From an uncultured Bacilli bacterium (lineage in GTDB: Bacteria; Bacillota_I; Bacilli_A; RFN20; CAG-288), in contig CAUUFA010000006.1 of the NCBI GenBank assembly GCA_963544395.1, positions 37,997 through 101,996 of the forward strand: a stretch of DNA of 64,000 nucleotides. Reading direction: 5' to 3'. Below the pieces are notes generated by a model. That model ran no database searches, was not told the DNA's origin, and saw only the letters and a program-made list of their open reading frames with translations. Positions 1 to 64,000 of the stretch are shown one piece after another. A program made the position numbers and the translations under genes. Position 1 is the first letter of the stretch. Every line of letters starts with the position of its first letter.

Positions 1-1
1 T

Positions 2-265
2 TTAGAAACCTTGAAAAAAGCCGGATATTGGTGCGTCGCATCAGCGGGTGAAGGAAAAGATATCTACGATGAAATCAATTATTCCGGAAAGATCGTCCTT
101 ATCATCGGCTCTGAAGGGTTCGGCGTGTCAAGGCTTGTCCGTGAACGTTCCGATTTTGTTGCTTCTATTCCGCTCCCTGGGCAGGTCAAGGCCTTGAACG
201 CATCCATCGCCGCCGCTGTCTTTTTGGCAGAGATCTGCTCATACCGAAGAAAACACGTAAAATAG
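2..265 (+). CDS. rlmB: SpoU/TrmH-family RNA 2'-O-methyltransferase, C-terminal fragment (5' end lies outside the window)
   Basis: The frame is open from the window edge. LIIGSEGFGVSR...IPLPGQVKALNASIAAAVFLAE matches SpoU motifs 2 and 3. It is followed by a SigH-like sigma gene, as in the Bacillus yacO-sigH arrangement. Confidence 0.8.
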   Translation, partial: LETLKKAGYWCVASAGEGKDIYDEINYSGKIVLIIGSEGFGVSRLVRERSDFVASIPLPGQVKALNASIAAAVFLAEICSYRRKHVK

Positions 266-381
266 ACTGACGAAAATATGTTCTAGGAGACAAAAAGAAC
301 TCGAAAACAGATTTTTATATGGCCAAATTTTCCGTCTTTGCCATTGAATTCTATGTGCAGACTTTGGAGTACAGAAGCAAG

Positions 382-993
382 ATGAGCAATTTTCATAAGG
401 ATGTTTCCTATCGCGGACTGAGCTTAGAAGAGCTCGCTGTCTGCGCCAAAGACGATGACGGGGCGATGAACGAGCTGTTGGTCAGGGTCTCCAAAGCCAT
501 CTACAGCCTGGTTTTCGAATCGAAGGAGACACATCCTTTCCTGCAGGTCGAGGATATGGCGACCGAGCTTCGGAGGCTGGCAGTAGCTTCCGTCAGGAAG
601 TACGACAGTGAGAAAGGCAAGTTCCTCACCTACCTTTATTCCGTGTTCCGGAGGGCGATCGATTACAACAATTACCGCACCTACAAGAAGATCCTGAATC
701 AGAGAAGCTATCTTGGCATTCAGGTCCCTCTGCAGGAAGTCACGATGTTCAGCGATGTCACGCTTCAGGATGCCGATGAGTGGATGAGAAACAAGATTGA
801 TCTTGAAGACTTCCGCTGCAGCCTGAAAGGAACGGATATGGAGATCTTCACCCTTTATCTGGACGGCTTCACCAACCAGAAGATAGCGGAGACCCTGTTT
901 CTGAGCGTCTCCAAGGTGAACGGAACGATCCATAGACTGAAGGAACAGGCTAGGAAGAAACTTCTTGGCACCGAGCCTGCCAAAGGGAAATAA
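382..993 (+). CDS. sigH: Sigma-70 family RNA polymerase sigma factor, SigH-like
   Basis: The C-terminal region-4 HTH (LYLDGFTNQKIAETLFLSVSKVNGTIHRLKEQARKKL) resembles SigH. The ATG at 382 has a GGAG about 11 nt upstream. The longer ORF from 319 has no RBS. Confidence 0.65.
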   Translation: MSNFHKDVSYRGLSLEELAVCAKDDDGAMNELLVRVSKAIYSLVFESKETHPFLQVEDMATELRRLAVASVRKYDSEKGKFLTYLYSVFRRAIDYNNYRTYKKILNQRSYLGIQVPLQEVTMFSDVTLQDADEWMRNKIDLEDFRCSLKGTDMEIFTLYLDGFTNQKIAETLFLSVSKVNGTIHRLKEQARKKLLGTEPAKGK

Positions 994-1023
994 GAAGGCA
1001 TAGCGCCGTGCTATAATCTTGGC

Positions 1024-1926
1024 ATGGTTCAGACAGCGATCAGCGTCATCATCCCCGCTTACCGCGTGGAGAACTTCATCTCAGAATGCCTCGACTCTTT
1101 GGAGCATCAGGATTTTCAGCTTCCTTTTCAGGTGATCCTCGTCGATTGTGACAGTCCGGATCGCACCGGTGAAATCTGTAAACAATATGCTCAACGGAGA
1201 CCCGATCTTTTCTTCTATTATCACTATGATTTCAATCGAGGTGTCTCGGTCGGAAGGAACATCGGACTCTTCCACGCCTCTGGAAAATACATCTCGTTTC
1301 TGGATGGGGATGATTTCGTGAGCCCGGATTACCTCTCGGAACTGTATCGGCGTGCTTTGCAGACCAAAAGCCAGGTGGTGACCGGTGGTTACTACATTTA
1401 TTCTGGCAAGCGGAAAAAGAGAGGCTATTCCAGGCTAAACTACCATGGGACCGGCAAAGAAGCCCTTCTGAAGCTATATCACTCTCCACAGATGAAAATC
1501 CGCACGTTTTCCTGGGGAAGGCTTTATGAAAGAAGCTTTTTGAACAACCATCAGATCCGTTTTGATGAGCGGGCAGAGCGATTCGAGGATTGGATCTTCT
1601 TCAGCCGGGTCATGCTTTATGCGGAGCGTGTTCTTTTCTTCAAGAAGCCGCTTTATTATTATCGGCAGCACGAGGCCTCATTGATGTCTTCCGCCAAGCA
1701 GACATTGCTTCCTCATCTCTTTGCCATCGAGACATCAAAAAAAGATGTTTTCAAAGAAAACGAGCAATTCTGTAGAAAGCTATTTGACAGACCTCACCTG
1801 ACGATGAGGTGGCAGCTGCGCTTTGATGCTGACAAATCCTTTCGGGAGATGAACTTGACTAAACATCAAGCCAGAAAGCTGGCTAAGAAGAGGCTGAATG
1901 ATATTTTCAACGGGAGGAAGAAATGA
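1024..1926 (+). CDS. Family 2 glycosyltransferase
   Basis: N-terminal ISVIIPAYRVENFISECLDSLEHQ...VILVDCDSPD...LDGDD is the GT-A/GT2 signature, including a DxD-like motif. Confidence 0.8.
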   Translation: MVQTAISVIIPAYRVENFISECLDSLEHQDFQLPFQVILVDCDSPDRTGEICKQYAQRRPDLFFYYHYDFNRGVSVGRNIGLFHASGKYISFLDGDDFVSPDYLSELYRRALQTKSQVVTGGYYIYSGKRKKRGYSRLNYHGTGKEALLKLYHSPQMKIRTFSWGRLYERSFLNNHQIRFDERAERFEDWIFFSRVMLYAERVLFFKKPLYYYRQHEASLMSSAKQTLLPHLFAIETSKKDVFKENEQFCRKLFDRPHLTMRWQLRFDADKSFREMNLTKHQARKLAKKRLNDIFNGRKK

Positions 1927-2801
1927 TGACTCAGGCTCTGTTCAATGAGATGGAGAATGAGATTTATCTCCATCGTGATCCTCAGAAGAACAAAGCGGAT
2001 TTCGGAAGAGCGCTTCTGATCGGATCCAGTCACGCTTATCCTTTGGCGGTGCTGATCGCCGAGCGGGCAGCTTCCAAAGTCGGAAACGGTTACCTTGCTC
2101 TTTCGGTACCGGATGAGGTATATCCTATCGCCGCCTCACGCTGCTCTCTCACGACGATCTTCGAACCGATTGAAAATCATCATGAATCCTTTATCCCTTC
2201 GGAAGGAATCTTTGAAAGGCTTGACCGCTACGATGCTATTCTTTTTGGAAACGGCATTGCCTCAACGAAGGAAAATTATGAATTCCTGTGCGAATTGATT
2301 CGGAACTATCGAAAGAGACTGGTTCTTGATGCGACAGCTTTATCCCTGCTGGCAGCTTTCGGTTGTGAAATCCTATTGAAAAAAGCCGAAACTTCCGAGA
2401 TTCTCTTAACACCTCATCTTGGTGAAGCCAGAAGGCTTTTCAAAAGCAACGTACAGTCCCGCAATCCGAAAGAATATCTCTCACCTGCGTTGGCGTTCTG
2501 CCAGAAATATCATATCCATATGTTTCTCAAGAGCTATCAGTCCTACTATGTCGACGAAAAAGAAGCGACGTTGAGCCCAGTTTTATCCAGCCCTTCATTG
2601 GCAAAAGCAGGAAGCGGCGATGGACTTGCCGGTTATCTTGCCGGAGTCTTGGCTTTCCCTTTGAAGGAAGAACTGAAAGAAAGAGTGCTTTTTGCCGATA
2701 GGATGATTCATCTTGCCGCCAAGACTTCTGAGCAGGAAAAGACGGTCGGTGAAGCCAATATTATTTCGGCAATTGAAAAGATTCCGGTGATGGAAAAGTG
2801 A
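1923..2801 (+). CDS. nnrD: ADP-dependent NAD(P)H-hydrate dehydratase (YjeF C-terminal / carbohydrate-kinase fold)
   Basis: KAGSGDGLAGYLAGVLA matches the GxGDxLxG motif. The length of about 290 aa fits. The start overlaps the upstream stop and follows a GGAGGA RBS. Confidence 0.7.
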   Translation: MMTQALFNEMENEIYLHRDPQKNKADFGRALLIGSSHAYPLAVLIAERAASKVGNGYLALSVPDEVYPIAASRCSLTTIFEPIENHHESFIPSEGIFERLDRYDAILFGNGIASTKENYEFLCELIRNYRKRLVLDATALSLLAAFGCEILLKKAETSEILLTPHLGEARRLFKSNVQSRNPKEYLSPALAFCQKYHIHMFLKSYQSYYVDEKEATLSPVLSSPSLAKAGSGDGLAGYLAGVLAFPLKEELKERVLFADRMIHLAAKTSEQEKTVGEANIISAIEKIPVMEK

Positions 2802-2832
2802 CCGCCCTGTTGTCAGAGCAGTCACTTGCTGT

Positions 2833-4566
2833 TTAACGATCGAGCGCTTCGGGATCGAAGGTGTCAAGATAGCTGACGATCTCTTCAGCGACGTTCTTTA
2901 AGGTATCGCCATCCATCGGATTGGCGATGCTGGCGTTCTGAAGGAGGGTTCGGAACGGATACGTTCCGCCTAACTTATCAAAACGGATGTATTTATCGAG
3001 CGCTTCCTGATGGTTCTTTCTCGATTCGTTGAAGAACTCCAGGGAGACCACCTGAGCGATCGTGTAATCGAGATAGTAGAGCGGATTTTCGAAGATGTGA
3101 GACTGTCTCTCCCAGAATCCGCCGGAGGCAAGGAACTCGTTTCCTTCATACGTCCGATGCGGCAGATAGGTCTTTTCAAGCTCTCTCCAGTAGGCCTTTC
3201 TCTCATGATGCGTAAGTTCCGGATGCTCATAGGCGTAGGTCTGGAACGCATCGACGATACAGCCATAAGGGATGAAGGTGAGCGCATCGCAGAGGTGCTG
3301 ATAGCAGTACTTTTCCGTGTCTTCCTTGAAGAAAAGATTCATCCAAGGATAGGTCAGATACTCCATCGACATCGAGTGCATTTCCGCACATTCCATACCC
3401 GGAGTCCGATAGGGAGGAACGTCGGTGCTCTCGGCTCCTAAGAAGCCTTGGAGAGCGTGGCCAAACTCATGGGTGAGAACATCGACATCACCGCTTGTTC
3501 CGTTGAAGTTGGCAAAGATGAAAGAGGTTTTCAGTGAAGGCAGGAAATCCATGTATCCACCACCGGCTTTCCCGGGCTTGGCAAGCAGGTTCATACAGGA
3601 GTGCGTCACCATGAAATGGAATTTTTCTGAGGCGATCGGAGACATCTCGGCATACATTCTTTCCGCTGCGTTGACCAGCTGGTCAGGCGTGCCTTTCGGA
3701 AGCGGATTTCCGCTCTTGTAGAAGATGGCGTAATCGTAGAAATGAGTGTCATCACCATAGCCTAATCTTTTCTTCTGAGCCGCGAAGATAAGATTTGAAA
3801 TCGGGACGATATAGTCCAGAATTTTCTTTCGGTATTGAGCAGCATCTTCCGGTGTCCAATCCAAGCGTCCCATTCTGTCATAAGCTAACGGAAGGAAATT
3901 AGGATAGCCGAGCGTCTTGGCAATTTTTGTTCTGACTTTGACCATCCGGCCATAAATATCACCTAACTGTTCATCGTGATCCGCATAGAACCCCCACACG
4001 AGGCGGCTCGCCTTGGCTCTGGTTTCCCGGTCTGAGGAAGTGGTGTATTTTCCCATCTGGGACAGAGAGAGCTTCTCTCCGTTAAACTCGATCAGAGCGG
4101 AGGAAACAACATCGATGTATTCGGAGACGAGTTTGTTTTCTTCGACGAGATCTGGAATGATCTTTGGAGAAAACGTCCTCATCGACTGTTTGACCATATC
4201 AAAATAAAGCTGACCGAAGGCTTTGACAAGACCCTCCCGATAAGGAGAGTCAAAGAAGTGCTTGTCGAACTTGTTGCTGGCTTCGCTGATCTCTGGCCCG
4301 ATCTCATCGATCAGATCAGATAGCTTCTTGTAGTACGCGTTCCTTGTATCGATGGTGTGACGGATGTTGATGAGCCCGAACGAGGTCGAGAGATCGTCAG
4401 AGAGCCGGAAATAGGCTCGGACGGCTTCGACAGCCTCTTTTCCGTTCTTGGCGTTGACAAGCTGCTCATCTAACCTCTCGATCTCGGCGATGATCTCCTT
4501 CTTGTTCGGCTCTTCGACGACAACATTGTCCAACTTCGTGAATTCGGAATGAAATTGCTGAATCAT
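2833..4566 (-). CDS. pepF: M3B-family oligoendopeptidase F-like metallopeptidase
   Basis: It carries the zinc motif LTHEFGHALQG (HExxH). The 577-aa length and overall pattern are typical of PepF/M3B. Confidence 0.85.
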   Translation of the reverse strand: MIQQFHSEFTKLDNVVVEEPNKKEIIAEIERLDEQLVNAKNGKEAVEAVRAYFRLSDDLSTSFGLINIRHTIDTRNAYYKKLSDLIDEIGPEISEASNKFDKHFFDSPYREGLVKAFGQLYFDMVKQSMRTFSPKIIPDLVEENKLVSEYIDVVSSALIEFNGEKLSLSQMGKYTTSSDRETRAKASRLVWGFYADHDEQLGDIYGRMVKVRTKIAKTLGYPNFLPLAYDRMGRLDWTPEDAAQYRKKILDYIVPISNLIFAAQKKRLGYGDDTHFYDYAIFYKSGNPLPKGTPDQLVNAAERMYAEMSPIASEKFHFMVTHSCMNLLAKPGKAGGGYMDFLPSLKTSFIFANFNGTSGDVDVLTHEFGHALQGFLGAESTDVPPYRTPGMECAEMHSMSMEYLTYPWMNLFFKEDTEKYCYQHLCDALTFIPYGCIVDAFQTYAYEHPELTHHERKAYWRELEKTYLPHRTYEGNEFLASGGFWERQSHIFENPLYYLDYTIAQVVSLEFFNESRKNHQEALDKYIRFDKLGGTYPFRTLLQNASIANPMDGDTLKNVAEEIVSYLDTFDPEALDR

Positions 4567-4586
4567 TTATGTGTGTTCCTTTCTAG

Positions 4587-6152
4587 CTATTCTTTTGTTT
4601 GACTCTTGACAGCCTTCTTGGCCGTGACGCCTTTAAGATGATAGAGGGCTTTGTATTTTTTGGTGAGGTACTCGATATAAGGCTGAGCCGAGAAATCCTC
4701 TCCGGTCAGCTTCTTGATCCAGGTCTTGGTATCAAGAAGAGCGGCGCTCTTGAAGGGGTTCTCGGTCATCCAGGTAAGAATATCTTTCATCTTGCCTTCC
4801 CGAAGTGTCTTCTTCAGGTGAATATCCTTGTCCATCGCTTTGACATATATGCAGCCGAGGGCATTTCCGATGGCATAAGTGGGGAAGTAACCGAACCCTG
4901 AAGTCCAGTGTACATCCTGCAGAATGCCGGTAGAATCATGGGTATTCTTCACATCGAGGATTTCCTCATACAGGCGGTTCCAGGTCTGATTGAGAGTGCG
5001 GAAGTCGCAATCGGGCTTCAGCATCTCCTTCTCCAGTCGGTAGCGGATGATGATGTGGAGGGTGTAGGTCAGCTCATCCGCTTCCGTGCGAAGCGGATTA
5101 TCGAGGTCGATGTAGTTGACACCTTCATAGAGGTCGTCTTCACTGACATCGCCGAGCTCTTCTTTGAACAGCTCATGGAACTTCGGGTAGATGGCGTGGA
5201 TGTACTCATGGCTTCTTCCGATGATGTTTTCATAGAAGCGGGAGACGGACTCATGCTTTCCCATGGAGAGTGCGCCTTCACCGAGGTGATAGCGGAAGAC
5301 ATCTTCGGGAATGTTCTGACCGAAGAGCGCATGTCCACCCTCATGGATGACGGAGTACATGTTCGAGATGAAGCTGTCTTCCAGATATTTTGTGGTGATT
5401 CGGACATCGTTTCGACTGAACTGCTCCGTGAACGGATGCTCCGTCGTTCCGACAGAGCCACGGGAGAAATCAAAGCCGTTGAAGGCAAGGAGGAACTTAG
5501 TGAACTGCTCCTGTTTGGCGACGGGGACAGACGTGTGAAGAAAATCGTGCTTTGGGACATAAGAGGAAGCGCGGACCTGCTTAAGAAGAGGAACAATTCC
5601 TTTTTCCAGCTCATCGAAGAAGGCATCGAGGTCTTTCGAAGTGAACCCTTCTTCGTAATCATCGATCAGCGAGGTGTAGAGATCCTCGCTGTCATGGTCA
5701 TCCCGAAGCGTGATCAGCTTCTTCTGCATCGTTGCGATCTTGGCTAATGTCGGATGGAATTCGGCGTAGGAGTCATCCCGCTTTGCCTTCATCCAGGTGA
5801 TGTAGGCATCGCTGAAGAGCTGAACGGCTTCCCGCAGGGTCTCTTCGTTGACGTTCCGGTTTCTCTGTTGCTCACGGTACAGGTTGTGGATGAGACGTTT
5901 GTCATAGGGAGAGAGCGACTCGTAATCCACCCGGTACAGTTTGTTGACGAGCATGATGAAATCCTGAGACTTGCGGATTCTGAAAATCTCGGACTGCAGC
6001 GAAGCGATGTCATCGCTGTCGCCCTGCATGCCGCCTTCCGGGGCAGCCGTTTCCATATCATAGTTGATGATCTTGCACGTGTGTTCCTTACGTTCAATTC
6101 GATTCATCATCTCATACAGCTGCTTCAGATCGTTGTTATTGTATTTTGCCAT
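4587..6152 (-). CDS. M32-family (Taq-type) carboxypeptidase
   Basis: HEGGHALF (HExxH), GKHESVSRFYEN (HES motif), LRTEADELTY and DVHW are hallmark M32 motifs. The protein is 521 aa. Confidence 0.9.
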   Translation of the reverse strand: MAKYNNNDLKQLYEMMNRIERKEHTCKIINYDMETAAPEGGMQGDSDDIASLQSEIFRIRKSQDFIMLVNKLYRVDYESLSPYDKRLIHNLYREQQRNRNVNEETLREAVQLFSDAYITWMKAKRDDSYAEFHPTLAKIATMQKKLITLRDDHDSEDLYTSLIDDYEEGFTSKDLDAFFDELEKGIVPLLKQVRASSYVPKHDFLHTSVPVAKQEQFTKFLLAFNGFDFSRGSVGTTEHPFTEQFSRNDVRITTKYLEDSFISNMYSVIHEGGHALFGQNIPEDVFRYHLGEGALSMGKHESVSRFYENIIGRSHEYIHAIYPKFHELFKEELGDVSEDDLYEGVNYIDLDNPLRTEADELTYTLHIIIRYRLEKEMLKPDCDFRTLNQTWNRLYEEILDVKNTHDSTGILQDVHWTSGFGYFPTYAIGNALGCIYVKAMDKDIHLKKTLREGKMKDILTWMTENPFKSAALLDTKTWIKKLTGEDFSAQPYIEYLTKKYKALYHLKGVTAKKAVKSQTKE

Positions 6153-6237
6153 AATGAACCTCGATGAAGAAATTATAGCAATTCTTCTCCTATATGGGAA
6201 AGAAGCCTATAATGAAACCATCCTAGGAATTTCGCAG

Positions 6238-7269
6238 ATGAAACTGAAAATCGATATGCTCTCGCATGCGACTTCCGCTCCCGCTCAAGGGGTCGGAAGC
6301 GTCTATATCGAACAGACAAGGCTGATGAAAGAGCTCGGTCAGGATGATTTTGAAATCTTCATCAACCGCCAATCCTCTCGGATGGATCTTTACCACATCC
6401 ATTCGGTCAATCCGTCCTTTTACCTCATGATGAAGAAACATAGAACTACCATTTGTTTCGTCCATTTTATGCCGGATACCTTGGAAGGATCCATTCGTCT
6501 TCCCAAATTCATCTTCCGACTGTTTCGAAGATATGTCATACGTTTTTATCGCAAGGCTAAAGAGATCGTCGTCGTCAATCCCAGCTTCATTCCCGAGTTA
6601 GAAAATTACGGTTTGGATCGCTCGAGGATCACCTATATTCCTAACTTTGTTTCGCGGGAGGATTTCCATCCGCTTCCTAGGGAACGAAAAACAGAGATCC
6701 GCAAAAAATACCATATTCCTGAAAGTGCTTTTGTCGTGCTCGGTGTTGGTCAGGTGCAGACGAGGAAGGGTGTTCTGGATTTCATTCAGCTCAGCGAGGA
6801 AAATCCGGATATGTTTTTCGTCTGGGCCGGAGGTTTCTCCTTCCATCAGATCACAGACGGCTATGACGTCCTGAAGAAAGAAATGAAAAAAGAGCGGAAG
6901 AACCTTCTCTTCACCGGCATTCTGAACCGAGAGGAAATGAACAGTATCTATAATGCCAGCGATGTTTTTCTTCTTCCTTCCTACAACGAGCTCTTTCCGA
7001 TGGCTCTTTTAGAAAGCTGCAACGTCTCCTTGCCTTATATTGTCAGAGACCTCTCTCTTTATCAGGATATCTTAGTGAAAGACAGCCTGAAGGCTTCGGA
7101 TCAGAAGGAATTTGCTATTCTTCTGAGAAAACTGAAAGAGAATCCTGAGTTTTATCAATCACAGCGTAATGTCGCCTCAGAGATGGCAAAGAAGTATAGC
7201 CGGGAGAACGTCTATCTGCTCTGGCGGGATTACTATCAGAAAATCTATCGCAAATATCAGAAGAAGTAG
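6238..7269 (+). CDS. GT4 (GT-B fold) glycosyltransferase, possibly a glycolipid synthase
   Basis: The C-terminal NELFPMALLESCNVSLPYIV fits the EX7E motif. The start was moved to MKLKIDMLSHA (6238) because the 6064 start would overlap the divergent M32 gene. Confidence 0.75.
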   Translation: MKLKIDMLSHATSAPAQGVGSVYIEQTRLMKELGQDDFEIFINRQSSRMDLYHIHSVNPSFYLMMKKHRTTICFVHFMPDTLEGSIRLPKFIFRLFRRYVIRFYRKAKEIVVVNPSFIPELENYGLDRSRITYIPNFVSREDFHPLPRERKTEIRKKYHIPESAFVVLGVGQVQTRKGVLDFIQLSEENPDMFFVWAGGFSFHQITDGYDVLKKEMKKERKNLLFTGILNREEMNSIYNASDVFLLPSYNELFPMALLESCNVSLPYIVRDLSLYQDILVKDSLKASDQKEFAILLRKLKENPEFYQSQRNVASEMAKKYSRENVYLLWRDYYQKIYRKYQKK

Positions 7270-7271
7270 AA

Positions 7272-7865
7272 TCAGCTTAACAGAGGCAACGTGAGTCTAA
7301 GCAGGTTCTTCACCATATCCGCTTCCTTGATGGTCAGATTTTCCGCAACAGAATAATAAAAGACCGAGACGAACGCCCCGCTGTAGAAGCGGGCGGTCAG
7401 ATCTTTGTTGGCATCCGTATAAAGGCCTCCCAGGTAACCGCTGATCCCTTCGAGACACTTCTGAAAGAGGATATTCATCATATAGTAGACAGCATGCGAG
7501 GAGTCCTCTTTGATCAGTTTGAAGACCGGAAGCTTTGCGGTATAGAGAAAGTGAACGGTGGATTCAATCACTTTTTTCAGAGGAGAAATCTTGTTGAGCG
7601 GAGAGGTCTTCGTGAGAATCTGATTGTTCTCCTCCATCAAAGCTTTCGAGTACTTTTCAAACAGAAGCAGAAGAATATCATTCTTCTCGTCAAAGTTGTT
7701 GTAGAAGGTATTCTTTGAAATAAGAGCACGGTCCGTGATATCCTTGACAGAGATATCGTCGTAACTCTTCTCCAGAAGCAACTCGTCTAACGCATTGACC
7801 AAATCCCTCTTTGTCCTAGTAATCCGGGCATCTTCCTTTGGACGACTCTGTAAATTCTGGTCCAT
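7272..7865 (-). CDS. TetR/AcrR-family transcriptional regulator
   Basis: It has an N-terminal HTH: RITRTKRDLVNALDELLLEKSYDDISVKDITDRALISKNTFYNNF. It is divergent from an ABC transporter operon. Confidence 0.85.
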   Translation of the reverse strand: MDQNLQSRPKEDARITRTKRDLVNALDELLLEKSYDDISVKDITDRALISKNTFYNNFDEKNDILLLLFEKYSKALMEENNQILTKTSPLNKISPLKKVIESTVHFLYTAKLPVFKLIKEDSSHAVYYMMNILFQKCLEGISGYLGGLYTDANKDLTARFYSGAFVSVFYYSVAENLTIKEADMVKNLLRLTLPLLS

Positions 7866-8017
7866 TTTCCCGCCTCCTCAAGGTACGATTTCCTGACGGC
7901 AGACATTTTAGCACAAAAGTATTGCAATTTGTATAGGTGGTTGCTATCATTACTAGCGCATAGTTATTGCACTAGCGTACAAATAATTTTGCAAAGCGGA
8001 AAGAAAGGGGGAAGTAG

Positions 8018-8944
8018 ATGGAACACATTATTGAAATCCAGAACTTGGTCAAAGACTATGGCCAGGGACGAGGCGTCTTCGATGTCTCCTTCTATGTAGA
8101 TAAGGGGGAATGCTTCGGCTTCCTCGGTCCTAACGGAGCCGGAAAATCGACGACGATCCGCCATCTGATGGGCTTTTCCGTGCCGGACAGCGGCGTCACC
8201 CTGCTCAATGGAAAGAACTCTCTGAAGAACCGGAATCTTCTGTTGCAGGGGGTCTCTTATATTCCCGGTGAGATCGCTCTGCCAGACAACCTGCACGGCT
8301 ATGAAGTCATCGAGGAACAGATGAAGCTCAAAAGCGTGGTGAGTCATGACTTCTTCACCTGGCTGCAGAAGACGTTTGAATTAGACGACAGACTTCTCTG
8401 CAAAGAGATGTCACTTGGCATGAAGCGGAAGATGGCGATTGTCTGCGCCTTTATGAACGACCCAGACGTCATCATCATGGATGAACCTTCCTCCGGACTT
8501 GACCCGGAGATGCAGGAACGTTTCGTCCGGCTCATCGAGCTGGAGAAGAAACGGGGCAAGACAATCCTTCTCTCCTCTCATATTTTTGCCGAAGTTGATG
8601 CCTGCTGCGACCGGATCGCCGTCATCAAAGACGGAAGAATCGTCTCTCTCTTTGTCGCAGATGATCTCAAGCACAATAGCATCAAGCAGTTCCACATCAC
8701 CTATCCTTCAGAGGAAGAGAAGAACAGCGCCAAAGCCTTCCTCTCCGAAAATGGATTTGAGACTGCTGATAGCTCTGCAAATCCCAACCGTCTCTCCTGC
8801 TTCACTCCGGATTCTAGGATCAACGAATTCATTCAGATCCTGCCGAGAGGCTTCATCGACTTCTCCGAGAAGAAGGAGACGCTGGAAGATTATTTCATGT
8901 CCTTCTATAAGGAGGATCAGACATACGGAGGCATCCGAAAATGA
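8018..8944 (+). CDS. ABC transporter ATP-binding protein (first of two)
   Basis: It has Walker A GPNGAGKST, an LSLGMKRK signature-like motif and Walker B IIMDEPSSGLD. Confidence 0.9.
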   Translation: MEHIIEIQNLVKDYGQGRGVFDVSFYVDKGECFGFLGPNGAGKSTTIRHLMGFSVPDSGVTLLNGKNSLKNRNLLLQGVSYIPGEIALPDNLHGYEVIEEQMKLKSVVSHDFFTWLQKTFELDDRLLCKEMSLGMKRKMAIVCAFMNDPDVIIMDEPSSGLDPEMQERFVRLIELEKKRGKTILLSSHIFAEVDACCDRIAVIKDGRIVSLFVADDLKHNSIKQFHITYPSEEEKNSAKAFLSENGFETADSSANPNRLSCFTPDSRINEFIQILPRGFIDFSEKKETLEDYFMSFYKEDQTYGGIRK

Positions 8945-9864
8945 CCGCTGAAAAAAAGTCATCCGTCATCCGTGTCAGCCACGTGCTGAAAGACTACGGA
9001 GACGGAAGAGGAAACTTTGATATTTCCTTAGACATTTGCGAAGGGGAGACGCTCGGCTTAGTCGGAGAGAACGGCGCTGGCAAGACTACCTTGATCCGTC
9101 AGCTGATGGGCTTCATCCGCTCCGACCGGGGCAGCATTCAGATCTATGGGAAGGACGCTTATAAGGAATGTGCCTTTCTGAAACAGTACATCGGCTATAT
9201 TCCGGGCGAGATCAATTTTCCGGACATACGATCTGGCACTGAGTTTTTAAGCTCCTATGGCAAGAGCCGAGGAGCGAGCGCCGACAACTTCGCCTATGCG
9301 GATCAGATCATCTCAAGGCTTCAGCTTGATGTCCGCGCCTATCCGAAGCGGATGTCAAAAGGCATGAAGCAGAAGACGGCAATCGTCGCCTGCATGATGC
9401 TGAAGTCGCCTGTCATCATCATGGATGAGCCGACGATCGGACTCGATCCTCTGATGCGCGATGAGCTGCTCAAGCTCGTCATGGAGCAGAAGCAGAGAGG
9501 CGCTACCATGCTGATGTCCTCCAACACGATCGAAGAGCTGGAGAGAGTGTGCGACCGCGTCGCCTTGATCTCCCAGGGAAGGATCATCGACATCGCGGAT
9601 GTCAGCGATGTCAAAAATCGCGATCTTCGTGACTATAAGATTGAGTTTGAGGATGATGAATCATATCTTGCCTTCCTAAAGGAAAGAGATGACATTCTCC
9701 GCGTGAAACCGGAGATTGACCAAGCGACGCTCCGGGTGAATAAAGCGGATATCCCTCAGCTCTTCGACACGCTGGAACACTATCGGATCAAATACATCAC
9801 TGAGGTGAAGTTCAACCTGAGCAACTACTTCGGCGAGAAAAGAAAGGAGATGAAAGTATGCTGA
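8941..9864 (+). CDS. ABC transporter ATP-binding protein (second of two)
   Basis: It has Walker A GENGAGKTT, MSKGMKQK and Walker B IIMDEPTIGLD. Its start overlaps the upstream stop by 4 nt. Confidence 0.9.
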   Translation: MTAEKKSSVIRVSHVLKDYGDGRGNFDISLDICEGETLGLVGENGAGKTTLIRQLMGFIRSDRGSIQIYGKDAYKECAFLKQYIGYIPGEINFPDIRSGTEFLSSYGKSRGASADNFAYADQIISRLQLDVRAYPKRMSKGMKQKTAIVACMMLKSPVIIMDEPTIGLDPLMRDELLKLVMEQKQRGATMLMSSNTIEELERVCDRVALISQGRIIDIADVSDVKNRDLRDYKIEFEDDESYLAFLKERDDILRVKPEIDQATLRVNKADIPQLFDTLEHYRIKYITEVKFNLSNYFGEKRKEMKVC

Positions 9865-12245
9865 CAAGAAAAGATCTGCTTTTGCAGGGTATTCGGGTTC
9901 AGGATGATCAGCAGCAGGAAGAGGCGATGGCTCTGCCGCCTTCTCTCAACGGAAAGCCTGCTGATAAAAAGAAGAAGCACGGCCTCTTCTCTCCTGCCTT
10001 GTTCAAGGAGTCCTTGCACGCCAACCGCTTGGGCTTGGCGATTGTCTCAGCGGGAAACGCGCTGATCATGATCATTATCATCATGATTCTTTCTACGCTG
10101 AACATCAATTCTACCAGTTCCGCCTTGAAGGACCTCTTCAGCAACGCCGACACAGAGACGACAATCAAATCCTCAGCGATCGGACTCTACTCCGGTATGT
10201 ACAATACCGCCTATGCATACGATACTTACCAAGACAGCGAGAAAACCATCAACGGCATCAATGCGAAGGCTGTCGCGACCGTCAACGACACCCACATCGT
10301 CACCCAGATCGATCTTGCCAAGACAGGATTCAACACTATTTATACGATTTCGACTGGCGATGAAGAAGTTAAGAACAGCACGGCCAAGAATCAGACGATG
10401 CAGCTTGTGAAGACGAAGGTCGAGACCGATTCCGCCATCTCCGACGATCTCAAACCGGTCTATATCCAAGCTTGTTCCGATTTCCTCGATGCCTATATCA
10501 AAGATAAATCCGCAGAGACGAAGACCCTCCTGATCCGCTCTCTTCCTGTCACCATCTCCTCGGCAATGGCCGAGAAACAGAAGCTTGCTCCGGAAAAGAA
10601 AGAGCAGGTTCTTACCCTGTATCAGGGTATGTTCGACCGGGTGTTCACCAAGTCTGAAGATATCACCAAGGTCTCTCCGGAGATCACCTATGACGTTCTT
10701 CCGATCCTTGCCGATGATCTGACAGGTCGCTTTGTCAAGGATACATCCGACGTGCTGAAGGCGGAGTATCTTCGTGATGCGGATCGCTACCTTGCCGATA
10801 AGACCATCGAGGATAAGCTCCTCTCTTCCCGCTGTCAGGAGTATGTCGTTGTCCTATTAGAGGAGAACGCTTATTATCAGTATCTTCCGGATTTCACAGT
10901 GCCCTATGTGACATCTGACCGCGGCTATCCAATCCGCTATGTCGGGACCGGAAAGTATGCCGATAACGGCAATGAGATCATGCAGGCTATCGAGGTGAAG
11001 ACCTACAATCCTTCTGTCTATGTCAAGATCACCGGCGATATGGGAACCACGGCGAACATGGCGCAGAAGATGCATAAGGAAGTCATCACCGGAAAGCCCT
11101 ATACAGATGCGGAAATTTCTGCTGCAAAAGAAGAAGCTTCGAAAAACATCCTGACAATGAAAAATCAAGTCAGCGACTTCATGAAAGACTTCATCACCCG
11201 GGACACCAATCATAAGAACACCTATTTTGACGGCGAGAACATCATCGATTCCGCTGTGGCAAACCGCGTTGTCCGCTTCGTCTCCAGCGCAGCGGAGAAG
11301 ATGATCATCGAGCGCTACAACAAGAACTCCGAAGTGAAAGTCAGCAGCATCGATGAGATCACGGCCTTGAATTATGCCATGGATGGGAAAACGATGCTTC
11401 ACACCGTTGAAGGCTATGCATCCTCCGGTATTGCTTCCTATAAGACGCACCTGCAGACAGCGATCGACAAAGGCTACAGCAAGGAGGATGCGGAGCTTGT
11501 CGCAACGGTCACCGGCTCGCTCGGTGTCATCGATCAGCTTCCTTCCAAGGTGGATGATTCCCTAGTCGAGATGGGCGGAATGAACACCTATGGCATCATG
11601 GTCGGTGTCGTCACCTTCGGTATCGCCGCCCTTCTGATCCCGATGGTCTATACGATCCTTCTTTCCAACAACCTGATTGCGAATAAGGTGGAGACGGGCT
11701 CTTTGGCCTTCACGCTCTCCACGCCGACGACGAGAGGCTCCTTCGTCTTCACGGAAAGTCTTTATCTCCTCTTCTCGGAGGCGGTGATGGGCTTATCCGT
11801 CCTCGCTGCTGCCCTTCTGTCTCAGCTTGTCGGTGTGGCGATGGGAGGAACGGACTTGACGACTTCCTTGCCGATCAAAGATCTCTGTTACTACTCGTTA
11901 GGAAGTTTCATGGTCACCGTCGCAGTCTCTGGCATCTGTTTCCTCTCCTCTTGCTACTTCAACAAATCCAACCGTGCCATCGCCGGAGGCGGAGGCATCA
12001 CGATCTTCTTCTACATCTGCTCGATCCTCGGTCTCTTCGGCACAAAGGCCATCCCTGCCACGGTCAGAATCAACTCGATGTCCTTCTTCAACTACTGCAC
12101 GATCGACTCACTCTTCGATGCGATGGCTGTCATGGACGGAAACTGGATGAAGTACGGGATCAAGCTCTCCGTGCTTGCCATCATCGCCTTAGTCACCTAC
12201 CTGCTCGGAGACTTGGTCTTCACGAAAAAAGATCTTCCGTTGTAA
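9858..12245 (+). CDS. ABC-2-type permease with a very large extracytoplasmic domain
   Basis: The 795-aa protein has one N-terminal TM (LGLAIVSAGNALIMIIIIMILSTL), a hydrophilic domain of about 480 aa, and then about 5 C-terminal TM helices. It overlaps the upstream ATPase gene. Confidence 0.7.
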   Translation: MLTRKDLLLQGIRVQDDQQQEEAMALPPSLNGKPADKKKKHGLFSPALFKESLHANRLGLAIVSAGNALIMIIIIMILSTLNINSTSSALKDLFSNADTETTIKSSAIGLYSGMYNTAYAYDTYQDSEKTINGINAKAVATVNDTHIVTQIDLAKTGFNTIYTISTGDEEVKNSTAKNQTMQLVKTKVETDSAISDDLKPVYIQACSDFLDAYIKDKSAETKTLLIRSLPVTISSAMAEKQKLAPEKKEQVLTLYQGMFDRVFTKSEDITKVSPEITYDVLPILADDLTGRFVKDTSDVLKAEYLRDADRYLADKTIEDKLLSSRCQEYVVVLLEENAYYQYLPDFTVPYVTSDRGYPIRYVGTGKYADNGNEIMQAIEVKTYNPSVYVKITGDMGTTANMAQKMHKEVITGKPYTDAEISAAKEEASKNILTMKNQVSDFMKDFITRDTNHKNTYFDGENIIDSAVANRVVRFVSSAAEKMIIERYNKNSEVKVSSIDEITALNYAMDGKTMLHTVEGYASSGIASYKTHLQTAIDKGYSKEDAELVATVTGSLGVIDQLPSKVDDSLVEMGGMNTYGIMVGVVTFGIAALLIPMVYTILLSNNLIANKVETGSLAFTLSTPTTRGSFVFTESLYLLFSEAVMGLSVLAAALLSQLVGVAMGGTDLTTSLPIKDLCYYSLGSFMVTVAVSGICFLSSCYFNKSNRAIAGGGGITIFFYICSILGLFGTKAIPATVRINSMSFFNYCTIDSLFDAMAVMDGNWMKYGIKLSVLAIIALVTYLLGDLVFTKKDLPL

Positions 12246-12264
12246 CAGAAAACCATATACTCTC

Positions 12265-12298
12265 TCGCCTTGGACTTCCGTCCGGGGCGATTTTATTT
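12265..12298 (+). terminator. Rho-independent terminator after the ABC permease gene
   Basis: tcgccttggac/ttcc/gtccggggcga forms an 11-bp stem (2 G-U pairs) followed by ttttattt. Confidence 0.6.
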
Positions 12299-12334
12299 CT
12301 TCCACGATTTTTTGAAGCAATCTTTTAGGGACTA

Positions 12335-12343
12335 TGGTAGAAT
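12335..12343 (+). promoter_or_regulatory. Extended -10 promoter element (TGgTAGAAT) upstream of pnp
   Basis: tggtagaat matches TGnTAnAAT and lies about 34 nt upstream of the pnp ATG. Confidence 0.4.
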
Positions 12344-12376
12344 AACCCTCGATTATCAAATATAGAGGTTCAACAA

Positions 12377-14617
12377 ATGTCAAAAGAAGTGTTCGCTCTT
12401 GATTTCTTCGGTAAGAACCTTACCGTGGAAACCGGAGAAATCGCAAAGCAGGCAGATGGATCTGTCTTGGTCAGATTCAACGATACCGCTGTCCTTTGCG
12501 CAGTCGTCGGTGCCAAGGAAGCGAAGCTCGGTCAGGATTTTTTCCCGCTCACTGTCAATTATTTCGAGAGACAGTATGCTGCCGGTAAGATTCCGGGATC
12601 CTTCTTGAGAAGAGAAGGAAGACAGTCTACCAGAGAGACGCTCTTCTCCCGTCTCATCGACCGTCCGATTCGTCCGATGTTCCCGGAAGGATATGTCAAC
12701 GAGACACAGATCACGGCCACAGTCATGTCCTGCGATCCGGATGCCGCTCCGGAGATGGCAGCCCTCTTCGGATCCTCTCTTGCCCTCTGCGTGTCCGATA
12801 TTCCGTTTGAAGGGCCGGTCGCCGGCGTTCACGTCGGCAGAGTCGACGGCAAGCTCATCATCAACCCGACGGTCGAAGAGTCCAAGAAATCCGATATCAA
12901 TCTCACTGTTGCCGGGACGGAAGCGGCCATCAACATGGTCGAAGCCGGCGCTGCCGAAGTTTCGGAAGACGATATGCTCGAGGCCTTGATGTTCGGTCAT
13001 GAGGCCATCAAGCAGCTCTGTGCCTTCCAGAAAGAGATCGTCTCTAAGTGCGGTAAAGCCAAGCGTGCTCTCAACATCTATCACATCGATGAGGCCTTTG
13101 CCGAGAAGTGCAGAAATTACATCGCTGACGGCCAGAGCGAGACTCAGGCGGTCAGAATCACGAAGGCTGTCTCCATCTTCGATAAGCTAGAGAGACAGAA
13201 CACGATTGACGCCTTGGAGAAAGAGGTCATCGATCTTGTCGATCAGGCCAATTTCGTCACCGGCGAGAAGTATGAGACGATGCAGTCCCACGATCTCGCT
13301 GTCGCCGAAGCCAAAGAGGTTTTTGAAGAAGTCGTCCGCAATGAAGTCAGAAGACTCATCACGGAAGACAAGGTCAGACCCGATGGCAGAAAGACCGATG
13401 AGATTCGTCCTCTCGACGCTCAGGTCCACCTGCTTCCGAGAGCTCATGGCTCTGCGATGTTCACCCGTGGTCAGACTCAGGTTATCTCCGCCTGTACCTT
13501 AGGCTCCCTCGATGATGCCCAGCTTTTAGACAACGTCGCAGGCGATACCGAGAAGAAGTGGATGCACCACTACAACTTCCCGCCGTTCTCTGTCGGTGAG
13601 CTCGGAAGAATGGGTACGCCAGGACGCCGTGAGATCGGCCATGGCAACTTAGGCGAAAGAGCTCTCTCTTATGTCATTCCGTCCGAAGAGGACTTCCCTT
13701 ATACCATCCGTTGCGTTGCTGAAGTCTGCGAATCCAACGGCTCTTCCTCTCAGGCTTCCATCTGTGCCTCCTGTATGGCTTTAATGGATGCTGGTGTTCC
13801 GATCAAAGCGCCGGTCAGTGGCATCGCGATGGGTCTCATCACCTCCGGCCCGCTCGATGGCAAGCACCCGTATACGATCTTAACCGATATTCAGGGTATG
13901 GAAGACCATCTCGGCGATATGGACTTCAAGGTCGCCGGTACCCCAAACGGCATCACTGCTCTGCAGATGGACATCAAGATCCGCGGCATCACGAAGGACG
14001 TGCTGAGAGAAGCACTATATCAGGCAAAGCCTGCCAGAGCCCAGATTCTCAAAGTCATGCTCGGCGCGATCTCTGAGCCGAGACAAGAACTCTCTGAGTA
14101 CGCTCTCAAGATGAAGCGGTTCAACATCGCCACCGACAAGATCAGAGAAGTTATTGGCTCCCAGGGCAAGGTCATCAACGGTATCGTCGATGCCTGCAAC
14201 AAGGAAGTCAAGATCGATATCAACGACGATGGCAGAGTCATCGTCTACTCCGTCAGCAAAGAGATGATTGAGAAGGCTTACGGCATGATCATGGACATCG
14301 CCAGAGTCCCGCAGGTCGGCGAGGTCTTCGATGCGAAGGTCGTCAGGATCGAGACTTATGGTGCCTTCGTCAACCTCTACGGCAACGTTCAGGCTTTATG
14401 TCACATCTCCAAGCTGGATTGGAAGAGAGTCGAGAAAGTTGAAGATGTCGTCAAGATGGGCGACAGACTCAAAGTCCTCATCACCGGCATCGATGATCAG
14501 GGCAGAGTCGATGTCTCTCACCGCGAATTCCTGCCGAAACCAGAAGGCTTCGTCGAGCGTCCGGATCGTCCGGAGCGTCCGAAGAGAGACTTCCATCACG
14601 ATCACAATCACCGTTAA
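12377..14617 (+). CDS. pnp: Polyribonucleotide nucleotidyltransferase (PNPase)
   Basis: The 746-aa protein has two RNase PH domains, a KH domain and an S1 domain (GEVFDAKVVRIETYGAFVNL), with a canonical N-terminus. Confidence 0.97.
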   Translation: MSKEVFALDFFGKNLTVETGEIAKQADGSVLVRFNDTAVLCAVVGAKEAKLGQDFFPLTVNYFERQYAAGKIPGSFLRREGRQSTRETLFSRLIDRPIRPMFPEGYVNETQITATVMSCDPDAAPEMAALFGSSLALCVSDIPFEGPVAGVHVGRVDGKLIINPTVEESKKSDINLTVAGTEAAINMVEAGAAEVSEDDMLEALMFGHEAIKQLCAFQKEIVSKCGKAKRALNIYHIDEAFAEKCRNYIADGQSETQAVRITKAVSIFDKLERQNTIDALEKEVIDLVDQANFVTGEKYETMQSHDLAVAEAKEVFEEVVRNEVRRLITEDKVRPDGRKTDEIRPLDAQVHLLPRAHGSAMFTRGQTQVISACTLGSLDDAQLLDNVAGDTEKKWMHHYNFPPFSVGELGRMGTPGRREIGHGNLGERALSYVIPSEEDFPYTIRCVAEVCESNGSSSQASICASCMALMDAGVPIKAPVSGIAMGLITSGPLDGKHPYTILTDIQGMEDHLGDMDFKVAGTPNGITALQMDIKIRGITKDVLREALYQAKPARAQILKVMLGAISEPRQELSEYALKMKRFNIATDKIREVIGSQGKVINGIVDACNKEVKIDINDDGRVIVYSVSKEMIEKAYGMIMDIARVPQVGEVFDAKVVRIETYGAFVNLYGNVQALCHISKLDWKRVEKVEDVVKMGDRLKVLITGIDDQGRVDVSHREFLPKPEGFVERPDRPERPKRDFHHDHNHR

Positions 14618-14625
14618 TCAGGATG

Positions 14626-14650
14626 ACCCGGAGCGCTGCTTCGGGTTTTT
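14626..14650 (+). terminator. Rho-independent terminator after pnp
   Basis: acccgga/gcgctgc/ttcgggt forms a hairpin followed by ttttt. Confidence 0.65.
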
Positions 14651-14685
14651 CTGTTAATGGATTTTACGTTTGATATAATAAAGCC

Positions 14686-16635
14686 ATGAAAAGCAAGGTT
14701 CTGACCTCATTATCCCTCTTGTCGTTCTCTCTTCTGCTTTTTTCGTGCCGGGCAAAAAATACCGGTAAGATCATCTTCGATCTCAGCGGCGGGACATGGA
14801 CAGATCCGACCTTCTCAGCCGAATATCTCGAAGGCATCGCCGGAACAAGAGTACAGGTCAGGATTCCAGAGGTCCAGAAGCCAGGCTATTTTTTTGTCGG
14901 CTGGCGCGAGATGAATCCGAAGACCAAGAAATACAGCGATGTGGCTACCTGGCAGGATGAGACCGGAGCCAAGTTTTTCAAGTACTCCTATGGAACAATC
15001 GTCTACCACGCTTACTTCGAACCGCTCACGACGCTGAAGTTTCATCTGACGAGAGCAAAGGATAGAAAAGGTGCGCTTGTCGCTCCTTTGCTGGGCTCAG
15101 AAAATTTTGATTTGGATCAAGGTGTTCTCAACGGCTATGTCTCTAAGAAGATCGCTTCGACAAGCTATCTTCCTTCCGCAACAGGTGACAACCTTCACTT
15201 CCAATATTGGTATACGAAATATCCTCTGATCAAAAAAGAGCGTCCTAGCTCTGAGGATGCCTCGTTAGGAGAAGCCTACGATACGCACTATGTCTTCGAT
15301 ACCAGCAAGGATGAAGGTGTCTATCGCTTCGATGAACAGTTCCTCGACATCGACAAGATGGAGTTTCCGGAAGCGGAGACAAACAGCATCGATCTTTATG
15401 CCTTCTGGAAGGATGATCCCAAGATGACCATTCATTTCAATCTCCCCGGCATCGATGATCAAACTTATTATTACCCGGATAAAGCTTCAGACAAACTAAT
15501 AGAAGCTGTCAAAGATGCTTTGAATATCAGCTTTGATACACAAAGCTATTATCCAATCGACTCAAAGAAATATCGCTTCGAAGGTCTTTTCCTTGACTCC
15601 AGCTTTGAATCTCCTTTTTATCTCGAGAGCGAAGACAAGAGGGAGGACTTTGACATCTATCTGAGATGGAACCGCAAAGTCAGCATCGTGCTTGATCCTG
15701 ACGGGGGTGTCCTCTCTGATGAAACCGTTTCAGGAGATTGGTATGTCAGCGATACCTTGTCGTCCGATTTTCTTGCCAAGCACACACCGATTCGGGAGAA
15801 CGCCTTTTTCCTCCGCTATGAAGTCAAAGGCAAGGCGTTTGATCCCGAAGCTCCTATTGAGGAAGAGATGCTGGATGAGAATGATCGCCTTGTCCTGAAA
15901 GCTTGTTATGACGAGTATCCGCTTCTCACCGTTTCCTTCGATTATCCAACAGGCTACTCTGGCGAGAAGAAAGACGATGTGAAGAGGCAGGTCCGCCCTG
16001 GAGAAGACATCAGCGCCTTTTTAGAAGCGACCAGATCCGAAATCACCGATCCTGTGCTCTCTGTCGGCAACTACAGCTGCGCATCGTCTTCCTTACCTCG
16101 TGTCATGCCGAAAGTCTCCCTCTCTCTGTCCCTCCGGCTTGACTATCGTGCGAAGATCAAGATCATCTCTCTTTATAACCCTTCAGGATCCTATGTTCAG
16201 GATGAGAGCCTGCTTCCGGGGCAGAGCGTTTTGATGCAGGATACGCCGATGAATCTCGCTGATTTTCCGGGTGTGAATGAAGCGGTTGTGATCGCAGATC
16301 GGAAGTATCTTTTCCACGGGTACTTTCAGGATACTGCTCTGACGAAAGAGGTTGAATTCCCGCTCTATTGTTCTCCTTCTCACACCGACCAAGAGGTTTT
16401 GACTTACTATCGGAAGATGACGAAAGCCGTCCGCCTTTCCTTCTTTGACCTTTCGACAGGTCAGGAGATCGACGGAACGCTTAGCGTCCTTCCTTCCGCC
16501 TCTCTTGAAGATTACCAAAGCCAGCTGCAGGCGCTTGTTGGCTCTTACTCGCATCTCTATGCCGATGCGGCTAAGACAATCGAGATCCTGACCCTTCTTC
16601 CGGATAGCGATTGCACCCTCTATGTCGAGCGTTAG
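14686..16635 (+). CDS. Surface lipoprotein with Listeria-Bacteroides-type (Flg_new) repeat-like segments
   Basis: The signal peptide ends in the lipobox LLFSC. IFDLSGGTW...KPGYFFVGWRE resembles the Flg_new repeat. There is no catalytic motif. Confidence 0.55.
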   Translation: MKSKVLTSLSLLSFSLLLFSCRAKNTGKIIFDLSGGTWTDPTFSAEYLEGIAGTRVQVRIPEVQKPGYFFVGWREMNPKTKKYSDVATWQDETGAKFFKYSYGTIVYHAYFEPLTTLKFHLTRAKDRKGALVAPLLGSENFDLDQGVLNGYVSKKIASTSYLPSATGDNLHFQYWYTKYPLIKKERPSSEDASLGEAYDTHYVFDTSKDEGVYRFDEQFLDIDKMEFPEAETNSIDLYAFWKDDPKMTIHFNLPGIDDQTYYYPDKASDKLIEAVKDALNISFDTQSYYPIDSKKYRFEGLFLDSSFESPFYLESEDKREDFDIYLRWNRKVSIVLDPDGGVLSDETVSGDWYVSDTLSSDFLAKHTPIRENAFFLRYEVKGKAFDPEAPIEEEMLDENDRLVLKACYDEYPLLTVSFDYPTGYSGEKKDDVKRQVRPGEDISAFLEATRSEITDPVLSVGNYSCASSSLPRVMPKVSLSLSLRLDYRAKIKIISLYNPSGSYVQDESLLPGQSVLMQDTPMNLADFPGVNEAVVIADRKYLFHGYFQDTALTKEVEFPLYCSPSHTDQEVLTYYRKMTKAVRLSFFDLSTGQEIDGTLSVLPSASLEDYQSQLQALVGSYSHLYADAAKTIEILTLLPDSDCTLYVER

Positions 16636-16742
16636 TTTCCGATTCTTTATTTGAATATTTACATATATTGAATATAATAATTTGGCTGTGAAATATGTTT
16701 TCATCTGCCCCATTCGTCCAGTGAGAAAGAAAGCGTAAGAAA

Positions 16743-17858
16743 ATGAGTTTAACTGCAGGTATCGTCGGACTTCCCAACGTCGGCAAGTCCACCCTCTTCA
16801 ACGCCATCACCAACAACAATGTTTTGGCGGCAAACTATCCTTTTGCCACCATCGATCCTTCGACCGGCGTCGTGGAAGTCAAGGATCCGAGATTTGATGA
16901 GCTCGTCAAGATCTTCAAACCGAAAAAGCAGGTCAGAGCGACCTTTGAGTTTACGGATATTGCCGGTTTGGTCAAAGGCGCAAGCAAAGGCGAAGGCTTA
17001 GGGAATCAGTTCCTAGGGAACATCCGCAACACCGACGCCATCATCCATGTCGTCCGTTGCTTTGATTCTCCGGAGATTATCACCTACAACGGCAGACCGG
17101 TCGATCCGATCGCCGATGTCACCGAGATCAACTTGGAGCTGATTCTTTCCGATATCGATGTCCTGCAGAAGAGGCTGGAAAAAGTCGAACGCAAAGCTTT
17201 GACCACCAAGGACAAAGACGGTTTGACGGAGACTAGCGCAATCCACAAGCTGTTAGACGGACTTCAGCATGAGAAGATGGCAAGAGACATCCCTCTCTCC
17301 TCCGATGAGGAGCGCTTCACCGCGAATTTCAATCTCATCACCATGAAGCCGGTCATCTACGTAGCCAACGTCAATGAAGATGCCTACGCAGATCCAATGG
17401 CGGATCCTTACTACAAAGCCCTGTACGAGTTTGCCGCTTCCACGAGGAACCAGTGCATTCCGGTTTCGGCACAGACCGAGTATGACCTCTCCAAGGTTTC
17501 CCCGGAAGAGAGAGCCGAATATCTCGAATCCTTGGGAACGACGATGACCGGATTAGACAAAGTGACGATGGCTGCCTATAGCATTCTCGGCCTGAAGACT
17601 TTCTTCACAGGCGGCGAGGACGAGGTCAGAGCCTGGACCTTCCACGACGGAATGACCGCTCCGGAGTGCGCCGGTATCATTCACACGGACTTCCAGAAGA
17701 CCTTCATCAAAGCGGAAGTCTACTCTTACGATGACATCAGCACGCTCGGCACTGAGCTTGCGGTCCGTGAGGCCGGAAAGATGATGACAGTCGGAAAAGA
17801 CTACCATGTCAAGGACGGAGACGTCCTTTACATCAAAGCGGGAGCAGCGAAAAAGTAA
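16743..17858 (+). CDS. ychF: Ribosome-binding ATPase YchF
   Basis: GIVGLPNVGKSTLFNA is a P-loop. The TGS-like C-terminus and 371-aa length fit YchF. Confidence 0.95.
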   Translation: MSLTAGIVGLPNVGKSTLFNAITNNNVLAANYPFATIDPSTGVVEVKDPRFDELVKIFKPKKQVRATFEFTDIAGLVKGASKGEGLGNQFLGNIRNTDAIIHVVRCFDSPEIITYNGRPVDPIADVTEINLELILSDIDVLQKRLEKVERKALTTKDKDGLTETSAIHKLLDGLQHEKMARDIPLSSDEERFTANFNLITMKPVIYVANVNEDAYADPMADPYYKALYEFAASTRNQCIPVSAQTEYDLSKVSPEERAEYLESLGTTMTGLDKVTMAAYSILGLKTFFTGGEDEVRAWTFHDGMTAPECAGIIHTDFQKTFIKAEVYSYDDISTLGTELAVREAGKMMTVGKDYHVKDGDVLYIKAGAAKK

Positions 17859-17859
17859 T

Positions 17860-18348
17860 ATGGATATCCGCACAGGTTTCGGCTACGACATCCATCGGCT
17901 TCTTCCCGCCGAGGGAAAGCGCCCGTTTCTTCTTGCCGGGGTCAGAATCGATGGCCAGTATGCGATCGATGCTCACTCCGATGGAGACATCGTGCTGCAT
18001 GCGCTCTCCAATGCGATCTTAAGCGGCTTAGGCTTAGCGGATATCGGATACTACTTTCCGGACAGCAAGGAAGCCACCCGTGATATGAGCAGTGAAAGGA
18101 TTCTCTCCTTCGCGCTTTCTCAGATGCAGGAGATGGGCTATCAGCTCAGCAATGTGGTGGTCGACATTGTCTTAGAGGAGCCGAAGATCAAACCCTATCG
18201 GGATGAGATCCGGCAGAGCCTTGCTCGGCTGCTGAACTTGGATGTTTCGAGGATCGGGCTAAGCGCCAACACCGGGGAGAAGATCGGTGTCGTCGGCCGT
18301 TCGGAAGGAATCGTCGTCTACAGCAGTGTCCTGCTGTTTCAAGAATGA
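17860..18348 (+). CDS. ispF: 2-C-methyl-D-erythritol 2,4-cyclodiphosphate synthase
   Basis: MDIRTGFGYDIHRL...HSDGDIVLHA is the IspF signature. The start was set at MDIRTG (17860), 2 nt after the ychF stop. Confidence 0.9.
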   Translation: MDIRTGFGYDIHRLLPAEGKRPFLLAGVRIDGQYAIDAHSDGDIVLHALSNAILSGLGLADIGYYFPDSKEATRDMSSERILSFALSQMQEMGYQLSNVVVDIVLEEPKIKPYRDEIRQSLARLLNLDVSRIGLSANTGEKIGVVGRSEGIVVYSSVLLFQE

Positions 18349-18356
18349 GGTGAATT

Positions 18357-20012
18357 ATGGAAATTACACAAGCGATCAAGGATGAGCTGAAGAACGTCTT
18401 TGCCCTTTTGGGCGGATCGGTCCGGGATGAGGACATCGTCCTTCAGAAGTCCGATAACCGCGGGCACGGAGATTATGCGTCGAACTTGGCGCTTCGCATG
18501 GGGAAAACCATGGGGCTCAAGCCGATTGAGCTGGCGGAGAAGATCGCCCAGGCTTTCACGTTGGACGGCGTCGATCATGTCGAAGCTGTCATGCCAGGCT
18601 TCCTGAACTTCTTCCTGAAGCAGGATGCGCTTGGGGCTGTCTTAGAGGAGATTGTCAACCACAAGGAGCACTTCGGTGATCTCACGATCGGCAAGGGCAT
18701 CAAGGTGGATATCGAATACGTCTCTGCTAACCCGACAGGAACGCTTCACCTCGGTCACGCCCGAGGCGCAGCCTTAGGCGATTGCCTTGCTAGGCTTTAT
18801 CAGAAGAGCGGCTATCAGGTCACCCGTGAATACTACATCAACGATGCCGGCGTTCAGATGGAACACCTTGCGGAATCCTTAGAGGCAAGGTACTTGCAGG
18901 AGTTTGGTATCGACAGCAAGGTTCCGGATGACGGTTATCACGGCCCGGAGATCATCGCGCTGGCCAAAGCGCTCAAGGAAGAGATCGGCGACCGTTATGT
19001 CAAAAACTCCCACGAGCATCTTCCTGAATTCAGGAAATACGGCGGCGATCATCTTCTTGATGCCATCAAGAAGGACCTCCACGATTTCCGTGTCGATCAA
19101 GATGTCTACACCTCCGAGAAAGCCATCCGCGATCGCGGAGATGTCGAGCGTGTGTTGGAAAAATTAAAACCCTTCTGCTATGAGAAAGACGGCGCCTTGT
19201 GGCTCAACACGACCAAGGACGGAGATGATAAGGACCGTGTTCTGATCAAGAGCGATGGTACCTACACCTATCTTCTTCCCGACATCGCCTATCACAACGA
19301 TAAGTTCAGTCGGGGATTCGATCGTCTCATCGATCTCTTTGGCGCTGATCATCACGGCTATATCGCCAGAATCAAAGCTTCGCAGAAGGATCTTGGTCAC
19401 GATCCGGATAGCCTTCAGGTCTGCTTGGTTCAGATGGTCCGTCTCTTCAAGGACGGCGAAGAGTTCAAAATGAGCAAGCGCACCGGCAACGCCATCACCA
19501 TGAAGGAGCTCATCGAGGAAGTCGGCGTCGATGCAACCCGATACTTCTTCGTCAGCCGCAGCGCAGAGTCCCATCTCGATTTCGATATCGATCTGGCCAA
19601 GACGCTCGGCAGCGAAAATCCGGTTTATTACGCTCAGTACACCCATGCCCGTCTCTGCGGTATCATGAGAAACGCGGCTTCCTTCTATCCGATCGATTAC
19701 CGCTCCGATCTGCTGACGACGACATCCGAAGCAAACCTCCTTCTCCTGCTGAAGGAATTCCCGACAGTCATCGAGAATGCGACCAAGGAGAACGAGCCCT
19801 ACAAGATCACCAACTACATCCACGACCTCGCTCAGTCTGTCAACGAGTTCTATACGAAGTGCCGGGTCATCGACGATAGCGCCATCGACCTGACCAAGGA
19901 GAGGCTGGGCTTAGTGGAAGCCTGCTCCATCGTCTTACATAATGCACTTGATCTCATCGGTGTCTCTGCCCCGGAAAAGATGGTTTCTCTGGACAAAGAA
20001 GAAATTCGCTGA
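18357..20012 (+). CDS. argS: Arginine--tRNA ligase
   Basis: It has the class I motifs ANPTGTLHLGHARG (HIGH) and KMSKRTGN (KMSK). The protein is 551 aa. Confidence 0.95.
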   Translation: MEITQAIKDELKNVFALLGGSVRDEDIVLQKSDNRGHGDYASNLALRMGKTMGLKPIELAEKIAQAFTLDGVDHVEAVMPGFLNFFLKQDALGAVLEEIVNHKEHFGDLTIGKGIKVDIEYVSANPTGTLHLGHARGAALGDCLARLYQKSGYQVTREYYINDAGVQMEHLAESLEARYLQEFGIDSKVPDDGYHGPEIIALAKALKEEIGDRYVKNSHEHLPEFRKYGGDHLLDAIKKDLHDFRVDQDVYTSEKAIRDRGDVERVLEKLKPFCYEKDGALWLNTTKDGDDKDRVLIKSDGTYTYLLPDIAYHNDKFSRGFDRLIDLFGADHHGYIARIKASQKDLGHDPDSLQVCLVQMVRLFKDGEEFKMSKRTGNAITMKELIEEVGVDATRYFFVSRSAESHLDFDIDLAKTLGSENPVYYAQYTHARLCGIMRNAASFYPIDYRSDLLTTTSEANLLLLLKEFPTVIENATKENEPYKITNYIHDLAQSVNEFYTKCRVIDDSAIDLTKERLGLVEACSIVLHNALDLIGVSAPEKMVSLDKEEIR

Positions 20013-20095
20013 TCCCTATTGACTTACGATTCTAGGGTGTGTAGTTTAAAGCTGTCAATTGCATCTGAATGAATGATAAAGGAGATTCAATCATC

Positions 20096-20551
20096 ATGAA
20101 CAATAACGAAAGATCACTGGTCGATACGGCGTACGATATTCTCAGCGAGGCCTATGCCGCTAACGGAAACAAATCTGTTCCCATGGCCTTCAATGAGCTT
20201 GTCTACGAGATCGGTCAGAGAAAAGGCTTAGCCGAAAATCAGCTCATCGACCTCGCCTCTTCCATCTACACCATCCTCACGACGGATGGCAGATTTGTCA
20301 TCAAAGGCGAGAACAAGTGGGTGCTCAAAGAGCACGTCCTCTACAAGGATATCCACATCGATATGAACGATGCCTACGATATCGAAGAAGAGGAGGATGA
20401 GGACGAAGATAAGAAGAAATCCTCTGAAGACGGCGATGAGGAGTCCGAAGAGGATGAGGATTCTGAGTCGAAGGAAGATGAGCTCGGCATCGAAGGTGCC
20501 GATGATGAAGCTCCGGTCACATCCGGAGATGAAGAAGACGAAAACAACTGA
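20096..20551 (+). CDS. rpoE: DNA-directed RNA polymerase delta subunit
   Basis: An N-terminal HARE-HTH-like domain is followed by a long Asp/Glu-rich tail (EEEEDEDEDKK...EEDENN). The ATG at 20096 follows AAGGAG. An alternative start is at 20069. Confidence 0.85.
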   Translation: MNNNERSLVDTAYDILSEAYAANGNKSVPMAFNELVYEIGQRKGLAENQLIDLASSIYTILTTDGRFVIKGENKWVLKEHVLYKDIHIDMNDAYDIEEEEDEDEDKKKSSEDGDEESEEDEDSESKEDELGIEGADDEAPVTSGDEEDENN

Positions 20552-20622
20552 ACCACAAGATTCCGTTATTCGGAAAAGCCCCAGCACGGGCTTTTCTTTT
20601 TCTCAACGAAGGAGGTATTGAG

Positions 20623-21579
20623 ATGTCTTATTTTGATCAGCAGGCCGAGATGGTGTTCTCTCGCATCGAGAAGGCAGAGAGCATCGTCATCTTCGGTCAC
20701 AAGAATCCCGACGGCGATTGTGTCGGCAGCGTGAAGGGGCTTAAAGCCGCCCTTCGCTCTTATTTTCCGGAGAAGAAGATCTATGGTGTCGGCACCATCC
20801 CAAGCTATCTTCCGACCTCGTTTATCGAGCCCGGAGATGAAGTGTCGGATGAGGTCGTTAAGGACTCCCTTGCCGTCATGGTGGATCTATCCGATTTGGA
20901 CCGAGTCGAGGATCAACGGATCCGTTTCGCCAAGGAGATCGTCTGCATCGATCATCATGTAGCGGATAAAGAGGTGCTTTTCCCGATCGTGAGAGATGTT
21001 TCTGCTCCTTCTGCCACCTTCATCCTGACCAAGCTGCTGCTAGCCCGTTATGGTTCCTTATCCGATGAAGCGGCACGCTATCTTTATCTTGGCTTAGTCA
21101 CAGACAGCGGACGCTTCCAGTTCGATTCAAGGCCTGAAGTCTTCCGCATCGCCTCGCTTCTCACGGCCCATGATTTTTCCACGCGCGATCTCTACAATGA
21201 ACTCTATCAGCAGAAAGGGATCGATCTGAGGTTCCGTTCTTTCATTTACTCCCATTTCGTCGAGACTGAAAAGGTGGTTTACTGTATCGTGGCCAAAGCC
21301 GATTATGAGGCTTTAGGACTCACAGAGCAGGAAGCCGGTGGAAAGGTCAACCTTTTAGCACTGCTAGATCATCATCCGATGTGGTGCACTTTCACCGAGC
21401 TCTCTGACGGAACGGTCAGAACAGAGTTACGCAGCGATGGCACCTACAACGTTCAGCAGGCAGCGGTCAACTTCGGCGGCGGAGGACATGTCCCCGCTTC
21501 AGGCTGCACCTTAAAAAGCCTCTCGGAATGTCAGGCTGTCATCGATTATCTCAACGGCATGGATCCGATTCAGAAATGA
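20623..21579 (+). CDS. nrnA: DHH/DHHA1 phosphoesterase, NrnA-like (nanoRNase / pAp phosphatase)
   Basis: It has the motifs GHKNPDGDCVGS, CIDHHV and GGGGHVPASG. Confidence 0.85.
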   Translation: MSYFDQQAEMVFSRIEKAESIVIFGHKNPDGDCVGSVKGLKAALRSYFPEKKIYGVGTIPSYLPTSFIEPGDEVSDEVVKDSLAVMVDLSDLDRVEDQRIRFAKEIVCIDHHVADKEVLFPIVRDVSAPSATFILTKLLLARYGSLSDEAARYLYLGLVTDSGRFQFDSRPEVFRIASLLTAHDFSTRDLYNELYQQKGIDLRFRSFIYSHFVETEKVVYCIVAKADYEALGLTEQEAGGKVNLLALLDHHPMWCTFTELSDGTVRTELRSDGTYNVQQAAVNFGGGGHVPASGCTLKSLSECQAVIDYLNGMDPIQK

Positions 21580-22361
21580 GCTACGACGCATATCTGGAAG
21601 CGATGCTTGCGGCAGGAAAGAAAGCCAGCCAGGAAGTGCTTCGCATCTATCAGAGCGGATTCCATGTGGAGCTTAAGTCTGACAGCTCACCGGTGACGGA
21701 TGCCGATCTCGCTTCCGATAAGATCATCCGCTCTCAGCTATCCCGCTTTGACGAAATCGCCTGGCTGTCAGAGGAAGATCAGGATGATCTCTCCCGCCTT
21801 TCTTCCTCGCTTGTCTTCATCATCGATCCCTTGGATGGGACCGCGGATTTTGTCCGTCGTGACGACTCTTTCGGCATCAATATTGCCCTTGTTGAGAACG
21901 GTCATCCCATCATCAGCGTCGTCATGGTTCCGGCAAGGCGTTCTTATGCCTATGCCATCAGAGGCAAAGGATCCTATTATGTCGATGAAAACGGGAAAGA
22001 GACGAGGCTTCATGTCTCAGACCGGACAAAGGACCTCATTATTTTGGAGTCGCTTGCCCATGTGATGGAAGAGGAGAAAGACGTCTACAAGAGACACGCT
22101 GATCTCATCAAGGAAGTCATATCTTCAGGTGCTTCTACAAAAGCCATTCTCTTAGCTTCCGGGAAAGCCGATGCCTCTGTCAGGTATACAACTCATACGA
22201 AAGAGTGGGATGTCTGCGCTCCGGAGCTCATCGTCACCGAAGCCGGTGGGATCTTCACCGATTCCAGAGGAATCCCGTTCCACTACAACCGGGAGAATGT
22301 TTATAATCAGTATGGATACAGCATGTTCAATCGCAAGGAGAACATGATTCTGCTGAAATGA
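21576..22361 (+). CDS. Inositol-monophosphatase-family phosphatase (CysQ / 3'(2'),5'-bisphosphate nucleotidase-like)
   Basis: It has WLSEED, IIDPLDGT and WDVCAPELIV motifs. The start at MSYDAY overlaps the nrnA stop (ATGA). Confidence 0.8.
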   Translation: MSYDAYLEAMLAAGKKASQEVLRIYQSGFHVELKSDSSPVTDADLASDKIIRSQLSRFDEIAWLSEEDQDDLSRLSSSLVFIIDPLDGTADFVRRDDSFGINIALVENGHPIISVVMVPARRSYAYAIRGKGSYYVDENGKETRLHVSDRTKDLIILESLAHVMEEEKDVYKRHADLIKEVISSGASTKAILLASGKADASVRYTTHTKEWDVCAPELIVTEAGGIFTDSRGIPFHYNRENVYNQYGYSMFNRKENMILLK

Positions 22362-22362
22362 T

Positions 22363-23919
22363 ATGAAACGGAAAAACATTTGGATTCTGCTATCTTCTCT
22401 TCTTCTCGTCTCCTGCCAACGGCACAAGATCTCATCTCCGGTTTCCTCTTTTGGCTCCAGTCGGAATTCTGACTCTAGTCAGACGATCTCTCTGTCGGAT
22501 CACACCAGTCAGACAACATCAAAGCCCTCGGAGGTCACCGTCTTTGCCATCAACGATCTCCACGGGTCTTTGGAGATGGGAAAAAACTATGGTGAGCCTG
22601 GCTTAGCGAGATTAGAGTATGCCATCAAACACGATTCCGATTATCAGGCTTCTTCTTCTCTGATCATCTCCAGCGGCGATTCCTGGCAGGGCGGTTACCT
22701 CAGCTATGAGGAAAAGACGCTCACCGATGAGCTTCTCGATATGATGGGCGTCAAAGCTATGACGATCGGAAACCATGAGTTTGACTGGGGCATTGAGACG
22801 CTGGAGAAGCTTTGCACGGCCTCTCCTTTCCCGATCCTTGGCGCCAATGTCAAAAATTTGGATGGTGTCCGTCCTTCTTTTCTGAAAGCTTCGACAACAG
22901 TTGATGTCGGCGCGGTGAAATACGGAATCATCGGAGCCATCGGCGCCGATCTTGAAGATGACATCGATGTTCAGTCATTGGGCGGATATTCCTTCAGCTC
23001 TGAGCTGAATCTCCTTCAGGATGAAACGAAGAAGCTGAAAGCCGAGGGTTGCGATGTCATTTTCCTCTCTGTTCATGATGATTTTGGAAGCGACTATGTT
23101 CAGTCGATCTCCCAGGCGTTTTCTACCTCAGAGATCGCCGGTATCTTCGGTGGGCATAGCCACCGCCTTCAGAATGTGTATGTCAATGCCATTCCCTATG
23201 TTCAGGGAGGATGCAACTCCTATGGCTATTCGAAGATGACATTCCAGACCAAGGATCAGCAACTTGTTCGGAAATCCTATGTTGATCTCAGAAAGGGAAA
23301 CTACTATTTCAACCTCCAGGATGAGCAGCTCAACGGCAATATCGTCGCCCGGCTTAAGCTGGCGAACCAGAAGCATCATGGTGATCTTCCTATTGCGACC
23401 TGTGAAGGGAATTTTGAACGTGGTTATGAGCTGAGGAAACTCATTCCGGATGCGATGGTCTCCGTTGCCGATTCCTATGGCTGGGGAAACAGACATTCCG
23501 GAAACGAGCTGATCGCTATCCATAATACCGGCGGTATCCGAGCCAATCTGTATTCTGGACCTATCGGATACAAAGAGATTTTCAAAGTCTCCCCGTTTGA
23601 CAACGAAGTGAAGGTCATTGAAAACATTCCGGGTACGAAGATCGCTTCCCTCTTAGGCAATATCAAAAACAGTCACTCCTCTGACTACTATGCCTTCTCC
23701 ACCCAATCCGATGCAGCATTTGACTCATCCAAGGTTTACGATGTCGTCACCATCGATTATGTCTCGATGGGCAACTATTGGAACAAAGCGATCGGGCATG
23801 CTGAACCTCAGCATGATTTAGACAAAGACAACAATCAGCCTGTCTATGCCAGGGATACGATCATCAAATTCATGCTCTCTCACCCTGAGCCGTTCAAAGC
23901 CAAAGATTATCGGTATTGA
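22363..23919 (+). CDS. Surface lipoprotein 5'-nucleotidase / metallophosphoesterase (UshA-like)
   Basis: It has the lipobox LLLVSC, the calcineurin-like motifs INDLHG, GDSWQG and GNHEFD, and a C-terminal 5'-nucleotidase-type domain. Confidence 0.85.
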   Translation: MKRKNIWILLSSLLLVSCQRHKISSPVSSFGSSRNSDSSQTISLSDHTSQTTSKPSEVTVFAINDLHGSLEMGKNYGEPGLARLEYAIKHDSDYQASSSLIISSGDSWQGGYLSYEEKTLTDELLDMMGVKAMTIGNHEFDWGIETLEKLCTASPFPILGANVKNLDGVRPSFLKASTTVDVGAVKYGIIGAIGADLEDDIDVQSLGGYSFSSELNLLQDETKKLKAEGCDVIFLSVHDDFGSDYVQSISQAFSTSEIAGIFGGHSHRLQNVYVNAIPYVQGGCNSYGYSKMTFQTKDQQLVRKSYVDLRKGNYYFNLQDEQLNGNIVARLKLANQKHHGDLPIATCEGNFERGYELRKLIPDAMVSVADSYGWGNRHSGNELIAIHNTGGIRANLYSGPIGYKEIFKVSPFDNEVKVIENIPGTKIASLLGNIKNSHSSDYYAFSTQSDAAFDSSKVYDVVTIDYVSMGNYWNKAIGHAEPQHDLDKDNNQPVYARDTIIKFMLSHPEPFKAKDYRY

Positions 23920-23939
23920 TAGCGAAGCAAAGCGCAGCC

Positions 23940-24467
23940 TCAGAAGATCGGTGCCGCGCTGTTTTTGCCGTTTCCGAAGATGGCTAAGATCGTCATGCCT
24001 AAATAGGAGTTGTAACGGAGAGCTCGCTTGTTGTAGGCAAGATAAGGAGAAGCCTTATCCTCCGGATCAAGCCAGAGGTGCTTTTCTAGGCGCTGATCGA
24101 ATGTCTGATATTTTTCCTGCTTCAGCAGGTTCTTTTCCTTGAGATACTTCCTTAAGTAGATGATGAGGAAGTCGCTCTGACCTTTGGCAGTTCGGATGTC
24201 GGCAGGTGCTTTGGCAAAGCAGTCTTCGTCTGCCTTGATGCTGTCGAGCAGATTCTTTGGAAGATGCCGTTCATCCTGGATCAGGGCATCCCGGACTTCG
24301 ACGATCAGATCCAGCCGTTCTCTCTCATAGGGAACGAGGCGATCGAATTCATTGCGGCATTTTTTCTTAGCGCTCTTCATCAACAGATAAGTGACGAAAG
24401 CGGCTCCGAGATAGAGCACAAGGATTCCGACGATGATTGCGACATAGACCCACCATGGTGTGTTCAT
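23940..24467 (-). CDS. LemA-family membrane protein
   Basis: A single N-terminal TM (WWVYVAIIVGILVLYLGAAFVTYLL) is followed by a LemA-like C-terminus (YNKRALRYNSYLGMTILAIFGNG). The ATG at 24467 has an AAGAGG RBS. Confidence 0.55.
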   Translation of the reverse strand: MNTPWWVYVAIIVGILVLYLGAAFVTYLLMKSAKKKCRNEFDRLVPYERERLDLIVEVRDALIQDERHLPKNLLDSIKADEDCFAKAPADIRTAKGQSDFLIIYLRKYLKEKNLLKQEKYQTFDQRLEKHLWLDPEDKASPYLAYNKRALRYNSYLGMTILAIFGNGKNSAAPIF

Positions 24468-24530
24468 AAAATACCTCTTTTTTCCGTCCGTGCTCCTCTG
24501 GAGACAATCTATTTTAGTATAATGGTTGCA

Positions 24531-25226
24531 ATGAATCAAAAGAATGATTTCGTTTTGCTATTAGCGGGAAACGGGACAAGGATCTATTCCGACATCCATA
24601 TGAAGAAGCAGTTCTATCCGCTGCTTGGGAAAGAGCTGTTCCTTTATCCTTTGGAAACGGCTTTGGAGTCTGGCCTTTTTTCTTCAGTTGTCTTAGTGGT
24701 GGATAGTGAGGATATCTCTCCGGTTAAGACGATTGTGAAACAGAAGATCAAAACCGAAATTCCCATCGCCTATGTGGCTGGTGGAAGAGACAGGAACGAA
24801 TCCGTCTTCCATGGTTTGAAAGTTTTGCGCCCCGGCTTGGAGGATGAGGTTGTCTATATCCACGATGCGGCCAGAGCGCTTCTTCGCAGAGATGTTCTTT
24901 TCCGCCTTGATCAGGCGATGAAGGATCATGATGCCCTGACTGCAGCCATTCCGGTTCACGATTCTCTTTTACGGGAGACAGAAAGCGGGATAGAATATAT
25001 TCCCCGCGACGGGATGTTCCAGATTCAGACCCCGCAGGTGTTCCGCCTGAGGAAGATCCTCTCAATTTATGAACAAGGATACGACCCAAACGACACAGAC
25101 GATTTCCGAAAAGCGGTGAAAGCCAAACTATCCTGCGCCATCGTCCGCGGCGAGAGCGACCTCTTCAAGGTCACGGAGATTGACGATCTGAGACTTCTGG
25201 AAAGTATCCTCCGCGGCAAAGAGTGA
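24531..25226 (+). CDS. ispD: 2-C-methyl-D-erythritol 4-phosphate cytidylyltransferase
   Basis: LLLAGNGTRI...KQFYPLLGKEL and the overall IspD pattern are present. The long ORF from 24264 was rejected because it overlaps the LemA gene. Confidence 0.85.
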   Translation: MNQKNDFVLLLAGNGTRIYSDIHMKKQFYPLLGKELFLYPLETALESGLFSSVVLVVDSEDISPVKTIVKQKIKTEIPIAYVAGGRDRNESVFHGLKVLRPGLEDEVVYIHDAARALLRRDVLFRLDQAMKDHDALTAAIPVHDSLLRETESGIEYIPRDGMFQIQTPQVFRLRKILSIYEQGYDPNDTDDFRKAVKAKLSCAIVRGESDLFKVTEIDDLRLLESILRGKE

Positions 25227-25330
25227 GGAAACTTCTGTTCTCCGCTCATTTTCCTACTCAAGGCAGGGACGATATACTATAATCTATATAATCTAATGTG
25301 CTTTTCGACATAAATTACAGGAGATTCATT

Positions 25331-26623
25331 ATGGTTAAATTTTCTACCTATGGCAAAGTCTTCAGCGAATTAGATTTCACTTCGGTTGATGAGAGAGCGG
25401 CTTTCATCGCCGACGAGATCGAACATCGCACCGGCGAAGGCAGCGATTTCTTAGGCTGGATTGACTATGCCTCTAAACTTCCTTCGGAAGAGATCGAAAG
25501 AATCCGGGCTGCGGCGAAGAAGATCAGAGAGAACTTTGATTGCCTCGTCGTCTGCGGCATCGGCGGATCCTATCTCGGTGCCAGAGCCGTCATCGAAGCG
25601 GTTCAGGGACTCTTCCGCGATGATGAGTTTGAGGTGATCTTCTTCGGCAATACTCTTTCCGCCAGCTACAGCGCCGATATTCTCCGTCACCTGAAGAACA
25701 AGCGGTTTGCGGTCAACGTCATTTCCAAATCCGGTACGACCACCGAGACGGCGGTCGCCTTCCGTCTGCTCAAGGATCTCATGATCCGGAATTTCGGAGA
25801 ATCCTATCTCAGGGAGGCGATCTTTGCGACGACCGATAAGGCGAAGGGTGCCTTGAAAGCCGAAGCCGATAAAGTCGGTTACGAGTGCTTTGTCATCCCC
25901 GATGATGTCGGCGGAAGATTCTCAGTCATCACCCCGGTCGGCTTGCTTCCGATCGCTGTGGCCGGCATCGATCTCAACGCCTTCCTTCAGGGTGTGAGAG
26001 ATGGTGAAAAGGATTATGCCTCCAAAGACTACCGGAAGAATCCTGCTTATCTTTATGGCGCAACTAGATATCTTCTTTCCACCCAGAAGCATTACGCTTC
26101 CGAGATGTTCTGCTCCTACGATCTGCAGAACAAAATGGTCACCGAATGGCTGAAACAGCTCTTTGATGAATCCGAAGGAAAGGACAACAAAGGTACTCTC
26201 TGCTCCTCGGCTATCTTCACCACGGATCTTCACTCGATGGGGCAGTTCATTCAGCAGGGGACTCCGGAGCTCTTTGAGACTCTCTTCGTCTCCGAGCAGC
26301 CGATCTCTGACTGCGAAGTTCCTGCTAACGCCGAGAATCTCGACAACCTTAACTACCTCGCCGGAAAATCTATGTCTTACATCAACGGCAAAGCCTTCCA
26401 GGCGACGTTGAAAGCCCACACGGACGGGCATACCCCGGCCATCGTGCTCAAGACGGAAAAGATGGATGCCTACAACCTCGGCAACCTCATGTACTTCTTC
26501 TTCCGCGCTTGCGCCTTCTCCGCCTATCTGCTCGAAGTCAACCCGTTCAATCAGCCGGGCGTTGAAATCTACAAGTCGAATATGTTCACCCTGCTTGGAA
26601 AACCAGGCTACGGAAACAAGTGA
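25331..26623 (+). CDS. pgi: Glucose-6-phosphate isomerase (short Firmicute type)
   Basis: It has GIGGSYLGARA, ISKSGTTTET and DESEGKDNKG motifs. The ATG at 25331 follows AGGAG. Confidence 0.93.
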   Translation: MVKFSTYGKVFSELDFTSVDERAAFIADEIEHRTGEGSDFLGWIDYASKLPSEEIERIRAAAKKIRENFDCLVVCGIGGSYLGARAVIEAVQGLFRDDEFEVIFFGNTLSASYSADILRHLKNKRFAVNVISKSGTTTETAVAFRLLKDLMIRNFGESYLREAIFATTDKAKGALKAEADKVGYECFVIPDDVGGRFSVITPVGLLPIAVAGIDLNAFLQGVRDGEKDYASKDYRKNPAYLYGATRYLLSTQKHYASEMFCSYDLQNKMVTEWLKQLFDESEGKDNKGTLCSSAIFTTDLHSMGQFIQQGTPELFETLFVSEQPISDCEVPANAENLDNLNYLAGKSMSYINGKAFQATLKAHTDGHTPAIVLKTEKMDAYNLGNLMYFFFRACAFSAYLLEVNPFNQPGVEIYKSNMFTLLGKPGYGNK

Positions 26624-26635
26624 TCTGGCGTATCG

Positions 26636-26667
26636 AAAGAGGGGCGCAAAGCCCCTCTTTTGATTTT
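26636..26667 (+). terminator. Rho-independent terminator after pgi
   Basis: aaagaggggc/gcaaa/gcccctcttt forms a 10-bp stem, followed by tgatttt. Confidence 0.8.
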
Positions 26668-26696
26668 GAGACCCCCGATTGTTCGAGAAAATATAC

Positions 26697-26725
26697 TTGA
26701 ATATCAGCATTTGCTTTGCTACAAT
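26697..26725 (+). promoter_or_regulatory. Sigma-70-type promoter of the tRNA operon
   Basis: A TTGAAT -35 (26697-26702), a 17-nt spacer and a TACAAT -10 (26720-26725) lie about 22 nt upstream of tRNA-Val. Confidence 0.6.
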
Positions 26726-26747
26726 ATCAAAGCGCTGAAATTTCGGC

Positions 26748-26824
26748 GGATGCTTAGCTCAGCTGGTTAGAGCATCGCCTTTACACGGCGGAGGTCAGGG
26801 GTTCGAATCCCTTAGCATCCACCA
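26748..26824 (+). tRNA. tRNA-Val (anticodon UAC), CCA encoded
   Basis: The acceptor stem is GGATGCT/AGCATCC, the anticodon loop is TTTACAC, and the T-arm contains GGTTCGAATCC. Confidence 0.95.
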
Positions 26825-26852
26825 GTATTCAATCTCAGCACTCCAATCAGAT

Positions 26853-26936
26853 GGGCGGTTAGCGAAGTGGCCAAACGCGGCAGACTGTAAATCTGTTCCT
26901 TCGGGTTCCGTGGTTCGAATCCACGACCGCCCACCA
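26853..26936 (+). tRNA. tRNA-Tyr (anticodon GUA), long variable arm, CCA encoded
   Basis: The acceptor stem is GGGCGGT/ACCGCCC, the anticodon loop is CTGTAAA, and the T-arm contains GGTTCGAATCC. Confidence 0.95.
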
Positions 26937-26983
26937 TCTGTCAGACTCGCAGCAATGCGTTTTCTGAAAGACGTCGCCTTGCT

Positions 26984-27058
26984 TGGGGTATAGCCAAGCG
27001 GTAAGGCAGCAGACTTTGACTCTGCTATGCACTGGTTCGAATCCAGTTACCCCAGCCA
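26984..27058 (+). tRNA. tRNA-Gln (anticodon UUG), CCA encoded
   Basis: The acceptor stem is TGGGGTA/TACCCCA and the anticodon stem-loop is GCAGA-CTTTGAC-TCTGC. Confidence 0.95.
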
Positions 27059-27092
27059 TTGATTGCTGTTCAGAGTCAAATCGAGAGTATAT

Positions 27093-27168
27093 GCCTCGTT
27101 AGCTCAGCTGGTAGAGCACTTGACTTTTAATCAAGGGGCCACCGGTTCAAACCCGGTACGAGACACCA
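27093..27168 (+). tRNA. tRNA-Lys (anticodon UUU), CCA encoded
   Basis: The cloverleaf is GCCTCGT-TA-GCTC...CTTGA-CTTTTAA-TCAAG...ACCGG-TTCAAAC-CCGGT-ACGAGAC-ACCA. There is a C2:A71 mismatch in the acceptor stem. Confidence 0.9.
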
Positions 27169-27175
27169 TTCTCTT

Positions 27176-27263
27176 GCCCGGGTGGCGAAATCGGTAGACG
27201 CACAGGATTTAAAATCCTGCGAGCTAATCACTCATGCGGGTTCGATTCCCGCCCCGGGCACCA
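27176..27263 (+). tRNA. tRNA-Leu (anticodon UAA), class II, CCA encoded
   Basis: The acceptor stem is GCCCGGG/CCCGGGC, the anticodon stem-loop is CAGGA-TTTAAAA-TCCTG, and there is a long variable arm. Confidence 0.95.
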
Positions 27264-27312
27264 ACTAACATCAGATGAAATTGAGTTTTTAAGACTCAGA
27301 GCAGAGGATGGT

Positions 27313-27579
27313 GTGCCTCTTGGTGAATTCAACTACGGTTTATACTACCTTTTGTTTGAACATGATGAAAAAACCGCAGAGGAATGGTGGACCAAATTCT
27401 TTTATCACTCCAATGGGTTTGCTCTATGGAAGGCTAGTGGCATATTCGCTTATTTAGGTGATGAGTATTACGAATGGTCCATGAGATGCCTTAGGCGTAG
27501 CGCTTGGAGACAATTTAAAATTTCGAAGATGATGCTCAAGGATATGAAAGAACATCCTTATCAATTTCCTGAGGCATAG
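27313..27579 (+). CDS. Hypothetical 88-aa protein (GTG start), possibly a gene remnant
   Basis: This is the only sizeable ORF in the region and has an AGAGGA 4 nt upstream of the GTG. The Trp/Tyr-rich sequence has no recognisable motif. Confidence 0.35.
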   Translation: MPLGEFNYGLYYLLFEHDEKTAEEWWTKFFYHSNGFALWKASGIFAYLGDEYYEWSMRCLRRSAWRQFKISKMMLKDMKEHPYQFPEA

Positions 27580-27663
27580 AGAGAAGTATTTGAAGAGGAA
27601 AATATTATCTTAAAAATTTGACGATAAAAATCACTCGGGAATGTAGATTATTTAGAGATTTTA

Positions 27664-27678
27664 ATCTATATTATAGAT
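27664..27678. promoter_or_regulatory. Perfect 15-nt palindrome ATCTATA-T-TATAGAT (candidate operator) upstream of the AAA+ gene
   Basis: It was read directly from the sequence and lies about 25 nt upstream of a candidate -35. Confidence 0.35.
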
Positions 27679-27701
27679 AATAGGTTATTTAAATAGAGCT
27701 G

Positions 27702-27729
27702 TTGAGGCAACGTGGAAGAGTAATAAAAT
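27702..27729 (+). promoter_or_regulatory. Candidate promoter for the AAA+/DUF4177 operon
   Basis: TTGAGG (27702-27707), a 16-nt spacer and TAAAAT (27724-27729). Confidence 0.35.
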
Positions 27730-27789
27730 AAATCACATTTCACGTTCACTGCCTCTTATGATAAACTTTTAGAAACGTTGGTGAAAAGT

Positions 27790-35385: not shown

Positions 35386-35873
35386 ATGAATGTCATCAAA
35401 AGAAAGACGGACACAGTCGAGCGAATTGAAACGGCATTATGTACTTTATTGCAATCCGAAACGTTATCAGAAATCAAAATGCGTGAAATATGCTCTTTAG
35501 CAACAATCCATCATCAAGCGTTTTACAACCATCTATTTGATCAGTTTGATCTCTACAAAGAAATGGAAAACAAAGCCATTCAAGAGGCCTTGACGATCCT
35601 GTCCTCGGGATTTTCAGACAACGCTTCGAACAATCAGAAAGAATACCTTGATCAGATTGCCGAAACAAAATACTTTTCCGGCTTTTTCAGCAAAAAGATA
35701 CTTCGCAGTTCAAAGACGGGTTGCTAAACTCTATTTATCCAATCTTGGAAAAAGAGATGAAAATCATGAGCCGAGAGAAATACCGCAGATACTTGACTCT
35801 CTATATCCTATGCGGTCCAATCTCTATTTTTGAAGCTTGGTTCAAACAAGAGCGCAAAGAACCTTCCGATTAG
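35386..35873 (+). pseudogene. TetR/DhaS-like regulator gene interrupted by a single frameshift in an A5 run
   Basis: The N-terminal HTH (SEIKMREICSLATIHHQAFYNHLFDQFDLY) is in frame 1. The C-terminal part (DTSQFKDGLLNSIYPILEKEM...LYILCGPISIFEAWFKQERKEPSD) is in the -1 frame. The junction is at caaaaag, 35691-35697. Confidence 0.6.
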
Positions 35874-35935
35874 ATTGCATTCCTGATTTATAAGATTGCA
35901 GGAAATATCGACATCTACCGCTGAGAAAACAACCT

Positions 35936-37342
35936 TCAGTGTGCTTTTCCTTCCGACAGCTTCTGAGCCATAAGGACACCCATGACAGAGGACATCATCA
36001 GTCCTCTTGTCCAGCCGGAAGAGTCGCCGAGGCAGTGCAAGCCGTGGATGTTGGTGTTGAGATCAGTGTCCATCTTGACCTTGTTGGAATAGAATTTCAG
36101 CTCCGGCGAATACAATAAAGTTTCCGAAGAAGCAAATCCAGGGACGACAAGATCCATCATCTTGATGAACTCGATGATATTGACCATGGTGCGGTAAGGA
36201 AGCGCAGCCGTGATGTCGCCGGCTTCTGCATCCGGTAGCGTGGGGACGACATTGGAGTGGGCGAGCTCGATCGGCCAAGTTCTCTTGCCATCCAGGATAT
36301 CCCCATACCGCTGGACGAGGATGTGACCGGCGCCGAGCATGTTAGTGAGCTCTCCGACTTTCTGCGCATAAGCGATCGGCTGATGGAAGGGTTCCGTGAA
36401 ATTATGGGAGCAGAGAATGGATAGGTTGGTATTCTCGCTCTTTTTCTCTTTGAAGGAATGTCCGTTGACGACAGCGAGGTCGTTGTCGTAGTTCTCCTGG
36501 GTGACGAAGCCTCCCGGGTTCTGGCAGAAGGTCCGGACTTTGTTTTTGAAGGGGTGCGGATAGCCGATGAGCTTGCCTTCGTAGAGCACCTTGTTGATCG
36601 TCTCCATGACTTCGTTTCTGACTTCGACTCGGACACCGATGTCGACCGGTCCTGGCTTGTGGGCGATGTGATGCTCGATGCAGAGCTTCTCCAGCCAGTC
36701 GGCTCCTCTTCTTCCGGTGGCGATGACGATCTGATCGCCGTAGACTTCCGCCTCACCGGATTTATCCTTGAGGATGACGCCCTTGCAGACATCTCCCTCG
36801 AGGATCAGGTTTTCGCACTCAGTTTCGAAACGGATCTCGACGCCATGCTCAAGCAGGTAATGCTCAATATCGGTATAAAGTTTCTCGGCCTTCTCGGTGC
36901 CCAGATGGCGGATGGGGCAGCGGACGAGATGAAGTCCCGCCTGAATCGCCTTCTTGCGGATTTCCTTCAGTTCGAAAGATTCGTCTGCTCCTTCGATGTG
37001 GGGATCGGCACCGAATTCCAGATAGATCTGATCGGTGTAATGAATCAAATCCTGAATAGTATTGCCTCCGATTAGCTCGGGCAGCTCTCCTCCCACCTGA
37101 TAATTGAGGGAGAGCTTCCCATCCGAGAATGCTCCGGCTCCGCTGAAACCGGAAGTGATGTGGCAGACAGGTTTGCAGTGGACACAATAGCCCAGCTTGT
37201 TTTTGGGGCAGACGCGCTGCTCCATCGACTTGCCTTTTTCGATCAGCAGGATCTTCGACTTCGATCCTCTGCGGATCAGCTCCAATGCTGTGAAGATGCC
37301 GCTAGGACCCGCACCGACGATAATCAGATCGTACTTGCTCAT
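35936..37342 (-). CDS. FAD-dependent oxidoreductase (COG2509-type)
   Basis: MSKYDLIIVGAGPSGIFTALEL is a GxGxxG dinucleotide fold. A GGAGGA RBS lies 7 nt upstream of the ATG at 37342. The TTG at 37357 is less likely. Confidence 0.8.
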   Translation of the reverse strand: MSKYDLIIVGAGPSGIFTALELIRRGSKSKILLIEKGKSMEQRVCPKNKLGYCVHCKPVCHITSGFSGAGAFSDGKLSLNYQVGGELPELIGGNTIQDLIHYTDQIYLEFGADPHIEGADESFELKEIRKKAIQAGLHLVRCPIRHLGTEKAEKLYTDIEHYLLEHGVEIRFETECENLILEGDVCKGVILKDKSGEAEVYGDQIVIATGRRGADWLEKLCIEHHIAHKPGPVDIGVRVEVRNEVMETINKVLYEGKLIGYPHPFKNKVRTFCQNPGGFVTQENYDNDLAVVNGHSFKEKKSENTNLSILCSHNFTEPFHQPIAYAQKVGELTNMLGAGHILVQRYGDILDGKRTWPIELAHSNVVPTLPDAEAGDITAALPYRTMVNIIEFIKMMDLVVPGFASSETLLYSPELKFYSNKVKMDTDLNTNIHGLHCLGDSSGWTRGLMMSSVMGVLMAQKLSEGKAH

Positions 37343-37559
37343 TCTCGTGTCCTCCAAACGTTTTCCATATTACACGGGAAAGAAGTGAATGCAAGGCGTG
37401 GGTGAAATAAAGACTCTTTATTTCGCTCTCCTAGTGACTTGCCTCGGAAAACGTGAGATAATTATCAAAATACCTAGGAAGCCGGAAAGAAAAAGCATAA
37501 TGTTTTCAACTTTTTTTGTGGTGTGTTATAATTCGTTCCGTTGAAAGAGAAGTAATACC

Positions 37560-37913
37560 ATGGAAACGCAAAAACAGGCCATTGAAGATAAAATCGATGA
37601 CGTTCTCGAGAGACTGCGTCCCTTTCTTCAGAGAGAAGGAGGAAACATCCGCCTCGATCATTACGAAGAGGAGACAGGCGTCTGCTATGTCGATATGACA
37701 GGAGCCTGCTCGGGCTGCTATATGGCAGAGAGCGACGTGTCGGACTCGATCGAAGTGCTTTTGATGGATGAAATTCCGGAGATCCGGAAAGTCATCCTTG
37801 TTCAGCCCACTCAGCCCTCGTTTGAGGACATGCTCGCTCAGATCAAAGCCGAAGAACAGGCAAACAAAGAACTGGAAGAGTACAATCGCACCCATCCGAA
37901 AGAAGAAAAGTAG
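37560..37913 (+). CDS. NifU/Nfu-type Fe-S cluster scaffold domain protein
   Basis: LRPFLQREGGNIRLDHY...MTGACSGCYMAE carries the CxxC motif of the NifU C-terminal domain. A Lys/Glu-rich tail follows. Confidence 0.85.
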   Translation: METQKQAIEDKIDDVLERLRPFLQREGGNIRLDHYEEETGVCYVDMTGACSGCYMAESDVSDSIEVLLMDEIPEIRKVILVQPTQPSFEDMLAQIKAEEQANKELEEYNRTHPKEEK

Positions 37914-37949
37914 AAATTATCGCAGGATCATCTCTCATCTGCTGAAGAG

Positions 37950-37975
37950 GCAGGAAAAGATCTCCTGCATTTTTT
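37950..37975 (+). terminator. Rho-independent terminator after the nifU-like gene
   Basis: gcagga/aaagatc/tcctgc forms a hairpin followed by attttttat. Confidence 0.55.
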
Positions 37976-38113
37976 ATAGAAAAAACATACTTTGTTCTGG
38001 ATTTGTGTTACATTATTAAAACGAAGCGGATTCTATCTCTGTCTATCAGGTTGTTTTTCATCAAAACGGACGGAAACGCTGAAACAGATTCTGCTTTGCA
38101 AGAGGGAGAACAT

Positions 38114-39067
38114 ATGCCGAATTCTTTAGCCCATTCTCTGGTGATCAAGCGCTTCTATCTGAAAGAGGGCGGAACCAATGGCGCACGGTTCTGCGACACC
38201 TTCCTCAGGCACAATTATGAATTCCTGAGCCTCGGATCATTCGGACCCGATCCGCTCTTTGTCATGGGCCTTCTTCCGTTTCACCTGCACCTCCTGACTG
38301 CGAAGAAGCGTCTAGGCAACCGGCTTCACAAATTCGATGGTAAGAAGTTTTTCAACGATATGATTGCGGAGACCTACCGCATGGATTACGAGACGGAGAA
38401 GAAAGCCTTCCAGGCCTTCATTTTCGGGCAGTTTGCCCATTACCTCCTCGATCGGGAAGCCCATCCTTTCATCCTGTATTACTCCGGCTTTGACGAAGAA
38501 GGGAAAATCACCGGAAAGTATCATTACCGCCACGCATATTTAGAGCAGCAGATTGATTTCCTGTTGGCCGAGAAATACGGCATTGAAGGATACGTGAAGG
38601 ATCCCGGTTCTCTCTATACCGATAGACGATCTGTCCTTCGGGTCATCGATGAACACTGGGTTCCTGCCTTGGAGGCTGTGTTTGGTGAACCGAAGCTTCC
38701 GAATGATCTTTATAGCAATGCCATCCATAACCAGATCCGTCTGCAGCGCTTCATGAACCGCAACGGGCACTTCAAAGCGATGCTCTTCGGGAAGAACAAT
38801 CTCGGCGCTCTCGCCCTGCCTTATTGGGATAGCCCCATCGAAGTTCTCAACGATGCCCACAACGAATGGCTCGATCCCGTCTCCGGGGAAAAACATTATG
38901 AGTCTTTCTACGATCTCCATTCCCGCACCATTCAGATTCTCAGCGAATGTTATTACGATGTCCTGAAATATGGATTCCACTATCACACCTTTGAGAAGTA
39001 TCTCAACGGCCTCGATTATTACGGTGAACCCGTCGGTGCTAAGTGGGTGTATCACAAAGAGAACTGA
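38114..39067 (+). CDS. Zinc-dependent phospholipase C-like family protein
   Basis: MPNSLAHSLV..., LGSFGPDPLF and FGQFAHYLLDREAHPF fit the His-rich pattern of this family. A GAGGGAG RBS lies upstream of the ATG at 38114. Confidence 0.55.
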   Translation: MPNSLAHSLVIKRFYLKEGGTNGARFCDTFLRHNYEFLSLGSFGPDPLFVMGLLPFHLHLLTAKKRLGNRLHKFDGKKFFNDMIAETYRMDYETEKKAFQAFIFGQFAHYLLDREAHPFILYYSGFDEEGKITGKYHYRHAYLEQQIDFLLAEKYGIEGYVKDPGSLYTDRRSVLRVIDEHWVPALEAVFGEPKLPNDLYSNAIHNQIRLQRFMNRNGHFKAMLFGKNNLGALALPYWDSPIEVLNDAHNEWLDPVSGEKHYESFYDLHSRTIQILSECYYDVLKYGFHYHTFEKYLNGLDYYGEPVGAKWVYHKEN

Positions 39068-39252
39068 CGCTCTTTTGATCTCTGTTGCGATACTGAAAAA
39101 ACCTTTTGCTACGATCTTTTTCCAACATCGACGGTTGTTTTTCTTTCCGGGGAAAATGAATTGAGTTTTTCTGTGTAAAAAGGATGCCGTCAAGGTTCAA
39201 TCATGGTAAAATACCAACGCTTCATCATCATTCTGCCAAGGAGATTTATCCG

Positions 39253-39519
39253 ATGAAAACAATTACATATTACCCCGAAGGGACTTGTTCAGTCAGGATG
39301 GATTTTTCCATCGATGAGAAGAGTGGCGTCATCGAGGATTTCCATGTCCTCGGCGGCTGCCCTGGCAACCTAGCGGGAATCCGCAGGCTGATCATCGGCC
39401 TCAGAGCCGAGGATGTCGCTAAAAAGCTAGAGGGCGTCACCTGCGGACAGAAGGACGCCTCCTGTCCCGATCAGCTTTCCAAAGCTTTGAAACAGTATCT
39501 GAAAGAAGGGAAAGAATAA
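39253..39519 (+). CDS. TSCPD-domain small 4-Cys protein (TIGR03905-like)
   Basis: EGTCSVRMDF...FHVLGGCPGNLAGI...VTCGQKDASCPDQL is present. The ATG at 39253 follows AAGGAG. Confidence 0.7.
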   Translation: MKTITYYPEGTCSVRMDFSIDEKSGVIEDFHVLGGCPGNLAGIRRLIIGLRAEDVAKKLEGVTCGQKDASCPDQLSKALKQYLKEGKE

Positions 39520-40706
39520 TGCCTGATATCAAAAAACTATTTACGTCGGAGTCGGTCTCTGAAGGTCATCCGGACAAAGTCTGCGACCGCATCTCAGATG
39601 CGATCTTAGATGCCTGCTTAGCTCAGGATCCTCTCTCCCGCACCGCAGTAGAGACGCTCGCTACCCGAGAACGCATCATCATCTCCGGCGAAGTCACGAC
39701 CAAGGCGGTTGTCGATTATGAGAAGATCGCCCGTGATGTCTGCCGCGAGATCGGCTACACCTCGAAGGAGATCGGCATCGGCTGCGACTCGATGAAAGTC
39801 GAGGTCTATATCCGTACCCAGTCTCCGGATATCGCTCAGGGTGTCGACAACTCCTCAGATGATCATTCCATCGGTGCCGGCGATCAGGGCATCATGTTCG
39901 GTTATGCGACTGATGAGACGGAAAACTATATGCCGCTTCCGATCGTCATGGCTCATAAGCTGGTCCGCAAAGCGACGGAGTTAAGAAAGAGCGGTGAGCT
40001 CTCCTTTGCCAGACCGGATATGAAAAGCCAAGTTACGGTGGATTACACCGGAGAGAAAGCTAAGCTCAACGCTGTCGTCTTCTCCTGTCAGCATAAGCCG
40101 GAAGCTACCCTTACTCAGATCAAGGAAGAGCTGCTTGCCAAGGTGATTTATCCTGTCATCCGCTCCTTCGGCATGAACACCGAGGGTGTCGAGTATTATA
40201 TCAATCCGACCGGTCGCTTTGAGATCGGCGGACCTTTAGGCGATACCGGACTCACGGGAAGAAAGATCATCGTCGATACCTACGGCGGAAGCGCCCCGCA
40301 CGGAGGCGGAGCTTTCTCCGGCAAGGATCCGACAAAGGTCGACCGTTCTGCTGCCTATGCGGCAAGACACGCCGCCAAGAACGTCGTCGCTGCCGGATTG
40401 GCCAAATCCTGCCTCATTCAGCTTTCCTATGCGATCGGTGTCTCAGAACCGGTCTCCATCTCTTTGGAAACCTACGGCACCGAGACAGTCTCAAAGGATC
40501 GTATCTTAGAAGCTTTGATTGACGGGAACATCTTTGATTTCACTCCTGCCGGCATCATTGAGAATTTCTCTTTGCGCCATCCCTCCTTCCGTTATCAGGA
40601 CCTTTCTGCCTACGGCCATTTCGGAAGACCGGACCTCGACCTTCCGTTTGAAAAGCTGGACAAAGTCGATGAGCTCCGTCGCTTCTGCCTGAAGGCGGAT
40701 CGCTAA
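39519..40706 (+). CDS. metK: S-adenosylmethionine synthase
   Basis: It has ESVSEGHPDK, GAGDQGIMFGYA and GGGAFSGKDPTKVDRS motifs. The ATG overlaps the upstream TAA by 1 nt. Confidence 0.97.
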   Translation: MPDIKKLFTSESVSEGHPDKVCDRISDAILDACLAQDPLSRTAVETLATRERIIISGEVTTKAVVDYEKIARDVCREIGYTSKEIGIGCDSMKVEVYIRTQSPDIAQGVDNSSDDHSIGAGDQGIMFGYATDETENYMPLPIVMAHKLVRKATELRKSGELSFARPDMKSQVTVDYTGEKAKLNAVVFSCQHKPEATLTQIKEELLAKVIYPVIRSFGMNTEGVEYYINPTGRFEIGGPLGDTGLTGRKIIVDTYGGSAPHGGGAFSGKDPTKVDRSAAYAARHAAKNVVAAGLAKSCLIQLSYAIGVSEPVSISLETYGTETVSKDRILEALIDGNIFDFTPAGIIENFSLRHPSFRYQDLSAYGHFGRPDLDLPFEKLDKVDELRRFCLKADR

Positions 40707-40724
40707 GAGCATACTTTCGTCAAC

Positions 40725-42233
40725 ATGAACCACAGCGATGAGCAAGAGCAAACTCCCTTTCTGGATGCTCTGATCGACTATGTGAAGTCGGATCCTGCTC
40801 CTTTTGATGTGCCTGGCCACAAGCTGGGAAATTTTGCTAACGACCTCTCCCGTAAGATCTCTCCGCTGATCTATGAATATGATTGCAATGCCCCGATCGG
40901 ATTAGACAACCTCTACAATCCTAACGGCGTCATCAAAGAGGCAGAAGCTCTCGCTGCCAAGGCGATGAAAGCCGACCACTGCCTCTTCTCCGTCAACGGC
41001 ACCACCGGCGGCATCCTCTCCATGTTCTTAGGTTGCCTGGATGCGAAAGATAAGATCATCCTTCCGAGGAACTCCCACAAGTCGGTCATCAACGGCCTGA
41101 TCATCTCCGGCGCTGTCCCGATCTTTGTCGATACCTTCATCGATGAGGGACTCGGCATCGCCTGCGGCATGAGAAGCGAGGATGTCATTCAGGCGATGGA
41201 TGAGAATCCGACCGTCAAAGCCGTATTTGTCATCAATCCGACCTATTTCGGAGTGGCTTCCGATTTGAAGACCATCTGTGAGGAAGCTCACCGCAGAGGC
41301 CTCTTTGTCATGGTCGATGAGGCTCATGGATCGGAGTTTTATTTTTCTGATCATCTGCCGTTGAGTGCAATGGAAGCGGGAGCGGATATCTCCGTGCTTT
41401 CGATGCACAAGAACTCTGGCTCTCTGACCCAGACTTCGATGATTCTCACGAAAGGCGACAGAGTAAACTTCACCGAGGTGAAGAAAGCCTATGCGCTGCT
41501 CTCTTCAACCTCTCCGAATCACCTCCTTTTAGCTTCCTTAGATGCGGCTAGAAAAGAGATGGCTCTGCACGGGAAAGAGCTGATCGAGAACAATCTTGCC
41601 TTAGCTGCTTATGCCAGGAAGAAGCTCAACCAGATCCGCGGCATTCATGTCTACGGAGAAGAGTATGTCAGCCAGCATCACAACAGCGGCGTCTTTGCCA
41701 TCGATCCGACCAAGCTTGTCATCAAGGTGACGGATCTAGGATTCTATGGATATGACGTCTACCGCCTGATCCGAAAAGAGAGCAATGTTCAGCTTGAGCT
41801 TGGCGAGGTGTCGGTGGTCTTAGCCTGCCTCGGTCCAGGAACGATAAAAGAGCATGTTGACAAATTGGTCCAAGCTTTTGAAAAGCTTTCGGACGAATAT
41901 TATGAGACGCAGCACACCAAGGGAATCCCAGTTTTCCATTATGCTTTCCCAAAAATGGTCGTTCCGCCTCGGGAAGGCTATGATGCTCCTCATAAGATCA
42001 TCGCTTTAGAGGATTCTGTCGGTGAGATCTCCGCGGAGACCGTCATGGCTTATCCACCTGGCATTCCGCTTGTCATCCCCGGTGAGATGATCTCTGCGGA
42101 GACCATCCGCATGATCCGTTTCTACATGGAGGAAGGCGGAGAGGTCCTGAAAGATACCGAACAGGGGAAAATCAAGATCATCGATCGAGACAACTGGTAT
42201 CTCAGTGATGATTTTCCGGGATTCACCCGCTGA
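40725..42233 (+). CDS. PLP-dependent Orn/Lys/Arg decarboxylase (Bacillus SpeA-type)
   Basis: SMHKNSGSLTQTS is a PLP-Lys motif. The protein is about 500 aa with an aminotransferase-fold pattern. Confidence 0.85.
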   Translation: MNHSDEQEQTPFLDALIDYVKSDPAPFDVPGHKLGNFANDLSRKISPLIYEYDCNAPIGLDNLYNPNGVIKEAEALAAKAMKADHCLFSVNGTTGGILSMFLGCLDAKDKIILPRNSHKSVINGLIISGAVPIFVDTFIDEGLGIACGMRSEDVIQAMDENPTVKAVFVINPTYFGVASDLKTICEEAHRRGLFVMVDEAHGSEFYFSDHLPLSAMEAGADISVLSMHKNSGSLTQTSMILTKGDRVNFTEVKKAYALLSSTSPNHLLLASLDAARKEMALHGKELIENNLALAAYARKKLNQIRGIHVYGEEYVSQHHNSGVFAIDPTKLVIKVTDLGFYGYDVYRLIRKESNVQLELGEVSVVLACLGPGTIKEHVDKLVQAFEKLSDEYYETQHTKGIPVFHYAFPKMVVPPREGYDAPHKIIALEDSVGEISAETVMAYPPGIPLVIPGEMISAETIRMIRFYMEEGGEVLKDTEQGKIKIIDRDNWYLSDDFPGFTR

Positions 42234-42362
42234 TTTTGAAACACTTTGATTAGAACATCCTTCTTGAATTCATTTCAGTAAGAAACATCTGACTATAAAG
42301 TCGTAAATATTTGTCAAATCCGAAGTTCTGATTTACAATGAAGTCACAGAAGGAGTGATTTC

Positions 42363-42854
42363 ATGGATATCAGGATCTTAGAGAAGCATTGCGATACGCT
42401 GGCTGAGCGCCTTCAGTACCCGAGCCAAAAGCGACATCATCTTTCATTTGCTTTGAAGCTTTCGTGTGTCAAAGGGCATATCTTTTTCCATTCGGGGCTC
42501 GAAGCGGTCGGAAGGGCGATGACAAACGCAGTTCATACGCATTATCTTTTCACTCGTGGCTATCATACGGAAAAAGAGATTTCAGCCGCATTGCAGCGCT
42601 TCGAAAAAAAACACACGATCGTCAAACTTGCTAAGTTTTGTAAGCTTCAGGATTTCATCTACAACAACGATACGTTTTATCAGGATGCCGAGGATAAAAG
42701 CGTCTTTCCTGCGGATCAGGAAGAAGCGCTCGTCTACCGCATCGTCGGGGCGATGTACTATGATGCCGGCTATGAGGCGATGAAAGACTGGATCATCAAC
42801 CACCTCGGTATAAGAGTCATGAAGAAGGAAGGTTCGATCGAGAGCACAAAGTGA
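42363..42854 (+). CDS. RNase III-domain-only protein with a non-canonical active-site motif
   Basis: [20 protein letters not shown] aligns with [28 protein letters not shown]...[17 protein letters not shown] aligns with ADAFEALIGAIYLDGG. There is no dsRBD. The motif Asp is Arg (42513-42515). Confidence 0.5.
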   Translation: [163 protein letters not shown]

Positions 42855-42980
42855 GAATAAGAAGATAGGCATTCACAGAATAAAGCTGATATTTTGGAAG
42901 CCCTTTCATAATACCTAGTAATAAAATTAATAGTCAAAACATCCGTATATATAATACATATTATTTTGTTTTTGTCATAC

Positions 42981-42998
42981 TTCAATTTCAAAATTGAA
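42981..42998. promoter_or_regulatory. AT-rich palindrome TTCAATTT-CA-AAATTGAA just upstream of the hpf -35
   Basis: It has 8-bp perfect arms and ends 6 nt before the -35 hexamer. Confidence 0.4.
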
Positions 42999-43004
42999 AG
43001 CCCT

Positions 43005-43032
43005 TTGATTCTTCTTTCTGACGCGGTATAAT
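43005..43032 (+). promoter_or_regulatory. Sigma-70-type promoter of hpf
   Basis: TTGATT (43005-43010), a 16-nt spacer and TATAAT (43027-43032) lie 34 nt upstream of the ATG. Confidence 0.6.
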
Positions 43033-43065
43033 TATCGTAGGAATAAAAGAAAGGAACCGACACTT

Positions 43066-43608
43066 ATGAAATTCCATTATGTGTGCAAAGATGTCATCCT
43101 GACCCCCGCCATGAAGGAAGCAGCTGAAGAGAAGCTAGGTAGACTTGAACATTATTTCCGCTCTGCCGCTGAGGTGGATGTCATGGTCACGATCTCCGTG
43201 AGATCGGACCGTGATCAGGCAGTAGAAGCAGCCTTCGTCGCCAATGGCTTCAACCTCCGTGCCAAGGCGAGCTCCGAAGATTACTATGACGCCTTGGATC
43301 TGCTTGTCGACAAGCTGGAAGGTCAGCTCCGCAAGGTCAAGACTCAGATACTGAAGACGAAGAAACACAACTCCCTCGCCAGCGATATTCTCTTAGAACA
43401 GATTCAATCCGATGCCAACGAAGCCGATTTGGAGATTGTGAAGAGGAAGACTTTATCTCTCGCCCCGATGGATGTCGATGAGGCTCTCACCAGAATGGAT
43501 GCCTTAGGCCACAGCTTCTTCATCTTCCTGAATTCCTCTACCGGTCTCGTCAACGTCCTCTATGAGCGGGAAGATCACGGCTATGGCGTGATCGAGATTG
43601 AGAAGTAA
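43066..43608 (+). CDS. hpf: Ribosome hibernation-promoting factor, long form
   Basis: A 180-aa S30AE/RaiA N-domain is joined to a C-terminal dimerisation domain (FFIFLNSSTGLVNVLYEREDHGYGVIE). Confidence 0.92.
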   Translation: MKFHYVCKDVILTPAMKEAAEEKLGRLEHYFRSAAEVDVMVTISVRSDRDQAVEAAFVANGFNLRAKASSEDYYDALDLLVDKLEGQLRKVKTQILKTKKHNSLASDILLEQIQSDANEADLEIVKRKTLSLAPMDVDEALTRMDALGHSFFIFLNSSTGLVNVLYEREDHGYGVIEIEK

Positions 43609-43621
43609 TCGTATCCTCTCC

Positions 43622-43650
43622 GAGGAGGGCTGAGCCCTCCTCTTTTTCTT
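43622..43650 (+). terminator. Rho-independent terminator after hpf
   Basis: gaggagggc/tga/gccctcctc is followed by tttttctt. Confidence 0.75.
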
Positions 43651-43677
43651 TCTTCCGGTTTAGGCTAGAATATCCGC

Positions 43678-44571
43678 ATGATCAAACTCATTGCGACCGA
43701 CCTGGACGGAACCCTCTTCTATCCCAAAAGCAAGCTCTTAGGCTTTCCTTCCGGAAACCGGAAGTTCATCCGAAACTTTATAGATCAAGGCGGAACATTT
43801 GCTGTGGTCACCGGAAGGAACTGCCGGGTGTATGACCGCATCCGAAAGCGGATCGGAAGGAAGATGTATATCTTCGGCTGCAACGGCTCTTTCATCTACG
43901 ATGGCGAGCGCCTTGAGTTCTCGCTTCCGCTTGATAACATCAAAGCTACCCGCATCTACACTGCTTTCCGGAATAGTTACGGCATCCTCTCCTGGATTCT
44001 CTTCGATCGTGAAGGGACTCTTTACTGCTCGGCCAACGATGTTCCTATGGCGATGATCAATTCCGCTCGCATCCTCAACCGCCTCAACGGCTTTTACCGG
44101 GAGAAGATGATCTTTGATGAAGCCCTTTTCATCGAACATCTGACCGAAGGGGAAAACTACAAGCTGATGGGAACCTTCGGCTTAGGCAAGAACGCTAAGC
44201 GGATTGCAGCTGAGAGTGTCATTGCGCTCCGGGACCGTTCGGCTGATTTCTCTATCTCCGCCTCCAACAATTCAGTGGAGCTAACAGCTGCCGGAGCGGA
44301 CAAAGGCAGGACGTTGGAGCGCTTCTGTCAGATGCATAATATCCGCAAAGAGGAAGTTTTCGTCTGCGGAGACAGCGGGAACGATCTGCCGATGTTCGCC
44401 TGCTTTCCCCACACCTTTGCGATGTCGCATGCGGCGGATGGTTTCAAGTCGCAGGCGAATCATGTCATCGACCGGATCTCGGATCTTTCCTCCTTCCTTT
44501 TACGAGAAGAGGAGCTCTCCCGAGATGAAATCCGCACCATTGATTTTCGGAAGGGGATGGAAACAAATTGA
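43678..44571 (+). CDS. Cof-type HAD-IIB phosphatase
   Basis: It has IATDLDGTL (motif I) and CGDSGNDLPMF (motif IV). There is no SD sequence. A TAGAAT lies 7 nt upstream of the ATG. Confidence 0.85.
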   Translation: MIKLIATDLDGTLFYPKSKLLGFPSGNRKFIRNFIDQGGTFAVVTGRNCRVYDRIRKRIGRKMYIFGCNGSFIYDGERLEFSLPLDNIKATRIYTAFRNSYGILSWILFDREGTLYCSANDVPMAMINSARILNRLNGFYREKMIFDEALFIEHLTEGENYKLMGTFGLGKNAKRIAAESVIALRDRSADFSISASNNSVELTAAGADKGRTLERFCQMHNIRKEEVFVCGDSGNDLPMFACFPHTFAMSHAADGFKSQANHVIDRISDLSSFLLREEELSRDEIRTIDFRKGMETN

Positions 44572-44635
44572 GTTTTTATTCAGATTCATATATATTTAAT
44601 ATTGTGTTTATTCATGGAGAGAGAGGCAAACAATC

Positions 44636-45535
44636 ATGAACGCTGAAGAAAAGAATGTCATGACGATTCTCACCTTGGCGAGAATTGTCGAGAATACGCT
44701 GTGGTACTGTCTTCCCAGCCGGAATCCGGAAGGGTTCTCTGCGGAGGAGAGAAAGAACCGTTTCAATGCGCTGACCGCTCTGACTTCCGAGGGAAGTCCT
44801 TTTGCGATGAACTGTGATAACAACGGCGACAACGGCAAGAAGCTGAAAGAAGATATGCGTTACTTTATCGACGATGTCTACGGCGATCCTGGCAGGATCG
44901 TCACGGTCGATCTCAATCAGAACGTGCACGTTGAGCAGTCTCTGATCCTAGAACTCTTCACGTCCTGCGTCACCTTAAGGTTCCGCCTTGAGGCGTTCCT
45001 CTCTGCCGCGAAGAAGGTGCTTGCGGAAAACAAAGCGCTTGAGCCAGAGTTCGAGACACTTCTCGATACCGATATCCGCTACTATCATTGTTTCGCCGGA
45101 AAGGTCTCCTGCATTCTCATCTCCAACAAATTCATGGAGCTCAATCAGAACGCTCAGAATTATGCGCAGAGTTATTCGAAACAGCACAACGGCGCTAATC
45201 CCAACCAGGATCCGGAGTTTGATGTCCGTCAGGATCCTTCCTTCCGTATGCTGGAGAACGAGTTCCACGAACTCAACAACGATATGATCATGGTCCTCAA
45301 CAACTACGGTGAGGACGATGTGGACTTCCGCTTCGCCAGAGAGCAGATCTACTCCGATTGCGACATCTTCACCGGTAAGAAGCAGACGACCGATCTCAAC
45401 GTCTTCTTCAATATGTTTGTCTCTTACTTCGACAAGCTCCTCTCTCAGCTTCAGAACCCGCTCAATGAGATGTTTCAGAAAGTCGGTGAGGATATGCAGA
45501 AAGAACAGGCTGCAGCCGCCGAGGAGGTGAAGTGA
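44636..45535 (+). CDS. Hypothetical acidic cytoplasmic protein (299 aa)
   Basis: It is a long ORF with a GAGAGAGG RBS. I recognised no motif. Confidence 0.5.
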   Translation: MNAEEKNVMTILTLARIVENTLWYCLPSRNPEGFSAEERKNRFNALTALTSEGSPFAMNCDNNGDNGKKLKEDMRYFIDDVYGDPGRIVTVDLNQNVHVEQSLILELFTSCVTLRFRLEAFLSAAKKVLAENKALEPEFETLLDTDIRYYHCFAGKVSCILISNKFMELNQNAQNYAQSYSKQHNGANPNQDPEFDVRQDPSFRMLENEFHELNNDMIMVLNNYGEDDVDFRFAREQIYSDCDIFTGKKQTTDLNVFFNMFVSYFDKLLSQLQNPLNEMFQKVGEDMQKEQAAAAEEVK

Positions 45536-45537
45536 TC

Positions 45538-45906
45538 ATGAAAGAAAACAATCAGGAGAAAGGACGTTCTCTCTATCCTTCTGAGATTGTCCTCTACAGC
45601 ATCTTCGGATCGATCTGGCTCGTAGGATTGGTGTTTGCTATCCTCGGAATGTTCGCTTATAACTATGGCAAGCTTTCAGAAAACAATCTTTATGCTTTGG
45701 AAAAGTCGTTTGCCAAGTTCTTCCATATGCAAGGCGCGATGGACTTCCGGCTTTGGGGCACGATCGTCATGGTTGTCATGATGATATGCTTCCTCATCAC
45801 CGTCTACGCCTATGCTGACCGAGCCGAGAAGAAGAAGGCGGCCGAGCGGAGAAAAGCGGAGAGAATGAAAATTCTCATGGAAGCCGACGCGACGAAGAAT
45901 TCCTGA
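45538..45906 (+). CDS. Small 2-TM membrane protein with a basic C-terminal tail
   Basis: It has two hydrophobic helices (IVLYSIFGSIWLVGLVFAILGMF and LWGTIVMVVMMICFLITVYAY) and then an EKKKAAERRKAERMK tail. It abuts the upstream gene. Confidence 0.55.
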   Translation: MKENNQEKGRSLYPSEIVLYSIFGSIWLVGLVFAILGMFAYNYGKLSENNLYALEKSFAKFFHMQGAMDFRLWGTIVMVVMMICFLITVYAYADRAEKKKAAERRKAERMKILMEADATKNS

Positions 45907-45925
45907 AGCGATTCAGCCAAAAATT

Positions 45926-45957
45926 AAGCTCTTCCCTAATGTGGCGAAGAGCTTTTT
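45926..45957 (+). terminator. Rho-independent terminator
   Basis: aagctcttc/11-nt loop/gaagagctt forms a 9-bp stem that runs into ttttt. Confidence 0.65.
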
Positions 45958-45982
45958 GTTTCTCTGTTTGCTATCGCAACAA

Positions 45983-46011
45983 TTGACAAACATCTGATTT
46001 CTTCCTAAATT
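45983..46011 (+). promoter_or_regulatory. Sigma-70-type promoter of the 46034-51160 operon
   Basis: TTGACA (45983-45988), a 17-nt spacer and TAAATT (46006-46011). Confidence 0.55.
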
Positions 46012-46033
46012 TTTTTTGTTACACGCTAGTGTA

Positions 46034-47197
46034 ATGTCTCTATTCTGTATGAGTCTAAGCCAAGAAAATCAGGGAAAAAATCTCTCCTCAGACGTCTCTG
46101 ATCTGGAGATTGTCCAGGAGAGTTCGTCCTCGTCAGCGAAAAAAATAAGGAAGGTCAAGAAGCAGAAAGCTCCAGCCTCCCGAAAACGGGTTTTGCTGAC
46201 TTCAGTTTTTCTAAGCCTCGTCACCACCGCCGTCGGTGGGATGGGCGGATATGTCCTCTTCGACATCTTTCATCCGAGCGAGACCTCCAGCTTTGTCGAT
46301 TATCAGACCGACTATGACCGCAAGAAAATCTCCTCTGCCCTTCAGCAGGGTAAAGGAATCTCTCTTTCTGCCATCGACCTGACAAATTACGCTCTGGATC
46401 TTCAGGTGGAGTCACCTTATGCCTTGACGATCGGCACCGGCCTTGTCAATGCGGCGGCCGGCGTGAAGCAGACCATCGAATCCTGCACGCTGACGACACC
46501 GGATGGCATCTTCAATCAGAACATCTCGGAATCGTCGATCGTTCACACGGCCAACCGCTTTTACGATGATGGCACGAAGATGAAGACCTACACCTGCAAG
46601 AAGACGGATGAATGGACCTCTTCCTTGCCTTCGAAGGATATGACTTATGACGATTATATCCAGAGCTACGGACGTCTGATCAAAGGCGAATACTGGGTGA
46701 GAGAAGCAGAACCTGAGCCGACAAAAGCCGTTCCCGAACGATACCTTTCCACCACGCCTTCGAAAGGCCTGAAAGATCATCGGCTCAACGGGGTGATCAT
46801 CTACACCATCACGCCTGGGACAGTCACAGACAGCAGAATCACCAAGACTGAAAACGGCTATCACCTCCATCTCACGCTCGACTATCTCAAAGCCACGTTC
46901 TACTACTCGGTTCAGATGAAGACCACGGGAAGCCTCGATGCAAGACCGACGTTTACAGCTTCCGAACTGGAGTTTGATTTAGATTCCTCAGGGCATCTTC
47001 TCTCCTCTTTCTTCAAAGACAGCTACCGGGTCAAGACCGGCATCACTACGGATGCTTCCGATGAGATGACGCAGTATTATTTCCGTTCTGATAACGGTGT
47101 TTTCACCAACACAGACGGAGTCAGTGTCGAAGGAAAGATTCCCACGATGTCCGAGAAGGACTTCACTGGGTATCAGCTCTTTCCGAAGGAGAAGTGA
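46034..47197 (+). CDS. Single-pass membrane protein with a roughly 310-aa extracytoplasmic domain (unknown function)
   Basis: It has a basic N-terminus (KKIRKVKKQKAPASRKR) and a TM helix (VLLTSVFLSLVTTAVGGMGGYVLFDIF). The ATG at 46034 lies downstream of the predicted promoter. The TTG at 46016 would lie at or just upstream of the predicted transcription start (about 46018). Confidence 0.55.
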   Translation: MSLFCMSLSQENQGKNLSSDVSDLEIVQESSSSSAKKIRKVKKQKAPASRKRVLLTSVFLSLVTTAVGGMGGYVLFDIFHPSETSSFVDYQTDYDRKKISSALQQGKGISLSAIDLTNYALDLQVESPYALTIGTGLVNAAAGVKQTIESCTLTTPDGIFNQNISESSIVHTANRFYDDGTKMKTYTCKKTDEWTSSLPSKDMTYDDYIQSYGRLIKGEYWVREAEPEPTKAVPERYLSTTPSKGLKDHRLNGVIIYTITPGTVTDSRITKTENGYHLHLTLDYLKATFYYSVQMKTTGSLDARPTFTASELEFDLDSSGHLLSSFFKDSYRVKTGITTDASDEMTQYYFRSDNGVFTNTDGVSVEGKIPTMSEKDFTGYQLFPKEK

Positions 47198-47200
47198 TCG

Positions 47201-50200
47201 ATGAAAAACAGGATGATTTATTCCCTTGTCTCTCTCGTCAGCCTCGTCATCGGCGGTGGGACAGTCTACGCCCTAAAAGGCCTGGAGAAGAACAAGGCGG
47301 ATGCAGCGGCGAAGAATCAGGCTCATGTTCAGGAGGAGACCGGTTTTGATAAGACCATCAACACGCTTCTTTCTTCCAAGGAGATGAGAGCAGAAGAAGT
47401 CAATATCCGCCTCAGCATCCCCACCTATGATGACATTCATTTCAAGATCAGTAATCTCGACGTTGATCTTTCCTCGATGTCGGATATCAAGGCTTTGCAG
47501 TGCAAGGGTAGCCTCAATGTCCGTTATGGCGATGCGGTCAACGATAACCTCCATTTTATTTATGAAAACGGCGGAAACCTTTACCTCACCTATGGTTCGA
47601 CAGGATACACCTTCCATGCCCCGACGACGATTGATGGCGTATTGAGCGTCCTCAACACCCTCAACATCAAGCTTCCTCTCTCCTCCACCGACGCAAGCCT
47701 AGACCTCTCTTCTCTTGCCGACAAGGCGCTTGCTGTCCTCAAGGACGTTCCGGAGACCAAGATGCCAGACGGCGGATATTCTTATGCCCTCAACCTCGAC
47801 GAAGCGGTCAAGGACCTCGGGCTCAGCGGTGTCAGAGGCAATCTCTACACTGATGGCGATCATGCATTGAAAGCGATCTCGCTTGCCTCCGACGGCATCC
47901 ATTATCAGGATAAGCTCACCATCGGATTAGGTGTTTCCGGCATCTCACTGAAAAAAGATAACGGATATCGGACTCTCACTTCCGAGGAGAAGAAGCGGTA
48001 TACTGATCTCAACAATGTCAACGGCGTCTTCTCCACCTTAAACCGACTTGTCGGCGAGAAGAAATTCAAAGCCGGATTCTCCGTGGATCTGAAAAATCAG
48101 AACCAGTCTGTGGCCATCGCTTTGACTGGAGATATCCGCGGCGATCTTTCCCGTGCCGGAAGCGATTATCAAAAAGGCTGCTATCAGGTCAATCTGAAGC
48201 ACGTTTCCGGAGACGAGACTCTCAATGAAGCTAGCCTTTATCACGAGGATGGGTTCACTTACCTTAGACTGAACCAGCTGATTCAGGGCAAGATTGCAAA
48301 CACCGATGTTGAGGATATTTTCGCTCTGCTTTCTGCTCAGACCGGGAAAGCTTCCATCCAGGATCTCTCCCAGGATTTTGCCAAGATCATCGCCGGATCG
48401 GATTTAGATAAGCTGATTCATAACAAAGACTTCTCTGTCTACAAGAATTTCATCCGCTCGCTGCGCCGGGAGAACGACACTATCGTTCTCACGCTAAGTC
48501 CGAAAGCGTTCGGATTAGGCGGAGAGGAGATTGAGATTCACATCACTTGCACCCAGGAAGGTGGGTTGTCTGCTCTTTCTATCTCCGGTTTCGAGTATCA
48601 GGGCTATCAGGCCAGCCTCACGCTCGATTTGGAGGATTACCTCGGTTTTGAGACAGTCGATAAGGCCAAGTATCCGGATCTGCATATCAGCGTGCCTCTT
48701 TTCCACACTGTCCTTGACTTAGCCAAACAGAGAAAAGTCTCCGCTGATTATGCTCTGACTATCTCCGACGGAGAGAAGAACGTTGCGGCAGGTGGAACAA
48801 TCGATGCTGATCTTGCCGATTTCAGCAAGGCGGGCAAGAAATACGGAAACTATCATCTCTCCTTGAAGATGAAGGAGAACCAGAGCCCATTATCCTCCTC
48901 TTCTCTCGATGCTTATTATCAGGATCAGAATCTGTATGTCGGATATGGCGAAGTATTGAAGAACAGCATCATCGGCGCAGAGTTAAACGATATCTTCGCC
49001 CTCTTTGATAACAAGAGCAATACCCCGGTCGACGGGAAAACCTTTGCGAAGATTGCCTCCGCTCTGGAGACGATCAAGAACTCCGCTAAGTTAAAGAACG
49101 ACTTATCGAAGATCAAGGATTTTTATTCCCTCAAGCCGCTTGACTCTTTCTTGAGCATCAGCCCTGTCAGCGACAAGCAGATTGATGTGACGCTCAATCT
49201 CGCTTATCTTTTTGAAGGGACTGCCCTGTTAGATCAGATCAAGGGTGTCACCCTCTCTCTTAACAGCGATGATAAATCCCTCCTTGGCCTTTCTCTTCAC
49301 GATCTTCACTATCAGGACAAAGCGATTGATTTCACGCTTTCACTTCAGAAGGAGTATCGTCAGAAGGAAGGCCGATTGACCGAAGAGGAGAAGAGAGCCT
49401 ATGCGCCGATCTCCTCGGCTTCAAAATTTGTCTCGACCTTCCTCAATGTCCCGATGCAGCTCAGAAAGTTCAGCTTCGATGTCTCAGGAAGCGTAGGAAA
49501 AGACGATAGCCAGAAGACTTTCCTTAAAGCAAACGCCGCTGTCGATCTTTCCGATCTAGATCATCCTAACCTGGAAGGCAAAGTCACCATCACCTTGCCA
49601 CCGGATCAGCTAGAGAATAAGACGACTGATGAAAACATCGCCTTCCGCTATTCTGGTGTGAAAGAAAAGGATGGTCTCGGTGGACGTTTCATCGCTCAAT
49701 ACAACGACAAGATGCATGTCCTTTTAGAGCGTTCGACCATCACGGATATCATCAACATCGTCGATCGGAGAAGCGAGACTAACCTCCTCAACCGCTATCT
49801 TTCCGACACTTCTGCCTTTGTCACCGGCATGCCGATCGTCGATGCTTTCCTAACCAAAGACTACCTCTCTCTTCTCAACGACTATGTCCGCAAGGTGGAG
49901 TTTACGGAGAATGCGATCCTGCTCACAGTTCATGGCACACTCTTTGGGGAGAAAGATGATCCGGATCATCCTTGCCACGACAATGTCATCACGGTGACCT
50001 TAGATACGGAGAAGAAGACCGTTCAGAAGATCGGCTTAGAAGGCGGATATTCGGATTACCGTATTCAGGGAAACATCGAATTCAAATCCTTTGAAGAAGC
50101 AAAGAAAGTTGACATCCTAGAGTACAGTGAAGCGACGAAGGATAAGTTCATCGATATGGAGGGTTTCAAAACCTTAGTGAAGGCTGGCATCGCGACGACC

Positions 50201-51160
50201 GAGCACTCTTACTTTGAGCTCTCGGCGGAGCTCTCGGTCAATCTTAGCATCCCGGTTGTTTCGACCGATAGCATCAACACCCATGCCACCTGTGAGATGT
50301 ATATCGAAAACCAGGAAGTTTACGCCTATCTCTCCTTCAACAACCACAACATGAGGCTTCAGCAGGATGGATTCTATGGGACGGAATTTTTCATCCATGA
50401 GAAAGAAGTCTATACGACATTGACCCGCAATCAGAAGGGAAAGCTGACTTCCTCCCTCAAGAAGATGACCCAGAAAGAAGTGTTCCGGAATCTCCTCTAC
50501 TATGTGACTGACTACATCCTCGACCTCTCCGATATGGAAGCGCAAGTGCTCGGCTTCATCTCGGTGAATGTCGGCGGCATCGTCTTAGGAAACATCTACG
50601 GGCAGGAGAACGAAAACAACACCGCCGAGAAAAAGAATGTGCTGAATCGTGATTTCTCCTCCTTCGTTAAGCAGGCAAAGTACCAGGATGGCACTTTCGC
50701 TCTCGATATGGACGTCAATTCCATTTTAGGCAGTGACATCACCAGCCTGGTCAATGTGAGTTCGGCCAGAGCAAATGTTCAGATCGATACCAAGAGCTAT
50801 GAGCTTACCCATGCTAACGTTTCCGTTGAAGCGACGGCTGTCTCTATGATCGGCGTCTCCTTCTCCCTGACGATGAATCGGAATCTTAATGCGACAGGCG
50901 ATCATTGGTCTAGCTCTCGCTACTGCACCTTTGTTCAGGAGATGAAGCACGAGTTCGGATCCTTTGATGACAACAGCAAGCTTCCGGAATATCAGATTCT
51001 CAGCATCAAAGCGAACCGGGCGACCGGATTGCTCGCTAGTACCTTGAAGTACAGCAGCATCACTATAGAGGACAACTATTCTGATGGCTTGAAGAACGAG
51101 CTGAACTTCAGTTACAGCGAAGCGACGAGAGTTTTCTTCTTCGGTGGAACTCGACTGTAG
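47201..51160 (+). CDS. Giant (1319-aa) N-terminally membrane-anchored protein built from repeated roughly 225-250-aa modules
   Basis: It has an N-terminal TM helix (MIYSLVSLVSLVIGGGTVYAL). A related motif recurs as ...GVLSVLNTL (~47635), EDIFALL (48311-48331), NDIFALF (48986-49006) and ITDIINIV (~49739). The ATG is 4 nt after the upstream stop. Confidence 0.6.
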   Translation: MKNRMIYSLVSLVSLVIGGGTVYALKGLEKNKADAAAKNQAHVQEETGFDKTINTLLSSKEMRAEEVNIRLSIPTYDDIHFKISNLDVDLSSMSDIKALQCKGSLNVRYGDAVNDNLHFIYENGGNLYLTYGSTGYTFHAPTTIDGVLSVLNTLNIKLPLSSTDASLDLSSLADKALAVLKDVPETKMPDGGYSYALNLDEAVKDLGLSGVRGNLYTDGDHALKAISLASDGIHYQDKLTIGLGVSGISLKKDNGYRTLTSEEKKRYTDLNNVNGVFSTLNRLVGEKKFKAGFSVDLKNQNQSVAIALTGDIRGDLSRAGSDYQKGCYQVNLKHVSGDETLNEASLYHEDGFTYLRLNQLIQGKIANTDVEDIFALLSAQTGKASIQDLSQDFAKIIAGSDLDKLIHNKDFSVYKNFIRSLRRENDTIVLTLSPKAFGLGGEEIEIHITCTQEGGLSALSISGFEYQGYQASLTLDLEDYLGFETVDKAKYPDLHISVPLFHTVLDLAKQRKVSADYALTISDGEKNVAAGGTIDADLADFSKAGKKYGNYHLSLKMKENQSPLSSSSLDAYYQDQNLYVGYGEVLKNSIIGAELNDIFALFDNKSNTPVDGKTFAKIASALETIKNSAKLKNDLSKIKDFYSLKPLDSFLSISPVSDKQIDVTLNLAYLFEGTALLDQIKGVTLSLNSDDKSLLGLSLHDLHYQDKAIDFTLSLQKEYRQKEGRLTEEEKRAYAPISSASKFVSTFLNVPMQLRKFSFDVSGSVGKDDSQKTFLKANAAVDLSDLDHPNLEGKVTITLPPDQLENKTTDENIAFRYSGVKEKDGLGGRFIAQYNDKMHVLLERSTITDIINIVDRRSETNLLNRYLSDTSAFVTGMPIVDAFLTKDYLSLLNDYVRKVEFTENAILLTVHGTLFGEKDDPDHPCHDNVITVTLDTEKKTVQKIGLEGGYSDYRIQGNIEFKSFEEAKKVDILEYSEATKDKFIDMEGFKTLVKAGIATTEHSYFELSAELSVNLSIPVVSTDSINTHATCEMYIENQEVYAYLSFNNHNMRLQQDGFYGTEFFIHEKEVYTTLTRNQKGKLTSSLKKMTQKEVFRNLLYYVTDYILDLSDMEAQVLGFISVNVGGIVLGNIYGQENENNTAEKKNVLNRDFSSFVKQAKYQDGTFALDMDVNSILGSDITSLVNVSSARANVQIDTKSYELTHANVSVEATAVSMIGVSFSLTMNRNLNATGDHWSSSRYCTFVQEMKHEFGSFDDNSKLPEYQILSIKANRATGLLASTLKYSSITIEDNYSDGLKNELNFSYSEATRVFFFGGTRL

Positions 51161-51204
51161 TTACTGACGGGAAGAGAAGATAAATCTCTTTCTGAACATA
51201 AAAA

Positions 51205-51245
51205 AACCATCGGTTCCTCTGTTTCCAGGGGGATCGATGGTTTTT
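51205..51245. terminator. Bidirectional rho-independent terminator between convergent genes
   Basis: A long hairpin pairs aaccatcggttcc with gggatcgatggtt and is flanked by A6 (5') and T5 (3'). Confidence 0.6.
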
Positions 51246-51316
51246 GATTTCCGCTGATGTGCAACATAGATGAAGCACAGAGAGCCTAAGTCAGATCTTC
51301 TGATAAAGACAGAAAA

Positions 51317-51448
51317 TTACTTGGCAGCTTCAGCGCTCTTGGCTGCCTTTTTGGCAGCTTTCTCTTTGGCTTCCTTGGCTAACTTCTTCTCTCTTCTGAC
51401 CTTCCATTCATCCGCGAAGCCTCTGGCTTCATACTTTTTCTTTCCCAT
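51317..51448 (-). CDS. Unannotated 43-aa lysine/alanine-rich basic protein
   Basis: It is below the ORF-track cutoff. The minus strand reads MGKKKYEARGFADEWKVRREKKLAKEAKEKAAKKAAKSAEAAK*. An AGAGG RBS lies 7 nt upstream, a consensus promoter lies further upstream, and a terminator lies downstream. Confidence 0.6.
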   Translation of the reverse strand: MGKKKYEARGFADEWKVRREKKLAKEAKEKAAKKAAKSAEAAK

Positions 51449-51498
51449 GATGATACCTCTGATTATTTCGTTCTGTAAGACTAAGACAGACGTATCTA

Positions 51499-51526
51499 AT
51501 TATAACGTTTTATCTCGGTTTTGCAA
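51499..51526 (-). promoter_or_regulatory. Near-consensus sigma-70 promoter for the 43-aa protein gene
   Basis: On the minus strand: TTGCAA (51526-51521), a 16-nt spacer and TATAAT (51504-51499). Confidence 0.6.
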
Positions 51527-51684
51527 GACTTAATTACGGCCTTCAGGAATCGTTTTTGTCATCCTTCCATTGGTTCGCTATCCCCTTTTTGCTCTGCGGA
51601 ACAAAGAAAAATTAACCGGCTTGATACTGCTTTGTTCCCTGGGTCTGTTGACTTCTCTAACCGAAGGAAAATTCAGTCTGATTT

Positions 51685-51916
51685 CTAGACAGAGTTATGC
51701 CGGATCAGAACAAGAAGCGAGAGAGCGAGAGAAAAAAAGATGATCAAAGCGCTGACCACAATTCCGGAGATCAGTCCGGGAAGCGTATAGAAGGAACGGC
51801 TGAGGTAATACCGGTTGACTAAGGCAATGATGAAGGAAGCTAAGGCATAAGAGGCATGGTCAGAAACAGCCGAGCGAGATGACGGGAAGCGGAATTGGAT
51901 TTATGCTCTTTTTCAT
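51685..51916 (-). pseudogene. Possible frameshifted small 2-TM membrane-protein gene
   Basis: MKKSINPIPLPVISLGCF* is followed, in another frame with no start codon, by ...DHASYALASFIIALVNRYYLSRSFYTLPGLISGIVVSALIIFFSLALSLLVLIRHNSV*. The span of 232 nt is not a multiple of 3. Confidence 0.35.
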
Positions 51917-51988
51917 ATGTCTTTGCCCTCTTTGATTATCATACAGAAATGAACGGGAGTGTTACTGAAACCCAGCTTCATTCCGGAA

Positions 51989-52258
51989 TCACTGTCGCCA
52001 GGAATAATATTCCTCATCCTTCCTGGGGTCGGCGACCTCCTCTTCGTTCTGCTCTTCGGAGAGGAAAAACACCGTCTTCTCATAGAGTTCAAGAAAACGG
52101 TACTCGCTGATTTTCAGCACTTTGTTCTCGGAGAGAACATAGACGGAATCCTCGCTGAAATAGAAGTCTTCCGTTTTTCCTTCGATCCTCGCTTCCAGAT
52201 GACAGCCTGACTTCATCATCGCCAGGGCATCTTTTGCGGAAAGATATTCGTTTTTCAT
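51989..52258 (-). CDS. Hypothetical 89-aa protein
   Basis: This is the best ORF among overlapping alternatives in the region. It has an acidic C-terminus and no motif. Confidence 0.45.
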   Translation of the reverse strand: MKNEYLSAKDALAMMKSGCHLEARIEGKTEDFYFSEDSVYVLSENKVLKISEYRFLELYEKTVFFLSEEQNEEEVADPRKDEEYYSWRQ

Positions 52259-52311
52259 AGTGTGATGATTATATAATAGACCGAGAGGAAAGGCATTGTT
52301 TTACTGAATCT

Positions 52312-52797
52312 ATGGCTGTTGAATATATCCCTTACCTTCGGAAGAAAATCGGTCACGACCGCTGTCTCAGCGTCGGATTGACAACGGTTATCGCCGATGA
52401 GGAAGGCAGGATCCTGTTAGAGAAGCGGTCGGATAATGGGAAGTATTGCCTTCCCGGCGGTTCCATCGATCTCGATGAGACCGTTCTGGAAGGCGCTAAA
52501 AGAGAGGTGGAAGAAGAGACCGGCATCCGCTTAGGAGAACTTCGGCTTTTTTATATCCGCTCCGGAAAGAAAAACCAGCTCTCCTATCCCAACGGAGATG
52601 TGACCGATTATGTCGATCTCGTCTTCTCTTCAAAAGTGAAGTCTCACGACATTCATCTTGCAATCGGAGATGGAGAGTCGCTCTCGCTAGGCTTCTATCG
52701 CCGAGAAGAGCTGCCGGATCCTTCCCTCTTTCTCAGAGGAACAGAAGATGTCCTGAAGGTTTACTTCGCCCATAAGAACGAAGTGGTCATCGACTGA
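52312..52797 (+). CDS. NUDIX hydrolase
   Basis: It has the Nudix box GGSIDLDETVLEGAKREVEEETGI. Confidence 0.9.
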   Translation: MAVEYIPYLRKKIGHDRCLSVGLTTVIADEEGRILLEKRSDNGKYCLPGGSIDLDETVLEGAKREVEEETGIRLGELRLFYIRSGKKNQLSYPNGDVTDYVDLVFSSKVKSHDIHLAIGDGESLSLGFYRREELPDPSLFLRGTEDVLKVYFAHKNEVVID

Positions 52798-52803
52798 GGA
52801 AGA

Positions 52804-53271
52804 TCATTTCAGAATGAGAAAATACCTTTTCCCTTCGATGAGAAGAGAAAGGTTGCTTCGTTTCCCTTGCCTCTGATAGGGGGCAGAAAGAAGCATATCG
52901 CCTAGCCGGACTTCCAGATGGCTGTCTGATCCATTAGGGGCGGAGAGAATCTGGGAGCGGCTGGTGTAGATGAATTCGATCTCCTGCTCGGTCTTACCCG
53001 ACAGGCGGAGATGAAAGACGCTGATGGGCTCTTTTGAGATCATGGGAAGAGTTTTCAGATTGACATAAGAGGAGTTTTTGCTGACGAGAAAGGAACCGAG
53101 ATGATCGTTGATGCTGAATTCCTGATGATTGATAAATAAGGAAGTCGCTTGACTGAACTTCCGTTTGTCACCTAAACGGATCGCTTCGAGGGAGTCGATG
53201 ACGGGATAGCATTTGCCTCTCTCATCCATCAGAACGATTCTCTGAGGAAGAGAATGACCTTGCAGTTTCAT
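52804..53271 (-). CDS. Hypothetical 155-aa protein
   Basis: It is a clean ORF with no recognisable motif. Confidence 0.45.
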   Translation of the reverse strand: MKLQGHSLPQRIVLMDERGKCYPVIDSLEAIRLGDKRKFSQATSLFINHQEFSINDHLGSFLVSKNSSYVNLKTLPMISKEPISVFHLRLSGKTEQEIEFIYTSRSQILSAPNGSDSHLEVRLGDMLLSAPYQRQGKRSNLSLLIEGKRYFLILK

Positions 53272-53677
53272 GTTTGAACGCTCTCTTTCTTACCCGAAAG
53301 AGGAATCCGAAGTTCAGATTCCTTTTTCCGGTGTATATATCGATTTATGATTTTCTAAGTGAAGTCACTCCTAGAGTGACGCCTGGATTATATCGAAGCA
53401 TAAGTTATCTATCAAGCTTCTTGAGTTTCCTTTAAGGTTCAGAGAGGAAGATAAAAGTCCTTTCAGGACTGGATTCTGCTTATTTAATGACAAATATATA
53501 CAAATGTAAAATGAAATATTACAAAAGCAAAATTTGATTTGCATAGGGTAAAACTAGCCCTGTCAAGCCCCCTCTTTTGGCACAAAGCACAAAAGTTTCC
53601 GTTTCTTCATCCTTGTTTTTTGACACTTTTTTATGAATAAAGAGGTTTATTCTAGGAAAAACTGTGTGTCATGTGCC

Positions 53678-53693
53678 TCGAAAACGTTATCGA
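53678..53693. promoter_or_regulatory. LacI-family-type operator-like palindrome TCGAAAACGTTATCGA
   Basis: It is a 16-nt imperfect palindrome (14/16) centred on ACGT, in the spacer upstream of the maltodextrin operon. Confidence 0.35.
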
Positions 53694-53881
53694 AACTTTA
53701 AACTGATAACGGATGTACCATTTATTCTGTGAAATAAAAAAATATGGTCAAAATCAATTACATTTAGATATGTAAAAACAAAATTTTAAATTTGATAAAC
53801 ACTGATAAATACTATTGTTTTAGATGTTTTAAATTAAAATTCATCTTAAAATATTGCTTTCCGTTCTTTCTTTACTTTTAC

Positions 53882-53895
53882 TGAAAGCGGTTTAA
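53882..53895. promoter_or_regulatory. cre-like site TGAAAGCGGTTTAA
   Basis: It has one mismatch to the cre consensus TGWAANCGNTNWCA and lies 25 nt upstream of the malQ ATG. Confidence 0.45.
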
Positions 53896-53919
53896 AATAT
53901 GGCCATACGATAGAAAAAG

Positions 53920-55440
53920 ATGCAAACCAAACATAGGTCCAGTGGCATCGCCCTCCCTATTTTCTCTCTCCCTGGAGAATTCGGAATCGGTTCGATTGGA
54001 AAAAGAGCAAAACGCTTCATCGATTTCCTTTCGGATGCTGGTTTTACCTACTGGCGGATCCTCCCTCTCGGACCGACTTCCTTCGGAGACTCGCCGTTCC
54101 AGTGCTTCGCTTCAAAAGCCCTCAATCATTATTTCATCGATATTGAGGATCTTCTGGAAAAAGACCTCCTCAAGCGTCGCGACATCGGCATCGTCGATTG
54201 GGGAAGCGATCCTCGAACCATCGATTATCGGCGGATCTACGGAAACCGTGTCCGGATCCTCAAAGCCGCCTACCACCGCTTCAAAAAAGGACAGGGCGAT
54301 TACCAGCGAGGTTACACCTCCTTCCTTCGGAAACATGAATTCATCGACTACGCCTGCTTCATGGTCCTGAAGGACCTTCATAACGGGAAACCCTGGAATC
54401 AGTTCTCCGGCTCTTATCAGGAGTACTCCACCGATCTGTTCCGACAGATCAAGCACGACTATCGTGACGATGTGGAGTTCTATGAGTGGACGCAATACAT
54501 CTTCCTTCATCAGTGGGCACAGCTGAAAAGCTATGCTAACACGAAAGGGATCTCCATCGTCGGGGAGATGCCGATGTATATCTCCTATGACTCCATCGAC
54601 GTCTACAAACATCACCGCAACTTCCTGCTCAACGCCGCTCAGGGGATGGATTATGTCGCCGGTTATCCGCCGGACATCTTCTACTCCTCAGGTCAGGTCT
54701 GGGGCACACCTCTCTACGATTACGACTATATGAAGCGGAACGATTACCGCTTCCTCCGCGAGAGGCTCAACTTCTTATTATCCTTATATGATTACGTCAC
54801 CTTGGATCACTTCCGCGGGTACTTGGAAAACTTCATGATCCCCAAAGGAAGCACCAATGGGTTGGATGGCCTCTGGATGCCGGTTCCGGAAAAAGACTGC
54901 ATCCGAAAGATTGCTACCGACTTGGAGCGGATCATCGCCGAAGATGTCGACTACCGGGGAGGCGAGATGGCAAAGCTCCTCGACAGCCATCACATCAAAG
55001 ATATGCGGGTCATCGAATTCGGGTTTCCCCGGGATTCGTCCAATATCAATCAGCCTTCCAATTACTCCTTCAGCTGCTTCTCTTACTCCTCGACCCATGA
55101 TTGTCAGCCTCTGCGAGGATACTTAGATGGATTAAGCGCCGAAGAGAGAAGGCAGTCGGTCTCTCAGATCAACACCGCGTGCCGCAGATTCGGTGTTGAG
55201 GAACGTGAGCCTGCGGATACGAAAGGTCTCGTCGAATCTCTGCTGGAACTCAACCTTGCTTCTCTTAGCGCGGTCGCCATCCAGGCGATGCAGGACATTC
55301 TCTTTCAGGGGAATGAGTCGAGGATCAACACGCCATCGACAGTCGGGACGAACTGGAGATACCGGATCACGGATGGTGATTTATCTCCGGAGAGAGCGAA
55401 GCATCTGCGGGAACTTAACCGCCGATACGGACGCTGCTGA
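53920..55440 (+). CDS. malQ: 4-alpha-glucanotransferase (amylomaltase, GH77)
   Basis: SGIALPIFSLPGEFGIGS...WRILPLGPT and DHFRGY are typical MalQ motifs. The protein is 506 aa. Confidence 0.92.
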   Translation: MQTKHRSSGIALPIFSLPGEFGIGSIGKRAKRFIDFLSDAGFTYWRILPLGPTSFGDSPFQCFASKALNHYFIDIEDLLEKDLLKRRDIGIVDWGSDPRTIDYRRIYGNRVRILKAAYHRFKKGQGDYQRGYTSFLRKHEFIDYACFMVLKDLHNGKPWNQFSGSYQEYSTDLFRQIKHDYRDDVEFYEWTQYIFLHQWAQLKSYANTKGISIVGEMPMYISYDSIDVYKHHRNFLLNAAQGMDYVAGYPPDIFYSSGQVWGTPLYDYDYMKRNDYRFLRERLNFLLSLYDYVTLDHFRGYLENFMIPKGSTNGLDGLWMPVPEKDCIRKIATDLERIIAEDVDYRGGEMAKLLDSHHIKDMRVIEFGFPRDSSNINQPSNYSFSCFSYSSTHDCQPLRGYLDGLSAEERRQSVSQINTACRRFGVEEREPADTKGLVESLLELNLASLSAVAIQAMQDILFQGNESRINTPSTVGTNWRYRITDGDLSPERAKHLRELNRRYGRC

Positions 55441-55528
55441 GAATGGTTTTTACAGGGCATTCCTTATGAAAGCCCTGTGAGAATAAATGCTGTGTAGGAC
55501 TTTTCAGAGGGAATAGGAGGAAAATTTC

Positions 55529-56833
55529 ATGAAAAGCAAATTTGTATCAGTCGCCATGTTAGCTACCTTGTCGCTTGCCGGATGCCGTACTAGGACGTCA
55601 TCGACTCCGTCCGTTAGCAAACCCACCTTGAAGACGGAGATTGTCATCGGTTCTCCGACCAAACATCAGCCCTTTGTCAAAGGAAAGATCGAGGCTTGGC
55701 TGAAGACCAATGGCTACACCAATGTCACGCTGAAGATGTATGACCTGGATGAACACGGAGCCAAGGATGTGACCGATTTCACCGGTTCCAGTGCTCCGGA
55801 CATCTACGCCTATGCTTCCGATCAGACTTTGGATTTGATGGCCAAAGGTGCTCTCGCTGAAGTTCCGGAAGAATTCGTGGCGGAGATGGTGAAGAATATG
55901 GGACAGACCGATGTCGATGCGGCAAAGGTCGGTGATTCCTACTACGCTTATCCTTATGCCGGTGACAATGGTTATTACCTGTATTACAACAAGGATATCG
56001 TCAAACGCTTCGATACCGTTGAGCACATCATAGCTGATTGCAAGGATGCCCATGTCAAATTCGGTTATGCTCTTGAGACTGATTCTTCTTTCTTCTCCAT
56101 CGGAACGATGTTCACCTTCGGCGCGAGATACAATGTTACACTCGACAATGCCGGAAAGATTTCCTCGGTCAAAGCCGACTTTGATGGAGACAAAGGACTC
56201 AAGGCCGCCAAAGTGATCCGAGATCTGATGAAGGATTCTTCCGTTACCACAACGCATGCCGGCGCTCGCGATATTGCGCCAAGTGGCGAGTCAACGGGCT
56301 TTGGTGCCGTGGTCGAAGGCTCTTGGAACTATACGAACTTCCGTGAAGGAAAAAAGGACAATGACGGCAAAGTTATCTACGCCGGATTAGGCGATAAGCT
56401 CGGATGTGCCAAACTTCCGACTGTCACCGTTGACGGTGAGACGAAAAACCTTGGTTCCTTCTTAGGCTACAAGCTCTATGGTGTCAACCCGCAGAAGTCT
56501 TCTGGCAATGCAGATCGTTTGGCCCTGCTTCACACTGTCGCCAACTTCCTCGTTTCTGATGAGATACAGGAAGGCCGTTGGGACACTCTTCAGGTTGCTC
56601 CGACGTCCGATAAGGTTGCTGCTCTTGAGAAAGTTGCCGGCGATGATCACATCAAGGCCATCAACGATCAAGCCAAATACTCGGTCGGTCAGACCATCGT
56701 CCCTGGCGATATCTGGAAGGCTATGGAAGCGATGGCTGATTCCATCAAGGGAAATCTTAGCGCAACTGACGAACAGCTGAAAGACTATCTCAAGACCTTC
56801 AACGATAAAGTCATCGGCAAAGGCGGAAAGTAG
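55529..56833 (+). CDS. Maltodextrin/sugar ABC transporter substrate-binding lipoprotein
   Basis: It has the lipobox LSLAGC, a size of about 430 aa, an AGGAGG RBS, and an operon position upstream of MalF/MalG-like permeases. Confidence 0.8.
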   Translation: MKSKFVSVAMLATLSLAGCRTRTSSTPSVSKPTLKTEIVIGSPTKHQPFVKGKIEAWLKTNGYTNVTLKMYDLDEHGAKDVTDFTGSSAPDIYAYASDQTLDLMAKGALAEVPEEFVAEMVKNMGQTDVDAAKVGDSYYAYPYAGDNGYYLYYNKDIVKRFDTVEHIIADCKDAHVKFGYALETDSSFFSIGTMFTFGARYNVTLDNAGKISSVKADFDGDKGLKAAKVIRDLMKDSSVTTTHAGARDIAPSGESTGFGAVVEGSWNYTNFREGKKDNDGKVIYAGLGDKLGCAKLPTVTVDGETKNLGSFLGYKLYGVNPQKSSGNADRLALLHTVANFLVSDEIQEGRWDTLQVAPTSDKVAALEKVAGDDHIKAINDQAKYSVGQTIVPGDIWKAMEAMADSIKGNLSATDEQLKDYLKTFNDKVIGKGGK

Positions 56834-57001
56834 ATTAACGTCGTTACCCAGAAAGAAGAGTAGGCTCGCCCTACTCTTCTTCCTGGTTTTATGAAAGAAT
56901 CCCGGGTCGCGAAAAATAAGGCTGGATCTGCGTCCGGATATTGTATAATAGAGTTAATTCGGATAAGTCTTTGACTTATTTTTCAGAGAAAGGAGAAACG
57001 T

Positions 57002-58609
57002 ATGGCAGAAGCCACTGCAACTCAGACTGCCTCTAAGTCTTCCTCTGTCGATCATGACGCTGCGATTCTGCAGAGTCATATCGAGTATCTGTCCATGAGC
57101 AAACCCCGACGCATCCTTTACAAGTTCACGCACTTTTTCACCGACATTCCTAAGAAAATCGAAAAGAGTGCGGCGAGAGTCCCATCCAAGACGAGGTGCA
57201 TCGGACACGGCATCTTTTCCGTCTTCATGAATCTGAAGGATGCCTTGGTCTCCGGCGATTGGTCGACCAGGCTCTCATTCTTGGTGATGGGCATCGGATT
57301 GATGGCTAAGCACCAGATCATCCGAGGATGCATGTATTTCCTCTACCAGCTGATCTTCATTCTTTTCATGATTCTCGTCGGGGGTCCGGCGTTAGGCGCC
57401 TTCTCCTATCTCGGCGGATCGGCAAGAACAGCCTATACGACCAAATCCGGTCTCATCTCCTTGACCACTTACAGCTACGGACAGAACTCCTTCACCATCC
57501 TTCTCTACTCTTTGATCGGCATCATTCTGATCGTCTCACTGATCTTTCTATGGTATGGTCAGATTGTGGACTCCCTGAGATTGCAGAGGCAAGGCTATAT
57601 CGGAAAGTATGCTTCCGATAAAGTGACACTCCGCAACACCATGGACAAGGGCTATGACAAAACCCTGCTCACAGTACCGATCGGTGGCCTCCTGATCTTT
57701 ACGATCCTTCCGATCATCATGATGGTCATCATCGCTTTTACGGATTACGATTATGCTCACGTCCCTCCGACACAGCTCTTCGACTGGGTCGGCACTTATA
57801 ACTTCGCCCAGGTCTTCTCCGCTTCCGGCACCGCCGGAGCGACGGTGGTCAAGACCTTCGGTCAGGTTCTTCTTTGGACGTTGGTCTGGGCTTTCTTCGC
57901 CACGTTCTCCAACTATTTCATCGGTATGATCGTGGCGATGATCATCAACATCAAGGGCATCAAGCTGAAGAAGCTTTGGAGAACTGTCCTCATCACCACC
58001 ATCGCTGTCCCGCAGTTCGTCTCCTTGCTTCTCATCTCCAGGATGTTCGCTGATGAAGGCTTGATCAACCAGACATTGCAGCAGTGGGGCTGGACCAACA
58101 AGACCATTCCCTGGCTCTCGGATCCTTGGCTTGCCAAAGTCACGATCATTCTCATCAACACTTGGGTCGGCATCCCTTACACCATGCTGATTTCCACCGG
58201 CTTATTGATGAACATCCCCGAAGACCTCTATGAGTCCGCAAGGATCGATGGCGCTTCCCCGGCCAAGATGTATTTCAAGATCACTCTTCCTTATATGCTC
58301 TTCGTCACCGGTCCATATCTCATCTCTCAGTTTGTCGGCAACATCAACAACTTCAACGTCATCTACCTGCTTAGCGGCGGCGGGCCATCCTTCATTCTTC
58401 CTTCCAATGTTCCGGTCACCATCTCCGCTTCCGGTGTCGGTCAGACGGACTTGCTGATCACCTGGATCTACAAGATGACGACCAATGCCAGCTACGACTA
58501 CGGCGCAGCATCGGTCTTAGGTCTGATCGTCTTCGTTGTCATCGCACTGATCTCGATGATCTTCTACAACAATTCCAGCGCCGTCAAGGATGAGGAGGCC
58601 TTCCAGTGA
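57002..58609 (+). CDS. Sugar ABC transporter permease, MalF-like
   Basis: It has multiple TM helices and the EAA-loop ESARIDGASPAKMYFKITLP. Confidence 0.88.
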   Translation: MAEATATQTASKSSSVDHDAAILQSHIEYLSMSKPRRILYKFTHFFTDIPKKIEKSAARVPSKTRCIGHGIFSVFMNLKDALVSGDWSTRLSFLVMGIGLMAKHQIIRGCMYFLYQLIFILFMILVGGPALGAFSYLGGSARTAYTTKSGLISLTTYSYGQNSFTILLYSLIGIILIVSLIFLWYGQIVDSLRLQRQGYIGKYASDKVTLRNTMDKGYDKTLLTVPIGGLLIFTILPIIMMVIIAFTDYDYAHVPPTQLFDWVGTYNFAQVFSASGTAGATVVKTFGQVLLWTLVWAFFATFSNYFIGMIVAMIINIKGIKLKKLWRTVLITTIAVPQFVSLLLISRMFADEGLINQTLQQWGWTNKTIPWLSDPWLAKVTIILINTWVGIPYTMLISTGLLMNIPEDLYESARIDGASPAKMYFKITLPYMLFVTGPYLISQFVGNINNFNVIYLLSGGGPSFILPSNVPVTISASGVGQTDLLITWIYKMTTNASYDYGAASVLGLIVFVVIALISMIFYNNSSAVKDEEAFQ

Positions 58610-59526
58610 TGAGAGGTATTACAAAACAGAAGGCGAAAAAGTCATATCGCTCCCATAAGAGAGCGATTCTGACGAGAAACGTCATCGTCTATCTTTTCCT
58701 GGTCCTCATCTCCATCATTTGGTTAGTTCCTTTCCTCTACCTGCTCTGTCAGTCTTTCTCCTCCATGTATTCCACCAAGTACTTCTTCCCATTCCTTCCT
58801 TCACCGGAGAGAATCAACAACGGCTATCCGGTCTGGACCTATCGCAACTACATCACCCTCTTCACCGATTCCAACTATCATTTCGGTCACTGGTACCTCA
58901 ACACCCTCATCATCGCTGCGGTCTCCTGCTTCTTTGAGACTGTGCTCGTCTTAGGAACCTCCTATGCCTTCTCCCGTCTTCGCTTCCGCTTGAGACAGCC
59001 TCTGATGAAGCTGATTCTCATCTTAGGTATGTTCCCGGGATTCTTAGGCATGGTCATCATCTACTTCATCCTGAAGCTCATTGGACTCAACGGCAACGTC
59101 TACTCTCTCATCCTGATCTATATCGGCGGCTCAGCGATGCAGTACTACATCGCCAAAGGCTTCTTCGATACGATTCCTCGAAGCTTGGATGAGGCGGCGA
59201 TGATCGACGGTGCCAACAAGAACACCATCTTCTTCCGTGTCATCATGCCTTTATCGAAGCCGATCATCGTCTACACCATCCTCCTTACCTTCACCGCTCC
59301 TTGGGGCGACTTCATGATGCCTTCCTACCTCGCAGGAGGAAACGATATGGCGAGAACCGTCGCGGTCGGTCTGCAGAGAATGATCTCCAACCAGCAGGAC
59401 AGAGCGGCTTACTTCCCCGTCTTCTGCGCGGGCGGCGTCTTCGTTTCTGTGCCGATCATGGCGCTCTTCTTCTGGCTGCAGAAATACTACGTCGAAGGTA
59501 TCACCGGCGGCGCAGTCAAAGGTTAA
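58606..59526 (+). CDS. Sugar ABC transporter permease, MalG-like
   Basis: It has the EAA-loop DEAAMIDGANKNTIFFRVIMP. The start is either the GTG at 58606 or the ATG at 58609, which overlaps the upstream TGA. Confidence 0.88.
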   Translation: MMRGITKQKAKKSYRSHKRAILTRNVIVYLFLVLISIIWLVPFLYLLCQSFSSMYSTKYFFPFLPSPERINNGYPVWTYRNYITLFTDSNYHFGHWYLNTLIIAAVSCFFETVLVLGTSYAFSRLRFRLRQPLMKLILILGMFPGFLGMVIIYFILKLIGLNGNVYSLILIYIGGSAMQYYIAKGFFDTIPRSLDEAAMIDGANKNTIFFRVIMPLSKPIIVYTILLTFTAPWGDFMMPSYLAGGNDMARTVAVGLQRMISNQQDRAAYFPVFCAGGVFVSVPIMALFFWLQKYYVEGITGGAVKG

Positions 59527-59548
59527 AGCGGTTCGGAGGAAAGGGAGA

Positions 59549-61183
59549 ATGCGAAAGAGATCGGCCATCCTGCTAGCATCGATATTATCATTGACCGGCT
59601 GTCAAAAGACACCTGAAGAGCTTTCTGCTCCGAGACAGAACGCGGTCTCAGAGCAGGAGCTTGTCCCTGCCGTTTTGGATGACAACTACCGGAATTACTA
59701 TGAGATCTTCGTCTCCTCCTTCGCCGACAGCAACAACGATAAGATCGGCGATCTCAAAGGAATCGATACCAAGCTCTCCTACCTTCACGACCTCGGTTAC
59801 ACCGGCATCTGGCTCACCCCGATTTTCACCGCCAGCTCCTATCATAAGTACAATACGACAGATTACTTCTCCATCGATCCTTCCTTCGGTACGATGGAGG
59901 ATCTCAGAAACTTGGTCAGCCATGCGCATCAGCTCAACATCAAAGTGATTCTAGACGGCGTCTTCAACCACTGCGGAAGAGCTTCTTCCTACTACCAAGA
60001 TGCGATTGTTGAACACTCCAAGAAGAAAGACGGAAAGCCCTACGATGAAAAGAAGGAAGGATTGATTCACTTCGTCGATACCGAAGCCGAAGTGGAATCC
60101 TCCTCTCTTCGTTACCACAAAGCTGACCCTTACGACTTCTACTATGAGTGCAACTTCGACGATGATATGCCTGAATTCGACTTCTCTCATGAAGCGACCT
60201 ACACCTTCATTCAAAGCATCGTCGATTACTACATGTCGGAGACGATCGGAATCGACGGATTCCGACTCGACGGCGTGAAATACTACAATCTCGGCAACAG
60301 GGAGAAGAACCTCGCTGTCCTCGACCGGATCAACGATATGGTCAAGAAAAAGAACAGCTCCGGTTACCTCATCGGAGAATGCTGGATTGAATCACCGGGA
60401 GATCTAAGCGAATACTACGATAGTGACATCGATTCCTTCTTCTGGTTCCCGGCAGGCACCGGAAGAGGCTTCCTGCTATCAACCGGGGTAGACGGTCGGT
60501 TCAAAACCACTTATCTCGAGGGAGAGAAGACGATGATCGGTTCTGCGAAAGGCCATATTCCTGCTCCCTTCTTAGATAACCACGACTTGCCTCGCATCTC
60601 TGATTCCGATCCTCGGAAGACGAAGTTCCGACTGGGACTTAGAGATACGCTGAATGGATCCATCTTCAACTACTACGGCGATGAGATTGGGATGAACTCC
60701 CTTCAGATTCCCTCTACCTCGGATTATCGCGATGCCAACTATCGAACCCATTATCTCTGGAACGATCAGACGCACGAAGGCGAGACAGAAGATCCGCCAA
60801 GAGCCCTTCCTCAGACGTCCCTCTTCGGCGATAGTGTCAGCCAAGAGAAGGATCCTAACTCTATTCTGAATTACGAGAAGAAAGCTCTCCTCTGGAGAAA
60901 CAGCATCCCTGCGATCGCCAGAGGAAAAATCGCAGATCCTGCCTTCGAGGATGAGAGCATCAACCAGGACTATCGGAATCCCCTGCTTGTCATTGATAAA
61001 TCCTATCAAGGGGAGACATACCGGCTTCTCTACAACTTCTCCGCTTCGAAAGAGGTGACTTACGATACGAAAGGGACGAATGTGATCTCCGTCCTGCTTG
61101 CCGATACGAAGCTTCCTGCTACGACCGCCGATACGATGCTGAATCTGCCGCCGTATAGCATTGCCTTGCTCAAGGCTCAATAA
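59549..61183 (+). CDS. GH13 alpha-amylase-family lipoprotein
   Basis: It has the lipobox LSLTGC and the GH13 conserved regions DGVFNH, GFRLDGVKY, GECW and FLDNHD. Confidence 0.9.
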   Translation: MRKRSAILLASILSLTGCQKTPEELSAPRQNAVSEQELVPAVLDDNYRNYYEIFVSSFADSNNDKIGDLKGIDTKLSYLHDLGYTGIWLTPIFTASSYHKYNTTDYFSIDPSFGTMEDLRNLVSHAHQLNIKVILDGVFNHCGRASSYYQDAIVEHSKKKDGKPYDEKKEGLIHFVDTEAEVESSSLRYHKADPYDFYYECNFDDDMPEFDFSHEATYTFIQSIVDYYMSETIGIDGFRLDGVKYYNLGNREKNLAVLDRINDMVKKKNSSGYLIGECWIESPGDLSEYYDSDIDSFFWFPAGTGRGFLLSTGVDGRFKTTYLEGEKTMIGSAKGHIPAPFLDNHDLPRISDSDPRKTKFRLGLRDTLNGSIFNYYGDEIGMNSLQIPSTSDYRDANYRTHYLWNDQTHEGETEDPPRALPQTSLFGDSVSQEKDPNSILNYEKKALLWRNSIPAIARGKIADPAFEDESINQDYRNPLLVIDKSYQGETYRLLYNFSASKEVTYDTKGTNVISVLLADTKLPATTADTMLNLPPYSIALLKAQ

Positions 61184-61198
61184 AGGAGAACAGAAACC

Positions 61199-64000: not shown

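Follow-up and report, generated by a model that had tools for sequence, protein, structure and literature searches.

A gene pair of probably wall-less Bacilli predicted to encode membrane-anchored proteins with LolA/LprG-type open half-barrels

Analysis of the window, the whole 64,000-nucleotide stretch of DNA under study, revealed a two-gene operon encoding a 387-aa protein, here termed the partner, and a 1319-aa protein, here termed the giant. The host, an uncultured bacterium of gut or rumen, probably has no cell wall. By the sequence searches reported below, neither protein falls into any family described so far. Structural models predict that both carry open half-barrels of the LolA/LprG type, five in the giant and one in the partner, and we class the pair, on these models, as a putative new architecture on a known fold. 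Tentatively, we read it as a two-component surface device with which wall-less, genome-reduced gut and rumen Bacilli may capture or relay lipids. The features of the locus, in window coordinates, are as follows.

45926-45954, + strand: hairpin terminator at the end of the preceding two-gene unit, whose genes encode 299 aa and 124 aa, from RNA folding
45983-46011, + strand: candidate sigma-70-like promoter, TTGACA-17-TAAATT, a 10/12 consensus match only
46034-47197, + strand: partner gene, 387 aa (ORF)
46319-47143, + strand: partner ectodomain, residues ~96-370, predicted LolA/LprG-like open barrel (AlphaFold and Foldseek)
47186-47191, + strand: Shine-Dalgarno sequence AAGGAG for the giant gene, within the 3′ end of the partner gene
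47201-51160, + strand: giant gene, 1319 aa (ORF)
47213-47275, + strand: predicted N-terminal transmembrane (TM) anchor of the giant, possibly an uncleaved signal-anchor, residues 5-25 (hydrophobic segment; conserved G19 and Y23)
47342-48025, + strand: module M1, residues 48-275 (hhalign M1 to M2, E 1.2e-5; M1 to M3, E 1.3e-5)
48026-48700, + strand: module M2, residues 276-500 (hhalign M2 to M3, E 1.5e-21; secondary structure of the model)
48701-49414, + strand: module M3, residues 501-738 (hhalign M2 to M3; secondary structure of the model)
49415-50155, + strand: module M4, residues 739-985 (hhalign M2 to M4, E 1.6e-8; M3 to M4, E 4e-8; model)
50156-50890, + strand: putative fifth module, residues 986 to ~1230 (secondary structure of the model only)
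50891-51157, + strand: C-terminal tail of the giant, residues 1231-1319 (one helix and three short strands in the model)
51202-51245, no strand assigned: bidirectional intrinsic terminator with a 20-bp stem (RNA folding and sequence)

The initial annotation described this locus as a self-contained two-gene envelope operon with its own promoter and a strong bidirectional terminator at about 51205-51245. Both ORFs were confirmed, and they form a tight unit: only 3 nt separate the partner stop codon (TGA, 47195-47197) from the ATG of the giant gene at 47201, whose Shine-Dalgarno sequence lies inside the partner gene, and translational coupling of the giant to the partner gene is likely from this arrangement. 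The unit is closed by terminators on both sides. The downstream hairpin folds with -29.9 kcal/mol (z -6.96) and has an A-run on one side and a U-run on the other; the upstream hairpin (-15.8 kcal/mol, z -4.8) is followed by the U-rich UUUUUGUUU. The operon and its strong terminator were thus upheld. The proposed promoter sequence is present, but sites of this type are no more frequent in the region than expected by chance (10 found, against 6.5 ± 2.5 in shuffled sequences), and it is retained as a candidate. The partner gene has alternative starts at 46016 (TTG), 46034 (ATG) and 46049 (ATG), the last of which is chosen in a public protein cluster and shortens the product to 382 aa.

The giant had also been described as a beta-rich protein built of about five repeats with a period of 225-250 aa. 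When it was compared with itself by BLASTP no repeat was detected at E ≤ 10, because its modules are only 13-23% identical. The repeats do exist: profile-profile comparison with hhalign, based on an alignment of 17 sequences of the giant family, identified four mutually homologous modules of ~230 aa (M1 to M4), with M2 and M3 as the best pair, and the motifs from which the repeats had been recognized (NLYLTYG..., FTYLRLNQ..., NLYVGYGE... and MHVLLERS...) occupy common alignment columns across the four. The modularity and its period were thus borne out by significant internal periodicity. The fifth copy found support in structure and not in sequence: its repeat signal was not significant (best E ~1e-3), whereas in the AlphaFold model the secondary-structure elements from residue 986 to ~1230 follow the same order as in M2 to M4. 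The first half of this fifth module is the best-conserved region of the giant and holds the motifs TTE and GFYxTEFF. Conservation nevertheless differs little from one region of the protein to the next (29-39%), and a head-and-stalk design with a conserved distal head was dropped for this reason.

As had been annotated, each protein contains a single N-terminal hydrophobic segment; the giant has it at residues 5-25, the partner at residues 53-71. The partner consists of a Lys-rich tail that is predicted to be cytoplasmic, one TM helix in which a VGGxGGY motif is conserved, and a ~290-aa ectodomain. In neither protein was a Cys found within the hydrophobic segment or beyond it, which excludes a lipobox. 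The N-terminal segment of the giant could alternatively be a cleaved signal peptide, with a possible V-Y-A↓L site after residue 24, in which case the giant would be secreted and held at the surface only through the anchored partner. The small-x-small motif VYA directly after the hydrophobic segment and the fact that the partner is always co-encoded fit this explanation, but homologues do not conserve the A at position -1, and the conserved G19 and Y23, together with the likeness to the GGxGGY motif of the partner helix, point to a retained helix under selection. We regard cleavage as improbable; it would change the mode of attachment and leave the proposed function unaffected.

To place the two proteins, Pfam, NCBIfam and PDB sequences were searched with both of them and with the family profiles, and no match was obtained; profiles of the giant, the partner and the module (40 sequences in the last) likewise found no PDB sequence. 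The Pfam families LolA, LppX_LprAFG, LolA_like, DUF2092 and DUF4367, among others, were matched neither by the whole proteins nor by 40 separate modules at E ≤ 10. The earlier statement that no known family could be named therefore stands for both proteins at the level of sequence, as does the finding that the giant has no catalytic motif, LPXTG anchor or adhesin family known to Pfam. Nothing relevant was found in the literature on tandem LolA-like arrays or on a described family for these proteins.

Structure prediction was more informative. In the AlphaFold model of the giant, whose mean pLDDT is only 64.5, each of the five modules starts with a helix, followed by 6 long strands, an insert of helices and a further 5 strands; in M2, for example, the order is helix, 6 strands, 3 helices, 5 strands. 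LolA has the same number of strands, 11. The top Foldseek matches of the giant in the PDB were LolA (4ki3, 8cgm, 7tpm), LprG (3mh8, 3mh9), RseB and Csa1B, with probabilities of 0.95-1.00. These matches are moderate, with E ~1e-4 and target-normalised TM-scores of 0.38-0.44, and at this model quality the element order of all five modules fits the unclosed ~11-strand barrel of the LolA superfamily. The partner was modelled with higher confidence (pLDDT 84.8, pTM 0.78), and its ectodomain matched LolA3, SAOUHSC_02783, NE2245 (a member of the LolA superfamily), LolB and LprG, including the lipid-bound structures 3mha and 4zra; the probability was 1.00 for 4egd and 3mh8, and target-normalised TM-scores were again 0.38-0.44. 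The partner, which had been called unplaceable, thus remains without a sequence family, but its model contains one module of the giant's fold class. Since hhalign detected no sequence homology between partner and giant (probability below 1%), their likeness is one of predicted structure.

LolA, LprG, RseB, LolB and similar open-barrel lipid carriers are the top matches of both proteins alike. Like LolA, LolB, the LprG-LppX group (LppX_LprAFG) and RseB, the giant and the partner are predicted to form antiparallel unclosed barrels of ~11 strands with helices in the opening, and to lie outside the cytoplasm tethered to the membrane, although LprG and LolB are lipid-anchored whereas the pair would be held by TM helices. 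There is no detectable sequence relationship, and the known members of the superfamily measure 180-280 aa and have one domain each, or two in the case of RseB, in contrast to the five modules per chain of the giant with its single-module partner. Furthermore, the host has a single membrane, so that a second membrane as the target of delivery is missing. LolA-fold proteins also have roles other than lipid carriage, for example the Csa antigens and GerS.

The giant had been suggested to be either an elongated surface fibre or a bridge- or groove-like transport protein. The bridge proteins AsmA/TamB/YhdP, Vps13/Atg2 and Lpt are, like the giant, long, beta-rich and extracytoplasmic with an N-terminal TM segment, and lipid transport is conceivable in both cases. 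However, they form one continuous groove, and the giant is modelled as discrete half-barrels, each with a helical insert, in a cell without an outer membrane. No AsmA, TamB, Vps13 or LptA/C structure was present among the 50 listed Foldseek matches of the giant, and no AsmA or DUF490 (TamB) domain of Pfam was matched. We conclude that: i) by these matches and the model, the continuous groove has to be given up, and ii) the general idea that the giant handles lipids, though not the bridge mechanism, is strengthened by the LolA/LprG-type folds.

The fibre deserves closer attention, because it is a serious rival of the lipid reading, even if we hold it to be rather unlikely. In such a fibre the half-barrels would be rigid spacers that carry no lipid, the distal end would serve for attachment to plant, fungal or host material, or the whole would be a protective coat replacing the wall, and the partner would anchor or organise it. 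Several properties of the giant family, which has 277 representatives among 1.84 billion protein clusters and no Pfam entry, agree with this. Its members contain from 2 to at least 7 modules while both ends are kept, a variation seen between species and families. Paralogues are often in tandem, with 1-3 copies per genome, and some distant relatives carry fused domains, either eight CBM5/12 carbohydrate-binding modules or Listeria-Bacteroides (Flg_new) repeats. The two genes have also diverged faster than the syntenic genes around them (identities of 30% and 40%, compared with 49-64%), which is typical of exposed surface proteins. We count these fusions and the fast divergence in support of the predicted location of both proteins at the cell surface. 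Against a fibre, the giant of the window has no adhesin or carbohydrate-binding domain recognisable with Pfam. It also differs from the wall-anchored adhesins of Gram-positive bacteria (MSCRAMM and periscope type), since Pfam showed no adhesin or stalk repeats and neither LPXTG nor any other known anchor was found in its C-terminal tail (...RVFFFGGTRL). A strictly conserved, membrane-anchored partner of the same predicted fold would be unexpected for a simple fibre, and the fold class predicted for both proteins is that of carriers of hydrophobic ligands. The modules of the giant are, moreover, unlike the near-identical repeats of adhesins that vary in length. The comparison with periscope proteins, the variable-length surface stalks of Gram-positive cocci, illustrates this: there, too, the number of tandem modules varies between a membrane-proximal and a distal end, but the repeats, which belong to LPXTG proteins anchored in the wall, are small domains (SHIRT, Rib) that hardly differ from one another, and their number varies within a species (PMC8201768), whereas the giant modules measure ~230 aa, are strongly diverged and are predicted to be LolA-like.

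The distribution of the family was compared with that of wall synthesis. The initial annotation had considered a wall-less lineage possible, and this is now probable: FtsW/RodA is missing from the window's own genome and from 13/13 genomes of the genus tested, so that there is probably no wall for anchoring of the LPXTG type. FtsW/RodA is present in 3/49 carriers of the giant family, against 43/102 non-carriers (Fisher p 3e-6, calculated without correction for phylogeny), and the pattern recurs within three separate families. This near-confinement to genomes without FtsW/RodA would also suit a wall-replacing coat. FabF is missing from the window's genome and from 129/151 genomes of the order, and therefore the host and most of the order probably must import acyl chains. 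Because this loss is order-wide, carriers cannot be separated from non-carriers by FabF.

The neighbouring genes of 29 loci, spread over three families of the order, were clustered. In 26 of these loci the partner gene lies directly upstream of the giant gene. The only recurrent neighbours are the partner and, in other lineages than that of the window, an XRE regulator; no lipase, acyltransferase or transporter recurs in the 29 loci. Two single cases were set aside: an acyltransferase beside one locus (L005) and, near another (L001), a weak match to phospholipase C. The regulator, a ~200-aa HTH_3 (XRE) protein with 3-4 TM helices, is encoded divergently beside the partner gene at 11-12 loci of the short form. 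It raises the alternative of an envelope sensor resembling RseB/MucB, in which the LolA-like domains would respond to membrane damage, or to lipids or lipoproteins that are out of place, and signal to the membrane-embedded transcription regulator. RseB and MucB are indeed among the structural matches, and the window's genome has a homologue of the regulator (E 1e-37). This homologue is, however, unlinked, ~60 kb from the operon, five tandem modules and relatives of up to 4000 aa seem excessive for a sensor, and an adjoining regulator may have no other task than to control the expression of the two genes. We consider a sensor very improbable.

Returning to lipid capture or relay, we envisage the following arrangement. 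The partner would be a type II membrane protein with the Lys-rich tail inside, one TM helix, and a single LolA/LprG-like half-barrel outside, and the giant, anchored through its N-terminal TM segment, would project five half-barrels as a chain whose reach is set by the number of modules. Hydrophobic ligands, for example fatty acids, sterols, glycerolipids or glycolipids, or lipoprotein acyl chains, may bind to the barrels and be passed between the surroundings and the single cell membrane, at whose surface the partner would act as a loading or unloading station; we infer this binding and transfer from the fold class. A protein to compare is P116 of Mycoplasma pneumoniae, a wall-less lipid auxotroph. 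P116 extracts environmental lipids and is, as predicted for the giant, a large surface protein anchored at its N terminus, but its fold is unrelated and non-repetitive, and it is not known to be encoded together with a partner. A more far-reaching version, which we regard as doubtful, is that the pair represents an extracellular lipid relay undescribed so far and specific to bacteria that have lost the wall, in which a membrane-tethered LolA-like loader and a chain of 2 to at least 7 LolA-like barrels would collect acyl lipids or sterols, with food particles or host membranes as the source, and move them to the cell membrane. In several lineages the gain of the system would then be coupled to peptidoglycan loss.

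Wall-less Bacilli of gut and rumen with reduced genomes are abundant, mostly uncultured, and without fatty-acid synthesis. A conserved surface pair that is predicted to consist throughout of barrels of the lipid-carrier type, and that tracks the loss of wall enzymes, is a concrete candidate for their lipid supply. If the relay exists, it would be a means by which fatty-acid-auxotrophic cells of this kind could feed their own membrane. For the LolA fold, several barrels in one chain on a cell with a single membrane would be a novel arrangement. Even if the role of the pair is structural, the giants form a previously unannotated family of surface proteins that can now be named and used in genome annotation.

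The 1319-aa protein (hereafter the giant) and its 387-aa partner are encoded on the same strand, and the gap from the partner stop codon (TGA, 47195-47197) to the giant ATG is 3 nt. The features of the region, in window coordinates, are:

45926-45954: terminal hairpin of the upstream unit (-15.8 kcal/mol, z -4.8)
45983-46011: TTGACA-17-TAAATT site, 3′ of the upstream hairpin (consensus match only)
46034-47197, same strand as the giant gene: partner gene, ORF of 387 aa (P0002)
47186-47191: AAGGAG before the giant gene (from the sequence)
47201-51160, same strand as the partner gene: giant gene, ORF of 1319 aa (P0001)
51202-51245: downstream 20-bp hairpin with A and U runs on its sides (-29.9 kcal/mol, z -7)

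Given the 3-nt gap and the AAGGAG sequence, translational coupling of the two genes is likely. The partner start is ambiguous (TTG 46016, ATG 46034 or ATG 46049, the last being used in the public cluster P0167). The initial annotation had proposed a two-gene operon with its own promoter and terminator, and the gap, the consensus site and the downstream hairpin agree with it; promoter-type sites are no more numerous in the region than expected from shuffled sequence. An upstream two-gene unit (44636-45906) encodes a 299-aa acidic protein and a 124-aa protein with two TM helices, neither with a Pfam family. In four genomes the unit keeps synteny with the pair (its two proteins are 64% and 56% identical to those of the syntenic locus L001), but since it has its own terminator it is a neighbour outside the operon.

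Self-BLASTP of the giant found no repeats. When 225-residue windows of a 17-sequence family alignment were compared with the whole profile by hhalign, off-diagonal matches appeared at offsets of ~225-245 residues, with E values down to 3e-19. The repeats are real, but deep, and the modules of the giant share 13-23% pairwise identity. The modules compared by hhalign with explicit boundaries were:

residues 48-275: module M1
residues 276-500: module M2
residues 501-738: module M3
residues 739-985: module M4

M2 matched M3 with an E value of 1.5e-21 and M4 with 1.6e-8, M3 matched M4 with 4e-8, and M1 matched M2 and M3 with 1.2e-5 and 1.3e-5, respectively. The four motifs from the initial annotation fall in the same columns of the module alignment. 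Residues 986-1319 gave no significant repeat signal by hhalign (best E ~1e-3). In the AlphaFold model, residues 986 to ~1230 have the element order of M2-M4 (one helix, six long strands, a helical insert, then two short and three long strands), and a tail of ~90 residues follows. Because this match is seen only in the model, there are five modules by structure and four by sequence, so that the earlier count of about five stands at the first level and not at the second; likewise, the weaker copy placed near 50480 corresponds in the model to the strand-6/helix position of the other modules, but its sequence repeat signal is not significant.

Neither protein matched Pfam, NCBIfam or PDB sequences, profiles included, and the folds were analyzed from predicted structures. 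The giant model (residues 120-1319, 17-sequence alignment) is modest (mean pLDDT 64.5, pTM 0.41), and the partner model, from a 21-sequence alignment, is confident (pLDDT 84.8, pTM 0.78). The top Foldseek matches of the giant in the PDB were LolA (three species), Mycobacterium tuberculosis LprG, RseB and the staphylococcal antigen Csa1B, with probabilities of 0.95-1.00, E ~1e-4 and target-normalised TM-scores up to 0.42-0.44. The partner matched P. gingivalis LolA3, S. aureus SAOUHSC_02783, the LolA-superfamily protein NE2245, LprG (lipid-bound entries included) and LolB. The two independent models indicate the same fold class, and both proteins probably belong to the LolA superfamily at the fold level, homology being unproven, given TM-scores under 0.5 and the lack of a sequence link. 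An AsmA/TamB-like bridge, considered earlier for the giant, found no backing, as neither AsmA, TamB nor Vps13 was among the 50 Foldseek matches listed. The ApoB-100 beta-barrel region (9bd8) matched both proteins (probability 0.85 and 0.93), which may be no more than a general likeness of open beta-sheets. On these models, the best-supported reading is that the pair would form a surface module of LolA/LprG-like barrels that binds and relays hydrophobic ligands.

Each protein has one hydrophobic segment. A Lys/Arg-rich stretch of ~50 residues precedes that of the partner, which predicts a cytoplasmic N-terminus and an external barrel; the giant, which starts with MKNR and then a helix, is predicted to have the same orientation. 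A Gly-rich/Tyr motif is conserved at the helix end of both (VGGxGGY in the partner, G19 and Y23 in the giant), suggesting that neither helix is cleaved off and that the two may pack together. A possible signal-peptidase site in the giant, VYA↓L, is not conserved in homologues. Neither protein carries a lipobox or LPXTG motif, in keeping with the annotated lack of a cell-wall anchor.

In 26 of the 29 loci examined, among them short-form loci of two further families in the order, the gene immediately upstream of the giant gene encodes a partner homologue in the same orientation; it is the pair that is conserved as a unit. Loci L028 (G162:C1) and L030 (G137:C1) have a giant gene without a detectable upstream partner, and ABC-type genes of ~650-700 aa nearby on the opposite strand. 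No recurrent lipase, acyltransferase or transporter was found beside the pair in the 29 loci. Only one further neighbour recurs, a ~200-aa HTH_3 (XRE) protein with 3-4 TM helices, encoded divergently beside the partner gene in 11-12 loci of the short form in other families (L020-L022, L032-L038 and L040). A sensor role tied to this regulator is less likely than ligand relay; the homologue in the window's own genome (G000:C6:22803-23459, E 1e-37) lies outside the window on the same contig, ~60 kb from the operon and unlinked to it. Elsewhere in the window, the GC content of 28001-36000 is 0.34-0.39 versus ~0.50, which suggests a foreign island.

A word-indexed search of 5.8 billion proteins returned only 5, then 13 giant relatives, all unnamed, and 277 were recovered when 1.84 billion cluster representatives were searched exhaustively with a profile. 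Named records with relatives are MAGs of uncultured Bacilli, Bacillota and 'Erysipelotrichaceae'. The M1-M2-M3-M4-Cterm layout was present in 50 of the 164 sequences analyzed for architecture. Many relatives are ~950 aa long, with two modules detected and with or without the C-terminal region, whereas one of 4042 aa has at least seven modules plus eight CBM5/12 modules, and two of ~2350 aa have five modules and Listeria-Bacteroides repeats. Several genomes carry a second giant copy, tandem or divergent; in the window's genome the giant gene is single-copy. Relative to L001, identity is 49-64% for the neighbours, 40% for the partner and 30% for the giant, hence the pair evolves faster than its surroundings. 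A structural or adhesive surface fibre is a serious alternative to ligand relay and would account equally well for four of these features, namely variable length, carbohydrate-binding fusions, paralogy and fast evolution.

The partner-type domain is more widespread (98/151 genomes of the order). ORFs of 1700-2900 aa contain it too, in genera where FtsW/RodA is retained or the giant family is missing (e.g., G064:C18, G110:C3 and G122:C22), so other multi-domain architectures of the fold exist. In the window's own genome, a 235-aa paralogue of the partner ectodomain (G000:C11:13323-14030, minus strand, outside the window; HMM E 2.8e-20) has no cytoplasmic tail or TM helix and is possibly a truncated form or one that stays in the cytoplasm.

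The wall-building enzymes FtsW/RodA (PF01098) were absent from the window's genome and 12 other sampled genomes of the genus; the same search found them in other families of the order and in walled control genomes. Among 151 genomes of the order, FtsW/RodA was present in 3/49 with the giant family versus 43/102 without it (odds ratio 0.09, Fisher p 3e-6, uncorrected for phylogeny), a pattern repeated within three families. In one of the three positive carriers the giant copy is pseudogenised (G135:C114:2641-4170, 10 in-frame stops). No FabF-type ketoacyl synthase was found in the window's genome or in 129/151 genomes of the order, hence the cells probably have to take up acyl chains from outside; this absence, being order-wide, does not tell carriers from non-carriers. 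About nine genomes of the order have instead a ~800-aa ORF with two ketoacyl-synthase matches. If the pair is a ligand-binding surface module, its barrels would bind hydrophobic ligands and relay them towards or away from the membrane, and the anchored partner would work at the membrane end.
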